Assembly (NCBI GenBank): GCA_963667285.1
Contig: OY763326.1
Span: forward strand, 1,490,233-1,554,232
Direction of reading: 5' to 3'
From: Alphaproteobacteria bacterium
GTDB lineage: Bacteria > Pseudomonadota > Alphaproteobacteria > MPNO01
Length of the DNA stretch: 64,000 bases
Under the pieces are notes generated by a model. The model was not told the DNA's origin. It saw nothing but the letters and a program-made list of their open reading frames with translations, and made no database searches. This document shows, one piece after another, positions 1 to 64,000 of the stretch (position 1 is the first letter of the stretch; the number at the start of each line of letters is the position of its first letter). A program made the position numbers and the translations under genes.

Positions 1-1
1 G

Positions 2-2299
<2,298 letters not shown>

Positions 2300-2428
2300 C
2301 GAGGAGCGTGCCGTCCTTCGATACGGCGCGTAGCCTGTCCCGAGCGAAGTCGAGGGGGCCTGCTCGCCTCCCCCTCCCTCATCTGAGTAGCGGCGAAGCC
2401 GCGTATCGAAGGACGCGCGGGAAACCGC

Positions 2429-4294
2429 TCAGCCGGCCTCCAGGCCGCGCGCCAGCGCCTCCGACATGCGCCGCGAGAAGGCGGCGGGGTCGGGCGGGGT
2501 CTCGCCTTCCATGATGCGCGCCTGGTCGAGCACCAGCCACGCGGTGTCGGAGAGCCGGCCGGCCGCCGCGCCCTTGCCGACGGCTTCGGCGAGGCTGCGG
2601 ATCAGGTCGTGTCCCGGGTTGATCTCGAGGATGCGCTTGAAGCCCGACTCGATCTGCCCGTGCTGCTTCAGCAGGCGTTCGAGGTTGATGTCGAGATCGC
2701 CCTCGTCGGCGACCAGGCAGGCGGCGCTGTCGGTCAGCCGGTCGGAGCTCCGGACGTCCTTGACCTCGTCCTTGAGCGCCAGCTTGAACATCGCGATCAC
2801 GCTGTCGATGCGCCCCTGGTCGATCGCCTCGCCACCCTCCGCCGCGTCCTCGACCGCGATGTCGGCGAGGTCGGCGCCGGCCCGGGTCGCCGACCGGAAC
2901 GGCTTGTCGGCATGGGTTCCGACCGCGGGGATCCAGAACTCGTCCACCGGGTCGGTCATCAGCAGCACCTCGATGCCGCGCGCGCGAAAACCTTCGAGCT
3001 GCGGGCTCTGGCGCACCGATTCGAGCGCCTCGCCGGCGATGTAGTAGATCGCCTCCTGCCCCTCCTTCATCCGCTCGACATAGGCGTCGAGCCCGACCGG
3101 CCCGCCATCGGCGGTGGAGTGGAACCGCGCGAGCCCGAGGAGCTCGCCGCGGTTGTCGGGGTCCTCGTAGAGGCCCTCCTTGAGCACCGGGCCGAAATTC
3201 TCCCAGAACGCCGCATAATCCTCCGGCTCCGCCTCGGCCTTCTTCGCCAGCTCGCCGAGGACGCGGCGGACGATCGCCGCGCGCATGCGCGCCAGCAGCG
3301 GGTTGTTCTGCAGCATCTCGCGGCTGATGTTGAGCGGCAGGTCCTCGCTGTCGACCAGCCCGCGCAGGAAGCGCAGCCATTGCGGCACCAGCTCGGCGCA
3401 GTCGTCGGTGACGAAGACGCGCTTCACATAGAGCTTCACGCCGTGCTTGCGTTCCGGGTTGAACAGGTCGAACGGCCGCTGCGAGGGGATGAAGGCCAGC
3501 GTGGTGTATTCGTGCACCCCCTCGGCGCGCCAGTGGATTGTCATCCACGGCTCGTCGAAGGCGTGCCCGACATGGCGGTAGAATTCGCTGTACTGGTCCC
3601 GGTCGATCTCCGCCCTCGGCCGGGTCCACAGCGCCGACGCCTCGTTGACGGTCTCCTCGCCGCCGCCGTCCGCGAGGACGATCGGCAGGGCGATGTGGTC
3701 CGAATAGGTCTTGACGATGCCGCGCAGCCCGGCCGGCTCGAGGAATTCGTCCTCGCCGTCGCGCATGTAGAGCGTCACCGTGGTGCCGCGGCCCGCGCGG
3801 GCGGCCTCGCCGACGGTGAACTCGCCGAGCCCTTCGGAGGCCCAGCGCCACGCCCCGTCCTCGCCGGCGCGGCGGCTGGTCACCTCGACCCGGTCGGCGA
3901 CCATGAAGGCGGAGTAGAAGCCGACGCCGAACTGCCCGATCAGGGCCATGTCCTTCGCCTCGTCGCCGGAAACCTGCTCCAGATAGGCGCTGGTGCCGGA
4001 CCGGGCGATGGTGCCGAGATCGGCGATCAGCCCCTCGCGGTTCATGCCGATCCCGTTATCGACCACGGATACGGTGCGCGCCTCCGGGTCGAGCTCGATC
4101 CTGACCCGGAACTCGGGATCGTCCTCGATCAGCCCGGGCTCGGTGATCGCCTCGTAGCGCAGCCGGTCGCAGGCGTCGGACGCGTTGGAGATCAGCTCGC
4201 GCAGAAAGATCCGCTTCTCGCTGTACAGCGAGTTGGCGACGATTCGGAGCAGTCGGGAGACTTCCGTCTGGAAGCTCAGCTTCTCCTCGGCCAT
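2429..4294 (-). CDS. htpG: molecular chaperone HtpG (Hsp90)
   Basis: The C-terminal 621 aa of the 2429..6517 ORF start at MAEEKLSFQTEVSRLLRIVANSLYSEKRIFLRELISNASDACDRLRYEA (GHKL ATPase N-domain). The ATG at 4294 is in frame. Everything upstream of it is antisense to the helicase gene. Confidence 0.93.
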   Translation of the reverse strand: MAEEKLSFQTEVSRLLRIVANSLYSEKRIFLRELISNASDACDRLRYEAITEPGLIEDDPEFRVRIELDPEARTVSVVDNGIGMNREGLIADLGTIARSGTSAYLEQVSGDEAKDMALIGQFGVGFYSAFMVADRVEVTSRRAGEDGAWRWASEGLGEFTVGEAARAGRGTTVTLYMRDGEDEFLEPAGLRGIVKTYSDHIALPIVLADGGGEETVNEASALWTRPRAEIDRDQYSEFYRHVGHAFDEPWMTIHWRAEGVHEYTTLAFIPSQRPFDLFNPERKHGVKLYVKRVFVTDDCAELVPQWLRFLRGLVDSEDLPLNISREMLQNNPLLARMRAAIVRRVLGELAKKAEAEPEDYAAFWENFGPVLKEGLYEDPDNRGELLGLARFHSTADGGPVGLDAYVERMKEGQEAIYYIAGEALESVRQSPQLEGFRARGIEVLLMTDPVDEFWIPAVGTHADKPFRSATRAGADLADIAVEDAAEGGEAIDQGRIDSVIAMFKLALKDEVKDVRSSDRLTDSAACLVADEGDLDINLERLLKQHGQIESGFKRILEINPGHDLIRSLAEAVGKGAAAGRLSDTAWLVLDQARIMEGETPPDPAAFSRRMSEALARGLEAG

Positions 4295-4429
4295 CGATTC
4301 CTCCCCGATCGGGCGACGCGGAAGGCGTTTTCCGCCGCGCGCAACAGGCGAAGATATGCGCGAGCGGCGCCCCGCGTTCAAGCCCCGCCGGGCCTTGCCT
4401 TCGGCCCGCCGATTGCCGATGTTAGGGCC

Positions 4430-6928
4430 ATGTCCGCCCTCGGGCCACGCGCATCCGTGACCGCCGTTCTTGGCCCGACGAACACCGGCAAGACCCATTT
4501 CGCGATCGAGCGCCTCCTCGCCCATGCGAACGGCGCGATCGGCTTTCCGCTCAGGCTTCTGGCGCGCGAGAACTACGACCGGGTGGTCCGGCTGAAGGGC
4601 GCGCGCCACGTCGCCCTGGTCACCGGCGAGGAGAAGATCGTACCGGCCAGGGCGCGCTATTTCCTGTGCACCGCCGAATCGATGCCGCTGGAACGGCGCT
4701 TCGATTTCCTCGCCATAGACGAAATCCAGATGTGCGCCGACGGCGAGCGGGGGCACGTCTTCACCGACCGGCTGCTGCGCGCCCGCGGCGAGGTCGAGAC
4801 CATGCTGCTGGGCGCCGACACCATGCGCCCGCTGATCCGCAGGCTGGTGCCGGATGCGGAGTTCGTCGGCCGGCCCAGGCTGTCCCGCCTCGCCTATGGC
4901 GGGGCGAAGAAGCTCACCCGCCTGCCGCCGCGCTCGGCGGTGATCGCCTTCTCGGCGGGGCGGGTCTACGAGATCGCCGAGCTTCTGCGGCGCCAGCGCG
5001 GCGGCGCGGCGATCGTGCTCGGCGCGCTCAGCCCGCGCACCCGCAACGCCCAGGTCGGGATGTACCAGGACGGCGAGGTGGACTTCCTGGTCGCCACCGA
5101 CGCGATCGGCATGGGGCTCAACATGCGGCTCGACCATGTGGCGTTCTTCGAGCGCAAGAAGTTCGACGGCCGGCTGCACCGCGAACTCGACGTCGCCGAG
5201 CTCGCGCAGATCGCCGGCCGCGCCGGGCGCTACATGAACGACGGCACGTTCGGCACCACCGGGGGGCTCGCCGCCTTCGAGCCGGAGACCGTCGAGGCGA
5301 TCGAGAGCCACAGCTTCAAGCCCCTGACCGCGCTGCAATGGCGCAGCGCGGCGCTCGACTTCCGTTCGCCCGACGCGCTTCTGGAGAGCCTCGACGCGGC
5401 GCCGCCCCGGCCCGAGCTGGTGCGCGCGCGCGAGAGCGACGACCGGCGCGCGCTCGGCGCCCTGCTCGGCGACGGGGACATCCGCCGCCGCGCCGGCGGC
5501 CGCGCCGCGCTGCGGCTGCTGTGGGAGGTCTGCCGGATCCCCGACTACCGCAAGACCATGGCCGAGGAGCACACAAGCCTGCTGGCCACGGTGTTCGGTC
5601 ATCTCTCCGGGCCCGAGGAACGGCTGCCGACCGACTGGATCGCCGGGCAGATCGCCGGTCTCGACCGGACCGACGGCGAGATCGACACGCTGATGGCGCG
5701 CATCGCCCATGTGCGGACCTGGACCTATATCGCCCATCGCGCGGACTGGCTGGACGACGGCAAGGGCTGGCAGGCGCGCGCCCGGTCGATCGAGGACCGC
5801 CTGTCGGACGCGCTGCACGACCGCCTGGCGCAGCGCTTCGTCGACCGCCGCGCGGCGCTGCTCAACCGGGCCCGGGGCAAGTCCTCCCTCGCCGCGACCG
5901 TCGACGGCGACGGGAGGGTGCGGATCGCGGGCGAATGCGTGGGCCGCATCCAGGGTCTGCGGCTCGCGGTCGATGCGGCGGACGGCGCGCGCGGCGACCG
6001 CGAGATCAGGCCGCTGGCGGAGCGCGCCGTGCGGCAGAGACTCCGCGAACGCGCCGCCGAGCTGGACGCGGACGGGGACGATGCGTTCGCGCTCCGGGAC
6101 GACGCCGGCGTCTCCTGGCGGGGCGAAGTCGTCGCCCGGCTCACGGCCGGCGCGAGCCCGCTCGCGCCGCGGATCGCGCTGCGCGCCGACGAGGGTCTCG
6201 GCAAGGACCCGGCGGCGCGGGCGCGGCGCCGCATCGAGACCTGGCTCGCCGGGCATCTCGGCGCCGACCTCGCGCCCCTGTTCGCGCTCCGCGATGCCGG
6301 GTTCTCGGGGGCCGCGCGCGGTCTCGCCTTTCAGCTCGTCGAGGCGCTGGGGTCGATAGCGCGGCGCGACGTGCGCGCGCTGATCGCCGACCTGCCGGCG
6401 GCGGACCGGCGCCGCATGCGCGCGCTCGGCGTGCGCCTCGGCCTCGAGGCGGTCTACCTGCCGGCGATGGTCAAGCCGAGAGCGGCGCGGCTGCGGGCGC
6501 TGCTGTGGTCGGTCCATGGCGGCCGGGCGCCGCGGCCCGCGCCGCCGCCCGGCCTGTGCACCGTGGTGCCCGACGCCGATCCCGACCCGTCCTTCTATGC
6601 CGCCTGCGGCTTCCGGCTGATCGGCGGCACCGCGATGCGCATCGACATTCTCGACCGGCTCGCCATCGCGCTCGCCCGGGCGGCGCGGAACGGCCCGTTC
6701 GAGCTCGCGCCGGACCTGCTCTCCGGGGCCGGGCTGTCGGCGCAGCAGGCGGGGCCGGTGCTGGACGGGCTGGGCTACCGCCTGCAGGAAACCGAGGACG
6801 GCGCGCGCTACATCCGCGCCGCCCCCGAACGCGCCGCGCGGGGACGTGCGGGGCGCGGACCCCGGCGGCCGCGCAACCCGTCATCCTCGCCCTTCGCCAA
6901 GCTCCGGAGCCTCAAGAAACCGGTATGA
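4430..6928 (+). CDS. SUV3-like ATP-dependent RNA/DNA helicase (superfamily 2)
   Basis: In-frame ATG at 4430. Walker A is GPTNTGKTH, the DEIQ box is LAIDEIQMC, and helicase C motifs are VATDAIGMGLN and QIAGRAGR. A long Arg/Ala-rich C-terminal extension follows. Confidence 0.8.
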   Translation: MSALGPRASVTAVLGPTNTGKTHFAIERLLAHANGAIGFPLRLLARENYDRVVRLKGARHVALVTGEEKIVPARARYFLCTAESMPLERRFDFLAIDEIQMCADGERGHVFTDRLLRARGEVETMLLGADTMRPLIRRLVPDAEFVGRPRLSRLAYGGAKKLTRLPPRSAVIAFSAGRVYEIAELLRRQRGGAAIVLGALSPRTRNAQVGMYQDGEVDFLVATDAIGMGLNMRLDHVAFFERKKFDGRLHRELDVAELAQIAGRAGRYMNDGTFGTTGGLAAFEPETVEAIESHSFKPLTALQWRSAALDFRSPDALLESLDAAPPRPELVRARESDDRRALGALLGDGDIRRRAGGRAALRLLWEVCRIPDYRKTMAEEHTSLLATVFGHLSGPEERLPTDWIAGQIAGLDRTDGEIDTLMARIAHVRTWTYIAHRADWLDDGKGWQARARSIEDRLSDALHDRLAQRFVDRRAALLNRARGKSSLAATVDGDGRVRIAGECVGRIQGLRLAVDAADGARGDREIRPLAERAVRQRLRERAAELDADGDDAFALRDDAGVSWRGEVVARLTAGASPLAPRIALRADEGLGKDPAARARRRIETWLAGHLGADLAPLFALRDAGFSGAARGLAFQLVEALGSIARRDVRALIADLPAADRRRMRALGVRLGLEAVYLPAMVKPRAARLRALLWSVHGGRAPRPAPPPGLCTVVPDADPDPSFYAACGFRLIGGTAMRIDILDRLAIALARAARNGPFELAPDLLSGAGLSAQQAGPVLDGLGYRLQETEDGARYIRAAPERAARGRAGRGPRRPRNPSSSPFAKLRSLKKPV

Positions 6929-7215
6929 CCGACGACGCGATCCGGCTCGACAAGTGGCTCTGGTACGCGCGGCTGTTCACGAGCCGAAGCAAGGCGACCC
7001 GGCTGTGCCGGGAGGGGCGCATCCGGGTGGACGGCAGGGTGACCCGCAAGGCCGATCACCGGGTGGCTCCGGGCAGCGTGCTGACGGTCCCCATGCCGCG
7101 CGAGATCCGGGTGGTTCGCGTGCTGGCGGTGGGCACGCGGCGCGGCCCGCCGGAGGAGGCGAGAAGGCTCTACGAGACCATCCCGCCGCGCCCGCTGCAG
7201 GCGGTCGTCCGATGA
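6925..7215 (+). CDS. S4-domain RNA-binding protein (Hsp15/HslR-like)
   Basis: 96 aa. IRLDKWLWYARLFTSRSKATRLCREGRIRVDGR is a typical S4 alpha-L motif. The ATG overlaps the helicase stop codon (ATGA). Confidence 0.75.
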   Translation: MTDDAIRLDKWLWYARLFTSRSKATRLCREGRIRVDGRVTRKADHRVAPGSVLTVPMPREIRVVRVLAVGTRRGPPEEARRLYETIPPRPLQAVVR

Positions 7216-7685
7216 TCAACCGGATCAGGGACCTGCTGGGCGGCCGCGCGGCGCAACCGGACGACGCGAAGGCGGTGCGCCCGCAGGACCCGCTGGAGGT
7301 CGCCGCGGCGGCCCTGCTTGTCCACGCCGCATCGGTCGATGCCAGCTTCGACGAAATCGAGCGGCGCCGCATCCTCGACATCCTGCTGCGGCGGTTCTCG
7401 CTCAACCCGGACGAAGCCGAGACCCTGCTCGCCGCGGCCGAGGACAAGGCGGCGGGGGCGGTGCAGATTCTCGGCTTCACCCGCGCGGTCAAGGACCGCT
7501 ACAGCTACGAGCGGCGCGTCGCCCTGGTGGAGATGCTGTGGGAGGTGGTGCTCGCCGACGGCCGGGTCGATGCGCACGAGGCCCAGCTGATGCGCCGGAT
7601 CGGCGGGCTGATCTACGTGTCCGACCGCGACGGCGCGCTCGCCCGGCGCCGGGCGGCCGCGCGGCTCGCGGAAGGCGGGGAATGA
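7212..7685 (+). CDS. TerB-family (tellurite-resistance-like) protein
   Basis: 157 aa. The repeated helical D/E pattern (ASVDASFDEIERRRI ... LADGRVDAHEAQLMRRI) resembles the TerB fold. The start overlaps the previous stop codon (ATGA). Confidence 0.6.
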   Translation: MINRIRDLLGGRAAQPDDAKAVRPQDPLEVAAAALLVHAASVDASFDEIERRRILDILLRRFSLNPDEAETLLAAAEDKAAGAVQILGFTRAVKDRYSYERRVALVEMLWEVVLADGRVDAHEAQLMRRIGGLIYVSDRDGALARRRAAARLAEGGE

Positions 7686-7776
7686 GCCGATCGCCCGCGG
7701 CGGGCGAAAAGATGTTGGCTGACGGGGGCTCGGGTACTAAGTTCCCTGTCGCTTCGAAATCGGGAGTCGCCGGACC

Positions 7777-8115
7777 ATGACCTATATTGTCAACGAAATG
7801 TGCATCAGGTGCAAATTGATGGACTGCGTAGAGGTCTGCCCTGTGGATTGTTTCTACGAGGGCGAGAACATGCTGGTGATTCATCCTGACGAATGCATCG
7901 ATTGCGGCGTCTGCGAACCCGAATGCCCGGTCGAGGCGATCCGTCCCGACACCGATGAAGGGGCCGAGCAATGGGTCGAGATGAACCGCAAATACGCCGA
8001 TGCCTGGCCCAACATCACCCGCAAGGGGGAGTCGCCGGCCGACGCCGACGATTGGCGGGAGACCAAGAACAAGTTCGCCGAGCACTTCTCGGAGAACCCG
8101 GGCGAAGGCAGCTGA
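7777..8115 (+). CDS. fdxA: 7Fe ferredoxin (FdxA type)
   Basis: 112 aa. Cysteine clusters [18 protein letters not shown] and [12 protein letters not shown] match the 3Fe-4S plus 4Fe-4S pattern. Confidence 0.9.
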
Positions 8116-8145
8116 GTGTCGACAGGAAGGGGTGATTTGGGCCCG

Positions 8146-8646
8146 ATGGCTACCAAAACGGCGTTCTCCGAAGGCGACTATGTGGTCTATCCGACGCATG
8201 GCGTCGGCAGGGTGCTCGGAGTCGAGGATCGCGAGGTCGCGGGGTTCGATCTCAAGCTGTTCGTGATCGCGTTCGAGGCGGAGAAGATGACCCTCCGCGT
8301 GCCGGTGGACAAGGTCAAGGATTCGGGGCTTCGCAAGATCTCGTCGCGGGCCAAGATGAAGTCCGCGCTGACCACGCTCAAGGGCCGCGCCCGCGGCAAG
8401 CGCACCATGTGGTCCCGGCGCGCCCAGGAATACGACGCGAAGATCAACAGCGGCGACCCGGTGTCCATCGCCGAGGTGGTGCGCGACCTGCACCGCGCCG
8501 CCGACCAGCCGGACCAGTCCTATTCGGAGCGCCAGATGTACGAGGCGGCGCTCGAAAGGCTGGCCCAGGAGCTGGCGCTGGTCGAGAAGATCGACCGCGA
8601 CGCGGCGGTGGAGAGGCTGGAGGCGGTCCTCGAAAGGCCTGCCTGA
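8146..8646 (+). CDS. carD: CarD-family transcriptional regulator
   Basis: FSEGDYVVYPTHGVGRVLGVE is the CarD/TRCF RID domain. ATG at 8146 is preceded by AGGAAGGGG. The track's GTG at 8116 is a less likely start. Confidence 0.87.
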   Translation: MATKTAFSEGDYVVYPTHGVGRVLGVEDREVAGFDLKLFVIAFEAEKMTLRVPVDKVKDSGLRKISSRAKMKSALTTLKGRARGKRTMWSRRAQEYDAKINSGDPVSIAEVVRDLHRAADQPDQSYSERQMYEAALERLAQELALVEKIDRDAAVERLEAVLERPA

Positions 8647-8672
8647 TCCCGGACCGCGGCGGTCCGGCAAGG

Positions 8673-9155
8673 GTGATCGAAAAAATACTTTCGGGCGGGC
8701 AGACCGGGGTCGACCGCGGCGCGCTCGATGCCGCGCTCGACGCCGGGGTCCCGTGCGGCGGCTGGTGCCCGCGCGGCCGCCGGGCGGAAGACGGGCGCAT
8801 TCCCGGACGCTACCCGCTCGACGAGACCGCCTCTCCCCGCTATGCCGAACGGACCCGCCGCAACGTGCGCGACTCGGACGCCACGCTGGTGCTCGCCTGG
8901 GGCGAGCCGAGCGGCGGGACCCGGGCGACCGTCGCCTTCGCCGGGCGCATGGCGAAACCCTGCCTGGTGCTCGACATGAGGGAGCTCGGCGACGACGCGG
9001 CCGCCGCCCGGGCCGGCGCGTGGGTCGCCGCCGAGCGGGTCGCGGCGCTCAACGTGGCGGGCCCGCGCGCCAGCGGCCAGCCCGACGCGCGGGACCGGGC
9101 GCGCCGGGTGGTCGCGCTGATCCTGGTTATCGCGGCTACTCCGCGACGATCTTGA
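8673..9155 (+). CDS. YpsA / putative molybdenum-carrier (SLOG superfamily) protein
   Basis: GTG start. KILSGGQTGVDRGALDAALDAGVPCGGWCPRGRRAEDG ... RNVRDSDATLV ... GGTRAT is the family signature as I recall it. Confidence 0.75.
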   Translation: MIEKILSGGQTGVDRGALDAALDAGVPCGGWCPRGRRAEDGRIPGRYPLDETASPRYAERTRRNVRDSDATLVLAWGEPSGGTRATVAFAGRMAKPCLVLDMRELGDDAAAARAGAWVAAERVAALNVAGPRASGQPDARDRARRVVALILVIAATPRRS

Positions 9156-10635
9156 CCGACCGACCGGCGGCGATCCCGTCGCCGGGGCCGAGCCCGTTGA
9201 GCACGCGGAACCGCTCCACCCGGCGCCTCTCGACCGCCATCCGCCGCGCCAGGCTCTCCTGCGTGTCGCCCCGCCGGGCCCGGATCACCCGGATCCGCCG
9301 GGGCCGGTGCGTCGCCGCCTCGGCGGCGGTCATCTCGCGCAGGCTCCGCCGCACCGTGCGATACGCCTCTTCGAGGCGCGAACCCGGTTTGCGCGGGAAC
9401 ACCAGGACCAGCTCGTAGACCTTGCCGCCGCGCGCCCCGGCGGCGAGCACGGCGATGTCCACGATGCCGTCCCGGCCGCGCGCGGCGAACCGGGTGGACG
9501 CCGCCGGCATGGTGTTGACGGTGAATTCGTCGATCCGGGCGATGGAGAACCGGGACCCCCATCCGGCGCGCAGGAACCCGGCGGCCGACCGGCTCGCGCC
9601 GCGCGGCTGCAGGCGGAAGATTATCCGTCCGCCGTCACGGCTGTTCGCCACCACCGCCTGCGGCATGTTGTGGACGATGAAGCGCCGCGGCACCGAGAAG
9701 CGGAAGCGCAGCTCGGGATGGATGAAGTCGCGGCCGCGGGCGAAGCCCTGCCGGCGGCTGCCGCCATAGACCATCCCGTCGATCTTGCCGAGATAGATTT
9801 GGCGCGCGACCATCGGGTCGCGGGGCTTCGTCCGGGCGGCGTTCGCCGCGGCGCGCCGGATGCGGGCGAGCGGCGCGGGGTGGGTGGCGGTGTAGTCGAA
9901 GCGGTCGATCCTGTCGGGCGACCGGCCGGCGAGCGCCGCCTCCAGCCGGCCATGGGCGCGCAGCTTGCCGAGCATGCGGGCGACCGCGCCGGTGTCGTAA
10001 CCCGCCCGCGCCAGATAGCGGATGCCGAGATCGTCGGATTCGTACTCGTTCTCGCGCGAGAAGCTGCGCAGATAGGCGAAAGCCGCTTTGCCGCCGAGCT
10101 CGCCCACGATGCGCTCGGCCCCGCTGCCGGGCGCCGCCTGCCGGGCCAGGATCCCCGCGGCGAGCACGCCGAGCTGCGCCAGGATGGCCTGGCCGCGCCC
10201 GCGCGCGTAGTGCAGCGCGGTGATGTGGCCGAGCTCGTGGCCGAGCACGGCGGCGAGCTCGGCCTCGCTGTCGAACAGGGCGAGCAGCCCGCGGGTGATG
10301 TAGATGTAGCCGCCGGGAACCGCGAAGGCGTTGACGATGTCGGTATCGACCACGGTGAAGGTGTATTGCAGGTCGCGCCGCTCGGCGGTGCGCGCCAGCA
10401 GCTGGCCGACCGAGTCGACGTAGCGCTGCAGCGCCCGGTTCTCCAGCGCCGGGCCGAACTGCCTGAGCACCTGGGGGTGCAGCCTGCGCCCCTCGGCCTG
10501 CTCCTGCGGCCCGGAGATCCCGCCGGTGAACACCTTCTCGCCGGTCGCCGGGTTGACCGTGCAGCCGCCGGGCCCGCCCGCCAGCAGGGCGGCGCCGAGC
10601 GCGGCCACCGCGGGAACGCCCCATCGCCGGGTCAC
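9136..10635 (-). CDS. M48-family zinc metalloprotease lipoprotein with C-terminal LysM domain
   Basis: HEXXH is present in AVLGHELGHITALH. The N-terminal lipobox-like sequence is LLAGGPGGC. The C-terminal LysM-like sequence is RGDTQESLARRMAV...FRVLNGL. A GTG start at 10635 overlaps the upstream gene's stop codon (GTGA). Confidence 0.8.
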   Translation of the reverse strand: MTRRWGVPAVAALGAALLAGGPGGCTVNPATGEKVFTGGISGPQEQAEGRRLHPQVLRQFGPALENRALQRYVDSVGQLLARTAERRDLQYTFTVVDTDIVNAFAVPGGYIYITRGLLALFDSEAELAAVLGHELGHITALHYARGRGQAILAQLGVLAAGILARQAAPGSGAERIVGELGGKAAFAYLRSFSRENEYESDDLGIRYLARAGYDTGAVARMLGKLRAHGRLEAALAGRSPDRIDRFDYTATHPAPLARIRRAAANAARTKPRDPMVARQIYLGKIDGMVYGGSRRQGFARGRDFIHPELRFRFSVPRRFIVHNMPQAVVANSRDGGRIIFRLQPRGASRSAAGFLRAGWGSRFSIARIDEFTVNTMPAASTRFAARGRDGIVDIAVLAAGARGGKVYELVLVFPRKPGSRLEEAYRTVRRSLREMTAAEAATHRPRRIRVIRARRGDTQESLARRMAVERRRVERFRVLNGLGPGDGIAAGRSVKIVAE

Positions 10636-11462
10636 TCGACCGGTTCCAGCTGTTCGGGATGGGTGGCTTCGATCATCGGCCCATTCTGCCACGACAGCCA
10701 GCCGCGCACACGAATTATGCGTCCGGCGAGTGAAGCGATATCGATTCCCGCACGCCTGAACCGGCGCCGGTGCTTGCGGGCGACCGAGACGGTGAAGTCG
10801 GTTCGCCAGTCGGCCCCGAAATTCAGGTAGAAGCGGCCGCGCACGGCGGCGGCGCGCAGCACGCGGCCCTCGACGAGCTCGAACCGGCCGATCCGGCGCC
10901 GCGCCTCCTCCGGGGCGAGCACGCGGTACGCGCGCAGCCGCCAGATCCCCCGCCGGGCGGCGCGGGCGGCCCGTTCGAGCGCCAGCATCCGCCCCGCCCG
11001 GGCCCGGTTGTCGGGGAAGGTGTAGACCCGGGCGAGGCCCCGGCGAAGCATCTCGCCCTGCGCCCAGAGCGCCGGCCGGCCGGGCGCGGCCTCGCGTTCG
11101 AGATGGGCCAGCAGCCGCCGGTGCCGGTCGACCCGGAGCCCGCCATAGACCAGCCGCACGCGGGCGCCGACGAGCATGGCCTCGAGCGCCGCCCTAGCCT
11201 CGCGGGCGAGCGGCCAGTCGCGCAACCCGGCGCGGCCGAGCGCCAGCCTGGGCGCCTGGATGCCGACGAGCCGGATTTCGACGCCGCTCTCGAGCGCCAC
11301 CGTGTCGCCGTCGATCGCCGCGCCGACGACCCCCCGGCGCGGGGTCTCGGCGGGCGCCGGGTGCGGCCACAGGAGGGCCAGCGCGGCGAGGGCCGGGATT
11401 GGCCAGGCGGCGCGGCGCGGATAAGATGCCGCGCCCGCCGCGGGGCGCCGCCCCCGGCCCAA
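10632..11462 (-). CDS. secreted thermonuclease (staphylococcal nuclease, SNase-like) family protein
   Basis: IDGDTVALESGVEIRLVGIQAP ... RRLLAHL ... GEMLRRGLARVY ... AARAARRGIW matches the SNase fold motifs. A signal-like sequence AAWPIPALAALALLWPHPAPA is present. The start is uncertain. TTG at 11462 is proposed because the upstream ATG at 11537 would overlap pip. Confidence 0.62.
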   Translation of the reverse strand: MGRGRRPAAGAASYPRRAAWPIPALAALALLWPHPAPAETPRRGVVGAAIDGDTVALESGVEIRLVGIQAPRLALGRAGLRDWPLAREARAALEAMLVGARVRLVYGGLRVDRHRRLLAHLEREAAPGRPALWAQGEMLRRGLARVYTFPDNRARAGRMLALERAARAARRGIWRLRAYRVLAPEEARRRIGRFELVEGRVLRAAAVRGRFYLNFGADWRTDFTVSVARKHRRRFRRAGIDIASLAGRIIRVRGWLSWQNGPMIEATHPEQLEPVE

Positions 11463-11498
11463 CCCTTCGCGCAACCGGCCGAGGCGCGGAACCCGCAA

Positions 11499-12455
11499 AT
11501 GGCGCGCAAGCAGCTCCACCCCCCGATCGAGCCGCATGACAGCGGACGGCTCGCCGTCGACCAGCTGCACGAGCTGTACTGGGAGGTCTCCGGCAACCCG
11601 GAGGGGACGCCCGTGGTCTTCCTGCATGGCGGGCCGGGGGCGGGGGCGATCCCGGCGCATCGGCGGTTCTTCGACCCGGCCCATTACCGGATCGTGGTGT
11701 TCGACCAGCGCGGCGCGGGCCGCTCGACGCCGGTCGGAGAACTCCGCGACAACACGACTGCGCATCTCGTGGACGATATGGAACGCATCCGCGCGATGCT
11801 CAACATCGAGCGCTGGCTGCTGTTCGGCGGGTCGTGGGGCAGCACGCTGGCGCTGGCCTATGCCGAGACCCATCCCGACCGGGCGCTCGGCCTGGTGCTG
11901 AGGGGGATCTTTCTCGGCAGCGAGGCGGAGATAAGCTGGTTCCTCTACGGCATCCGCCACGTGTTTCCCGAGGCCTGGGAGGCGCTGACCGGCATCCTCG
12001 ACGAAGACGAGCGCGGCGACATCCTGGCCGCCTATCACCGCCGCCTGTCGAGCCGCGACCCGGCGGTGCTGCTGCCGGCGGCGCGGGCGTGGAGCCGCTA
12101 CGAGGGCGCGTGCTCCACCTTCCTGCCGAGCCCGGAGACCATCGCCGCCTTCGGCGAGGACTCGATGGCGGTGGGGCTGGCGCGGATCGAGGCGCATTAC
12201 TTCGTCAACCGGGTCTTCGTCGAGCCCGGCGCGCTGCTCGCCGGGGTCGAGCGCATCCGCCATCTGCCGGGCGTGATCGTGCAGGGCCGCTACGACATGG
12301 TGTGCCCGATCATCACCGCCGATGCGCTGCACCGGGCGTGGCCGGAGGCCGAATACGTGGTGGTTCCGGATTCCGGCCACTCGGCCATGGATCCCGGCAT
12401 CTGCGCGGCCCTGGTCGGCGCGACGGAGCGCTTCAAGACGCGCGACGGGCGTTGA
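11499..12455 (+). CDS. pip: prolyl aminopeptidase (proline iminopeptidase)
   Basis: 318 aa. Motifs are VVFLHGGPGAG, VVFDQRGAGRS and the nucleophile elbow GGSWGSTLAL, plus the C-terminal DSGHSA. Confidence 0.9.
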   Translation: MARKQLHPPIEPHDSGRLAVDQLHELYWEVSGNPEGTPVVFLHGGPGAGAIPAHRRFFDPAHYRIVVFDQRGAGRSTPVGELRDNTTAHLVDDMERIRAMLNIERWLLFGGSWGSTLALAYAETHPDRALGLVLRGIFLGSEAEISWFLYGIRHVFPEAWEALTGILDEDERGDILAAYHRRLSSRDPAVLLPAARAWSRYEGACSTFLPSPETIAAFGEDSMAVGLARIEAHYFVNRVFVEPGALLAGVERIRHLPGVIVQGRYDMVCPIITADALHRAWPEAEYVVVPDSGHSAMDPGICAALVGATERFKTRDGR

Positions 12456-12523
12456 ACCGCGCCGGGCGAGGCGGCACACTCCGGCCGCGCAGGGAAGGCA
12501 CGGGGGTGCGGGACGTGAGCAGA

Positions 12524-12940
12524 ATGGCGCTCGACCGGCTGGAGAACCCGTCGGTCTCGGCGGATGGCGGCAGCGTCGCCTTCACCATCCGCGACGAGGA
12601 CGGGGCGGGCGTCGAGATCGCCTGCCGCGCCGACGATCTGGAGCGGATCGTCGGCTACCTCGCCTGTCTCGGCGGCCAGGCGGCAGCGCGCCGGGAAGAG
12701 GTCACGCCCAGCTTCTTCGGCAATACCGACCGGGTGCTCGCCGAGCCGATCCGGACCTCCGATGTCGGGCTGGCGCGCGGGCTGGAGGACGGCGAGGTGA
12801 TCCTGGTCGCGCGCATGTTCGGCTTCGATCTCGGCTTCACCGTGACCCGGCCCCAGCTCGCCGCGCTGCACCGGGAGATCGAGCGCGCGCTGCCGCGCTC
12901 CGCCCTGGCGAAGACCGATCACCACCACCATGACCACTAG
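12524..12940 (+). CDS. hypothetical protein with His-rich C-terminus (DHHHHDH)
   Basis: 138-aa ORF with strong GC3 codon bias. It fits cleanly between pip and hyuA. I recognise no family. Confidence 0.5.
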   Translation: MALDRLENPSVSADGGSVAFTIRDEDGAGVEIACRADDLERIVGYLACLGGQAAARREEVTPSFFGNTDRVLAEPIRTSDVGLARGLEDGEVILVARMFGFDLGFTVTRPQLAALHREIERALPRSALAKTDHHHHDH

Positions 12941-12955
12941 CCGCGCGCCCGGGCG

Positions 12956-15046
12956 GTGAGCGAGCACGCGCCTTACCGCCTCGGCGTCGATGTCGGCGGA
13001 ACCCATACCGACCTCGTCCTGCTCGACGCGGCGAGCGGCGAGATCCTCATCGAGAAGGTGCCGAGCACCCCGGCCAGCCCGGCCGAAGCGGTGCTCGACG
13101 GGCTCCGGCGCTTCCTCGCCCGCGGCGTCGCGCCCGGGGCGATCGGGTTCTTCGCCCACGGCACCACGATCACCACCAACGCGCTGCTGGAGATGCGGGG
13201 CGCCCGGGTGGGCATGCTGATCACCGCGGGCTACCGCGCCGTCCAGGAGGTCCAGTCGCAGGCCCGCGACGGCAACCCGTTCGACTATTTCTTCCGCCGG
13301 CCCGATCCGATCGCGCCGCAGAGCCTGACCCGGGAGGTCGGCGGGCGGATCGACCACGAAGGCAACGAGCTCGCCCCGCTCGACGCGGACGCGGTCAGGC
13401 GGGCGGCGCGCAGCCTGCGCGAGGCCGGCGTCGAGTCGATCGCCGTCTGCTACCTGTTCTCGTTCATGAACCCGGCGCACGAGGCCGAGACGCGGCGGAT
13501 TCTCGCCGAGGAATTCCCGGCGGCCACGATCTCGCTCTCCAGCGTCGTCCTGCCGCGGCTGCGCGAGTGGCCGCGCATGTCGACGACGCTGCTCAACGCC
13601 TATCTCGAACCGGTGCTGGTGCGCTACGTGCGCGACCTCGCGGGCGGGCTGGACGGGGCCGGGGTCGGCACGCCGCAGCGCTTCCTCATGCAGTCCAATG
13701 GCGGGGTGATGCCGTTCGCGGCGGCGCTCGCCGGCGGCAAGACCGTGCACACCATGCTCTCGGGGCCGGCGGCGGGGGCGCGCGCGAGCGCCTGGCTCGC
13801 CCCGGACGAGGCCCGCAAGGGGCTGGTCTCGCTCGACATGGGGGGGACAAGCTGCGACATCGCCTTCATCGAGGGCGGCGCGCCGCTCGAAGTCACCGAG
13901 AGCGAGATCGGCCGCCGCCCGATCGCCGTGCCGACGCTCGACCTCACCACCATCTCGGCCGGCGGCGGGTCGATCGCCCGGATCGACGGCGGCGGGCTGC
14001 TCGCCGTCGGGCCGCGCAGCGCGGGCTCCGATCCCGGTCCCGCCTGCTACGGCAAGGGCGGCGCCGACCCGACGGTGACCGACGCGGACATCGTCTGCGG
14101 CTATCTCAACCCGACCCATCTGCTGGGCGGCGCCCAGGCGCTCGATTTCGACGCCGCGCTCGCCGCGCTCGAACGCAGGATCGCGCACCCGCTCGGCATG
14201 GACTGCCACCAGGCCGCGCGCGGGATCAGGCGCATCGTCGACATGCGGATGGCCGACGAGGTCCGCGTCGTCGCCGCCAAGCGCGGCGTGGATGCGCAGG
14301 ACTTCACGCTGCTGCCGTTCGGCGGGGCGGGGGCGGTGCACGCGGCCGCGGTCGCGGACGAGCTCGGCATGCGCCGCATCCTGGTCCCGGCCCGCCCGGG
14401 CGCGTTCTCGGCGCTCGGCCTGCTCTGCTCCGACGTGGTGCACGACTACGTGCGCTCGGAGCTGCGCCCGCTCAACCGGGTCGGCCCGGCCCATGCGGAA
14501 GCGGTGTTCGCCGAGCTGGAGGCCCGCGCGGCCGGCGAGCTCGCGGCCGAGGGGTTCGACCCCGCCGCCGCCCGCCATCTGCGCGAGCTCGACCTGCGCT
14601 ATGTCGGCCAGGGCTACGAGCTCCGCGTGCCGCTCGACGGTCTCGGCGCCGGCGGGCTCGACGAGGCGGCCATGGCCGAGGCGCGCCGCCGCTTCGATGC
14701 CCGCCACGCCCGCATCCACGGCCACGCCGCGTTCGAGAAGGACGTCGAGATCGTGAGCTACCGGCTGCGCGTGACGGTCGAGGTCCCGAAATACCGCCCC
14801 GTGGCGGCGCCGGAAGCGGCGGCCGCCCTGCCCGACGCCGCGATCGCCGGCCGGCGCGGCGTCCATTTCGATGCCGGGGGAGCGATCGAGACGCTTCTCG
14901 TCGACCGCGCCCGGCTGGCGCCTGGAGTGGGTTTCGCGGGCCCCGCCATCGTCGAGCAGTTCGATGCGACGACCGTGGTCCCCGCGGGATGGAGCGTCGC
15001 GGTCGACGGCTTTCGCAATCTCGTCCTGGAGCGCGGCGATGCCTGA
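12956..15046 (+). CDS. hydantoinase/oxoprolinase family protein, A subunit
   Basis: 696 aa. The N-terminus YRLGVDVGGTHTDLVLLD is an ASKHA fold. DMGGTSCD and FGGAG motifs are typical of HyuA/OplA. Confidence 0.85.
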   Translation: MSEHAPYRLGVDVGGTHTDLVLLDAASGEILIEKVPSTPASPAEAVLDGLRRFLARGVAPGAIGFFAHGTTITTNALLEMRGARVGMLITAGYRAVQEVQSQARDGNPFDYFFRRPDPIAPQSLTREVGGRIDHEGNELAPLDADAVRRAARSLREAGVESIAVCYLFSFMNPAHEAETRRILAEEFPAATISLSSVVLPRLREWPRMSTTLLNAYLEPVLVRYVRDLAGGLDGAGVGTPQRFLMQSNGGVMPFAAALAGGKTVHTMLSGPAAGARASAWLAPDEARKGLVSLDMGGTSCDIAFIEGGAPLEVTESEIGRRPIAVPTLDLTTISAGGGSIARIDGGGLLAVGPRSAGSDPGPACYGKGGADPTVTDADIVCGYLNPTHLLGGAQALDFDAALAALERRIAHPLGMDCHQAARGIRRIVDMRMADEVRVVAAKRGVDAQDFTLLPFGGAGAVHAAAVADELGMRRILVPARPGAFSALGLLCSDVVHDYVRSELRPLNRVGPAHAEAVFAELEARAAGELAAEGFDPAAARHLRELDLRYVGQGYELRVPLDGLGAGGLDEAAMAEARRRFDARHARIHGHAAFEKDVEIVSYRLRVTVEVPKYRPVAAPEAAAALPDAAIAGRRGVHFDAGGAIETLLVDRARLAPGVGFAGPAIVEQFDATTVVPAGWSVAVDGFRNLVLERGDA

Positions 15047-16688
15047 TCCGGTGACCGTCCAAATCCTGCGCAACAAGGTGGCGGGGCTGGTCGAGGAGAT
15101 GCACTACCATTTCTACCGCTCGGGCTATTCGACGATCATCCGGGAATCGCGGGATTTCAGCTGCGTCATCCTCGACGCGGCGGGCGGGCTGATCGTCGCG
15201 CCGCCGATGTTCTTCCACGCCCCGGTCTACAAGCATCTGGTCGGGCGCATCGTCGAAATCTACGGCGCCGGGCTCGCCGCGGACGACGTCTTCGTCTGCA
15301 ACCATCCCTATGAGGGCGGGCTGCCGCATGTCTCCGACATGGCGTTCGTCGCGCCGATCTTCGCCGACGGCGCGCTCGTCGGCTTCGCCGGGTCGATCGC
15401 CCACAAGGCCGATATCGGCGGCACCAACCCGGGCAGCACCTCGGCCAACGCCACCGAGATCTACCACGAGGGGCTGTTGCTGCCGCCGATCCGCATCGCC
15501 GAGGCGGGGCGCTACAAGGACGACCTGGAACGGCTGATCCTCGCCAACAGCCGCCAGCCGGAGCTGGTGCAGGGCGACATGCGGGCGCAGATCGCCGCCA
15601 CCAGGCTGGGGGTGGAGCGCATCGAGGAGATCTGCGCCCGCTTCGGCGGCGGGACCGTGCGCGAGGCCTTCGCCGCCATCCTGGCCGGCGCCGGGGCGGC
15701 GCTGAAATCCGCCATCGCCGACCTGCCCGACGGCAGCGCGTCGGCCGAGGGTTTCATGGACTCCGACGGGGTCGAGCGCGACCGCCCGGTGCGTTTCGCC
15801 TGCACGGTGACGGTCGAGGGCGAGACCGCGACCTTCGACTTCAGCGACGCCGACCGCCAGGCCAGGGGGCCGATCAATTTGCGCCCGTCGATGGTCGAGG
15901 CATGCTGCTTCTATGCCCTGATCGGCTGCCTCGGCCCCGACCTCCAGTACAATGACGGCATGCGCGAGGCGGTGCGCTTCGTCTACGCGCCGCAGACCAT
16001 CACCAACGCCTCGCCGCCGGCGCCGGTCTCGAGCTACCAGATGGCCAACCTCAAGCTGGTCGACGTCATCCTGGAGGCGCTGTCGGCGTTCCGCCCCGAC
16101 CGGGCGGTGGCCAACGCCGCCTCCAGCGGCGCGGTGATGATCCAGTGGCTCCAGGGCGGGCGCGAGGGCCAGGCCAGCCTGCAATACGAGATCATCGGCT
16201 CGGCCTATGGCGGCGGCGCCGGGCATGACGGCGCTTCGGCCTGCGCGACCCATCTCTCCAATCTCCACATCACGCCGATCGAGATCATCGAGTCCGAGTT
16301 CCCCTGCCGCATCCCGCGCTTCGAGCTGATGGCGGATTCGGGCGGCGCCGGAACCTGGCGCGGCGGGCTCGGGCTCCGGCGCGAATACGAGCTGTTGCAG
16401 GACGCCGTGGTGATCCGGCGCTACGACCGCGCCCGCTTCCCGCCGGTCGGGCTCGCCGGCGGCAAGGACGGGCAGGGCAGCCGCTTCGTCATCCGCTACG
16501 GCTCGGCGGAGGCGGAGGAAACCCCGCCCGCCGGGCGCTTCGAGCTCGCCGCCGGGGAGCGCTTCCTGCTGGAGACCGCGGCCGGCGGCGGCTATGGCGA
16601 TCCGGCGGCGCGCGCGCCCGAAGCGGTCGCCCGCGACATCGCCGAGGGCTATGTCAGCGAAGCCGCCGCGAAGCGGGACTACACCTGA
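15039..16688 (+). CDS. hydantoinase B/oxoprolinase family protein, B subunit
   Basis: 549 aa. IRESRDFSCVILDAAG and NHPYEGGLPHVSD are HyuB signatures. The start overlaps the hyuA stop region (ATGCCTGA). Confidence 0.85.
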   Translation: MPDPVTVQILRNKVAGLVEEMHYHFYRSGYSTIIRESRDFSCVILDAAGGLIVAPPMFFHAPVYKHLVGRIVEIYGAGLAADDVFVCNHPYEGGLPHVSDMAFVAPIFADGALVGFAGSIAHKADIGGTNPGSTSANATEIYHEGLLLPPIRIAEAGRYKDDLERLILANSRQPELVQGDMRAQIAATRLGVERIEEICARFGGGTVREAFAAILAGAGAALKSAIADLPDGSASAEGFMDSDGVERDRPVRFACTVTVEGETATFDFSDADRQARGPINLRPSMVEACCFYALIGCLGPDLQYNDGMREAVRFVYAPQTITNASPPAPVSSYQMANLKLVDVILEALSAFRPDRAVANAASSGAVMIQWLQGGREGQASLQYEIIGSAYGGGAGHDGASACATHLSNLHITPIEIIESEFPCRIPRFELMADSGGAGTWRGGLGLRREYELLQDAVVIRRYDRARFPPVGLAGGKDGQGSRFVIRYGSAEAEETPPAGRFELAAGERFLLETAAGGGYGDPAARAPEAVARDIAEGYVSEAAAKRDYT

Positions 16689-16702
16689 AGGGAGGAAACG
16701 CG

Positions 16703-17539
16703 ATGGATCGCGTCGGCATCGTCGGGCCGGGCCGGATGGGGCTCGCCATGGTCAGGCATCTCGTCGAGGCCGGGTTCCCGGTCGCGGCGACGGATATCGA
16801 CGCCGGGCAGCTCGCGCGGGCCGGGGAGGCGGGCGCGCGGCTCTTCGCCTCGGCGGGCGAGCTCGGCCGCAATGTCGATTACGCGATCGTCGCCGTCGGG
16901 TTCGACGCGGAAACCGTCGCGGTCACGGTGGGCGATGACGGGCTGGTCGGCGCGCTGGCGCCGGGGTCGTGCATCGCGGTCTGTTCGACCTCTTCGCCGG
17001 AGACCGTCCGCATGGTCGCCGAACGCGCGGCCGGGCGGGGGATCGACGTGCTCGACGCGCCGATCTGCCGCGGCCGCTGGGCGGCGGACGAGGGGACGCT
17101 GCTGGCGCTCGCCGGCGGGACCGATGCCGTCGTCGAGCGCTCGCGGCCGGTCTTCGAGACCTTCTGCTCGGACATCGCCCATCTCGGCCCGGTCGGGCAC
17201 GGACAGTTCGGCAAGGCGATGAACAACTTCCTGATGTGGATCACCGGGGTCGGGCTGATCGAGGCCGGCCGGCTCGCCGAGTCCTTCGGCGCCGATTTGG
17301 TGAAGCTGCGCGAGGCGCTGCTGATCAGCTCGGCGAGATCGGCGACGCTGGAGGACTGGGACCGCATGACCTTCACCTGGGCGCTCAAGGACATGCAGAT
17401 CGTCTCGCAGATGGCCGAAGCGCTCGGCGAATCGATGCCGCTCGCCGGCCAGATCCGCGAGACCGTCAAGGAGGCGCGCCGCATCAAGGCGTCGAACCCG
17501 CCCGACTGGACCGGCGAGGGCGCGGTGCCGGGGGATTAG
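16703..17539 (+). CDS. NAD(P)-dependent oxidoreductase, 3-hydroxyisobutyrate/6-phosphogluconate dehydrogenase-like
   Basis: 278 aa. The Rossmann motif is VGIVGPGRMGLAMVRHL. GHGQFGKAMNNFL matches the HIBADH C-domain. Confidence 0.8.
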   Translation: MDRVGIVGPGRMGLAMVRHLVEAGFPVAATDIDAGQLARAGEAGARLFASAGELGRNVDYAIVAVGFDAETVAVTVGDDGLVGALAPGSCIAVCSTSSPETVRMVAERAAGRGIDVLDAPICRGRWAADEGTLLALAGGTDAVVERSRPVFETFCSDIAHLGPVGHGQFGKAMNNFLMWITGVGLIEAGRLAESFGADLVKLREALLISSARSATLEDWDRMTFTWALKDMQIVSQMAEALGESMPLAGQIRETVKEARRIKASNPPDWTGEGAVPGD

Positions 17540-17577
17540 GGCGTCGCGGTTCGAAGGGCGCGACCCGGCAGAGCCGG

Positions 17578-18324
17578 TCAGCTCGCCTCCATCGCCATCA
17601 CCCCGCCATCGGCGAAGATGTTCTCGCCGCAGACGAAGCTCGCCGCGTCGCTGCACAGGAAGGCCACGACCTGCGCGGTGTCGTCGGGCACGCCGGCCCG
17701 GTTGACCAGGTTCTTGAAGTAGCGGTCGGGGTCGACCTCCTGGATGCCGACCGGCGAGCCGGTGCGGTTGGGCGAGACCGAGTTGACCCGGATGCCGTGC
17801 GGCGCGAGCTGGAAGGCGAGCGACCGGGTGAGGTTGGCGACGCCGCCCTTGGCCGCCGAATAGGCGCAGGCGCTGCCCCGCCCGCGATAGCCCGAGGTCG
17901 AGCCGATATTGACGATCCTGCCGGCGATCCCGTTATCGACCATGTGGTGGGCGACGTGCTTGGCCATCAGGAAGGGCGATTTCAGGGTCACCCGGATGGT
18001 GTCGTCCCACTCCTTCTCGGTGATTTCGAGGACGTGGCGGTTGTCGGAGATCGCGACGTTGTTGACCAGGATGTCGATGCGCCCGAAGCGCGCGGCCACC
18101 GCGGCGACCAGCGCCTGGACGGCGTCGTTGTCGGACACGTCGGCGACGAAGGCCTCGGCCTCGTGCCCGGCCCCGGCGAGCTTCCGCGTCGTCTGTCCGG
18201 CGCGGCCCGGGTCGAGATCGACGACCGCGATCTTCGCCCCGTCCTCGGCCAGGACCTCGGCGATGCGCTCGCCGATATTGCGCCCCGCGCCCGTCACGAT
18301 CGCGACCTGCCCTGCGAATTTCAC
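17578..18324 (-). CDS. SDR-family oxidoreductase
   Basis: 248 aa from a GTG start. Motifs are TGAGRNIG (TGxxxGxG), NNVA, and the catalytic YSAAK. Confidence 0.85.
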   Translation of the reverse strand: MKFAGQVAIVTGAGRNIGERIAEVLAEDGAKIAVVDLDPGRAGQTTRKLAGAGHEAEAFVADVSDNDAVQALVAAVAARFGRIDILVNNVAISDNRHVLEITEKEWDDTIRVTLKSPFLMAKHVAHHMVDNGIAGRIVNIGSTSGYRGRGSACAYSAAKGGVANLTRSLAFQLAPHGIRVNSVSPNRTGSPVGIQEVDPDRYFKNLVNRAGVPDDTAQVVAFLCSDAASFVCGENIFADGGVMAMEAS

Positions 18325-18396
18325 CCGCGCTCTCCCCGCTGCTAGTTTGGCGCCGCATAGTAGCGCGGTTTCCCGACAATCAGGAGAAGGACGGGC

Positions 18397-20718
18397 ATGG
18401 GCGAGTTCGACATCGGCAATTCGGTGCCGCGGACCGAGGATCCGCGGCTGCTCTCGGGCGGCGGGCGGTATGTCGACGACATCGACCTGCCGGGCCTCTG
18501 CCGCGCCCATATCCTGCGCTCTCCTCACGCCCATGCGGCGATACGCGGGATCGATGCGGATGCCGCGCGCGCCATGCCGGGCGTCCACGCCGTGCTGACC
18601 GGCGCCGACTACGCGGCGTCGGGTCTCGGCACCATCCAGGCCCAGCTGGTTCTGAAGGACCGCGACGGGAATCCGATGGTCCGCCCGGCCTTCGCCCCGC
18701 TGGCGATCGACCGCGCCGTGCATGTCGGCGAGGCGGTCGCGGTCGTCGTCGCCGACACCCTCGCCCGGGCCAGGGATGCGGCCGAGGCGATCCATGTCGC
18801 GTTCGAGCCGCTGGATGCGAATATCGACACCGCCATCGCCGATGTCGAGACCACACCGGCGCTGTGGCAGGAGGCACCCCGGAACGAGAGCTTCGTCCAT
18901 TTCCTGGGCGACCGCGACGCGGTCGAGGCGGGTTTCGCCAGGGCCGCGCATGTGATCGAGCGCCGCTTCGCGATCTCGCGCGTGACCTCGAACACCCTGG
19001 AGCCGCGCGCCTTCGTGGGCGACGTGGACCGCGCCGGGCGCCACACGCTCCATGCCGCCGTGCACTACCCGCATCGCATCCGGAGCGCGCTCGCCAGGGA
19101 CATATTCCGCCTGCCGGAGAACCGGGTGCGGGTGATCGCGGGCGATGTCGGCGGCAGCTTCGGGCTGCGCGGCGGCATGTACCCCGAACAGATCCTGGTG
19201 CTCTGGGCCTCGCGCGAGACCGGGCGGCCGGTCAAGTGGACCTGCGAGCGCTCGGAGGGGCTGATCAGCGACCACCAGGGCCGCGACAACGTCACCGACG
19301 CCGCGCTCGCCCTCGATTCCGACGGCAATTTCCTCGCCATGCGGGTGCGCACCCGGGTCAATATCGGCGCCTATGTGGCGTCCATGGCGGGCGGGCCGGC
19401 GACCGCCAATCTCGGCACCCTCGCCGGCACCTATGTCACCCCCGCCATCCATGTCGAGACCGCGGGCGTGTTCACCAACACCAACCCGACATGCCCCTAT
19501 CGCGGCGCCGGGCGCCCGGAAGCCGCCTATGTGATCGAGCAGCTCATCGATGGCGCGGCGCGCAAGCTCGGCCGCGACCCGGTCGAGCTGAGGCGCCAGA
19601 ACACGATCCCCGAGGACGCGATGCCGTTCAGGACCGGGCTGGTCTTCGAATACGATTGCGGAGCGTTCGAGCAAAATCTCGACCGGGCGCTCGAGCTTGC
19701 AGGCCATGCCGGGTTCGAGCAGCGGCGCCGGGCCGCCAGCGCGAGGGGCAGGCTGCGCGGCATCGGCGTTTCCAACACCATCGAGCGCGCCGCCGCGCCG
19801 GGCCAGGAGCGGGCGCTGCTGCGCTTCGATCCCTCGGGCACGGCGACGCTGTTCGTCGGCACCATCAGCCACGGCCAGGGGCATGAGACGGTGTACAAGC
19901 AGGTCGTCTGCCAGACGCTCGGCATCGACCCGGCGACGCTGCGGGTCGCGGAGGGCGATTCGGACGCGCTTTCGATCGGCGGCGGCACCGGCGGGTCGCG
20001 CTCGGCGACGCTCGGCGGCTCGGCCGTGCTGCGCGCGGCCGAGAAGATCGTCGATCAGGCCCGGCCGATCGCGGCGCATCTCCTCGAAGCCGCCGAGGGC
20101 GACCTCGAATTCGTCGACGGCGGGTTCCGCATCGCGGGCACCGACCGGTCGGTGCCGCTGGTCGAGGTCGCGCGGGCGGCCTACCTCCCCGCCCGGCTGC
20201 CGGCCGATTCGGAGCCCGGGCTGGAGGCCGGCGCGGGCTACGTCGCCAAGGTGGAGAACTTTCCCAATGGCTGCCATGTCTGCGAGGTCGAGATCGACCC
20301 CGACACCGGCGAGACCGGGATCGTCGATTACAGCGTCGTCGACGATGTGGGCACGGTGCTCAACCCGCTGCTGCTGAAGGGCCAGATCCACGGCGGCGTC
20401 GCCCAGGGGCTGGGCCAGGCGGTGATGGAACGGATCGTCTTCGACCGCGCCTCGGGCCAGAACCTCTCGGGCTCGTTCATGGACTACGCGATGCCGCGGG
20501 CGGACGACATGTGCGGCTTCAAGGTGGAAGCCAACCCGGTCCCGACCGCGACCAACCCGCTCGGCGTCAAGGGGGCGGGCGAGGCCGGCACGGTCGGCGC
20601 CCTGCCGGCGGTGACCAGCGCCATCCTCGATGCGCTGGCGCCGCTCGGGGTCGAAACCATCGACATGCCGGCTTCGCCGGAGGCGGTCTGGCGCGCGATC
20701 GAGAGCGCCCGTCGATGA
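18397..20718 (+). CDS. xanthine dehydrogenase/CO dehydrogenase family molybdopterin-binding large subunit
   Basis: 773 aa. The N-terminus is VPRTEDPRLLSGGGRYVDD. GGSFG, PYRGAGRPEA and the C-terminal GVKGAGEAG motifs are typical of the CoxL/XdhB family. Confidence 0.85.
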   Translation: MGEFDIGNSVPRTEDPRLLSGGGRYVDDIDLPGLCRAHILRSPHAHAAIRGIDADAARAMPGVHAVLTGADYAASGLGTIQAQLVLKDRDGNPMVRPAFAPLAIDRAVHVGEAVAVVVADTLARARDAAEAIHVAFEPLDANIDTAIADVETTPALWQEAPRNESFVHFLGDRDAVEAGFARAAHVIERRFAISRVTSNTLEPRAFVGDVDRAGRHTLHAAVHYPHRIRSALARDIFRLPENRVRVIAGDVGGSFGLRGGMYPEQILVLWASRETGRPVKWTCERSEGLISDHQGRDNVTDAALALDSDGNFLAMRVRTRVNIGAYVASMAGGPATANLGTLAGTYVTPAIHVETAGVFTNTNPTCPYRGAGRPEAAYVIEQLIDGAARKLGRDPVELRRQNTIPEDAMPFRTGLVFEYDCGAFEQNLDRALELAGHAGFEQRRRAASARGRLRGIGVSNTIERAAAPGQERALLRFDPSGTATLFVGTISHGQGHETVYKQVVCQTLGIDPATLRVAEGDSDALSIGGGTGGSRSATLGGSAVLRAAEKIVDQARPIAAHLLEAAEGDLEFVDGGFRIAGTDRSVPLVEVARAAYLPARLPADSEPGLEAGAGYVAKVENFPNGCHVCEVEIDPDTGETGIVDYSVVDDVGTVLNPLLLKGQIHGGVAQGLGQAVMERIVFDRASGQNLSGSFMDYAMPRADDMCGFKVEANPVPTATNPLGVKGAGEAGTVGALPAVTSAILDALAPLGVETIDMPASPEAVWRAIESARR

Positions 20719-20784
20719 CTCGTCCGGGCCGCGCGGCTATCTTGCCGGTCAATCAGCGAAAGACCGATTTGGAGAGAACGAGAC

Positions 20785-21480
20785 ATGCCTGACATCACCA
20801 TCGCCGCTTCGGACGGCGGCAGCTTCGGCGCCTACCTCGCCAGCCCGGACTCCGGCTCGGGGCCGGGCGTTGTCGTCATCCAGGAAATCTTCGGCGTGAA
20901 CCGGGTCATGCGGGACATCTGCGACGCGCTGGCGGCCGACGACTATATCGCCTGCTCGCCGGACCTGTTCTGGCGCCAGGAGCCGGGCGTCCAGCTCACC
21001 GACAAGACGGAGCAGGAGTGGGAGAAGGCGTTCGGCTACCTTCAGGGATTCGACTTCGAAAAGGGGGTGGCCGACATCGCCGCCACGATCGGCCATGTTC
21101 GCGGCCTCGGCGGCTGCACCGGCAAGGTGGCCACGGTCGGCTACTGCATGGGCGGCAGCCTCGCCTACATGTCCGCCTGCTTCACCGATTCCGACGCCTC
21201 GGTGGGCTACTACCCGGTGCAGATCGAGGGCAACATGGACAAGGCGGCCGGCGCCTCGAAGCCGGCCATGCTGCACATCGCCGCGGAGGACGATTACTGC
21301 CCGCCCGAGGCGCAGAAGACGATCCAGGACGCGCTCGCCGGCAACGCGCTGTTCACCGTCCACGTCTATCCCGGGGCGGACCACGCCTTCGCGCGGATCG
21401 GCGGGGAACATTTCGACCGGGCGGCGGCCGACCTCGCGAACGGACGCACCGCCGAATTCTTCAAGGCCCATCTGGCATAG
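20785..21480 (+). CDS. dienelactone hydrolase (carboxymethylenebutenolidase) family protein
   Basis: 231 aa. GVVVIQEIFGVN is present. The nucleophile motif GYCMGG carries Cys, as in DLH. The C-terminus has YPGADHAF. Confidence 0.85.
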   Translation: MPDITIAASDGGSFGAYLASPDSGSGPGVVVIQEIFGVNRVMRDICDALAADDYIACSPDLFWRQEPGVQLTDKTEQEWEKAFGYLQGFDFEKGVADIAATIGHVRGLGGCTGKVATVGYCMGGSLAYMSACFTDSDASVGYYPVQIEGNMDKAAGASKPAMLHIAAEDDYCPPEAQKTIQDALAGNALFTVHVYPGADHAFARIGGEHFDRAAADLANGRTAEFFKAHLA

Positions 21481-21493
21481 GGGAGGCCGAGAG

Positions 21494-22468
21494 ATGCCGC
21501 GCGCAATCCAGATCGACAAGCCGGGACCCGCCTCGGCGATGAAATGGCGGGACGTGGAGGTCGGCGATCCCGGCAAGGGGGAAGTCCGCATCCGCCATAC
21601 CGCCGTCGGCCTCAACTATATCGACGTCTATCACCGGTCCGGGCTCTACCAGCTGCCGCTGCCGCTGACGCTCGGCATGGAAGGGGCGGGCGTCGTCGAG
21701 GGGCTGGGCCGCGGCGTGACCGACCTCAAGCCGGGCGACCGGGTGGCCTACGCGACCACCCCACTCGGCGCCTATTCGGAGGAACGGCTGATCCCGGCCG
21801 ACCGGGTGGTGAAGATCCCGCGCGACATCCCGGACGAGACCGCGGCGGCGATGATGCTGCAGGGCATGACCGTGCGCTACTTGCTGCGCGAGACCTACCG
21901 GGTCAGGAAGGGCGACACCATACTGGTCCACGCCGCGGCGGGCGGGGTCGGGCTGATCCTGTGCCAGTGGGCCAGGCATCTCGGCGCCACCGTGATCGGC
22001 ACCGTCGGCAGCCGGCAGAAGGCGAAGCTCGCCCGCGCGCATGGCTGCGACCACGCGATCGTCTATACCGAGCAGAGCTTCACCGACCGGGTGCGCCGGA
22101 TCACCAAGGGCGCCGGCGTCCCGGTGGTCTACGATTCGGTGGGCAAGGATACCTTCGAGGGATCGCTCGACTGCCTGGCTCCGCGCGGCGTGATGGTGAG
22201 CTTCGGCAACGCCTCGGGACCGGTCCCGCCCTTCGAGACCGGGATGCTGGCCGCCAAGGGCTCGCTGTTCCTGACCCGGCCCTCGCTGCCGCACTACACC
22301 GCCTCGCGCAAGGATCTGGTGACGACGGCGAACGATCTGTTCAAGGTGGTGCGGAGCGGCGCGGTGGAGATCGGGATCAACCAGACCTACGCGCTCAAGG
22401 ACGCCGCCACGGCGCATCGCGATCTGGAAGGCCGCAAGACGACGGGCTCGACGATCCTGGTGCCGTAG
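21494..22468 (+). CDS. qor: NADPH:quinone oxidoreductase (zeta-crystallin type MDR)
   Basis: 324 aa. NYIDVYHRSGLY, AAAGGVGL and the C-terminal HRDLEGRKTTGSTILVP are present. Confidence 0.85.
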   Translation: MPRAIQIDKPGPASAMKWRDVEVGDPGKGEVRIRHTAVGLNYIDVYHRSGLYQLPLPLTLGMEGAGVVEGLGRGVTDLKPGDRVAYATTPLGAYSEERLIPADRVVKIPRDIPDETAAAMMLQGMTVRYLLRETYRVRKGDTILVHAAAGGVGLILCQWARHLGATVIGTVGSRQKAKLARAHGCDHAIVYTEQSFTDRVRRITKGAGVPVVYDSVGKDTFEGSLDCLAPRGVMVSFGNASGPVPPFETGMLAAKGSLFLTRPSLPHYTASRKDLVTTANDLFKVVRSGAVEIGINQTYALKDAATAHRDLEGRKTTGSTILVP

Positions 22469-22471
22469 AGC

Positions 22472-22492
22472 CCGCGGGGCGGCGCCCCGCGG
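22472..22492. terminator. GC-rich hairpin between the convergent qor and rho genes
   Basis: The sequence is CCGCGGGGC-GGC-GCCCCGCGG, a 9-bp perfect stem with a 3-nt loop. There is no clear U-tract on either strand. Confidence 0.35.
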
Positions 22493-22493
22493 C

Positions 22494-23750
22494 CTACTGG
22501 TTCATCGCGTCGAAGAAGTCCGGGTTGTTCTTGGTGTCCTTGATCTTGTCGATCAGGAACTCCATCGAGTCGGTCACCCCCATCGGGGTGAGGATGCGCC
22601 TCAGCACCCACATCTTCGACAGCGTGCCGCGGTCGACCAGGAGCTCTTCCTTGCGGGTGCCCGACTTGGTGATGTCCATCGCCGGGAAGGTCCGCTTGTC
22701 GGCGAGCTTGCGGTCGAGGATGATCTCGGAATTGCCGGTGCCCTTGAACTCCTCGAAGATCACCTCGTCCATGCGCGAGCCGGTGTCGATCAGCGCCGAC
22801 GAGATGATGGTGAGCGAGCCGCCTTCCTCGATATTGCGCGCCGCGCCGAAGAAGCGCTTGGGGCGTTGCAGCGCGTTGGCGTCGACGCCGCCGGTCAGCA
22901 CCTTGCCGGAGCTCGGCACGACGGTGTTGTAGGCCCGCGCGAGCCGGGTGATGGAGTCCAGCAGGATCACCACGTCGCGCTTGTGCTCGACCAGGCGCTT
23001 GGCCTTCTCGATGACCATCTCGGCCACCTGCACATGCCGCGACGCGGGCTCGTCGAAGGTCGAGCTGATGACCTCGCCCTTCACCGAGCGCTGCATGTCG
23101 GTGACTTCCTCCGGTCGCTCGTCGATCAGCAGCACGATGAGATAGGCCTCGGGGTGGTTCGCGCTGATCGAATGCGCGATCCCCTGGAGCATCATCGTCT
23201 TCCCGGTGCGCGGCGGGGCTACGATCAGCGCCCGCTGGCCCTTTCCGAGCGGCGTGACCAGGTCGATGATGCGGGTGGTCAGGTCCTTGCGCGTCGGATC
23301 GTCGACCTCGAGCCCGATCTTCTCCTCCGGGTAGAGCGGGGTGAGGTTGTCGAAGTTGATCCGGTGGCGGATGCGCTCGGGCTCCTCGAAATTGATCAGG
23401 TTCACCTTGAGCAGCGCGAAATAGCGCTCGCCGTCCTTGGGCGAGCGGATCTGCCCCTCGACCGTGTCCCCGGTCCGCAGCCCGAAGCGCCGGATCTGGC
23501 TCGGCGAAACGTAGATGTCGTCCGGGCCGGGAAGATAGTTCGCCTCCGGCGAGCGCAGAAATCCGAAACCGTCCTGCAGGACCTCGAGGACGCCGTTGCC
23601 GGAGATGACGACATCGTTCTCGGCGAGCTGCTTGAGGATCGCGAACATCATGTCCTGCTTGCGCAGGGTCGATGCGTTCTCGATCTCCAGCTCTTCGGCG
23701 TAGCTGAGCAAATCGGCGGGCGATTTCTGCTTCAGTTCTTGCAGATTCAT
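22494..23750 (-). CDS. rho: transcription termination factor Rho
   Basis: 418 aa. It has an N-terminal Rho_N domain, the RNA-binding FGFLR motif, Walker A PPRTGKT, and the Q/R loops. Confidence 0.96.
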
Positions 23751-23945
23751 GGGAGTACCGGTTGGTTGGGAGCAGTTCCCCTGGCGATGGCACGCGAAGG
23801 GGTGAAGGAATACGAGCCGGCCGCCCGCGCGAGCTCGTTGGATAGTCCAGTCGGGATGGTGAACGCGTCGGGGCGAACCTAGCCGCTACCACTTAGCGAA
23901 TAGGCAATGCGGAGTCAAACCTCGATTGCAGCGCCGCCGGCCGAG

Positions 23946-24392
23946 TCAGAACGGCTTCACCACGACGAGGATCACGATGGCGATCATCAGCACGGTGGGC
24001 ATCTCGTTGACCGCACGGTAGAACCGCGCGGAGCGCCGGTTGCGCCCCTCCGCGAACCCGCGCCGCCAGACGGCGAACGCGCCGTGCACGGCGGACAGCG
24101 CGAGGACCAGCGCCAGCTTGGCGTAGATCCAGCCGGATGCCCAATCGACGGCACCGGGCGTCAGCAGCAGCAACCCGCCGGTGAAAAAGACCAGGATCAT
24201 CGCGGGGTTGACGATCAGCCGCAGCAGCCGGCGTTCCATCACCTTGAGCATCTCGTCCGCCTCGCCGCCCGGCTCGCGCCCGCTGTGATAGACGTAGAGC
24301 CGCGGCAGATAGAGCATGCCGGCCATCCAGGCGATCACCGCGACGACGTGAAACGCCCGCATCCAGGGATAGGCGTCGGCGAGCCAGGTCAT
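23946..24392 (-). CDS. hemJ: protoporphyrinogen IX oxidase HemJ (CopD-like membrane protein)
   Basis: 148 aa. AFHVVAVIAWMAGMLYLPRLYVYH is the HemJ/UPF0093 signature. It sits downstream of hemH with an ATGA overlap. Confidence 0.8.
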   Translation of the reverse strand: MTWLADAYPWMRAFHVVAVIAWMAGMLYLPRLYVYHSGREPGGEADEMLKVMERRLLRLIVNPAMILVFFTGGLLLLTPGAVDWASGWIYAKLALVLALSAVHGAFAVWRRGFAEGRNRRSARFYRAVNEMPTVLMIAIVILVVVKPF

Positions 24393-25426
24393 GGCGCGCC
24401 GGCCGGCGCGACCGGGCAGTCGCCCGCATGCAGGCCGCAGATGCGCCCACCGGAACCGGGCAGCGTCGTTTCGCCGCACCCCATCGCCCGGCGGACCAGC
24501 CCGGCCAGGCCCGCGACGAAGCCGGGATGGGTCCCGACGGTGGCCGCGCGTTCGTAGCGCGGCACGCCGGATGCCCCAGCGAGCGCGCGATACTCCTCGT
24601 CGAGCTCGACCAGGGTTTCCGAATGCTCCGAGACGAAGGCGACCGGCACGACGACCACCGGCCGCCCTTCGGCGCCGGCGCGCTCTATCTCGCGATCCGT
24701 GTAGGGGCCGATCCATTCGAGCGGACCGACCCGGCTCTGGTAGCAGATCACCCGGTCGAGGTCCGGCCTCCCCACGGCTTCGGCTATCGCAGCGACACTG
24801 CGCTCGACCTGCGCCCGGTAGGGATCGCCGGCCTTGATGAAGGCCTTGGGCACGCCATGGGCGGAATAGAGGATCCTGGGCTCCGGTCCTTCCCAGCGGT
24901 CGAGGATCTCGCCGGTCCGCGCCGCCTGCGCGGCGACGAAACCCGCATCGTCGGGGTAGCAGCAGACGCGCGCCGTCGGCACGTCGAGGACACCGCCCGC
25001 CTCGCGCCGCCACTCGCGGAAGGAAGACGCCGTCGTGGTCGACGAAAACTGCGGGTAGAGCGGCAGCAGCACGATCCTTCCGGGGTCGAAACGCTTTACC
25101 GCGCCCACCGTCTCCGCCGCCCGGGGATGCCAGTAGCGCATGCTGACGAAGACCCGGATGGCCGGATCGGCCAGCTCGCGTTGCAGCGCCGCGGCCTGCG
25201 CCTCGGTCTGTTGCAGCAGGGGAGACCCGCCGCCGAGGCGCCGGTAGATCGCCGTCGCCGCGCCGCGTCGGCGCCAGGCGATCAGCCTCGCAAGCAGCCA
25301 GCGCAGCGGCTGCCTCCGGCGGATGATCGCCGGGTCGTTGAACAGGTTGAACAGGAACGGCCCGACCGCTTCGAGCCGGTCGGGACCGCCGAGATTGAAC
25401 AGAACCACCGCGACGCGCTCGTTCAA
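24389..25426 (-). CDS. hemH: ferrochelatase
   Basis: 345 aa. VVLFNLGGP, LLPLYPQFSSTT, YSAHGVP and AFVSEHSETL are present. The proposed TTG start at 25426 overlaps the hemE stop codon (TTGA). Confidence 0.88.
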   Translation of the reverse strand: MNERVAVVLFNLGGPDRLEAVGPFLFNLFNDPAIIRRRQPLRWLLARLIAWRRRGAATAIYRRLGGGSPLLQQTEAQAAALQRELADPAIRVFVSMRYWHPRAAETVGAVKRFDPGRIVLLPLYPQFSSTTTASSFREWRREAGGVLDVPTARVCCYPDDAGFVAAQAARTGEILDRWEGPEPRILYSAHGVPKAFIKAGDPYRAQVERSVAAIAEAVGRPDLDRVICYQSRVGPLEWIGPYTDREIERAGAEGRPVVVVPVAFVSEHSETLVELDEEYRALAGASGVPRYERAATVGTHPGFVAGLAGLVRRAMGCGETTLPGSGGRICGLHAGDCPVAPAGAP

Positions 25427-26457
25427 GCCGCGCTTCCCTTCACCCGGGCGATCAGCGCCTCGACATGCGCGGGCGGGGTGTCGGGCACCACGCCATGGCC
25501 GAGATTGAAGACGAACGGCCCGCCGCCGAGCGCCGCGACGATGCCGTCGACGGCATCGTCCATCGCCTGCCCGCCGGCCGCCAGGAGGACCGGATCGAGA
25601 TTGCCCTGGACCGCGGCGTGCGGCTGCACCGCCGCCGCCGCCCAGCGCGGATCCACCGACTGATCGATCGAGACCGCGGCAACCCCGGGCAGCGCGGCGT
25701 AATCTGCATAGGCGCTGCCGACGCCGCGCGGGAAGGCGATCACCGGCACCTCCGGGCAGGCTTCGCCGATCCGCGCCGCGATCTCGGCGATCGGACGCAG
25801 CGAAAGGCGTTCGCGCAGCATCGCCGGCAGCGCGCCGGCCCAGCTGTCGAAAACCTGAACCGCCTCGGCCCCGGCGCCGATCTGGGCGATCAGGTGTTCG
25901 ACCACAGACTCGGTCAGAATGTCGATCAGGCGCTCGACGATATGCGGCGCGGTATAGGCCAGCGAGCGCGCCCGTTCGTGGTCGCGGCTCGTGCCGCCCT
26001 CGATCATGTAGGTCGCGACGGTCCACGGCGCGCCGGCGAAACCGACAAGCGCGGTCCCCGCGGGCAAACCGTCCCGAACCCCCGCGACCGTCTCGTAGAC
26101 CGGCGCCAGCCGTTCCTTGAGCCGGGCCGGGTCCAATCGGTCGATATCGCCTTCCGTCCGCGCGGGCTCGAGCCTCGGCCCCCTGCCCTGCTCGAACCAG
26201 ACCCTCTGGCCCAGCGCATCGGGGATCACCAGGATGTCGGAGAACACGATCGCCGCGTCGAGCCGGTAGCGCCGCACGGGCTGCAATGTCGCCTCGATCG
26301 CGAGCTCGGGCGTGTAGCAGAACTCCAGGAACGAGGCGGCCTGCCGGCGCAGCGTCCGGTACTCCGGCAGGTGACGCCCGGCCTGTCGCATCAGCCAGAC
26401 CGGCGGCGTTCCGGTCGCCTGGCCGGAGAGAGCAGCAAGCAGGGGCTTGTCGATCAT
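25423..26457 (-). CDS. hemE: uroporphyrinogen decarboxylase
   Basis: PPVWLMRQAGRHLPEY and FDSWAG signatures are present. The start is taken at MIDKPLL (26457) rather than the track's 26550, which would extend into the AT-richer intergenic region. Confidence 0.9.
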   Translation of the reverse strand: MIDKPLLAALSGQATGTPPVWLMRQAGRHLPEYRTLRRQAASFLEFCYTPELAIEATLQPVRRYRLDAAIVFSDILVIPDALGQRVWFEQGRGPRLEPARTEGDIDRLDPARLKERLAPVYETVAGVRDGLPAGTALVGFAGAPWTVATYMIEGGTSRDHERARSLAYTAPHIVERLIDILTESVVEHLIAQIGAGAEAVQVFDSWAGALPAMLRERLSLRPIAEIAARIGEACPEVPVIAFPRGVGSAYADYAALPGVAAVSIDQSVDPRWAAAAVQPHAAVQGNLDPVLLAAGGQAMDDAVDGIVAALGGGPFVFNLGHGVVPDTPPAHVEALIARVKGSAA

Positions 26458-26878
26458 TGGCGCGGAGAACCGGTGTTGGAGGGGAGCGTCCGTTGTTCCC
26501 GCCAAATCTACTCCAAGAATCAGAATCAGGTTGTTGTGTCTGTTGGACACCCAAATAGCGAGGATTAATGGTTTGGCACCGTCTTTTCCCTGGCGACCGA
26601 GAATCGTGGAAAATCGCGTCCGCTACCCCGGCAGAGGGTGAATAACGCTCGTTGATCAATGAAATCAATGCGCTGGTAAAGGCCTGCTGGCGGGACAGGA
26701 GACCGATTCCGTGGACAGGGTGAAACCGTCAGCAACCTGTGGAATCTTGTGGGCGCCGTGCGCAAGCGGGTGGAACGCAAAAGATGCGCGGGGATCGTTT
26801 TGGCGTAGGGTAGAAGAACTCCCGACTTATCCCGGCAATTCCCGGTTAAACCCCAGGGCGGCAGAGCGAAGGAAGGCC
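26458..26878. other. candidate chromosomal replication origin (alphaproteobacterial hemE-linked oriC) with divergent promoters
   Basis: A 421-bp intergenic region, visibly AT-richer than its flanks. It has five GANTC (CcrM-type) sites at 26517, 26523, 26601, 26705 and 26742. Four same-strand GTGGA cores (degenerate DnaA-box cores) lie at 26606, 26711, 26739 and 26770. It sits between hemE and DUF299-maf-aroE-coaE-dnaQ, and gene orientation diverges from this point. Confidence 0.5.
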
Positions 26879-27721
26879 ATGGCCGAGTACAACCTTCATC
26901 TGGTCTCCGACTCGACCGGCGAGACCACCCAGGGCGTCGTCCGCGCCTGCATGGCGCAGTTCGAGGGCGTCGACGTCGAGCAGCATCTGTGGCCGATGGT
27001 GCGGACCGCCGACGAGCTCGGCAGGGTGATCGAGGGGATCCACCAACAGCCGGGGGTGGTGATCTTCACCCTCGTCAACGACGCCACGCGGGGCGCGCTG
27101 CAGGAAGAGTGCCGCAACCTCAACCTGCCCTGCGTCTCGGTGATCGATCCGGTGATCGAGGCGATGGCGCGCTACTTCCACCGCAAGCAGAGCGGCCGGC
27201 CCGGCGGCCAGCATCTGCTCAGCGCGGAATATTTCGACCGCATCGAGGCGATGAACTTCGTGCTCTCGCATGACGACGGGCAGAACGCCTGGAACCTGGA
27301 GGAGGCGGATATCGTGCTGGTCGGCGTGTCGCGCACGTCCAAGACGCCGACCTCGATCTATCTCGCCAACCATTGGGGCATCAAGGCGGCGAACGTGCCG
27401 GTCGTCCCGGGCATCGACCTTCCGGCCGGGCTGTTCGGCCTGAAGAATCCGTTCTGCGTCGGCCTTACCACGGCGTCCGAACGTCTCGTGCAGGTGCGGC
27501 GCAACAGGCTCCTGATGCTGCGTCAGGAAGTGCTCGGCGAGTACGCGGATCTCGAGGCGGTCAAGGACGAGATCCTGTTCGCGAAACGTCTTTTCGCCGA
27601 GCAGGGCTGGCCGGCGATAGACGTGACGCGCCGTTCCATCGAGGAGACGGCGACGGCGATCTACCAGCTCTACCGCAACCGGCGGATGGCGGCGGATGAC
27701 GAAACCGGCAGCGGCGGCTGA
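26879..27721 (+). CDS. pyruvate,phosphate dikinase / PEP synthase regulatory kinase-phosphotransferase (DUF299)
   Basis: 280 aa. HLVSDSTGETT and the P-loop LVGVSRTSKTPTS are present. ATG at 26879 follows GAAGGAAGG. Confidence 0.85.
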   Translation: MAEYNLHLVSDSTGETTQGVVRACMAQFEGVDVEQHLWPMVRTADELGRVIEGIHQQPGVVIFTLVNDATRGALQEECRNLNLPCVSVIDPVIEAMARYFHRKQSGRPGGQHLLSAEYFDRIEAMNFVLSHDDGQNAWNLEEADIVLVGVSRTSKTPTSIYLANHWGIKAANVPVVPGIDLPAGLFGLKNPFCVGLTTASERLVQVRRNRLLMLRQEVLGEYADLEAVKDEILFAKRLFAEQGWPAIDVTRRSIEETATAIYQLYRNRRMAADDETGSGG

Positions 27722-28322
27722 ACACGGCCGCGACGCGCGGCTCGTCCTCGCCTCCACCAGCCCGACCCGGGCCCGGCTTCTCGCCGACGCCGGCGTGGAG
27801 GTCGAGATCGTCCCGCCCCGCATCGACGAAGACGGGGCCAAGCGCAGGCTTCGCGGCGCCGGCATCGACGGCCGGGGGCTCGCCGAACGCCTGGCCGAGG
27901 AGAAGGCGCTGAGCGTCGCCCGGCCGGGCCGGTTGGTCCTCGGCGCCGACCAGGTGCTGATCCTCGGCGAACGGGTCTTCGACAAACCGGCAGACCGGCA
28001 AGCGGCGGCGGAACAGCTCGCCGCGCTCGCCGGGCGGACCCACCGTCTGCTGAGCGCCGTCTGCATCGCGGAGGAAGGCAGCGCCGTATGGCGTTGCACC
28101 GGAGAAGCGCGGCTCGCCATGCGCGGCTTCGGCGCGGCTTTCGCAGACGACTATCTGGACCGCATCGGCGACGCCGCGCTCGCCGGGCCCGGGGCCTACC
28201 GGGTGGAAGGGCCGGGGATTCAGCTGTTCGACGCCATCGAGGGCGATTGGCCGACCATCCTCGGCTTGCCGCTGCTTGCCTTGTTGGCCTATCTCCGACG
28301 CCGGGGCGTGATTGCGGAATGA
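27696..28322 (+). CDS. maf: Maf-like nucleoside triphosphate pyrophosphatase
   Basis: 208 aa. LVLASTSPTRARLL and GADQVL ... GAYRVEGPG are present. Confidence 0.85.
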   Translation: MTKPAAAAEHGRDARLVLASTSPTRARLLADAGVEVEIVPPRIDEDGAKRRLRGAGIDGRGLAERLAEEKALSVARPGRLVLGADQVLILGERVFDKPADRQAAAEQLAALAGRTHRLLSAVCIAEEGSAVWRCTGEARLAMRGFGAAFADDYLDRIGDAALAGPGAYRVEGPGIQLFDAIEGDWPTILGLPLLALLAYLRRRGVIAE

Positions 28323-28326
28323 GGCG

Positions 28327-29175
28327 ATGACGATATCGGGGAAGGCAATCGTGGCCGGCGTGATGGGCTGGCCGGTCGGGCATTCGCGCTCGCCGGTGCT
28401 GCACAATTTCTGGCTGGCGCGGGCCGGGATCGACGGCGCCTACATACCCATGGCGGTTCCGCCGGACCGGCTGGGCGAGGCGCTGCGCGCCCTTCCGGCG
28501 CTCGGCCTCGCCGGAACCAACGTCACCATCCCGCACAAGGAAGCCGCATTCGCCGCCGTCGACGAGGCCGACGGTATCGCCCGGCGGATCGGCGCGGTGA
28601 ACACGGTCGTCGTGCGCGGTGACGGCGCGCTGTCGGGCTCCAACACCGACGCGTTCGGCTTCGTCGAGGCCCTGCGCAGCCGCCTCGGAACGTGGTCGGG
28701 CACCGGGATAGCGGCCGCCGTCCTCGGCGCGGGCGGCGCCGCGCGGGCGATCGTCGCCGCCCTGCAGGACGAGGGGGCGGGCGAGATCAGGCTGGTGAAC
28801 CGCACGCGCGCACGGGCGGACGCGCTGTGCGAGCGCTTCGGCGCGCCGCTGGTGGCGGTCGATTGGGACGAGCGCGAGGGCGCTCTCGAAGGCGCCGCAT
28901 TGGTGGTCAACACGACGTCGCTCGGCATGGCGGGCGGCGCGCCGCTCGAGCTCCGCCTGGACGGGCTGCCTGCGGAAGCGGTGGTCAACGATATCGTCTA
29001 CAGCCCGCTGGAGACCCCCCTGCTCGCCGCCGCGCGCGCGCGCGGCTGCCGCGCCGTCGACGGTCTGGAGATGCTGCTGCATCAGGCCCGCCCGGGCTTC
29101 GCCGCCTGGTACGGCGCCGAACCCGTGGTCGACGATGCGCTGCGCGGCCACGTCGCCGCCGACCTGCTCGGCTGA
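28327..29175 (+). CDS. aroE: shikimate 5-dehydrogenase
   Basis: GWPVGHSRSPVLHN, NVTIPHK, NTD and GAGGAARA motifs are present. The start is taken at MTISGK. Confidence 0.88.
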   Translation: MTISGKAIVAGVMGWPVGHSRSPVLHNFWLARAGIDGAYIPMAVPPDRLGEALRALPALGLAGTNVTIPHKEAAFAAVDEADGIARRIGAVNTVVVRGDGALSGSNTDAFGFVEALRSRLGTWSGTGIAAAVLGAGGAARAIVAALQDEGAGEIRLVNRTRARADALCERFGAPLVAVDWDEREGALEGAALVVNTTSLGMAGGAPLELRLDGLPAEAVVNDIVYSPLETPLLAAARARGCRAVDGLEMLLHQARPGFAAWYGAEPVVDDALRGHVAADLLG

Positions 29176-29180
29176 ACGGG

Positions 29181-29887
29181 ATGGTGATCATCGGCCTCAC
29201 CGGCTCCATCGGGATGGGCAAGACGACGGCGGCCGGGATGTTCCGCCATCTCGGCCTGCCGGTATACGATTCCGATGCCGCGGTGCACGGCCTGCTGGCC
29301 CTGGGCGGCGCCGCGGTGCACGCCGTCGGCGAGGCCTTCCCCGGCGTGGTGAGGGACGGTGCCGTCGACCGGACGATGCTGCGCGAGCGGGTGTTCGGCA
29401 ACAAGGCCGAGCTGCGCCGGCTGGAGGCGATCGTCCACCCGCTGGTGCGCCGGGTCCAGCGCGCGTTCCTGCGCCGCGCCGCGGCGCGGGGCGAACCCCT
29501 CGTCGTGCTCGACATCCCGCTCCTGTTCTCGAGGTCGGGCTCGCCGCGCAATGCGATGCCGTGGTCGTGGTCACGGCGCCGGCCTTCCTGCAACGGGCGC
29601 GGGTACTTTCGCGTCCCGGGATGACCGAGGAGACCCTCGCCGGCATCCTCGCCAACCAGCTTCCCGACCGCGAGAAACGGCGGCGCGCCGGGTTCGTGGT
29701 GCCGACCAGCCTCGGGCGGGCCCATACCTTGCGCCGGCTCAGATGGATCGTCAGAGTGATGACCGGGCGCCGCGGCGAGAACTGGCCGCCGGCGGCGCAT
29801 TTACCGCAGCCGGGTCGCTATGCGCGAAATCGTCCTCGATACCGAAACCACGGGGCTGGACCCGGGAAGCGGCCACCGTGTCGTTGA
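29181..29887 (+). pseudogene. coaE: dephospho-CoA kinase, reading frame interrupted near 29526-29531
   Basis: The N-terminal part has the P-loop (IIGLTGSIGMGKTT) and runs in one frame to DIPLLF. The remainder (EVGLAAQCDAVVVVTAPAFLQRARVLSRPGMTEE...) continues in the frame offset by 2 nt. Removing TC from CTGTTC[TC]GAGGTC restores PLLFEVGLA. Confidence 0.7.
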
Positions 29888-30488
29888 GATCGGCTGTCTC
29901 GAGCTGATCAACCACATCCCCTCCGGCGAGGCGTTCCACGCCTATGTGAATCCGGAGCGCGACATGCACGCCGGCGCTTTCGAGATTCACGGCCTCTCCG
30001 ACGAGTTTCTCGCCGACAAGCCGCTTTTCGGCGACGTCGTGGACGGCCTGCTCGCCTTCGTCGGCGAATCCGTGCTGGTTATCCACAACGCGCTGTTCGA
30101 TCTCGGTTTCCTGAACGCCGAGCTCGCCCGCATCGGCCGGGCACCGTTGCCGGAGGCCCGGGCGATCGACACCGTGGGCCTTGCGCGGCGCCGCTTTCCC
30201 GGCGCGCCGGCGAACCTGGATGCGCTATGCCGGAGGTTCGGGATCGACAACGCGGCGCGGACCAAGCACGGGGCGTTGCTCGACGCCGAGCTCCTCGCCG
30301 AGGTCTATCTCGAGCTGATCGGCGGCCGGCAGCCGTCGCTGGGCCTGGGCTCCGCCCGGGAGGTGGCGACGGAGTCCAGGGAGGAGCGTCCCGCGCGGCC
30401 GCCGCGCCGGCACGAACCGGACGCCGAGGAAAGCGCGGCGCACGCGGCGTTCGTCAGGAAGCTCAAGAATCCGGTCTGGCAGGGATAG
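29820..30488 (+). CDS. dnaQ: DNA polymerase III epsilon subunit (3'-5' proofreading exonuclease)
   Basis: 222 aa. ExoI is VLDTETTG, ExoII is HNALFDLGFL, and ExoIII is HGALLDAELLAEVY. Confidence 0.9.
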   Translation: MREIVLDTETTGLDPGSGHRVVEIGCLELINHIPSGEAFHAYVNPERDMHAGAFEIHGLSDEFLADKPLFGDVVDGLLAFVGESVLVIHNALFDLGFLNAELARIGRAPLPEARAIDTVGLARRRFPGAPANLDALCRRFGIDNAARTKHGALLDAELLAEVYLELIGGRQPSLGLGSAREVATESREERPARPPRRHEPDAEESAAHAAFVRKLKNPVWQG

Positions 30489-30502
30489 AACCCGGCCGCG
30501 CT

Positions 30503-30991
30503 TCAGGTGATGTCGAGCGCCGTCCGCTCGGCATGGTGTTCCACGTAGAGCGCGGCGAAATCGATCGGGTCGATCATCATCGGCGGGAAGCCGCCGTCGC
30601 GGGTCACGTTGGCGACCACCGACCGGGCGAAGGGGAACAGGTGGCGCGGCCCCTCGATCAGCACCAGCGGCTGGACATCTTCGTCGGCGACGTCGCCGAC
30701 GACCACGATCCCGGCATAGGTGAGCTCGACGATGAACGCCGTCGCGTCCCCGCTCTGCGCCTCGGCGCGGATGAACAGGGCGACTTCATAGGCATCCTCG
30801 GCGAGCAGCCGGGCGCTGGTGTTGACCTCCACCTCGACGTTCGGGTTTTGCGTGAGCTTGGCCAGGCCTTCGGGCCCCAGCGGGTTCTCGAAGGAAAGGT
30901 CCTTGATGTACTGGGCGCCGATCGAGAGCATCGGCCGCGCGGCGGCGGCGCTGCCGTTCTCCTGCGGCGGCGCGTCGGTTTCGTCAGCCAT
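30503..30991 (-). CDS. secB: protein-export chaperone SecB
   Basis: 162 aa from ATG 30991. QYIKDLSFENP and LFPFARSVVANVTRDGGFPP are present. Confidence 0.9.
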   Translation of the reverse strand: MADETDAPPQENGSAAAARPMLSIGAQYIKDLSFENPLGPEGLAKLTQNPNVEVEVNTSARLLAEDAYEVALFIRAEAQSGDATAFIVELTYAGIVVVGDVADEDVQPLVLIEGPRHLFPFARSVVANVTRDGGFPPMMIDPIDFAALYVEHHAERTALDIT

Positions 30992-31017
30992 GTGCGTCTC
31001 CCCGAACCGCGCGGGCT

Positions 31018-31572
31018 CTAGCACGGCAGCCCCGGGGGTACAAGCTCGGCGCCCGGCGGGGCGAGGCGGACCAGCCTGCCGTTGGTCACCCGCTCGCCGG
31101 TCAGGGCGCGGATGACTCCCCAATGCGTGACGACGGCGGTGCGCGACCAGCCCGGATCTCCCGCCATCCGCTCGGCGAAGCGTGCGCAGCGCGCCGCGAA
31201 GGCCGGCTCGTCCTCCTCCGATATCGGCCACCAGCGCTCCGCCAGATGGGCGAAGTCGTATTCCGGCCAGGCGCGGGCGAGCTCCGAACGCCGGGTTCCG
31301 TGGTCGCAGGAGAAGCTGAACCGTTCGCGGACATCCGGGTCGATGACGACCGGGACGCCGAGCGCCCGGGCCACCGCGTCGGCGGTCTGGATGGCCCGCC
31401 GGTACGGGCTCGCGACGATCCGCTCCACCCCCTCCCCCGCGAGGGCGGTTGTGATCCGGCGCGCCTGGCCGCGCCCGCGCGCCGTGAGGATCGGGTCCGG
31501 AACGCCCGGGTCGATCCGCGTCACGCTGAAGAGCACGTTGAATATCGTCTGTCCGTGCCGGATCAGGATCAT
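31018..31572 (-). CDS. histidine phosphatase (phosphoglycerate mutase-like) family protein
   Basis: 184 aa. It has the N-terminal RHG motif (MILIRHGQT) and SPYRRAIQTA. Confidence 0.8.
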   Translation of the reverse strand: MILIRHGQTIFNVLFSVTRIDPGVPDPILTARGRGQARRITTALAGEGVERIVASPYRRAIQTADAVARALGVPVVIDPDVRERFSFSCDHGTRRSELARAWPEYDFAHLAERWWPISEEDEPAFAARCARFAERMAGDPGWSRTAVVTHWGVIRALTGERVTNGRLVRLAPPGAELVPPGLPC

Positions 31573-31976
31573 CTTCTTCGGGAGGGCGGCTTCACCAGCT
31601 GGTCGAAAATAACGCTGCCCCAGACACCCTCAAAGATGATCTGCACCAAGCAGAGGCGCAAACGCGGCGTCAGGAGCGCGAAACCCATAATATCGGTAAC
31701 GACACCGGGCGTGGCCAGGAGCACGGCGGCGATGACGAGCCCGACCGATTCCTGGATTTCGTCTGCCGGGAGCTCTCCCTGCGAGAAGGCGGTCAGCGCC
31801 CGCCCCACGACGGAGGCGGTCTGCCGGGAGAAGATCCAGCCGCCAACAAGCCATGTGCCGATGAAGAGGCCCATTATGGGCTCGATGCCGATCATCCCGT
31901 AAAGCGCGACCGACAACCAGATGTCGAAAATCGGAAGGAAGAAGAAGAGCCAGAAGGACCAGGGGAACCAATGCAT
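31569..31976 (-). CDS. fxsA: FxsA-family membrane protein
   Basis: 135 aa, hydrophobic. LLATPGVVTDIMGFALLTP is the FxsA signature. Confidence 0.8.
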   Translation of the reverse strand: MHWFPWSFWLFFFLPIFDIWLSVALYGMIGIEPIMGLFIGTWLVGGWIFSRQTASVVGRALTAFSQGELPADEIQESVGLVIAAVLLATPGVVTDIMGFALLTPRLRLCLVQIIFEGVWGSVIFDQLVKPPSRRR

Positions 31977-32129
31977 CGTCGAACCTCTCCCGCTTGCGCT
32001 TTGGCCGTGTTGGGCCTATTTACAGACTCTCGCTGCGCCGTTTCGCCAGTCAAGCGATACTGGTACAAGAGGTTCGCACGCCTCGGTTGTGGGGAGTGCC
32101 GCGGGGACGAAGCGTCAAAGGACGCGTCC

Positions 32130-32843
32130 ATGGAAGGCTTCCAGTTTCTCGACATCATATTCTTCGCGATGATCGCGGCGTTCCTTGTGTTCCGGCTGCG
32201 CAGCGTTCTCGGCCGCCGCACCGGGCACCAGTCGCGCCCGCCGGACAACATGGCGGGGCGCCATGCGGAGACCGAGGCCGAGGGCAACGTCATCGAGCTG
32301 CCCGACCGCACGGAGACCGAGCCCGACCGCACGGAGACCGAGCCCGGGCGGGACGACGACGAGGCGTTCGAGCCCGCCCCCTCCGACGATCCCCTGGCGG
32401 ACGGCATCGCGCGGATCGCGGCCGCCGACCCGGCCTTCGACCCGGACGGGTTCGAAGCCGGAGCGCGGGCCGCGTTCGAGGCCATCGTCCATGCCTTCGC
32501 GACCGCCGATACCGGCACGCTTCGCGCGCTGCTCGACGACGAGGTGTTCGACAACTTCGAACGGGCCATCCGCGAGCGGCTGGATCACGCCGAGACTCTC
32601 GAGACCACGGTCGTCGGGATCAAGAAGGCGGAAATCGTCGAGGCCTCGATGAGCGGCCGCAACGCCGTGGTCACCGTGACCTTCGTCTCCGAGCAGGTCA
32701 ACGTGACCCGCGACGCCGATGGCGAGGTGCTCGACGGCGACCCGGCGCAGGTCACCGACGTGACCGACATCTGGACGTTCGCCCGCAACACGCGGTCCCG
32801 CGACCCCAACTGGAAGCTGATTGAGACGCGGAGTCCCAGCTGA
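32130..32843 (+). CDS. Tim44-like domain protein (N-terminal TM helix, acidic linker, C-terminal Tim44/NTF2-like domain)
   Basis: 237 aa from MEGFQFLDIIFFAMIAAFLVF. The C-terminal DIWTFARNTRSRDPNWKLIET is typical of bacterial Tim44-like proteins. Confidence 0.8.
   Translation: MEGFQFLDIIFFAMIAAFLVFRLRSVLGRRTGHQSRPPDNMAGRHAETEAEGNVIELPDRTETEPDRTETEPGRDDDEAFEPAPSDDPLADGIARIAAADPAFDPDGFEAGARAAFEAIVHAFATADTGTLRALLDDEVFDNFERAIRERLDHAETLETTVVGIKKAEIVEASMSGRNAVVTVTFVSEQVNVTRDADGEVLDGDPAQVTDVTDIWTFARNTRSRDPNWKLIETRSPS
32301..32342 (+). repeat. perfect 2 x 21-bp in-frame tandem repeat (PDRTETE x2) in the Tim44-like linker
   Basis: CCCGACCGCACGGAGACCGAG occurs twice back to back, at 32301-32321 and 32322-32342. 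Confidence 0.95.
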
Positions 32844-34062
32844 GACGGTCGCGCGCTCGCGCCCCTGCCCTGCGCCGCTCCGCATCGCCCCCGGCGGGAT
32901 CGCGGCGGCCCTCGCCGCACTGATGCTGGCTGCCGCGCCCGGCTGCTCGCCGGACGAGCAGCGCGGCGCCAACCCCGCCCTGGAACCGGTGGCGTTCGCC
33001 GACCTGCCCGGCTGGGCGGCGGATCGCCATGCCGGGGCCCTAGTCGCCTTCAGGCGGAGCTGCACCAGGCCGATTCGCTACCCGGCGCAGGCCGGCGCGG
33101 ACGCCGAGCGGTTCGGCCGCGCGCAGGACTGGCGGTCGGTCTGCGCCGCAGCCGCGCACATCGCCGACGGCGACGAAGCCGCGGCGCGAGACTTCTTCGA
33201 GCGCCGCTTCCGCCCCTTCCGGGTGGTCGGCAAGGACGGCGACACGGGGCTGATCACCGGCTACTACGAACCGGAGCTGGCCGGCGCGAGACAGCGGAGC
33301 GATGCCTACCCGGTGCCGCTGCACACCCGGCCGCGCGACCTGGTGACCGTGGACCTGTCGGAGTTCGGCGACGGGTTCGACGGCGAACGCCTGGCCGGCC
33401 GGGTCGAGGACGGCCGGCTGAAACCCTATTACAGCCGCGCCCAGATCGTCGACGGAGCGCTCGCGGGCCAGGGGCTCGAAATCATCTGGGTCGCCGATCC
33501 GATCGAGGCCTTCTTCCTGCAGATCCAGGGGTCGGGGCGGGTGCGGCTGCCCGACGGGGAGATCCTGCGCCTGGGCTACGCCGCCACCAACGGCCGGCCC
33601 TATACGGCGATCGGACGCGAGCTGGTCGCCGAGGGCGCGCTCGCGCTCGAGACCGTCTCGCTGCAGTCGATCCGCGCCTGGCTGCGCGCCAATCCCGAAA
33701 GGCGGCGGGACATTCTGGACAGGAACCGGTCCTACGTGTTCTTCCGCGAGCTCCGCGGCGAGGGGCCGATCGGAACCCAGGGGGTCGCGCTCACCCCCGG
33801 CCGGAGCCTCGCCGTCGACCGCCGCTTCCTGCCGCTCGGCGTGCCGCTGTGGATCGACACCCCGGACCCTCTCGACCCGGAGAACCCGCTCAGGCGGCTG
33901 ACGGTGGCGCAGGACACCGGCGGCGCGATCCGCGGCGCGGTGCGCGCCGACCTGTTCTGCGGCGCCGGGCGGGAGGCCGAGGAGCGGGCCGGCCGGATGC
34001 GCTCCCCGGGCCGCTACTACGTGCTTCTGCCGCTGGACCCGTCCCGGGCCGCCGGGGTATGA
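32821..34062 (+). CDS. mltA: membrane-bound lytic murein transglycosylase A
   Basis: ITGYYEP, FLQIQGSGRV, the 3D domain VDRRFLPLGVPLWID and DTGGAIRG are present. The start is uncertain. TTG at 32821 gives a lipoprotein-like leader ending in APGC. Confidence 0.8.
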   Translation: MRRGVPAETVARSRPCPAPLRIAPGGIAAALAALMLAAAPGCSPDEQRGANPALEPVAFADLPGWAADRHAGALVAFRRSCTRPIRYPAQAGADAERFGRAQDWRSVCAAAAHIADGDEAAARDFFERRFRPFRVVGKDGDTGLITGYYEPELAGARQRSDAYPVPLHTRPRDLVTVDLSEFGDGFDGERLAGRVEDGRLKPYYSRAQIVDGALAGQGLEIIWVADPIEAFFLQIQGSGRVRLPDGEILRLGYAATNGRPYTAIGRELVAEGALALETVSLQSIRAWLRANPERRRDILDRNRSYVFFRELRGEGPIGTQGVALTPGRSLAVDRRFLPLGVPLWIDTPDPLDPENPLRRLTVAQDTGGAIRGAVRADLFCGAGREAEERAGRMRSPGRYYVLLPLDPSRAAGV

Positions 34063-34069
34063 CGAGACC

Positions 34070-34873
34070 GTGTCCACCACCGGCGGGGAGGCCGGCCCGG
34101 CAATGCCCAGCGATACCGAGCCCCGGGCTGCGGTCGGGTTCTTCGCGACCTGCCTGGTGGATCTGTTCCGCCCCTCGGTCGGGTTCGCGGCCGCGCGGCT
34201 GATCGAGCGGGCGGGCTATCGGGTCGTCGTGCCCAGGGCGCAGTCCTGCTGCGGCCAGCCCGGCTACAACAGCGGCGACCGGGAAGGCGCGCGGCGCGCG
34301 GCGCGGCGCGCCGTCGCCGTGTTCGAGGGGTTCGAGCATGTCGTCGCCCCGTCCGGGTCCTGCGCGGCGATGTTCGTGCACCACTTTCCCGACCTGCTGT
34401 CCGACGACGCGGGATGGGCGGGCAGGGCCCGGGCGCTCGCGGGCAAGACATACGAGCTGGTGGATTTCCTCGCCCGGGTCGCGGGCTGGCGGCCGCAAGC
34501 CGCACGCCCGGCGGCCGGCAGCATCACCTATCACGATTCCTGCGCCGGGCTGCGCGAGCTCGGCATCCGCGAGCAGCCGCGCGCGCTCATCGCGGCGGCG
34601 GGCGCCCCGGAGCTGCGCGAGATGGAGGGCCCGGACATCTGCTGCGGCTTCGGCGGCACGTTCTGCGTCAAGTATCCGGCGATCTCCGAGGCGATGGCGG
34701 ACAAGAAGATCGACGCGATCGAGGCCACCGGCGCCGGCACGGTGGTGGGCGGCGATCTCGGCTGTCTGCTGCATATCGAAGGCCGGCTGTCCCGCCGCGG
34801 GTCCGCGGTCGGGACCAGCCACGTCGCCCAAATCCTCGCCGCCGGGTCCGGCGACGGCATGGGCGGAGACTGA
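34070..34873 (+). CDS. lutA: (Fe-S)-binding CCG-domain protein, lactate utilisation LutA-like
   Basis: VGFFATCLVDLFRPSVG ... CCGQP and a second CCG motif, DICCGFGG, are present. Confidence 0.8.
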   Translation: MSTTGGEAGPAMPSDTEPRAAVGFFATCLVDLFRPSVGFAAARLIERAGYRVVVPRAQSCCGQPGYNSGDREGARRAARRAVAVFEGFEHVVAPSGSCAAMFVHHFPDLLSDDAGWAGRARALAGKTYELVDFLARVAGWRPQAARPAAGSITYHDSCAGLRELGIREQPRALIAAAGAPELREMEGPDICCGFGGTFCVKYPAISEAMADKKIDAIEATGAGTVVGGDLGCLLHIEGRLSRRGSAVGTSHVAQILAAGSGDGMGGD

Positions 34874-34875
34874 CC

Positions 34876-36294
34876 GTGCACGCCGACAGCGCCCGGTTTC
34901 CCGACAACGTGACCGCCGCCCGCGGCGACCCCACGCTGCTGGGCGCCCTGCAACGGCTTCAGCGCGACGCCCGCGCCGGCCGCGCCGAGGTGATCGCCAG
35001 GCTGCCCGAGTTCGAGGCCCTGCGCGACGCCGCCAGGGAGATCCGCAACGGCGCGCTGGCCAACCTGGCCGCCAATCTCGAACGCTTCGAGCAGAACGTG
35101 ATCGCCAATGGCGGCGCGGTCCATTGGTGCCGCGACGCGGCCGAGGCCGGCGCGGCGGTCACCCGCATCTGCCGCGAGGCGGGGGCGCGGACCGTCGCCA
35201 AGGGCAAGTCGATGGTCTCGGAGGAGATCGCGCTCAACGCGGCCCTGCTCGGGGCGGGGTTCGACGTGGTCGAGACCGATCTCGGCGAGTACGTGCTCCA
35301 GCTCCGCGACGAGACGCCGAGCCACATCGTGATCCCGGCGATCCATTTGACCAAGGACCAGTTCGCCGAGACCTTCCGCGACGCGCATGACGCGCTGCCG
35401 GAGGACCGCTCGCTGGAGGAGGCGCGGGCGATCACCGACGAGGCCCGGTTCGCGCTCCGCGACGTCTTCCTGCGCGCCGATGTCGGGATCACCGGCGCCA
35501 ATTTCCTGATCGCCGAGACCGGCAGCGTGGTCATCGTCACCAATGAGGGGAACGGCGACCTCGCCCAGTCCCTGCCGCGCACGCATATCGTCGTCACCGG
35601 CATCGAGAAGGCGCTCGGCACCGTCGAGGAGGCGCTCACCCTGGTCCGGGTTCTCGCGCGGTCGGCGACCGGGCAGGAGATCTCCGCCTACACCACCTTC
35701 GCCACCGGCGCCCGGCGCGCGGACGACGCGGCCGGCCCGGAGGCGTTCCACGTCGTGCTGGTCGATAACGGCCGCAGCGACCTGCTCGGCGGTCCCAAGC
35801 GCGAGATCCTGCGCTGTATCCGCTGCGGCGCCTGCCAGACCGTGTGCCCGGTCTATGGCGCGGTCGGCGGCCACGCCTATGGCGCGGTCTATGCCGGGCC
35901 GGTGGGTTCGGTGCTCACCCCGGCGCTGAGCGGGCTGGAGACGGCGAAGCATTTGCCCGAGGCCTCGTCGTTCTGCGGCGCCTGCGAGGCGGTCTGCCCG
36001 GTGCGCATCCCGCTCCCCCGGCTGCTCCGCCTGTGGCGGCAGGACGCCTTCCAGGCGCATCTCGGGCCGACCGTGCTGCGCTGGGGGCTGTTCGCATGGT
36101 CCGCCCTGACCGCCTGGCCCCGGGCCTACCGGGCGGTGGGCGCCATCGGCGGCGGGGTTCTCCGGCTCCTGGCGATGGGACGGCCCCGGCTCGCCCGCCT
36201 GCCCTTCGCCGGCAAGTGGACCGGGGGTCGCGACCTTCCGGTCCCCGAGGGCGGCACCTTCGTCGGCCGGTGGCACCGGCGGCGCGGGAAATGA
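34876..36294 (+). CDS. lutB: iron-sulfur cluster-binding lactate utilisation protein LutB
   Basis: 472 aa from a GTG start. It has a LUD domain (GITGANFLIAETGSVVIVTNEGNG) and the 4Fe-4S motifs CIRCGACQTVCP and CGACEAVCP. Confidence 0.85.
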   Translation: MHADSARFPDNVTAARGDPTLLGALQRLQRDARAGRAEVIARLPEFEALRDAAREIRNGALANLAANLERFEQNVIANGGAVHWCRDAAEAGAAVTRICREAGARTVAKGKSMVSEEIALNAALLGAGFDVVETDLGEYVLQLRDETPSHIVIPAIHLTKDQFAETFRDAHDALPEDRSLEEARAITDEARFALRDVFLRADVGITGANFLIAETGSVVIVTNEGNGDLAQSLPRTHIVVTGIEKALGTVEEALTLVRVLARSATGQEISAYTTFATGARRADDAAGPEAFHVVLVDNGRSDLLGGPKREILRCIRCGACQTVCPVYGAVGGHAYGAVYAGPVGSVLTPALSGLETAKHLPEASSFCGACEAVCPVRIPLPRLLRLWRQDAFQAHLGPTVLRWGLFAWSALTAWPRAYRAVGAIGGGVLRLLAMGRPRLARLPFAGKWTGGRDLPVPEGGTFVGRWHRRRGK

Positions 36295-36920
36295 GCGTCC
36301 CGCGCGACGACATTCTCGGGCGGATCCGCGCCGCCAACCCGGGGCCGGCGGTGCCGGTATCGCCCGGGCCGGTGCCGGCCCGCGGACGGGGAGAAGCCCC
36401 GGCGCTGCGCCAGCGTTTCTTCGGCGGCCTCGACATGGCCGGGGTGAGCCATGCGACGGTGACGTCGTGGCCCGGGGTCGGCGCCGAGATCGAACGCTTT
36501 CTCGCCGAAGCCGGTCCCGGCGGGGGTCTGGTCGCCTCGGACGATCCCATGCTGGAGCCCTGCGGGCTCGACCGGCTGCCCGGGCTTCGCCGCGGCGCGC
36601 CGGAGGCCGGCGACGGGGTGTCGATCACCGGTACCGTCGCCGGCATCGCCGAGACCGGGACGCTGATGGTCCGCTCCGGCCCCGATATCGCCAACGCGCT
36701 CCATTTTCTGCCCGACACGCATGTCGCGGTGGTCGACGCCGCGCGTATCGTCGGCGCCTACGAGGACGCGTTCGCGCTCTTGCGGGCCGGCGGCGCGCCC
36801 CTGCCGCGCAACGTGACCCTGATCACCGGGCCGTCGCGCTCGAGCGATATCGAGCGCATCCTGCAGATCGGCGTGCATGGGCCCAGGACGCTGCACGTGG
36901 TGGTGTGCGATGCCACCTAG
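36291..36920 (+). CDS. lutC: lactate utilisation protein LutC (LUD domain)
   Basis: 209 aa. GIAETGTLMV and LITGPSRSSDIE are present. The start overlaps the lutB stop codon (ATGA). Confidence 0.8.
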   Translation: MSVPRDDILGRIRAANPGPAVPVSPGPVPARGRGEAPALRQRFFGGLDMAGVSHATVTSWPGVGAEIERFLAEAGPGGGLVASDDPMLEPCGLDRLPGLRRGAPEAGDGVSITGTVAGIAETGTLMVRSGPDIANALHFLPDTHVAVVDAARIVGAYEDAFALLRAGGAPLPRNVTLITGPSRSSDIERILQIGVHGPRTLHVVVCDAT

Positions 36921-37431
36921 GCGGCGCGGCCGCGAGGCAAGCGCCGCCGACCGCGCGCTGTTCCTGGCGGCGGTCGGCGAGGCGAGGCCGGTCGGCGGGG
37001 ACGATGCCGGGCCGACCGGCGGCGCGCCCGCGCCGCGCCGCGCCGCGCCCCCGCCGCAACCCGTCGACGCCCCGCCGCCGGCGCTGGCGCCCGGCGCGGC
37101 GACGGGGGTGGATGCGCGCGCCGTCCTCCGGCTGCGGCGCGGCCAGACGCGGCCGCAGGCCCGGCTCGACCTGCACGGCCACACGCTGGAGCAGGCGCAC
37201 CGGGCGGTCGTGCAATTCATCGAGCGCGCCGCTTCGGACGGACGGCGCTGCGTGCTGGTGATCACCGGCAAGGGGAGCATCGGACAGGCCGGCGGGACCA
37301 TCCGCGGCGAGTTTCCGCGCTGGCTCAACCAGGCCCGCCTGCGGCCCCGCATCCTCGCCTTCGCCGAGGCGCAGCCCAAAGACGGCGGCGCCGGCGCGTT
37401 CTACGTGCTGCTCAAGAAGCGCCGCGGATAG
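36910..37431 (+). CDS. Smr (MutS2 C-terminal-like) domain protein
   Basis: LDLHGHTLEQAHRAVVQFIERA ... VLVITGKG is the Smr motif. The start is taken at MPPRRRG. Confidence 0.75.
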   Translation: MPPRRRGREASAADRALFLAAVGEARPVGGDDAGPTGGAPAPRRAAPPPQPVDAPPPALAPGAATGVDARAVLRLRRGQTRPQARLDLHGHTLEQAHRAVVQFIERAASDGRRCVLVITGKGSIGQAGGTIRGEFPRWLNQARLRPRILAFAEAQPKDGGAGAFYVLLKKRRG

Positions 37432-37532
37432 TGTCGTGGTGAGAAAATCTCCATCCAGCCGCACCGCGCCCCATCACGCCATGGCTGGCCCCCGGAACAG
37501 GTCCGGGCAAGACGAATCGCGGGAAATGCCGG

Positions 37533-38843
37533 CTACAGGATGTATTTCGAGAGATCCGCGTCCTTGGCGAGTTCGGCGACGCGCTCGCGCACGTAGTCGG
37601 CGTCGATGCTGACGGACTCGCCCGACCGGTCGGTCGCGGTGAAGCTGATCTCGTCGAGCAGGCGCTCCATCACCGTCTGAAGCCGGCGCGCGCCGATGTT
37701 TTCCACCGACCGGTTGACCTCCGCGGCGACATGGGCGATCTCGCTGATCGCGTCCTCCGCGAAGTCGAGCGCGACGTTCTCGGTCCCCATCAGCGCCACG
37801 TATTGGCGGATCAGGCTGGCCTCGGGCTCGGTGAGGATGCGCCTGAAATCGTCCTCCGTCAGCGCCTTGAGCTCGACCCGGATGGGCAGGCGGCCCTGCA
37901 GCTCGGGCAACAAGTCCGACGGCTTGGCGAGGTGGAAGGCGCCCGAGGCGACGAACAGGACGTGGTTGGTCTCCACCGTGCCGTGCTTGGTCGCCACCGT
38001 GGTCCCCTCGATCAGCGGCAGCAGGTCGCGCTGCACCCCCTCGCGGCTGACATCGGCGCCGTAGCGGTCCGACCGGGCGCAGATCTTGTCGATCTCGTCG
38101 AGGAACACGATGCCGTTCTGCTCGACGCTGTCGATCGCCTCGCGCACCACCGCGTCCTCGTCGAGCAGCTTGTCGGCCTCCTCGTCGACCAGCACCTCGT
38201 GCGAATCCCCCACCGTCATCTTGCGCGGCGAGGTGCGCCCGCCGAACGCCTTGCCGAAGATGTCGCCGAGATTGACCATCCCCATCTGGGCGCCCGGCAT
38301 GCCGGGGATCTCGAAGGTCGGCAGCGAGGAGGACCCGCTGTCGGTCACGTCGATCTCGATCTCCTTGTCGTCGAGCTTGCCCTGGCGCAGCAGCGCGCGG
38401 AATTTCTGCCGCGTCTCGGCGCTCGCCTTCTCGCCGACCAGCGCGTCGAGCACGCGCTCCTCGGCGGCGATCGCGGCCTTCGCCTCGACCTCCTTGCGCT
38501 GGCGCGAGCGCACCATGTGGATGGAGATCTCGACCAGGTCGCGGACGATCTGCTCGACATCCCGCCCGACATAGCCGACCTCGGTGAACTTGGTGGCCTC
38601 GACCTTGAGGAACGGCGCCTGGGCGAGCCTGGCGAGGCGCCGCGCGATCTCGGTCTTGCCGACGCCGGTCGGGCCGATCATCAGGATGTTCTTGGGCAGC
38701 ACCTCGTCGCGCAGATCGTCGTCGAGCTGCTGGCGGCGCCAGCGGTTGCGCAGCGCGATGGCGACCGCGCGCTTGGCGTCGTCCTGGCCGACGATATAGC
38801 GGTCGAGTTCCGAGACGATCTCGCGGGGGCTGAAATTGGTCAA
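37533..38843 (-). CDS. hslU: ATP-dependent protease ATPase subunit HslU
   Basis: 436 aa. [16 protein letters not shown], Walker A GPTGVGKT and FLDEIDKI are present. Confidence 0.96.
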
Positions 38844-38848
38844 GACGG

Positions 38849-39400
38849 TCAGATGCTTTCGATGACGACGTTTTCGTTGGTGTAGATGCAGATGTCGGCG
38901 GCGATCTTCATCGCCCTGCGCGCCACCGCCTCGGCGTCGAGATCCGCGACGTCGATCAGGGCGCGCGCCGCGGCCAGCGCGTAGGCGCCGCCGGAGCCGA
39001 TGCCGATCACCCCGTCGTCGGGCTCCAGCACGTCCCCGGTGCCCGACAGGATCAGCGAGGCGCTGGCATCCGCCACCGCCATCATCGCTTCGAGGCGGCG
39101 CAGGTAGCGGTCGGTGCGCCAGTCCTTGGCGAGCTCGACGCAGGCCCGCATCAGCTGGCCCGGATGCTGGTCGAGCTTGCCTTCCAGCCGCTCGAACAGG
39201 GTGAAGGCGTCGGCCGTCGCCCCGGCGAAGCCGGCGATCACCGCGCCGTCGCCGATCCGGCGCACCTTGCGCGCGCCCGACTTGAACACCGTGCTGCCGA
39301 GCGTGACCTGGCCGTCGCCGGCGATGACCGTCTTTCCGCCCTTGCGGACCGAGAGAATGGTCGTGCCGTCGAGCGCATAGCGTTCCCGGTGGTCCGCCAT
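38849..39400 (-). CDS. hslV: ATP-dependent protease subunit HslV
   Basis: 183 aa. It has the catalytic Thr context [11 protein letters not shown] and [14 protein letters not shown]. Confidence 0.95.
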
Positions 39401-39564
39401 GCCCGCGCTAGCCCCGTCGCCGATGCCGTTCCATCACAGGCTCACAATGTGGGGCGGGGCCGGGCGAGGTCAAGATGGGGCGGGCGGCGCCCGGCAGCAC
39501 GGCGTGTAGCCTTGCCATGGCAGATTTGCTAAATAACCGGCCGTCCCGGAACAGGAGCGGCAGG

Positions 39565-40161
39565 ATGCGCACGGCCTCGCTCGCGCGCGAGACGCGCGAG
39601 ACCCGTATCGAGGTCTCGGTCGATCTCGACGGCAGCGGCAGATACGACGTCGCCACCGGGATCGGCTTCCTCGACCACATGATGGAGCAGCTCTCGCGGC
39701 ACAGCCTGATCGACCTCAGGCTGCGCGCCGAGGGCGACCTCCATATCGACTTCCACCACACCACCGAGGACACCGCTCTCGCCATCGGCCAGGCGGTGTC
39801 GGAGGCGCTCGGCGACCGCGGCGGCATCCTGCGCTACGGCTCGGCGCTGATCCCGATGGACGAGACCCTGTCGCGGGTGGCGATCGACATTTCCGGGCGG
39901 CCCTATCTCATCTGGAAGGTCGCCTTCACCAGGCCCAAGCTCGGCGACATGGACACCGAGCTGTTCAAGGAGTGGTTCCAGGCCTTCGCCCAGGCCTCGG
40001 GGTCGACGCTGCATGTCGAGAACATCTACGGCGAGAACAACCACCATATCGTGGAATCGTGTTTCAAGGGCCTCGCCCGGGCGCTGCGGACCGCGGCCGC
40101 GACCGATCCCAGGGCGCCCACGGCGATCCCCTCGACCAAGGGCACGCTCGGCGGCGCCTGA
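39565..40161 (+). CDS. hisB: imidazoleglycerol-phosphate dehydratase
   Basis: 198 aa. [24 protein letters not shown] and NNHHIVES are present. Confidence 0.92.
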
Positions 40162-40541
40162 TGCGCATCTACGCGGCTTATGTCGACCCGGCCTCGCTCG
40201 AGGAGGATCGCGCGGTCACCATGGTCAAGGAAGGCATGTGCTGGCCGGCCCTCCTGTTTTCCGTCCTGTGGGCGGCGTGGCACGGGCTGTGGTGGATCGC
40301 GCTCGCTTTGCTTGCCGGGGTGGCAGCGGCGCTGGCGGCGCTCGCCGCGGCGGGCGCCGACGGGGCGACCGGGCTCGCCTGCCTGCTCGCGCTCTCGGTC
40401 TATATCGGCGCCTCCGCCAATGACTGGCGCTGCCGCGGGCTCGAACGCCGGGGCCGCCGGCTGGTCGCGGCGGTCGCCGGGCGCAACGCCGAGGACGCGG
40501 CCAGGCGCTTCCTCGAACGCGGCGAGCGGACAATCCGGTGA
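40161..40541 (+). CDS. DUF2628-like small membrane protein
   Basis: 126 aa. VKEGMCWPALLFSVLWAAWHGLWW resembles the DUF2628 core. The ATG shares one nucleotide with the hisB stop codon (TGATG). Confidence 0.65.
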   Translation: MRIYAAYVDPASLEEDRAVTMVKEGMCWPALLFSVLWAAWHGLWWIALALLAGVAAALAALAAAGADGATGLACLLALSVYIGASANDWRCRGLERRGRRLVAAVAGRNAEDAARRFLERGERTIR

Positions 40542-41173
40542 CGGTCGCCATCGTCGATTACGGGTCGGGGAACCTGCGCTCGGCGGCGAAGGCCTTCGAG
40601 CGCGCCGCCGCGGACGCGCCCGGCCGGCCCCGGGTCGAGGTGACCGCCGATGCGGCGGCGCTCGCCCGGGCGCGCCATATCGTGCTGCCCGGGGTCGGCG
40701 CCTTCGTCGACTGCATGACCGGCCTCTCCCGGCTCCCCGGCATGGTCGAAGCGCTGCGCGAGCGGGCGGAAGCCGGCGTCCCCCTGCTCGGCATCTGCGT
40801 CGGCATGCAGCTCATGGCCACCACCGGCGAGGAGCACGGCGTCCATGCCGGTCTCGGCTGGGTCCCCGGGCGGGTGGTGCCGATCCCCACCGCCGGCGAG
40901 CTCAGGATCCCGCATATGGGCTGGAACGAAATCGAGCCGTGCCGCGAGCACCCGGTGCTGGCCGGGATCGCGAGCGGCAGCCATGCCTATTTCGTCCACT
41001 CCTACACGATGGTTCCCGACGATCCCGGCGACGTGCTCGCGGTGACCGACTATGGCGGGCGCATATCGGCGGTGATCGGCAGGGACAACGTGCTCGGCAC
41101 CCAGTTCCACCCCGAGAAGAGCCAGCGCGTCGGGCTCGCGCTGATCTCCCGCTTTCTCGCGTGGCGGCCATGA
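40538..41173 (+). CDS. hisH: imidazole glycerol phosphate synthase, glutamine amidotransferase subunit
   Basis: 211 aa. VDYGSGNLRS, the nucleophile GICVGMQL, and FHPEKS are present. The GTG start overlaps the previous stop codon (GTGA). Confidence 0.9.
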   Translation: MTVAIVDYGSGNLRSAAKAFERAAADAPGRPRVEVTADAAALARARHIVLPGVGAFVDCMTGLSRLPGMVEALRERAEAGVPLLGICVGMQLMATTGEEHGVHAGLGWVPGRVVPIPTAGELRIPHMGWNEIEPCREHPVLAGIASGSHAYFVHSYTMVPDDPGDVLAVTDYGGRISAVIGRDNVLGTQFHPEKSQRVGLALISRFLAWRP

Positions 41174-41730
41174 ACACCGGACCCCCGGCGATCTCGGTGG
41201 AGCAGGCGACGAGCTTCAGCGCGCGCGACCTCGCCGATCTGTGCGATGCGTCCGAGAGCGCGATCCTCGAAGGCGGCGGTTTCGGCTGGCTCGCCCCGCC
41301 GCCCCGCAAGGTGCTCGAACGCTACTGGTCGGGCGTGCTCCTGGTGCCCGAGCGGGAGGTCTTCGTCGGCCGGCACGGCGGCGTGGTCGCGGGCTCGGCC
41401 CAGCTCGTGAAGCCGCCGCGCAACAACGAGGCGCAGGCCTTCGCCGCCGCCATCACCACCAATTTCGTCGCCCCCTGGGCGCGCGGGCACGGGCTGGCGC
41501 GGATGCTCGCGCTGGCGGTCGAGGACGCGGCGCGCGGCCTTGGATTCCTGGCGCTCAATCTCGACGTGCGGGAGACCCAGGACGCCGCGATCGCGCTCTA
41601 CGAGAACCTCGGCTATGTCCGCTGGGGCACCAACCCGGCCTATGCGCTCGCCGACGGCAGGCCGATCGCCGGCCATTACTACACCAAGTATCTCGCACCG
41701 CTTCCCGAATCGGGCGGAGACGCCGCGTGA
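41170..41730 (+). CDS. GNAT-family N-acetyltransferase
   Basis: 186 aa. WARGHGLARMLALAVEDAARGLG ... AIALYENLGY matches GNAT motifs A and B. It has an ATGA overlap with hisH. Confidence 0.7.
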   Translation: MNTGPPAISVEQATSFSARDLADLCDASESAILEGGGFGWLAPPPRKVLERYWSGVLLVPEREVFVGRHGGVVAGSAQLVKPPRNNEAQAFAAAITTNFVAPWARGHGLARMLALAVEDAARGLGFLALNLDVRETQDAAIALYENLGYVRWGTNPAYALADGRPIAGHYYTKYLAPLPESGGDAA

Positions 41731-42452
41731 TCCTCTACCCGGCCATCGACATCAAGGACGGGCTCTGCGTCCGCCTGCTGCGCGGCGAGATGTCCGAGGC
41801 GACCGTGTTCAACCACGATCCGGCGGACCAGGCGCGGGAGTTCGCGGCGACCGGGTTCGAATGGCTCCACGTGGTCGACCTCAACGGCGCCGTCGAGGGG
41901 CGGCCGGTCAACGCCGATGCGGTGGCGGCGATCCTCGCTTCCGTCGACATGCCGGTCCAGCTCGGCGGCGGCATCCGCGACGCCGCGACCCTCGACCACT
42001 GGATGGAGGCGGGCGTGGCGCGCGCCGTTCTCGGCACGGCGGCGCTCGACGATCCCGATTTCGTGCGCCAGGCGTGCCGGCGCTACCCCGGCCGGATCGC
42101 CATCGGGATCGACGCGCGCGGCGGGCGCGTGGCGACCGAGGGCTGGTACAGGACCAGCGAGGTGAAGCCGCTCGACCTGGCGCTCAGCTTCGAAGGCGCC
42201 GGCCTGGCGGCGATCATCTACACCGATATCGGCCGCGACGGCGCGCTCGGCGGGCTCAATGTCGAGGCGACCGTCGATCTCGCCTTCGCCTTGACCACCC
42301 CGGTGATCGCCTCGGGCGGCGTGTCCTCGACCCAGGACCTGCTCGAGCTCAAGGCCAACGAGCGGGCCGGCATCGAAGGCGTGATCTGCGGCCGCGCGCT
42401 CTATGACGGGCGCATCGACCCCGCCGAGGCGATCGGCATCCTCTCCGGCTGA
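41727..42452 (+). CDS. hisA: 1-(5-phosphoribosyl)-5-[(5-phosphoribosylamino)methylideneamino]imidazole-4-carboxamide isomerase
   Basis: 241 aa from a GTG start. [26 protein letters not shown] and ASGGV are present. It has a GTGA overlap with the GNAT gene. Confidence 0.9.
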
Positions 42453-42454
42453 CC

Positions 42455-43213
42455 ATGCTCAAGGCACGCGTCATCCCCTGCCTCGACGTGAAGGACGGGC
42501 GCACCGTCAAGGGGGTCAATTTCGTCGACCTCGTCGATGCCGGCGACCCGGTGGAACAGGCGCGCATCTACGACGCGCAGGGGGCGGACGAGCTCTGCTT
42601 TCTCGACATCACCGCATCGCACGAGAACCGCGACACGCTGTTCGACGCGGTCAAGCGGACCGCCGAGCAATGCTTCATGCCGCTCACCGTCGGCGGCGGG
42701 GTGCGCACGGTCGACGACATCCGCAGGCTGCTGATCGCCGGCGCCGACAAGGTCTCGATCAACACCGCCGCCGTGCACCGCCCGGAATTCGTCGCCGAGG
42801 CGGCCCGGAAATTCGGGTCGCAATGCATCGTCGTCGCGATCGACGCCAAGGCGACCGGGCCGGACGGCTTCGAGATCTTCACCCATGGCGGGCGGCGCGG
42901 CACCGGGATCGACGCCATCGCCTGGGCGGAGCGGATGGCCGGGAACGGGGCGGGCGAAATCCTGCTGACATCGATGGACCGGGACGGCACCGGGGCGGGG
43001 TTCGACATCGCGCTCACGCGCCGCATCGCCGATGCGGTGGTGGTGCCGGTGATCGCCTCGGGCGGGGTCGGCACGCTCGACCACCTGGTCGCCGGGGTGC
43101 GCGAGGGCGGGGCGACGGGCGTGCTCGCCGCCTCGATCTTCCACTTCGGCACCCACACCATCGCCGCGGCGAAGGCCCATATGGCGCGGGCGGGCGTGGC
43201 CGTGCGTCCGTGA
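42455..43213 (+). CDS. hisF: imidazole glycerol phosphate synthase cyclase subunit
   Basis: 252 aa. [23 protein letters not shown] and ASGGVG are present. Confidence 0.94.
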
Positions 43214-43245
43214 CTTCGACCGGGCGATCTGCTATCGCATGCCGC

Positions 43246-43581
43246 ATGACGCAAGCCGACGACAGCACGGTCCTCGGCCGGCTCTACGCGGCGATCGAGG
43301 ACCGCAAGGACGCCGATCCCGAGACCTCCTACACGGCGCGGCTGTTCGCCCGCGGACCGGAGAAGATCGCCCAGAAGCTCGGCGAGGAGGCGGTCGAGAC
43401 CGTGATCGCCGCCACCGCCGGGCACCGCCGCGAGGTGGTCACCGAGAGCGCCGACCTCCTCTACCATCTTCTCGTCGCCTGGGCCTGGGCGGGCATCGAA
43501 CCGGACGAGGTGTGGGCCGAGCTCGCCCGGCGCGAAGGCGTTTCCGGGATCGCCGAAAAGCACGCGCGCGGCGGGGGATAG
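43246..43581 (+). CDS. hisE: phosphoribosyl-ATP pyrophosphatase
   Basis: 111 aa. SYTARLF, KLGEEAVETVIA and ESADLLYHLLV are present. Confidence 0.86.
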   Translation: MTQADDSTVLGRLYAAIEDRKDADPETSYTARLFARGPEKIAQKLGEEAVETVIAATAGHRREVVTESADLLYHLLVAWAWAGIEPDEVWAELARREGVSGIAEKHARGGG

Positions 43582-43585
43582 CAGG

Positions 43586-43972
43586 ATGGATTATGACGAC
43601 GCGAACGTGTTCGCCAGGATCGTCCGCGGCGAAATTCCCTGCAACAGGATCTACGAGAACGACCACGCGCTCTCGTTTCACGACATCGCGCCGCAAGCGC
43701 CGGTCCATGCGCTGGTGATCCCCAAGGGGCGCTATGTCTCGATGGTCGACTTCGCGGCCCGGGCGAGCGCCGACGAGCAGGCGGGCCTGATCCGCGCCAT
43801 CGGCGAGACCGCCGAGGCGCTCGGCCTGTCGCAGCCGGGCTACCGGGTGCTCACCAATAACGGCGCCGACGCGCATCAGGAGGTGATGCATCTCCACTTC
43901 CACATCCTCGCCGGCAAGCGTCTGGGTCCGATGCTGGCGGGCGGTCCGATGCCGCCGTCCTCGCAAGCCTGA
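43586..43972 (+). CDS. HIT (histidine triad) family nucleotide-binding protein
   Basis: 128 aa. FARIVRGEIPC and the histidine triad HLHFHILAG are present. Confidence 0.86.
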   Translation: MDYDDANVFARIVRGEIPCNRIYENDHALSFHDIAPQAPVHALVIPKGRYVSMVDFAARASADEQAGLIRAIGETAEALGLSQPGYRVLTNNGADAHQEVMHLHFHILAGKRLGPMLAGGPMPPSSQA

Positions 43973-44051
43973 TCTCCATCGACACCGCGCGGGTTTGCGC
44001 GCAAGCTTGGCCGATGACCGCTATCGGAGCGGTTCCAGGGGGGAGAAAAAC

Positions 44052-44978
44052 ATGATCCGCAAAGTCCTGGCTGCCGCCGCGGCCCTCGCCGCGATCGGCT
44101 TCGCCGGCAGCGCGGCGGCCGCCGACAAGACCATCGGCGTGGCGCTCGCTTCCGACACCAACCCGTTCTACATCGCCATGCTCAAGGGCATCGAGAACCG
44201 CGCCAGGCAGCTCGGTTACAAGCTGAGCGTCGTCACCGCCGAAGAGGACGTGGCCCGGCAGCTCAACGGCATCAACGACCTGATCGCCAAGGGCGTCGAC
44301 GGGATACTGGCCTCGCCGATCGACGCCAAGGCGCTGTGCAGCGCCTTCAACAAGGCGAAGGAGGCCGGCATCCCGATGATGGCGATCGCCCGGGGCTCCG
44401 CGTGCAAGGCGCAGCTGTTGCATATCGCCGTGGACGAGATCCGGGTGGGCCGCGAAATCGCCGACTGGACGGCGCGGAAGATCGGCGGCAAGGGCAAGGT
44501 CGCGATGCTCGCCGGCCCCGCCGGCGCGCAGGCCTTCATGAACTTCGCCCGCGGCTACGAGGCGGGACTCAAGGGCCACCCCGGCATCGAGGTGGTGTAC
44601 CGGCAGGAGCTTGCGCTGACCCGGGAGATGGGCCTCAAGCACGGCGAGGACGCGCTGGTCGCCCATCCCGACGTCAAGGCGATCTACGGCGCCAACGACG
44701 AGCTCGGCATGGGCGCCGCCCAGGCGGTCGCGGCGGCGGGCAAGAAGAAGGACGTGATCGTCACCGGGATGAACGGCATCCCGCCGGCGGTGCGGGCGGT
44801 CAAGCGCGGCGCGATGGACCTCACCGTGGTGCTCAACCCGGTCCGGTGGGGCGTCCTCGGGGTCGACACGATGGACGGCCATTTCAAGGGCCGCAAGCAC
44901 GACCCGCGCGTCTATGTCGGCCACGTCCTGGTCGACAAGACCAATGTCGACAAGTTCATCCGGCCGAAGAAGAAGTAG
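44052..44978 (+). CDS. periplasmic sugar-binding protein (ribose/LacI-type PBP fold) of an ABC system
   Basis: ATG at 44052 follows GGGAGA. It has the signal peptide MIRKVLAAAAALAAIGFAGSAAAA and the motif TNPFYIAMLKGIE. No permease or ATPase gene lies adjacent. Confidence 0.78.
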   Translation: MIRKVLAAAAALAAIGFAGSAAAADKTIGVALASDTNPFYIAMLKGIENRARQLGYKLSVVTAEEDVARQLNGINDLIAKGVDGILASPIDAKALCSAFNKAKEAGIPMMAIARGSACKAQLLHIAVDEIRVGREIADWTARKIGGKGKVAMLAGPAGAQAFMNFARGYEAGLKGHPGIEVVYRQELALTREMGLKHGEDALVAHPDVKAIYGANDELGMGAAQAVAAAGKKKDVIVTGMNGIPPAVRAVKRGAMDLTVVLNPVRWGVLGVDTMDGHFKGRKHDPRVYVGHVLVDKTNVDKFIRPKKK

Positions 44979-44982
44979 CGCG

Positions 44983-46017
44983 GTGTCCGGGCCTGCCGGG
45001 CAGGACGGGCGGGCGGATGCGGATCTGATCGCGGCGCTCGAGGCCGCGCGCATCCACCCGCTGTGGGACCGCTACAAGACAATCACCCCGGTCCTGCCCG
45101 ATGCGCCCGACGAGGCGGCGATCTGGCGCTGGCGCGAGATCGAGCCCTTCGCCGAGCGCGCCGCCAGCGAGGTCGGGGTCGAGGACGTGGAACGCCGGGC
45201 GCTGATCCTCTGCCACCCGGCCTTCGGCGGCGAGACGGTGACGACCGGCAACCTGATCGCCGCCTTCACCGTGCTGGAGCCCGGCGACCGGGCGGTGCCG
45301 CACCGTCACACCGCTTCGGCCATCCGCTTCGCCACCCGGTCCGAAGGCGCGGTGACGATCGTCAACGGCCGGCGCTGCGCGATGCTCGACGGCGACCTCG
45401 TGCTCACCCCGCCGATGTGCTGGCACGGCCACATCAACGAGGGCGAAGGGCGGACGGTGTGGTTCGACGCCGCCAACATTCCCCTGGTCAACGCGCTGCA
45501 CGCCAATTTCTTCGAGCCCGGCTCGCGCGCCGACAACGCGTTCTGGGATGTCGGCGAGGGCGACGAGCGGCTCTGGCAGGAGGCCGGGCTGCAAGCCGAG
45601 GGGCACGGCCGGGACGCGGCCCATTCGCCCAAATACCGCTACCCCGGCGCGGCGACGCGCCGCCTGCTCGACGCCGCGCCCGCCGGCGAGGACGGCGCGA
45701 AGACCGTGCGCTACGTCAACCCGGTCGACGGCGGGCCGGTGATGGCGAGCCTCGACTGCCAGGCGCGGCGCCTGACCGCGGGCGAGCCCACCCGGCCCCG
45801 GCGGTCGCTGTGCAGCCAGATCTGCCTGGCCGTCTCCGGCTCGGGCCGGTCGGCGATCGGCGAGCAGACGATCGAATGGTCCCGGCACGACGTGTTCACG
45901 ATCCCGCAATGGATCTGGGCGCGTCACGAGGCGCTGGATGGCGACGCGGATCTCTTCGTCGTCTCCGACCGCCCGGTCCGCGAGGGACTCGAGCTGATGC
46001 GCGAAGAGCTGGGCTGA
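44983..46017 (+). CDS. gentisate 1,2-dioxygenase-like bicupin
   Basis: About 344 aa from a GTG start. PHRHTASAIRFATRSEGAVTIVNGRRCAMLDGDLVLTPPMCWHGHINEG matches the gentisate/1-hydroxy-2-naphthoate dioxygenase cupin motif. Confidence 0.72.
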   Translation: MSGPAGQDGRADADLIAALEAARIHPLWDRYKTITPVLPDAPDEAAIWRWREIEPFAERAASEVGVEDVERRALILCHPAFGGETVTTGNLIAAFTVLEPGDRAVPHRHTASAIRFATRSEGAVTIVNGRRCAMLDGDLVLTPPMCWHGHINEGEGRTVWFDAANIPLVNALHANFFEPGSRADNAFWDVGEGDERLWQEAGLQAEGHGRDAAHSPKYRYPGAATRRLLDAAPAGEDGAKTVRYVNPVDGGPVMASLDCQARRLTAGEPTRPRRSLCSQICLAVSGSGRSAIGEQTIEWSRHDVFTIPQWIWARHEALDGDADLFVVSDRPVREGLELMREELG

Positions 46018-46033
46018 ACGGAGAAACCGGGCG

Positions 46034-48412
<2,379 letters not shown>

Positions 48413-48463
48413 CGCGGCCGCCCGGGCGGCCAACCATCGCCCGGCGCGAAGCGGGAGGTCCGG

Positions 48464-49483
48464 ATGTTCCTTCGCAATTGCTGGTACGTCGCCGCCTGGG
48501 ACCACGAGCTCGAGGACGGGTTGCTGGCGCGCACCATCCTCGACGAGCCGGTGGTGCTGTTCCGCGGAGCCGACGGCGCGCCGCGCGCGCTGGAGAACCG
48601 CTGCTGCCACCGCTCGATGCCGCTGTCCCGGGGCCGGCTGCTCGAAGACAGCGTGCAGTGCGGCTATCACGGGCTCGAATTCGCCTTCGACGGGCGCTGC
48701 GTGAAGGTGCCCGGCCAGTCGACGATCCCGCCCGGCGCCCGCGTGCGCGCCTGGCCGGTGGTCGAGCGCTGGCGCTGGGTCTGGATCTGGATGGGCGATT
48801 CGGACGCCGCCGACCCCGGGCTGATCCCCGACTACCACTGGAACGACGACCCGGAATGGACCTCCTACGGCGACGTCTACCATGTCGCCGGCGATTACCG
48901 GCTGATGAACGACAACCTGCTCGACCTGTCGCATATCCAGTTCCTGCACGTGAACACGCTCGGCGCGCCGGGCGACCAGGAGGCCGAGATCGAGGTCCGG
49001 CGCAGACCCGACGTGGTCCATGTCAGCCGCTGGACCTTCGACACTCCGCCGTCGCCGTTCTACGCGCATGCGCTCGGCACCAACGCCAATGTGGACCGCT
49101 GGCAGAACGTCTATTTCCGCCCGCCGTCCTACATCGTCATCGACGCCGGCAGCGCGATCGCCGGCTCGGGCGCGCGCGAGGGCGACCGCAGCCGGGCCGC
49201 GGAGGTCTACTCGAACCACACGATGACGCCGGAGAGCGAGACCTCGACGCATTATTTCTGGCACCACGCGCGCAATTTCCGGCTCGACGACGACGCGTTC
49301 ACCGAACAACTGCGCGGCATGTTCTCCTCCGCGCTCCGGGAGGACACGGTCGCCATCGAGGCCCAGCAGAAGAGCCTCCGGCGCAGCGCCGGCCGGCCCA
49401 TGATCGACATCAATGTCGACAACGCGGCCTTCCAGGGCCGGCGCATCCTGGAGGAACGCCTGGCCGCCGAGGGCGCTTCCTGA
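48464..49483 (+). CDS. Rieske [2Fe-2S] aromatic oxygenase, VanA-like (phthalate-family) oxygenase component
   Basis: 339 aa. It starts NCWYVAAW. The Rieske ligands are CCHRSMPLS ... CGYHGLEF. The mononuclear-iron region is [12 protein letters not shown]. Confidence 0.8.
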
Positions 49484-49507
49484 CCCCCTCTTCGCGGCCA
49501 CGAAAAA

Positions 49508-49530
49508 GGGCGCCGGCAATCCCGGCGCCC
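49508..49530 (+). terminator. stem-loop downstream of the VanA-like gene
   Basis: The sequence is GGGCGCCGG-CAATC-CCGGCGCCC, a 9-bp perfect stem followed by CATTTGG. The T-tract is weak. Confidence 0.45.
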
Positions 49531-49677
49531 CATTTGGCGAGCATGACAAATCTACCCCGAAACGCGTCCCGCGTCAAGCGTTATTTTGCCTTTTCGGAAT
49601 AGGTCAACAATGCTGACCATTGTTTCACGTGAAACATTGTCCCGAAACGGTAGTATTTTCTCGTCCGCCGGAGACGG

Positions 49678-51609
49678 CTACAGCGCGCGCGCCTTCAGCC
49701 GCATTGCCGCGCTGCGTCGCGCGGCGAACGCGATGCCGCCGCCCGCCGCCGCGGCCAGCAGGGTGAGCGGGGATTCCGCGCCGAGCCAGATCGTCGACCC
49801 GCCGACCGCGATCGCCGCGGCGAAGTAGAACAGGGCGAGGCCGATCCTGGCGAGCCCGCCGTCGCCCCAGGTGATCACCGCCTCGGCGATCAGGAAGCCT
49901 GCGGCGAGCGCGGTCAGGCTGACATAGACCACCGCGACCCAGCTTCCCTCCATCACCAGCGCCGGGTTGAACGCCCACAGGAAGGGCAGCAGATAGGCGG
50001 CGGCGGCGAGCTGCATGCCGACCAGCCCGGTGCGCCACATGTCGGAGCCCGCGATCCCCGCCGCCACCATGCTGGCCACCGCGACCGGCGGGGTCAGCAT
50101 GCTCAAGAGCCCGAAATAGAACAGGAACAGATGCGCCGCCATCGGCTTCAGCCCGATCTCGATCAGGGCGGGCGCGATCACCGTGGCGAGGATGATGTAG
50201 ACCGCCGCCGTCGGCATCCCCATGCCGAGGACGATGGAGACCAGGGCGGTCACCACCAGCATCCAGAAGATCCCGGCGCTCTGACCCAGCTCGGCGAGGA
50301 TGATCGAGAGCTGGAAGGCGAGCCCGGTCGAGTTGAGCACCCCCATCACCACCCCCGCCCCGCCGGCGATCAGCATCAGCGGCAGCAGGTTCTCGCCCGA
50401 GCCGAAGATGAAATTGCTCCATTCCGCGCGGCTCGGCAGGCGCCGGCTCTTCAGGATGTAGAGGAGCAGCAGCGAGGCGGCGGCGTACATCGCCGAGAGC
50501 CCCGGATTGTAGCCGAGCCCGAACAGGAAATAGAGCAGCACGCCCAGCGGCAGCAGGAACACCCAGCCCGACAGCAGCACCGAGAAGACCCGCGGCAGCT
50601 CCGACTTGGGCAGGCCGCTCAGGCCGAACCGGGCGGCGATGGCATCGACCTGGAGGAACAGCACCAGGTAGTAGAGCGCCGCCGGGACCGCGGCCGCGAT
50701 GACCACGTCGATATAGGCGACTTCGAGGAACTCGGCGATGATGAAGGCGGTCGCGCCCATCACCGGCGGCGCGATCTGCCCGCCATTGGAGGCCACCGCC
50801 TCGATCCCGGCGGCGTAGCGCGGCTCGAACCCGGTGCGCTTCATCATCGGGATGGTGACGATCCCGGTCGACATGATGTTGCCGACCGCCGAGCCCGAAA
50901 TGGTGCCGAAGGCGCTGGAGGCGACGACGGCGACCTTGGCCGGCCCGCCCCGGCGGTGGCCCATCAGCCCCATCGCCAGGTCGGTGAAGAACCGCGTCGC
51001 GCCGGAGACCTCGAGCAGCTTGCCGAGGATGATGAAGGCGAGCACCAGCTCGGTGACCACGCGCAGCACCAGCCCCGGAATGCCGTTGTTGTCGGCGTAG
51101 AGGTAGAGCACCGTCTTGGTCGGCGGGAAGACCTCGGCCTCCAGCGCGCCGGGCAGCGCGTCGCCGAAATAGGCGTAGGCGATCATCACCCAGACCAGGG
51201 TGGTGATCACCTTGCCGCAGGCCTTGCGGAGCGCCTCCATCATGACAAGGACGGCGACCACGCCCGGCACCCACTTGTCCGGCGTCCGGTCCGCCATGCC
51301 GACGATCCAGTCCTCGAAGTTCCACGACATCCAGAACCACGCGGCGAAGGAGACCACGGCAAGCGCGATCTCGAGCGCCCCGGCCCGGGAGCCGTAGGGG
51401 TATTTGAGATAGGCCGCGGCGATCGACAGCCCGAGGACGACGCCGATCGCCTGCTGGAAGGTGAAGGCGAAGCCGAAACGGTCGGCGACCGCGAAGATCC
51501 AGAGGATGCCGACGATCGGCACCGCGCCGAGGCAGGCGCGCAGCAGCAGCGCCGTCAGCTGCTGCATCGGGCCGCCGAACCCGCGCAACGGGCCGCCGAA
51601 ACCCCGCAT
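49678..51609 (-). CDS. TRAP transporter fused 4TM/12TM permease (TAXI-type)
   Basis: 643 aa and highly hydrophobic throughout. It lies directly downstream of a TAXI receptor gene. An alternative start at 51567 (MQQLTALLL) would skip a duplicated RGFGGP segment. Confidence 0.82.
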   Translation of the reverse strand: MRGFGGPLRGFGGPMQQLTALLLRACLGAVPIVGILWIFAVADRFGFAFTFQQAIGVVLGLSIAAAYLKYPYGSRAGALEIALAVVSFAAWFWMSWNFEDWIVGMADRTPDKWVPGVVAVLVMMEALRKACGKVITTLVWVMIAYAYFGDALPGALEAEVFPPTKTVLYLYADNNGIPGLVLRVVTELVLAFIILGKLLEVSGATRFFTDLAMGLMGHRRGGPAKVAVVASSAFGTISGSAVGNIMSTGIVTIPMMKRTGFEPRYAAGIEAVASNGGQIAPPVMGATAFIIAEFLEVAYIDVVIAAAVPAALYYLVLFLQVDAIAARFGLSGLPKSELPRVFSVLLSGWVFLLPLGVLLYFLFGLGYNPGLSAMYAAASLLLLYILKSRRLPSRAEWSNFIFGSGENLLPLMLIAGGAGVVMGVLNSTGLAFQLSIILAELGQSAGIFWMLVVTALVSIVLGMGMPTAAVYIILATVIAPALIEIGLKPMAAHLFLFYFGLLSMLTPPVAVASMVAAGIAGSDMWRTGLVGMQLAAAAYLLPFLWAFNPALVMEGSWVAVVYVSLTALAAGFLIAEAVITWGDGGLARIGLALFYFAAAIAVGGSTIWLGAESPLTLLAAAAGGGIAFAARRSAAMRLKARAL

Positions 51610-51635
51610 CGCCCCGCCTCGGCCGCGGCGTCGGA

Positions 51636-52652
51636 CTACTTAACCATGCTCAGGACCTTGGCCTGGCCCGCATCGTGCGCGGCCGTCCACAGCCCCGCCT
51701 CCTTGTAGTACTTGATCGCGCCCGGGTGGTAGGGCATCGAGGTGTTGGCCGGGGCCAGCCCGTCCACCGGGGTTCCCCGCAGCGGCGCGTAGTCCTTCTG
51801 CAGCTTCTTCCAGTTGGTGTGCAGCGACTTGGCGAGCGTGTACGCGTCCTCGTCGCCCACCTTCGCCGCCGAGGCGTTGAGATAGGAGTCGAACGCCGCG
51901 ATGGTGAGGGGCTCGCGCACGAAGGGGAAGCGCTTGCTCGGCTTGACCTTCATCGAATAGAGCCCGGCGATGCCCTTGGCGAGCATCTCGTCGTTCGCCA
52001 TCTTGCCGAGCCCGAGGATGCGGAGCCCGCCGGGCACCGTCGCATGCGTCTTGCGCATCGCCGGCATGGCGAGCGCGACGGTGGTCGCGACGGCGCGGTT
52101 CTCGACGACCATGTTGATGCCGTTGACCACCCCGCCCGAATCGATGGGAATGATGTCCTTCTCGGTCATCCCCGCGGTCGCCAGCACCGTCCGGTTGGTC
52201 TGCTCCAGCGAGACATTGGTCTTGACCTTGACGGTGACCTTCTTGCCGCGCAGGTCGTCGAGCGTCTTGACGCCGGAATTCTCCTTGACCATGTAGGCGT
52301 AGGGAAGAATCCACACGCGGGCCAGCAGGCGCACGTTGCGGATCTTGTTCTCGAAGCGGCCCTTGCCGGCGACCGCCAGACCCGAATCCAGGCTCGAATT
52401 GAGCCCCATCACGATCTCGCCCTTGTCCATCAGCGGCAGGTAAACCGACGAGCCGGCATGCGGCTGGGCGGTCGAGCGGATCTTCAAATCCTGCTGGAAG
52501 TGCTTGGCGAAGCCGCCCGCGAGCAGGAAGTAGACCGACCCCGCGGGGTTGCTGCCGATGGTGATCCGCTTGAGCTGGGCCTCGGCGGTCGCCGCCGCGC
52601 CCCCTACCACGCCCGCCGCGAGCACGGCGGCGATGAGTCTGCGTGCTGTCAT
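51636..52652 (-). CDS. TAXI-family TRAP transporter solute-binding receptor
   Basis: 338 aa. It has the signal peptide MTARRLIAAVLAAGVVGGAAATAEA, the motif IGSNPAGSVYF, and the C-terminal YHPGAIKYYKEAG. Confidence 0.85.
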   Translation of the reverse strand: MTARRLIAAVLAAGVVGGAAATAEAQLKRITIGSNPAGSVYFLLAGGFAKHFQQDLKIRSTAQPHAGSSVYLPLMDKGEIVMGLNSSLDSGLAVAGKGRFENKIRNVRLLARVWILPYAYMVKENSGVKTLDDLRGKKVTVKVKTNVSLEQTNRTVLATAGMTEKDIIPIDSGGVVNGINMVVENRAVATTVALAMPAMRKTHATVPGGLRILGLGKMANDEMLAKGIAGLYSMKVKPSKRFPFVREPLTIAAFDSYLNASAAKVGDEDAYTLAKSLHTNWKKLQKDYAPLRGTPVDGLAPANTSMPYHPGAIKYYKEAGLWTAAHDAGQAKVLSMVK

Positions 52653-52733
52653 CGAATGTCTCCCTCTTCCCGGCCCGATGCGGGCGGGTCTTCGTTCATC
52701 GAGGCGGAAAGCCTAGCAGAGTCCGGCGGCGGC

Positions 52734-53882
52734 TCAAATCGGCTTGCCTTCGCTCTCCGCCCAGGCGTCCCGCATGAAGATGTTGGACGGGCGGGTCTCG
52801 TCGAGCACCTTGGCCGCCGCCTCGGCGCCGGCGATGGGAAGGCCCGCCGCATCCAGCGCGCCGATCTGGCCGAGCGCCGAGGCCTGGTCCCAGTAGATGT
52901 GCTCGTGGCACACCCGGTCGCCGCGGAACCTGACCAGCAGCAGCGTCGGGATCTCCACCGTCTTTCCGGTCGGCGCGATGCCGGGGAAGTAGCGGTCGAG
53001 CACCCGGTCGTGGCGGAAGCGGACCACGGTCTCCAGCACGATGCGGTCGGGGCCCACGGTCTCCGAGACCGGGGTGCTGGAGCGTTCGCGCGAGTTCTGG
53101 TCGACGAAATGGTACTTGTAGAACCGCTTCAGCATGTCGTGGCCGACCCCGCCGGCGAGCGTGGGCACGTGGTTGACGTATGGCTCGTCGATCATCGTCG
53201 CCATGGTGGCGTCGACGTCGCGGGTCTCGAACTCGTGCCGGACATGCGCCTCGAACAGCGCGACGAGGTCGTAATGCGGGCCGAGCGCGCGGCGCAGCAG
53301 CCCGAGCGCCCGGCTGTGGGCGAGGCTGTCGACGCGCTTGTCGCAGGCGGCCCGGTGCGGGATGGAGAAACCGGGCGCGGCCGAGGGGTAGCGGAGGACG
53401 CCGCTGCCGTCGCTCCGGTCGAGGCCGCGCTCGATGCGCCCTGCCGCTTGCTCGGCCTCCGCGCTGTCCCGAGTGCCGAAGACGAGCAGCGCGGGGCACG
53501 CGGCGCCGATCTCCGATGCTTCCGCGAGCCCGACCGGATCGAACGCGACCGCCGCGTCGAAGGCGGATGCCGCCCGGCAGGCGAGCGCCCCGCCCGCGCC
53601 GTGGCCGAGCACCCCGATCCCGCCCGCCTGCTCGGGCATCGCGCGCAGCGCATCCGCCGCCGCGCGGACCTCGCCCGCCTCCGACAGGCCGGCCACGGCG
53701 AGCACCGCGTAGCCCTCCTCGCCGAACAGCCCGGCGCGCGCCCTGATCCCGGCATCCAGCCCCGCCTCGTCGGCGAGCAGCAGCAGGCCCGGCCCCGTGC
53801 CGCTGCGGTGGACCGCGAAATGGGCCTCCAGCGTCTTGCCGGCGACGGCGATGCTGCGGCTCCTGCCGATTTCCTTCTCCAT
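52734..53882 (-). CDS. fusion protein: dienelactone-hydrolase-like alpha/beta hydrolase domain plus C-terminal SnoaL/NTF2-like domain
   Basis: 382 aa. The N-terminal half has a DLH-like layout (GLLLLADEAGLD ... GVLGHGAGG ... ALLVFG). The C-terminal half (EFETRDVDATMATMIDEPYVNHVP ... FRGDRVCHEHIYWDQAS) looks like a SnoaL-type polyketide-cyclase fold. Confidence 0.65.
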   Translation of the reverse strand: MEKEIGRSRSIAVAGKTLEAHFAVHRSGTGPGLLLLADEAGLDAGIRARAGLFGEEGYAVLAVAGLSEAGEVRAAADALRAMPEQAGGIGVLGHGAGGALACRAASAFDAAVAFDPVGLAEASEIGAACPALLVFGTRDSAEAEQAAGRIERGLDRSDGSGVLRYPSAAPGFSIPHRAACDKRVDSLAHSRALGLLRRALGPHYDLVALFEAHVRHEFETRDVDATMATMIDEPYVNHVPTLAGGVGHDMLKRFYKYHFVDQNSRERSSTPVSETVGPDRIVLETVVRFRHDRVLDRYFPGIAPTGKTVEIPTLLLVRFRGDRVCHEHIYWDQASALGQIGALDAAGLPIAGAEAAAKVLDETRPSNIFMRDAWAESEGKPI

Positions 53883-53951
53883 GATCCGGTCTCCCGCCCT
53901 GTGCGCCACGAGTATGACACGGGGCGCGGGATCGCCTATCCTCTGTGCGGG

Positions 53952-55178
53952 ATGAGCACAGCCCCTCTCTGGCCCGACGACGACGTGTCGCGGGTGCCCT
54001 ACCGGGTCTACCGCGACCCCGGCATCCATACCCGCGAGCAGGAGCGGATCTTCCGCGGCCCGACCTGGAACTTTCTCTGTCTCGAAGCCGAGATTCCGGA
54101 GCCCGGCGACTACAAGACGTGCTTCATCGGCGACGCCCCGATCATCGCGGTGCGCGACGCCGGGGGCGGCATCAACGCGCTGGTCAACCGCTGCGCCCAC
54201 AAGGGCGCGCTGCTCTGCTACAAGCCGCGCGGCAGGGTGAGCGAGTTCACCTGCGTCTATCACAACTGGACCTACGACCTCGCGGGCAGGCTGACCGGGG
54301 TCGCGTTCGGCCGCGGGGTGCGCGGCGAGGGCGGCATGGAGGCGGGGTTCGAGCCCGAGGCGCACGGGCTGCACCGGCTGCGGACCGCGTCGCGGAGCGG
54401 GCTGGTGTTCGCCACCTTCTCCGGCGACGTCGCGGATCTCGCGACCTATATCGGGCCGGCCATGCTGGCGGCGCTCGACCGGGTGTTGGTCAAGCCGGTC
54501 CGGGTGCTGGGCTATCACAGCCAGCTTCTGCCCAACAACTGGAAGCTCTATGCCGAGAACACCAAGGACAGCTACCACGCGACCCTGCTGCACGTGTTCC
54601 ACAACACCTTCGGCATCGTCCGCTTCACCATGGGCGGGGGCATCGTCCTCAGCGAGAACGGCTGGCACCATCTGAGCTTCACCGAGCGCACGGCCGACGG
54701 CAGCGAGCGCGAGGGCGCCGAGGCGGTGCGCTCGCTGAAGAGCCAATACGCGCTTGAGGACCCCTCGCTGATGGAACACTGGCTCGAGCTCGGCGACCGG
54801 ATCACCAACTCGATCCAGACGATCTTTCCGACGCTGGTGGTGCAGCAGATCCTGAACGCGCTCGCGGTCCGCCAGCTGGTGCCCCGGGGGCCGGAGGAAT
54901 GCGAGCTCAGGTGGACCGTGCTCGGCTTCGAGGACGACGACGAGCCGCTCGAGGCCCTCAGGCTCAAGGTCAACAACCTGGTCGGCCCGGCGGGCTATGT
55001 CTCGATGGAGGACGGCTGTATCGGCGGCTTCATCGACTCGGCGACCAGGAGCGCGCCCGACGAGCGGAGCTTCATGCGGATGGGCGGCACCGCCATCGAG
55101 CCGGCCGGCGCATCGCGCGTCACCGAGGCCGCGGTGCGCGGCTTCTGGCGCGCCTGGCGGGACTGCATGGCGCTGTGA
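53952..55178 (+). CDS. aromatic ring-hydroxylating oxygenase alpha subunit (salicylate-5-hydroxylase NagG-like)
   Basis: 408 aa. The Rieske ligands are CAHKGALLC ... CVYHNWTY. The catalytic-domain motif is NWKLYAENTKDSYHATLLH. Confidence 0.84.
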   Translation: MSTAPLWPDDDVSRVPYRVYRDPGIHTREQERIFRGPTWNFLCLEAEIPEPGDYKTCFIGDAPIIAVRDAGGGINALVNRCAHKGALLCYKPRGRVSEFTCVYHNWTYDLAGRLTGVAFGRGVRGEGGMEAGFEPEAHGLHRLRTASRSGLVFATFSGDVADLATYIGPAMLAALDRVLVKPVRVLGYHSQLLPNNWKLYAENTKDSYHATLLHVFHNTFGIVRFTMGGGIVLSENGWHHLSFTERTADGSEREGAEAVRSLKSQYALEDPSLMEHWLELGDRITNSIQTIFPTLVVQQILNALAVRQLVPRGPEECELRWTVLGFEDDDEPLEALRLKVNNLVGPAGYVSMEDGCIGGFIDSATRSAPDERSFMRMGGTAIEPAGASRVTEAAVRGFWRAWRDCMAL

Positions 55179-55654
55179 CCGGGGCGGCGGACGCGCTGGC
55201 CGCGCGCATCGGGCGGCTCAACACGGCCTATGCGCACGCCATCGACGACGACCGGCTGGAGGACTGGCCGGGCTTCTTCGCCGCCGACGGGCTCTACCGC
55301 ATCGTCACCAGGGAGAACCACGAGGCCGCGCTGCCGCTCGCCATCGTCCATTGCCAGGGCGCGGCGATGATGCGCGACCGGGTGCGCGCCATGCGGACCG
55401 CCAACATCTTCGAGCCGCACAGCTACTGCCACACGCTGGGCGCGGCCGAGCTCCTGGGGAGCGAGGACGGGGTGCACGCCGCGCGGACCAACTTCATCGT
55501 CGTCCGCACCATGCAGTCGGGGGCGATGACGGTGTTCGCCTGCGGCCGCTATCTCGACCGCATCGTCGAGCGGGACGGCGCCCTCGAACTCGCCGAGCGC
55601 GTCGCGGTCTGCGACTCGCGCACCGTCGACACCCTGCTCGTGGTGCCGCTCTAG
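55175..55654 (+). CDS. aromatic ring-hydroxylating oxygenase beta subunit (NagH-like, NTF2 fold)
   Basis: 159 aa from a GTG that overlaps the alpha subunit's stop codon (GTGA). LEDWPGFFAADGLYRI ... RTANIFEPHSYCH matches the beta-subunit pattern. Confidence 0.8.
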   Translation: MTGAADALAARIGRLNTAYAHAIDDDRLEDWPGFFAADGLYRIVTRENHEAALPLAIVHCQGAAMMRDRVRAMRTANIFEPHSYCHTLGAAELLGSEDGVHAARTNFIVVRTMQSGAMTVFACGRYLDRIVERDGALELAERVAVCDSRTVDTLLVVPL

Positions 55655-55922
55655 CCCGCATTTCTCACCAGGGTCATGGTCTGCGCGGCGCTGTCCGGCC
55701 GACAGGGCAGGAGAGGCGCGCGGCGCGATGCGGGGACATCGGGCAAGCGCCTCGACGCACCCTGTCGGCCGGACAGCGCCGCCCGAAGGGTCGCGCGCAG
55801 GCGTCCGCCCGCTGCGTCGCGGGCCTTAACCGTAGTCCCCGCTACGCTTTTCGGCCCGCTCCTGGCGGATCGAACGCCTGGGCGCGACGCAGGCCGTGAC
55901 AGTGGTGAGAAATGCGGGCTAG
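55651..55922. repeat. 272-bp palindromic MITE/REP-like element with 20-bp perfect terminal inverted repeats and a nested 23-bp inverted repeat
   Basis: CTAGCCCGCATTTCTCACCA at 55651-55670 is the exact reverse complement of TGGTGAGAAATGCGGGCTAG at 55903-55922. The arms extend imperfectly for about 35 nt. An internal inverted repeat pairs GCGGCGCTGTCCGGCCGACAGGG (about 55686-55708) with CCCTGTCGGCCGGACAGCGCCGC (55760-55782). Confidence 0.85.
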
Positions 55923-55925
55923 GCG

Positions 55926-57387
55926 CAATACTGTTCACTTAGTGATTGATCGGTGCTACAGTCGTAGGCCTGTGACGCAGCAGGGGTCAGGCCGATGTCA
56001 CGCGCTGTTGGGACGCTCCCGGCGGGTTCTCGCGTCACCGACTACATCAGTCTGGGTGTGATCGCGAAGACGTTTCCGCTGGATACGGTGCAGTCTGTCC
56101 TACGGGATACCGGGCGGTCGAGCCGGCGCCGGCGTGCGCTTCCGGCGCCTGTGGTGGTGTATTACGTAATCGCGCTTGGGCTCTACATGCAGTCGTCCTA
56201 CCGCGAGGTTCTGCGCTGCCTGCTGGAGGGGGTTCAGTGGCTGGCCGGTCCGTCGCAGGCGCTTGAGGTGGCCGGCAAGTCGGGGATCTCGCAGGCGCGC
56301 ACGCGTCTTGGCTGGGAGCCGCTGCACCGCCTGCATGGCGCGGTGGTGAAGCCGATTGCGGATCGGCTGACCAGGGGGGCGTGGTATGGGCGATGGCGTC
56401 TGGTGAGCCTGGACGGCAGCACGCTGGACGTTGCCGACGAGGCGTCGAACGCCGCGGCGTTCGGCCGGCCCGGCGCCAGCCGGGGCCGCAGCGCCTTCCC
56501 GCAGCTGCGCTTTGTCTCGCTGGTGGAGAACGGCACGCATGTGCTGTTTGCCAGCGAGATGGCGGGCTATGGGACGAGCGAGATCACGCTCGCCAAAGCT
56601 GTGCTTGGCCGGCTGGAGGCCGGCATGCTGTGCTTGGCGGACCGCCAGTTCTTCGGCTTCGCGCTGTGGTCCCTGGCGCGCGGCAGCGGGGCCGACCTGC
56701 TCTGGCGCGTCAAGAAGAACATGCGCCTGGTTCCCGAGCGGCGATTGCCTGACGGCTCTTACCTGAGCACCATCTATCCCTCGCAACGGGATCGCCGCCA
56801 CCGGACCGGCGGGCTCACGGTGCGGGCGATCGACTACCGGCTGGAGGGTGTCGGCGGCGCCGTACCGTTCTATCGTCTCCTCACCACGATCCTCGACCAC
56901 GACGTGGCGCCGGCGCATGAGCTGGCGGCCCTCTATCATGAGCGCTGGGAAATCGAGACCGCGCTCGACGAACTCAAGACCCATCTGCGGGGCGCCAGGA
57001 TCGTCCTGCGCAGCAAGACGCCGGACCTCGTCCGCCAGGAGTTCTATGGCCTCATGATGGCGCACTTCGCCATCCGAAGCCTGATCCATGAGGCCGCGCT
57101 GAAAGCCGACGAAGACCCGGACCGCCTCTCCTTCCTTCACGCTGTGCGGGTGGTGCGTCGAAAGCTGCCCGCCGCCGTAGCCATTCCCCCCTCGGAAGAG
57201 CAAGGCCTTCCATGACGCCGTCCTCGACGAAATCCTTCAGGAACGTGTCGTCTCCAGCCGAAACCGGCAAAACCCGCGCGCCGTCAAACGCAAAATGAGC
57301 AAGTTCCCACTGCGCCGGCCAGACACCCCTCCACTCCCTGCCGTCAATCCAGTCAACAGCATCAAAGTCATAAAGTGAACAGTATTG
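55926..57387 (+). mobile_element. IS4-family insertion sequence (1462 bp) with terminal inverted repeats and a 10-bp target-site duplication
   Basis: The left IR is CAATACTGTTCACTT (55926-55940). The right IR is AAGTGAACAGTATTG (57373-57387), a 15/15 match that extends imperfectly to about 19 bp. Direct repeats GGGCTAGGCG flank it at 55916-55925 and 57388-57397. The single transposase ORF carries the IS4 Y-x2-R-x3-E-x6-K motif. Confidence 0.9.
55995..57215 (+). CDS. IS4-family DDE transposase, apparently truncated by a 1-nt frameshift (ancestral frame continues to 57378)
   Basis: 406 aa. It has an Nterm_IS4-like region (ISLGVIAKTFPLDTV...RRRALPAPVVVYYVIALGLY), DDE residues (VSLDGST, CLADRQF) and the YREK motif YHERWEIETALDELK. 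Frame +1 from 57181 encodes ...AFHDAVLDEILQERVVSSRNRQNPRAVKRKMSKFPLRRPD... and ends 9 bp before the right IR end. Confidence 0.85.
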   Translation: MSRAVGTLPAGSRVTDYISLGVIAKTFPLDTVQSVLRDTGRSSRRRRALPAPVVVYYVIALGLYMQSSYREVLRCLLEGVQWLAGPSQALEVAGKSGISQARTRLGWEPLHRLHGAVVKPIADRLTRGAWYGRWRLVSLDGSTLDVADEASNAAAFGRPGASRGRSAFPQLRFVSLVENGTHVLFASEMAGYGTSEITLAKAVLGRLEAGMLCLADRQFFGFALWSLARGSGADLLWRVKKNMRLVPERRLPDGSYLSTIYPSQRDRRHRTGGLTVRAIDYRLEGVGGAVPFYRLLTTILDHDVAPAHELAALYHERWEIETALDELKTHLRGARIVLRSKTPDLVRQEFYGLMMAHFAIRSLIHEAALKADEDPDRLSFLHAVRVVRRKLPAAVAIPPSEEQGLP

Positions 57388-57400
57388 GGGCTAGGCGGGC

Positions 57401-57811
57401 TCACACCGCGGCGATCGTCTGGACCTCGATCAGGAACGGCTCCTGCACCAGCCGGTCGACCAGCAGCAGCGTGTTCGGCGGGTACTTGCCGTCCGGGAAC
57501 ATCTTGGGGAATTCGCGCAGCCGGAAGCTCATGAACTCCGGGATCCACTGCGAATGCACCATGTAGGTGGTGAACTGGACGACGTTGCCCCAGCCCGCCC
57601 CCGCCGAATCGAGCGCGGCGCCGATATTGGCGAAGACCTGGACGCATTGCGCGTCGAAATCGCGCTCGCCGACGATGTTGCCTTGCGGGTCGGCCGACAG
57701 CATGCCGGCGATGAACAGGAACTCCGAGGCCCTGACCCGCGTCACATGGGTGTACTGGCCCAGCGGCGCGCCGAGCGCGTCGGGGTTGTAGATGTCGATA
57801 TCGGCCGTCAT
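57401..57811 (-). CDS. RidA/YjgF/L-PSP family enamine/imine deaminase-like protein
   Basis: 136 aa. PLGQYTHVTRVRASEFLFIAGMLS and the C-terminal LIEVQTIA are present. A Shine-Dalgarno sequence GGAGGGAGG lies 9 nt upstream of the ATG. Confidence 0.87.
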   Translation of the reverse strand: MTADIDIYNPDALGAPLGQYTHVTRVRASEFLFIAGMLSADPQGNIVGERDFDAQCVQVFANIGAALDSAGAGWGNVVQFTTYMVHSQWIPEFMSFRLREFPKMFPDGKYPPNTLLLVDRLVQEPFLIEVQTIAAV

Positions 57812-57816
57812 GGTTC

Positions 57817-57872
57817 CGCGCCTCCCTCCGGTGGAAGCGCGATCAAGCCCGTTCGCGCCCGCCCGATCAAGC
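57817..57872. repeat. 56-bp direct repeat, copy A (partner at 59589..59644)
   Basis: CGCGCCTCCCTCCGGTGGAAGCGCGATCAAGCCCGTTCGCGCCCGCCCGATCAAGC is 54/56 identical to copy B. It contains the RidA Shine-Dalgarno sequence and two GATCAAGC half-sites. Confidence 0.95.
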
Positions 57873-57965
57873 TATGGCGCCACCCCCCCCCCCCCGCAAC
57901 TCGACCGTGCCCTGCGTCGCCGTCACGCTGGCGGCGCCTGCGAGCGCCCTACCGTCGGTGCGACC
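57873..57965 (-). pseudogene. decayed duplicate of the 3' end of the CBS/BON gene (59664..60362)
   Basis: 57896-57938 aligns with 59789-59831 at 36/43 identities (manual alignment). GGCGCCATAG aligns with the intact GGCGCCGTAA stop region. It reads ...SVTATQGTVEL(G)n against the intact SVTVKQGTVEFWGVVG. About 125 bp of the intact sequence is missing from it. Confidence 0.7.
57883..57895. repeat. C13 (G13 on the minus strand) homopolymer
   Basis: I counted 13 consecutive C residues directly. The intact paralogous sequence at 59783-59788 has C6. Confidence 0.95.
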
Positions 57966-58797
57966 GGTACTGGTCTTCCAGCGTTGCCACGAGGTCGTCC
58001 ACGTCGTCTTCATCCACCACCTCCGTGGCGAAGGGAGCGCCCTCGAGAATTTGCTTGGCGGTCTCGTAGGCAGGCATGAGAGACCGGTTTTGAGGACTGC
58101 CCAGCACGAAGTGTAGATCGATGTCCTCGCTGTTCCCGGCCTCCGCGGCAGATAGATGGCCTCTCCAGCGTCTTGCCTTGTCCTTGATGTGATCGGCGTC
58201 TGCGAGGTCAAACGAAACGGCCTCGTATGCGTGCCAGCGCCCGTTCTTCCAAGCCTTCTTGAACTCGATCCGATCCTGCGCCCCGACGACCACCTTCGGC
58301 TCGAACGGGACATGGATGTCCCGTTCGGCCAACTTCTCGCGAACGGGCCGCCAGATATCCTCGTCCGTCCGTCGGCGATGGTCCGCTTTGCGGTCGAACC
58401 GGGCCACGTAACGTTCGTAGAGGCGTTCAAAGGTCTTGGCCGGATCGGCCGTCAAACCGGCCGCGACCGGAGACCACTGCAACGCGCTGTCATCGTGAGG
58501 CAGAACCTTGAGAGCGAGACGGCGCGCGTCCGCCTGCGGATCGACGAGAGGTTCGCCCTCCGCCCGTTTGGCGATGGATGCAAATCCTCGGTCGACGGCC
58601 CTCATCGCATCTACGAAGGCCCGCCTGTCGAGGTCGGGAAACACGTGCTTCAGACGACCTATGGTCTTGCGGGTCCGCACCTTGAGGAAGCCTGATGCCG
58701 GCGCATGCATGGCGACGCCGACGTTCAGCGCTTCTCCCGACACCACGTCATGGACGTAGCGAAGTATCGTGTAGCTGTAGGCTCGATTCTCGGTCAT
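57949..58797 (-). CDS. DUF3037-like protein of unknown function
   Basis: 282 aa. The N-terminus YSYTILRYVHDVVSGEALNVGVAMH matches the DUF3037 signature as I recall it (Y-s-h-h-R-Y-x-P-D-x-x-x-x-E-x-h-N-V-G-V). Its ATG overlaps the stop codon of the upstream kinase-like gene (ATGA). Confidence 0.7.
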   Translation of the reverse strand: MTENRAYSYTILRYVHDVVSGEALNVGVAMHAPASGFLKVRTRKTIGRLKHVFPDLDRRAFVDAMRAVDRGFASIAKRAEGEPLVDPQADARRLALKVLPHDDSALQWSPVAAGLTADPAKTFERLYERYVARFDRKADHRRRTDEDIWRPVREKLAERDIHVPFEPKVVVGAQDRIEFKKAWKNGRWHAYEAVSFDLADADHIKDKARRWRGHLSAAEAGNSEDIDLHFVLGSPQNRSLMPAYETAKQILEGAPFATEVVDEDDVDDLVATLEDQYRSHRR

Positions 58798-59564
58798 TGC
58801 AGCACCCGCTGAATTTCCGCGATTACCCTGTCCAGGTTATCCCTGCCGCCTCGGATCCGATCCAGCGCTTCATCGACCGCGGGGAAGGCTTCGTTCCATT
58901 CCGGCGGGATGGCGGCACGATACTCCAGCAATCGGGCATCGGACACCCTGGACCATATCTCCGGTAGCGGGGAACCGTCGAGGTCTCGCCTCTTGAGACC
59001 CTTGCAAAATATGTGCCCGTCAGGCTGGTCCAGCCAGTTTAGGCCGCCCTCTCGCCAAGGCGGCAGCCAGCCGATCACGATAGCCGTGGACGGAAACGCA
59101 AGCTCGTGATCGATCAGTCGGATACGGTGACCTGCGACCAGGCAATTCGGGTTGGATATGCGCCGATCCGCGTTCTCGATGACCGCATCGAACAGGAGGG
59201 CAGACAGCGCAACAGGCGCCAATGTTTCACTGACACTGTTCCCCGAAGTCCAGACGCTGAACGGCCTGTTCACCCTTGCTGAGCCGAAACCGACGCTGGA
59301 GCTATCTTGCAGCTGGGCCACGATGCTCGCGTCCGCAACCGCTGCCGATAGCTCAGGCGGGATTTCGACCAGGTAGGGTACTGGGACCGGCAATCCGAGG
59401 TCCGTGGCAAGGCACGCTGCGATCACTTCTCTTGCCAGGTTCAAGACCCCCTCCTGGCACCCGGAGGAGAGCTTGCAGAACACCTCGACGGGAGCCTCGG
59501 TATCCGCCGCGCACAGCATCAGCAAAGGACGGGCGGCCAGAGTCCGCGCGTCGCATGATCTCAT
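58794..59564 (-). CDS. HipA-like (HipA_2-type) putative serine/threonine kinase
   Basis: 256 aa. It has an N-lobe Lys context (PVEVFCKLSS...GVLNLAREVIA), a catalytic-loop-like FDAVIENADRRISNPNCLV (compare the HipA pattern N-x-D-x-H-x-x-N) and the metal-binding-like IRLIDHELAF. The start could instead be the internal Met of MLCAAD. Confidence 0.6.
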   Translation of the reverse strand: MRSCDARTLAARPLLMLCAADTEAPVEVFCKLSSGCQEGVLNLAREVIAACLATDLGLPVPVPYLVEIPPELSAAVADASIVAQLQDSSSVGFGSARVNRPFSVWTSGNSVSETLAPVALSALLFDAVIENADRRISNPNCLVAGHRIRLIDHELAFPSTAIVIGWLPPWREGGLNWLDQPDGHIFCKGLKRRDLDGSPLPEIWSRVSDARLLEYRAAIPPEWNEAFPAVDEALDRIRGGRDNLDRVIAEIQRVLQ

Positions 59565-59588
59565 CTGCGGCCATTCGGCTCAGCAAGA

Positions 59589-59644
59589 CGCGCCTCCCTC
59601 CGGTGGAAGCGCGATCAAGCCGGTTCGCGCCCGCTCGATCAAGC
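59589..59644. repeat. 56-bp direct repeat, copy B (partner at 57817..57872)
   Basis: CGCGCCTCCCTCCGGTGGAAGCGCGATCAAGCCGGTTCGCGCCCGCTCGATCAAGC lies between the CBS/BON gene stop codon and the kinase-like gene. Confidence 0.95.
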
Positions 59645-59663
59645 GCGCCGGCGGGGGCGCGGC

Positions 59664-60362
59664 TTACGGCGCCATCGTCCTGACATTCGAGCGCAGCGCG
59701 CGGTGGTCGACCACCCCCTGGACGCCGGCGATCTCCTCGGCCAGCACCTTCGAGGCGGCGCGCTCGGATTCCGAGCCGACCACCCCCCAGAACTCCACCG
59801 TGCCCTGCTTCACCGTCACGCTGGTGGTGCCGTAGCTCGCCCAGGGCTGTTCCGACAGCGCCCTGTCGACCGCCCGGCGGATCGCCTCGTCGTCCGCGTC
59901 GCTGTCCATCGACACGGTTCCTGCCGAAGCGATCTGGCGGATGATGTTGGCGCGGCTGATCAGCCCGACCACCCTGCCGTCGACGACGATCGGCACCCGC
60001 TTGATGTGGTTGCGTTCCAGCGTCTCCGCGACCTCCGACAGCGACGCCTCGGGGCCGAGCGAGATGACCGGAGCGGTCATCACGTCGCGCGCCGTCTTGC
60101 CATGCGCCTTGGTGAAGTCCTCGGCGAGGTCGGACGGATCGCGCCACAAATTGAGCCACCACGAACCGGAGGATTTTTCGGTGCCGATCTCCGGGCGGCG
60201 CAACAGATCCCCCTCGCTCACGATGCCGAGCAGCGCGCCGTCCTCCTCGACCACGGGGACCGCGCTGATGTGGTGGTCGGTGAGCTTCTGCGCGATCGCC
60301 GCGACCGGCTCGTCCGGCCCGACCGTCACGACGCGGCTGGTCATGATGTCCTTCGCTCTCAT
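59664..60362 (-). CDS. CBS-pair plus BON domain protein
   Basis: 232 aa. Two CBS motifs are present (IMTSRVVTVGPDEPV...HHISAVPVV and VMTAPVISLGPEASL...HIKRVPIV). A C-terminal BON-like segment (VTVKQGTVEFWGVVGSESERAASKVLAEEIAGVQGVVD) follows. Confidence 0.8.
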   Translation of the reverse strand: MRAKDIMTSRVVTVGPDEPVAAIAQKLTDHHISAVPVVEEDGALLGIVSEGDLLRRPEIGTEKSSGSWWLNLWRDPSDLAEDFTKAHGKTARDVMTAPVISLGPEASLSEVAETLERNHIKRVPIVVDGRVVGLISRANIIRQIASAGTVSMDSDADDEAIRRAVDRALSEQPWASYGTTSVTVKQGTVEFWGVVGSESERAASKVLAEEIAGVQGVVDHRALRSNVRTMAP

Positions 60363-60477
60363 CGCCTCGCTCCCCTCCCTCGCGGATCCGCCGCTCGATC
60401 CTCGCCGCCGCGCCCGGCCGTCGCATTGACCTGGATCAAGCGGGCGTGTTGTGGTCCGGGGCAGTATCGGAAGCGGG

Positions 60478-61938
60478 ATGACGCAGCCGACCGAGATCTT
60501 CTTCCTGACCGCCCGGGAGCACGCGCGGCGCCCGGCGGTCGCGGTGCGGCCCGACGCGCCGCTGCGCGAGGTCGTCGGCCGCATGGCGACGGAGAAGGCG
60601 TCCGCCGTCGTCGCGGTCGACGGCGACGGAAGGCCGGCCGGGATCGTCACCGAACGCGACATCGTGCGCCGCGCGACCTTCGCCGCCCCGCCCGACCAGC
60701 CGGTGCGCGACCTGATGTCGGTCCCGGTGCGCTGCATCCGCGAGGACGAGCACCTGTTCATCGCCATCGCCCGGATGCGCCGGCTCGGCCACCGCCACAT
60801 GCCGGTGATCGACGGCGAAGGACGGCTCGCCGGCATGCTCGACCTGCACGACGCGATGGGCCGCGCGGCGCGCGACATGGCGGTCATGATCGACGACCTG
60901 ACACGCGACGACAGCGACGACGGGCTGCGCGAGATCAAGGCCGCCCAGGTCCGGGTCGCCGATACCCTGTTCGCCGCCAATGTCGCCGTCGGCGACATCC
61001 AGGCGACGCTGAGCCACGTCAACAACGACATCTATGCCCGCCTGCTGGAGCGCAACCTCGCGGCGATGGCGGGCGAGGGGCTGGGGTCTCCGCCGGCGCC
61101 GTTCGCGATGATCATCATGGGCTCCGGCGGGCGCCACGAGAACTTCCTGACCCCCGACCAGGATTACGGCTTCGTCATCGAGGACGGCGCCGATGCGCCC
61201 GACGAGCGGGAAGACGGCTGGTTCGCCGCGCTCGCCGAGCGCCTGTCGCGCGACCTCGACGCGGTCGGGCTGCCCTATTGCGACGGCGGGGTGATGGCGA
61301 CCAACCGGCAATGGCGCAAGACGCTCGCCGGGTGGCGGGAGCAGGTCGACACGTGGTGCCGCCGGGCGCGCATCGACCCGCTGCTCGACTTCGACATCTT
61401 CTTCGACTTCCGCCTGGGCTGGGGCGATGCCCGGCTTGCCGCGGCGCTGAGGGAGCACGTCACCCGGCGGACCGCCGGCAACGAAGCGTTCCTGCGCGAG
61501 CTCCACGCCACCAGCCGGGACCACGGCACCGCGCTCGCCTGGTTCGGGCGCTTCGCCACCGAGCGCTCCGATCCCGCCCGTCGCGGCCAGGTGAACCTGA
61601 AGATGCACGGCACCCTGCCGCTGGTCGCCGCGGCGCGGCTGTTCGCGCTGCGCGACGGGGTGGCGGAGACCGGCACGCGCGAACGCCTCGCCGCCTGCCA
61701 CGCGGCAGGCGTCCTGAGCGACGCCGAGCACGACGATCTCAACGCCGCCCGGCAGACCATCTGCCGCCTGCTGCTCGGCCGCCAGCTGGTCGATTTCAGC
61801 GCCGGCGCGGCGGTCTCCAATTTCATCGACCCCGCCGCGCTCACCCCGCGGCGGAAGCGCGAGCTGCGCGAGGCGCTACGCGCCGTCGAGCGCCTGCGCA
61901 AGCGCATGGCGGTCGAGTTCGGCGGCGAGGCGATCTGA
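60478..61938 (+). CDS. CBS-domain protein with DUF294-type putative nucleotidyltransferase and DUF294_C substrate-binding domains
   Basis: CBS pair at the N-terminus. The nucleotidyltransferase core is [21 protein letters not shown]. The C-terminal helical domain carries [21 protein letters not shown] at 60478 is preferred over GTG at 60451. Confidence 0.78.
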
Positions 61939-61946
61939 GCCGGGGT

Positions 61947-62870
61947 TCAGTATTTGAGGTCGAGACCGCGCCGGCGGCGGATCCGCGCCGAGGCCTGGAG
62001 CACCTGGCCCAGCGTGGCGATGCCGCGCGCTTCGAGCCTGGGCAGCATCTTGCAGAACACCCGGGCGGTGGCGATCGAGTCGCCGAGCGCGGTATGGCGG
62101 CCTTCGACCGCGACGCCGAGCCGCTCGGCGATCGCATCGAGCGAGTGGTTCCGCGACAGCGGGTCGAGAAAGACCGAGATCAGCAGCGTGTCCAGCACGA
62201 CGTTGGCGAATTCGATCCCCGTCCCGGCCTCCTTGAGGCGGAGAAACGTCATGTCGAAATCGGCGTTGTGCGCGACCAGCACGGCGTCGCCGACATAGGC
62301 GCGGAACGCCGGCAGGACCTCGCCGATGGGCGGCTCGCCCGCCACCATGTCGTCGGTGATCCCGTGGAAGCGGATCGAGGCGCGCGGGATCGGCCGGCCC
62401 GGGTTGACCAGCCGGGAGAACGCATCCGCCTCCTCGACCGCGCCGTCGCGGCAGCGCACAGCCGCGATCGAGATGATCTCGTCGCCCTCCGACGGCCTGA
62501 GCCCGGTGGTCTCGGTATCGAACACCACGTAGCGCAGCGCCGCCAGCTTGCGCCCGTCGAGCTCGTCGCCGTGGAACGGTTGCTCGAAACCGCGCCCGCC
62601 GTGGAACTCGGGCCGGGCGGGCAGGCCGCGGCGGTCGTGAAGCCGGGCGAGGATCACCCGGTCGGTCAGCGCCCACAGCCCGGCCAGGACCGCGGCGAGC
62701 ACCGCCAGCGCGGCCCAGACGACGCCCACCGGCACGCCGGTCCCGCCGGCCGCCAGCGCCTCCGGCCAGACCAGCGCCGCGATCGCCAGAACCAGGACCG
62801 CGCCCGCCACCGCCGCGGCCCAAAGCAGGCCGATGGCGCTCCGGATGCCCATCTCGCGCAGGAACCGCAT
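61947..62870 (-). CDS. membrane-anchored DEDDh 3'-5' exonuclease (DnaQ/PolC-exo-like)
   Basis: 307 aa. It has two N-terminal hydrophobic helices. The exonuclease motifs are VVFDTETTGL, VAHNADFDMTFL and HTALGDSIATARVF. Confidence 0.8.
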   Translation of the reverse strand: MRFLREMGIRSAIGLLWAAAVAGAVLVLAIAALVWPEALAAGGTGVPVGVVWAALAVLAAVLAGLWALTDRVILARLHDRRGLPARPEFHGGRGFEQPFHGDELDGRKLAALRYVVFDTETTGLRPSEGDEIISIAAVRCRDGAVEEADAFSRLVNPGRPIPRASIRFHGITDDMVAGEPPIGEVLPAFRAYVGDAVLVAHNADFDMTFLRLKEAGTGIEFANVVLDTLLISVFLDPLSRNHSLDAIAERLGVAVEGRHTALGDSIATARVFCKMLPRLEARGIATLGQVLQASARIRRRRGLDLKY

Positions 62871-62899
62871 GCCCGTCCCCCCGGCGGGGCGGCCGCGCG

Positions 62900-63694
62900 C
62901 TACACCGCGACCCGCGCCCGGATATGCGCCTGCGGGTGGTAGTCCTCGATCGCGATGTCCTCGGCGGTGAAGGCGAACAGGTCTCGCCGGTCGGGATTCA
63001 GGCGGAGCCGGGGCAGCGTGCCGGGCATGCGCGAGAGCTGCTCGTCGGCCTGGTCGAGGTGATCGAGATAGAGATGGGCGTCGCCCAAAGTGTGGACGAA
63101 CTCGCCCGGCTCGAGGTCGCAGACATGGGCGACGAGATGGGTCAGCAGCGCGTAGCTCGCGATGTTGAAGGGAACGCCCAGAAATATGTCGGCGCTGCGC
63201 TGGTAGAGCTGGCAGGAAAGCCTGCCCCCGGCGACGTGGAGCTGGAACAGGCAGTGGCAGGGCGGCAGCGCCATGGCGTCGAGTTCGCCGACATTCCACG
63301 CGCTCACCACCAGCCGGCGCGAGTCGGGGTCGCTCCGGATCTCGTCGACCACCCGGGCGATCTGGTCCACCGTCGCGCCGTCGGGCTTCGGCCAGGACCG
63401 CCATTGCCGCCCATAGACCGGCCCGAGCTCGCCGTCGGCGTCCGCCCACGCGTCCCAGATCGTGACCCCGTTGCGGTTGAGGTAGCCGATATTGGTGTCG
63501 CCCGCGAGGAACCAGAGGAGTTCGTGGACGATCGAGGGGCGGTGCAGCCGCTTGGTGGTGAGCAGGGGAAATCCGTCCGCCAGGTCGAAGCGCATCTGGT
63601 AGCCGAAGACGCCCAAGGTCCCGGTGCCGGTGCGGTCGCCGCGCACCGCGCCATGGTCGCGGACATGGCGCATCAGATCGAGATATTGCCGCAT
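62900..63694 (-). CDS. thyA: thymidylate synthase (ThyA)
   Basis: 264 aa. [27 protein letters not shown], the nucleophile Cys, and the C-terminal AV are present. Confidence 0.96.
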
Positions 63695-63726
63695 TCCACC
63701 CCCCGTATCCCGACCCCGCATCCGCC

Positions 63727-63754
63727 TTGAATTGGCCGCGAACCGCCCTATATT
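63727..63754 (+). promoter_or_regulatory. sigma70-like promoter candidate for ssrA
   Basis: TTGAAT (63727-63732), a 16-nt spacer, then TATATT (63749-63754). It lies just upstream of the tmRNA acceptor piece. Confidence 0.35.
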
Positions 63755-63760
63755 GTCAAT

Positions 63761-64000
63761 GCCGGTCAGCCGGCTATGGCGATAAACGGCTTGTGCAATA
63801 AGCGAAGCGGACCCGGGGGCAGTACCCGGCGCCTCCACCAAACCTCTTTCCCGCCGCCTCGGCGCGGGCTTCATGGGGGCGAAACAGGATCGACGCGCGT
63901 GTAAAGACTTGCTTTTCGCCCGGCATGGTACCGCCGTTATCGGGCCGATCCGATAGATGCCAACGACAACGATTTGGCACTCGCTGCCTAGCCTGGCTGG
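63761..64000 (+). ncRNA. ssrA: two-piece (circularly permuted) tmRNA gene, truncated by the window end
   Basis: The acceptor piece ends ...CCGGGGGCAGTACCCGGCGCCTCCACCA at 63839. The coding piece begins GGGGGCGAAACAGGATCGACG at about 63874. Its first 7 nt pair with CGCCTCC to form an acceptor stem with the G3:U alanine identity pair. The tag ORF GCC AAC GAC AAC GAT TTG GCA CTC GCT GCC TAG (63959-63991) encodes [10 protein letters not shown]. Confidence 0.82.

What the first reader, a model, noticed from the sequence alone, without database searches (positions are those of the whole stretch)
57949..59564. HipA-like kinase translationally coupled to a DUF3037-like protein: candidate uncharacterised toxin-antitoxin or anti-phage module
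Two minus-strand ORFs are joined by an ATGA stop/start overlap at 58794-58797. They form a compact cassette that looks foreign to its surroundings. GC content is visibly lower than in the flanks. The cassette is bracketed by 56-bp direct repeats and a decayed duplicate of the neighbouring gene's end, and it lies about 560 bp from an IS4 element. The upstream 256-aa protein has the layout of a HipA-type kinase core: a Lys in VEVFCK, a catalytic-loop-like NADRRISNPN, and an Asp in LIDHELAF. It lacks the HipA N-terminal domains, and there is no HipB-like HTH partner. Its partner is instead a 282-aa protein whose N-terminus (YSYTILRYVHDVVSGEALNVGVAM) I recognise as DUF3037, a family with no experimentally defined function that I know of. 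The kinase-first gene order and non-HTH partner differ from canonical hipBA. That makes it a plausible novel kinase-toxin plus antitoxin or sensor pair, or an abortive-infection system.
Basis: partly seen in the sequence, partly recalled or inferred. Interest (0 to 1): 0.82.

Follow-up and report, generated by a model that had tools for sequence, protein, structure and literature searches.

The report
Known kinase–DUF3037 defence pair, kinase frameshifted
The two overlapping genes are a member of an already catalogued, experimentally validated anti-phage toxin–antitoxin family (PADLOC PDC-M66, related to E. coli DS-6/HipAD), and in this genome the kinase toxin gene carries a 2-base deletion that removes its invariant N-terminal nucleotide-binding loop, so it is probably a decaying copy.

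Summary
Two minus-strand ORFs (58794-59564, 57949-58797) share an ATGA overlap and have lower GC than their flanks. They are bracketed by 56-bp direct repeats plus a decayed copy of the neighbouring BON gene's end, and lie 555 bp from an IS4 element.

The domain guesses are correct: Pfam HipA_2 and DUF3037. The pair is not uncharacterised:
- Both proteins match PADLOC PDC-M66A/B over nearly their full length (1e-53, 1e-87).
- Both are homologous to E. coli DS-6A/B (renamed HipAD). There a catalytic Asp mutant abolishes phage defence.
- In the Retron-Sda1 module, kinase deletion abolishes defence and DUF3037 deletion is toxic.

Comparative data fit toxin/antitoxin logic. All 62 evaluable intact kinases have an intact adjacent DUF3037 gene. 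About 11 of 80 DUF3037-anchored loci have a broken or missing kinase of this family.

Against a 98.5%-identical relative it has a 2-nt deletion at 59533/59534. The ancestral TTG start (59586) is now out of frame, and the 256-aa ORF starts at an out-of-frame ATG. It lacks strand β1 and the G-[RK]-T loop, which is as conserved as the catalytic Lys.

Verdict: a known kind, and probably a toxin-dead copy. Low interest.

The parts
58794..59586 (-). HipA_2-family kinase gene (PDC-M66A / DS-6A-like toxin). The ancestral CDS starts at TTG 59586 and is disrupted by a 2-nt deletion.
   Evidence: Pfam HipA_2 4.9e-16. PADLOC PDC-M66A 1.1e-53. Alignment to L081 shows the intact gene starts at TTG and encodes 264 aa. 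Three close relatives keep the intact N-terminus.
58794..59564 (-). It starts at an out-of-frame ATG and rejoins the ancestral frame after the deletion.
   Evidence: There is no Shine-Dalgarno sequence in the 20 nt before ATG 59564.
59533..59534 (-). Site of the 2-nt deletion (GA missing from GGCCG[GA]CCCGT). This frameshift removes strand β1 and the G-[RK]-T-x-P loop from the product.
   Evidence: It is one of only two indels in 6.6 kb against L081. The motif is G17 136/136, R/K18 136/136, T19 132/136, P21 135/136. It is the loop between β1 and β2 in the AF2 model.
57949..58797 (-). DUF3037-family partner gene (PDC-M66B / DS-6B-like putative antitoxin), intact, 282 aa.
   Evidence: Pfam DUF3037 1e-20 over residues 9-131. 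PADLOC PDC-M66B 1e-87 over residues 6-280. Full-length conservation in homologues. hhalign to DS-6B 94.8% probability, E 5e-8.
58794..58797 (-). ATGA stop/start overlap between the kinase and DUF3037 genes.
   Evidence: The same abutting or overlapping arrangement holds in most of 75 homologous loci and in DS-6, whose genes also overlap by 4 nt.
59589..59644 (.). 56-bp direct repeat, upstream copy. It holds the SD GGAGGGAGG (59594-59602, minus strand), 7 nt before the ancestral TTG start.
57817..57872 (.). 56-bp direct repeat, downstream copy. This is the leader and SD of the RidA gene.
57887..57949 (.). Decayed duplicate of the CBS-BON gene's 3' part (copy of 59780-59842, 79% identical). It is the remnant of a 238-281-nt target duplication that is still near-intact in relatives.
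   Evidence: L086 has 238-nt repeats at 97% and L001 has 281-nt repeats at 99% flanking the cassette.
59664..60362 (-). CBS-CBS-BON gene, the upstream neighbour and the source of the duplicated segment.
   Evidence: Pfam CBS and BON
57401..57811 (-). RidA/L-PSP family gene, the downstream neighbour.
   Evidence: Pfam Ribonuc_L-PSP 2.8e-17

Best explanation
This is a chromosomal copy of the two-gene HipA_2 kinase + DUF3037 module. PADLOC catalogues the module as phage-defence candidate PDC-M66, and it is distantly homologous to the validated E. coli system DS-6/HipAD.

In the intact module the small kinase acts as the toxin or effector. It has a PI3/4-kinase/HipA-like fold, and its Gly-rich-type loop sits near the N-terminus. 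The DUF3037 protein is made from the translationally coupled downstream gene and neutralises the kinase. On phage infection the kinase is presumably released and phosphorylates an essential host or phage factor, aborting infection. The family assignment, gene coupling and residue conservation are shown here. Toxin and antitoxin roles are shown for homologues in the literature and supported here by asymmetric gene decay. The trigger and the phosphorylation target are unknown and only inferred.

In this genome the kinase gene has a 2-nt deletion at codon 19. Ribosomes starting at the good SD/TTG start (59586) run out of frame to a stop after 77 codons. The only long ORF starts at an SD-less, out-of-frame ATG. 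Its product lacks β1 and the invariant G-[RK]-T loop. The locus is therefore most likely a toxin-dead remnant with an intact antitoxin gene.

The cassette was inserted, ORF-precise, between the CBS-BON gene and the RidA leader, with duplication of roughly 240-280 bp of the target. It has since been inherited vertically in a Defluviicoccus-like lineage.
For: Family assignment:
- PADLOC PDC-M66A 1.1e-53 (profile positions 26-270 of 270) and PDC-M66B 1e-87 (3-278 of 281).
- Pfam HipA_2 and DUF3037, both above gathering cut-offs.
- hhalign of the kinase family against DS-6A: 98% probability, E 1.8e-13, including the N-terminal motif. Partner family against DS-6B: 94.8%, E 5e-8 over residues 7-236.
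- DS-6 has the same kinase-first order with a 4-nt overlap. Its D139 (NADRT) aligns with window D133 (NADRR).

Function in homologues (literature):
- DS-6 D139A loses defence, and AF3 predicts a kinase-DS-6B complex (PMC13092281).
- In Retron-Sda1, kinase deletion abolishes defence against Bas51 and DUF3037 deletion is toxic. PADLOC calls that module PDC-M66 (PMC12548924).

Fold:
- AF2 model pLDDT 91.3, pTM 0.90. N-lobe order is β1, loop, β2, β3 (K39), αC (E54).
- Foldseek top hits are PI4KIIα (E 9.5e-4, TM 0.56), CtkA, HipA and HipT, at probabilities 0.97-1.0.

Co-conservation:
- The kinase is found in 75 of 80 DUF3037-anchored genome loci, directly adjacent in about 70.
- All 62 evaluable intact kinases in metagenome loci have an intact adjacent DUF3037 gene.
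- The kinase is disrupted or missing next to an intact DUF3037 gene in about 11 of the 80 loci, and in two further sampled places, L083 and L085.

Frameshift:
-.
- The lost motif is invariant: G17 136/136, R/K18 136/136, T19 132/136.
- It is also present in DS-6A (EGSTQP) and the Sda1 kinase (GGSTKP).
- Small Hip kinases carry their Gly-rich loop near the N-terminus (PMC8262856).

Insertion and inheritance.
Against: - No experiment exists for this clade. DS-6 and Sda1 are distant relatives; the partner shares about 23% identity with DS-6B in the hhalign alignment.
- The locus is not in a defence island. Its neighbours are housekeeping genes (thyA, RNase T, CBS proteins, RidA, ring-hydroxylating dioxygenase).
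- The 2-nt deletion could be an assembly error. I cannot inspect reads.
- The rest of the kinase gene is intact, with 5 nt and 2 aa differences from L081. If the deletion is real, inactivation is very recent.
- An N-terminally altered protein from ATG 59564 or Met16 might keep some activity.
- The need for the G-[RK]-T loop is inferred from conservation and topology, not measured.
Confidence: 0.75

Rival explanations
1. The module in this window is intact and functional. Either the 2-nt deletion is a sequencing or assembly artefact, or the 256-aa protein (or a Met16-initiated 241-aa form) is an active kinase that does not need the ancestral N-terminus.
For: The catalytic core residues K31, E46, D133, N138 and D152 are all present. 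Downstream of the deletion the gene shows only 5 nt and 2 aa differences from L081, and the ORF stays open for 256 codons. Gene callers annotate some homologues as 240-243 aa.
Against: The deletion is not in a homopolymer. It is one of only two indels in 6.6 kb, and the other lies in a long poly-G/C tract. The lost G-[RK]-T motif is as invariant as the catalytic Lys in 136 distinct sequences and is kept in DS-6A and Sda1. The 241-aa call in L086 is a mis-called start, because the full N-terminus with a TTG start lies upstream. ATG 59564 has no SD, while the strong SD feeds the dead frame.
Confidence: 0.17
2. The pair is a selfish addiction (toxin-antitoxin) cassette, or a regulatory kinase module for neighbouring genes, with no role in phage defence in this lineage.
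For: The cassette has a stable chromosomal position between housekeeping genes in at least five related genomes, with no neighbouring defence genes. The Tistlia copy also has housekeeping neighbours. The decay asymmetry shows addiction logic, not defence as such.
Against: Two homologous systems protect E. coli from phages in a kinase-dependent way. Other family members sit in defence islands or inside type I R-M loci (L083, L052, L057, L068). Seven IMG/VR viral contigs carry the pair. The neighbours differ between lineages, which argues against a dedicated regulatory link to BON or RidA.
Confidence: 0.08

Closest known systems
PADLOC phage-defence candidate PDC-M66 (PDC-M66A kinase + PDC-M66B DUF3037 protein)
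   Same: Both window proteins match the two PADLOC models over essentially their full length (1.1e-53 and 1e-87). The genes are adjacent, on the same strand, kinase first. The Retron-Sda1-associated module, which PADLOC calls PDC-M66, behaves as a kinase toxin with a DUF3037 antitoxin and defends against phage Bas51 (PMC12548924).
   Different: The window's kinase has lost its first ~19 codons to a frameshift. The locus is not embedded in another defence system. There is no associated HTH gene or retron.
E. coli DS-6 / HipAD (DS-6A WP_000389051.1 + DS-6B WP_000210934.1; DefensePredictor, PMC13092281; Brenes & Laub 2025)
   Same: Homologous kinase (hhalign 98%, E 1.8e-13, 36% identity over ~150 columns) and homologous partner (94.8%, E 5e-8, aligned through most of both domains). 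Same order and 4-nt overlap. The catalytic Asp tested in DS-6 (D139A) corresponds to window D133. The N-terminal G-x-T-x-P motif is shared by the family.
   Different: The relationship is distant. The DS-6B C-terminal part is annotated DUF1829 (HHpred probability 0.78), whereas no Pfam family other than DUF3037 hits the window protein at E<=1. DS-6 is reported from E. coli, and from prophages according to the title of Brenes & Laub, which I could not read. This copy is chromosomal in an alphaproteobacterium.
Canonical HipBA and the small Hip kinase modules (HipBST, hipIN, hipJS; Gerdes et al. 2021, PMC8262856)
   Same: Ser/Thr-kinase toxin logic. Fold-level similarity to HipA and HipT (Foldseek probability 0.97-1.0, TM 0.40-0.50). 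Like HipT/G/I/J/M, the kinase lacks N-subdomain-1, so the Gly-rich-type loop lies near the N-terminus. Like hipIN and hipJS, the kinase gene comes first and the downstream antitoxin is not an HTH protein.
   Different: There is no detectable sequence-profile similarity to E. coli HipA (hhalign probability 2%) or to any PDB chain. There is no HipB. DUF3037 shows no similarity to HipA's N-terminal (HipS-like) region. The best structural match is PI4KIIα rather than HipA.

Membership tests
PADLOC PDC-M66 | Protein matching the PDC-M66A (kinase) model | tested here: met
   1.1e-53, 180 bits, residues 10-256 against profile positions 26-270 of 270. The first ~25 profile positions are unmatched, consistent with the frameshifted N-terminus.
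PADLOC PDC-M66 | Protein matching the PDC-M66B (DUF3037) model | tested here: met
   1e-87, 292 bits, residues 6-280 against profile positions 3-278 of 281.
PADLOC PDC-M66 | The two genes adjacent on the same strand | tested here: met
   ATGA overlap at 58794-58797. The arrangement is conserved in ~70 of 80 loci.
DS-6 / HipAD | Kinase homologous to DS-6A with the catalytic Asp (D139 in NADRT) | tested here: met
   hhalign 98% probability, E 1.8e-13. Window D133 in NADRR is invariant.
DS-6 / HipAD | Partner homologous to DS-6B (DUF3037 N-domain plus C-terminal domain) | tested here: met
   hhalign 94.8%, E 5.3e-8, aligned over residues 7-236 against 5-231. The DUF1829 label of DS-6B is not reproduced for the window protein.
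DS-6 / HipAD | Intact kinase N-lobe (β1 and the G-[RK/S]-T-x-P loop) | tested here: not met
   The 2-nt deletion at 59533/59534 replaces ...ADSGRT with ...DARTLAA. The motif is invariant in 136 sequences.
DS-6 / HipAD | Kinase-dependent protection against phage; antitoxin deletion toxic | not testable with these tools
   Shown only for DS-6 and the Sda1 module in E. coli.
Pfam HipA_2 (PF20613) | Score above the gathering cut-off | tested here: met
   59.2 bits against cut-off 27, residues 37-160 against profile positions 32-155 of 240.
Pfam DUF3037 (PF11236) | Score above the gathering cut-off | tested here: met
   74.5 bits against cut-off 22.6, covering the full profile 1-118.
Canonical HipBA (HipA_C/HipA_N kinase + HipB) | HipA_C / HipA N-terminal domains | tested here: not met
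   No HipA_C, HipA_N or Couple_hipA hit at E<=1. hhalign against E. coli HipA gives probability 2%. Similarity is at fold level only.
Canonical HipBA (HipA_C/HipA_N kinase + HipB) | HipB-type HTH antitoxin encoded upstream | tested here: not met
   The upstream gene is CBS-BON and the downstream partner is DUF3037.
HipBST / hipJS-type (HipS antitoxin) | Antitoxin resembling HipA N-subdomain-1 (HipS-like) | tested here: inconclusive
   hhalign of the DUF3037 family against full-length E. coli HipA found no match (probability 0.1%). The N-domain of the AF2 model is low confidence (pLDDT 54-76), so the fold comparison is not informative.

The most novel reading that the evidence does not exclude
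The retained DUF3037 gene may be more than a leftover antitoxin. Across lineages the kinase is lost repeatedly while the DUF3037 gene stays intact, and DUF3037 genes also sit beside unrelated HipA_C-type kinase plus HipS-HIRAN-like modules inside type I R-M loci. Its well-folded C-terminal α/β domain has a weak XPF/Mus81- and Card1/Can2-nuclease-like fold signal. That domain might have a function of its own, such as DNA binding or sensing, or broad anti-kinase immunity. Separately, the cassette may spread as an ORF-precise unit by Campbell-type recombination through the 240-280-bp target duplication that flanks it.
Probability: 0.12. Interest if true: 0.5.

Novelty: new member of a known kind. 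Interest (0 to 1): 0.2.

Why it matters
It matters little for discovery. The kinase-DUF3037 pairing is already in PADLOC, and homologues have been validated as a toxin/antitoxin-type anti-phage system.

Three points have modest value:
- The comparative data give independent genomic support for the toxin/antitoxin assignment. An intact kinase is never seen without DUF3037 (62 of 62), whereas DUF3037 often outlives the kinase.
- An N-terminal G-[RK]-T-x-P loop is identified as an invariant feature of these kinases. It is a good mutagenesis and autophosphorylation candidate.
- This locus is a clean natural example of very recent toxin inactivation, and of a cassette inserted with a long target duplication.

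The phosphorylation target, the trigger and the DUF3037 fold remain open questions for the whole family.

Tried and rejected
- PDB sequence search with the kinase profile and the DUF3037 profile found nothing significant.
- hhalign of both family profiles against E. coli K-12 HipA was negative. This rejects canonical HipA membership and gives no support for a HipS-like origin of DUF3037.
- Foldseek of the DUF3037 model against PDB gave only weak hits. MUS81/XPF/Hef nuclease domains scored E about 1e-2 with TM 0.35, and Card1/Can2 were weaker. The expected (D/E)xK lysine is not evident, because the conserved stretch reads WHAYE-P-V-S. I therefore do not claim a PD-(D/E)xK nuclease.
- NCBIfam has no family for either protein.
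- tblastn of the DUF3037 protein against the phage record collection found no hit. In plasmids it found only 12 mostly weak hits, one annotated DUF3037 + HipA family kinase.
- The promoter and terminator scan of 57300-60500 found nothing. The cassette may be co-transcribed with its neighbours, but this is not evidence.
- Brenes & Laub 2025, the source of the name HipAD, is not held in the library. The PADLOC embedding preprint does not mention M66 or HipA in its main text.
- The full Retron-Sda1 operon sequence is truncated in the stored supplement, so only the kinase N-terminus could be read.
- Model coordinates are not exposed. I could not measure the distance between the loop and the active site.
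- I considered that the low GC plus the nearby IS4 indicated recent transfer, and rejected it. IS4 is a separate, later insertion that is absent from L081. The cassette is syntenic in L001, L081 and L084-L086.
Full report
**1. The observation**

The ORF list and sequence confirm two minus-strand ORFs. One is 58794-59564 (256 aa) and the other is 57949-58797 (282 aa). They share an ATGA at 58794-58797.

GC content is 0.61-0.64 across about 58000-59600, against 0.68-0.75 on either side.

The repeat finder returns the 56-bp direct repeat at 57817-57872 and 59589-59644 (96% identical). It also returns a 63-nt copy, 79% identical, of an internal 3' part of the neighbouring gene at 57887-57949 (source 59780-59842).

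That neighbour is a CBS-CBS-BON protein gene (59664-60362). On the other side lies a RidA/L-PSP gene (57401-57811). Beyond that is an IS4-family element, with transposase at 55995-57215 and inverted repeats at 55919-55945 and 57368-57394. The element ends 555 bp from the cassette. The description is accurate.

**2. What the proteins are**

Pfam places the upstream protein in HipA_2 (PF20613, 59.2 bits against cut-off 27). It places the downstream protein in DUF3037 (PF11236, 74.5 bits against cut-off 22.6, residues 9-131). NCBIfam has nothing for either.

PADLOC-DB has dedicated models for both. PDC-M66A matches at 1.1e-53 and PDC-M66B at 1e-87, each over essentially the full length. The pair is therefore already a catalogued phage-defence candidate.

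The literature goes further:
- PMC12548924 (PLoS Biol 2025) found a HipA-like + DUF3037 pair next to Retron-Sda1, and PADLOC calls it PDC-M66. Deleting the kinase abolished defence against phage Bas51. Deleting DUF3037 was toxic. The retron parts were dispensable.
- PMC13092281 (DefensePredictor, Science 2026) validated the E. coli pair DS-6, renamed HipAD with reference to Brenes & Laub 2025. A catalytic mutant lost defence, and AF3 predicted a kinase-partner complex that may bind DNA.
- Its supplement gives the DS-6 sequences. It also shows the same kinase-first order, a 4-nt overlap, and the tested mutation D139A.

**3. Relationship to the validated systems**

Profile comparison of the window's kinase family with DS-6A gives 98% probability (E 1.8e-13, 36% identity over about 150 columns). 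The DUF3037 family against DS-6B gives 94.8% (E 5.3e-8), aligned from residue 7 to 236, which runs into the C-terminal domain. DS-6A D139 lies in NADRT and corresponds to window D133 in NADRR. These are distant but real homologues with the same architecture.

By contrast there is no profile-level similarity to E. coli K-12 HipA (probability 2%) or to any PDB sequence. The resemblance to HipA is at fold level only:
- The AF2 model of the intact close homologue P0121 is confident (pLDDT 91.3, pTM 0.90).
- Its best PDB matches are PI4KIIα (E 9.5e-4, TM 0.56), then CtkA, HipA and HipT (probabilities 0.97-1.0, TM 0.40-0.50).

Kinase-first operons with non-HTH antitoxins, and small Hip kinases whose Gly-rich loop lies near the N-terminus, were already described by Gerdes et al. 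2021 (PMC8262856).

**4. Co-conservation and toxin/antitoxin logic**

The DUF3037 partner family is large. There are 504 hits at E<=1e-5 in the 90%-clustered set. Among 50%-identity representatives there are 2179 at E<=1e-3 and 514 at E<=1e-30, mostly full length.

A genome scan gave 80 loci from Alpha-, Beta- and Gammaproteobacteria, Binatia, Acidobacteria, Verrucomicrobiota, Nitrospira, Myxococcales and Flavobacteriaceae. The kinase is present in 75 of them. In about 70 it lies directly upstream, abutting or overlapping the partner gene.

Among these DUF3037-anchored loci the partner ORF is intact but the kinase is often broken or absent:
- It is split by an insertion in L003.
- It is frameshifted in L077 and L037.
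- It is internally or 5'-deleted in L032 and L045.
- It is C-terminally truncated or divergent in L066 (only residues 1-175 match).
- No kinase of this family is found in L027, L052, L056, L057 and L068.

Further sampled places show the same pattern. In L085 the kinase is split by an IS at residue 96. In L083 it is shattered by a 3.3-kb insertion carrying a NACHT gene, inside a type I R-M/AbiE/HigB island.

The reciprocal test used kinase-anchored metagenome loci. Every evaluable intact kinase (62 of 62) has an intact DUF3037 gene immediately downstream. This asymmetry is what a toxin (kinase) and antitoxin (DUF3037) pair predicts, and it agrees with the published deletions. The caveat is that both locus sets were ranked by match quality and were not corrected for phylogeny.

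Seven IMG/VR viral contigs carry both genes. No phage record in the GenBank-derived phage collection does at tblastn sensitivity.

**5. The kinase in this window is damaged**

Homologues are almost all 264 aa, and the window ORF's first residues did not align with them.

The nearest relative is L081, a 7.06-Mb contig. It has the same synteny: thyA, RNase T, CBS/DUF294, CBS-BON, kinase, DUF3037, RidA, ring-hydroxylating dioxygenase. It is 98.5% identical to the window over 6.6 kb. In that span there are only two indels:
- A 4-nt length change in a poly-G/C tract at 57892-57895.
- A 2-nt deletion inside the kinase gene, GGCCG[GA]CCCGT, between window 59534 and 59533.

The ancestral start is TTG at 59586, 7 nt after a GGAGGGAGG Shine-Dalgarno sequence. 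In the window that frame now stops after 77 codons. The 256-aa ORF begins at an ATG in another frame with no SD, and it re-enters the ancestral frame after the deletion.

Three other members of the 90% cluster keep MLSRMAADEIMRRADSGRT[RG]PLL. Only the window's protein reads MRSCDARTLAARPLL.

In the AF2 model the lost segment is strand β1 (residues 3-13) and the β1-β2 loop (14-21). This loop lies 20 residues before the β3 lysine K39, which is the position of a protein-kinase Gly-rich loop (the position is from general kinase knowledge).

Across 136 distinct N-terminal sequences, conservation is G17 136/136, R/K18 136/136, T19 132/136 and P21 135/136. That equals the catalytic K39 and E54, both 136/136. 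DS-6A (EGSTQP) and the Sda1 kinase (GGSTKP) keep the motif as well.

I conclude that the window's kinase is most likely non-functional, and that the inactivation is very recent. The rest of the gene differs from L081 at only 5 nt and 2 aa, and the DUF3037 gene at 8 nt and 4 aa. I cannot exclude an assembly error, to which I give roughly 15-20%.

**6. The partner protein**

The AF2 model of the 282-aa protein has a poorly resolved DUF3037 N-domain (pLDDT 54-76). Its C-terminal α/β domain (145-282) is confident (pLDDT 81-92).

Foldseek gives only weak hits to XPF/Mus81/Hef nuclease domains (E about 1e-2, TM 0.35) and to Card1/Can2. No canonical (D/E)xK motif is evident. I leave the fold open. 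There is no evidence for a HipS-like origin.

**7. How the cassette got there**

The upstream 56-bp repeat copy ends 3 nt before the ancestral TTG start. The downstream copy is the RidA leader with its SD. The DUF3037 stop codon abuts the BON-gene remnant. The inserted DNA is therefore essentially just the two ORFs, and the kinase uses a duplicated copy of RidA's ribosome-binding site.

In more distant syntenic relatives the flanking duplication is much better preserved. It is 238 nt at 97% identity in L086 and 281 nt at 99% in L001 (a Defluviicoccus MAG). Both include 64-74 codons of the BON gene's end. In the window and L081 the downstream copy has shrunk to 63 + 56 nt.

This points to one old insertion with a target duplication of about 240-280 bp. 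Campbell-type recombination is a possible mechanism, but that is inference. The insertion was followed by vertical inheritance in a Defluviicoccus-like lineage.

The IS4 element is unrelated. It belongs to a 1737-bp insertion (55655-57391) that is absent from L081.

**8. Verdict**

However, the system is known: it is catalogued by PADLOC and homologues have been validated as HipAD/DS-6 and the Sda1 module. This copy is probably a toxin-dead remnant. The remaining unknowns (trigger, target, DUF3037 fold) apply to the whole family and are not specific to this locus. Novelty: new member of a known kind. Interest: low.

Noticed in passing
window 55655-57391: This 1737-bp segment is absent from the 98%-identical relative L081, and the flanks overlap by 3 bp (a possible target-site duplication). 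It holds the IS4 element (inverted repeats 55919-55945 and 57368-57394). It also holds a separate ~270-bp palindromic element with 41-nt arms at 55651-55691 and 55882-55922 and a perfect 23-nt inner hairpin at 55685-55707/55760-55782. That second element could be a MITE-like insertion.
   Followed up: partly
window 57880-57895: A long poly-C tract (poly-G on the coding strand) lies between the DUF3037 stop and the RidA leader. It is 4 nt longer than in L081, and this is the only other indel in 6.6 kb. It may be a slippage-prone tract at the edge of the decayed duplication.
   Followed up: no
L086:4962-5199 / 6946-7183; L001:71-351 / 2058-2338: In syntenic relatives the cassette is flanked by near-identical direct repeats of 238 nt (97%) and 281 nt (99%). 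These cover the BON gene's 3' end plus the intergenic leader. The high within-genome identity suggests gene conversion or recent recombination, and it would allow loop-out excision of the cassette.
   Followed up: partly
L052:6274-8834, L057:6130-8864, L068:1951-4178: Some DUF3037 genes lack the HipA_2 kinase and sit right after type I R-M specificity (HsdS) genes. In L052 and L057 the gene is accompanied by a HipA_C-like kinase (DRHxxN motif) and a ~250-aa protein resembling the HipS-HIRAN 'HipN' antitoxins. In L068 a short protein whose sequence looked TIR-like to me (not run through any domain search) and the HipN-like gene flank it. This suggests DUF3037 partners with more than one kinase family.
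   Followed up: no
L083:1139-15841: This is a defence island: type I R-M (HsdR/M/S), a NACHT ATPase, DUF3037, HigB/HTH and AbiEii. The HipA_2 kinase there is shattered, with residues 1-28 lying 3.3 kb upstream of the rest and an internal deletion. The DUF3037 gene is intact.
   Followed up: partly
L085:4025-6004: In a same-site relative whose DUF3037 protein is 88% identical, the kinase is split at residue 96 by a DDE_3 (IS630-like) transposase. A second IS sits between DUF3037 and RidA. This is an independent kinase inactivation in the same lineage.
   Followed up: yes
window 59667-60251 (CBS-BON protein): There is a weak, sub-threshold Pfam hit to 'Rv0078B-related antitoxin' (21.1 bits against cut-off 27.1) within the BON region. 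It is probably not meaningful.
   Followed up: no
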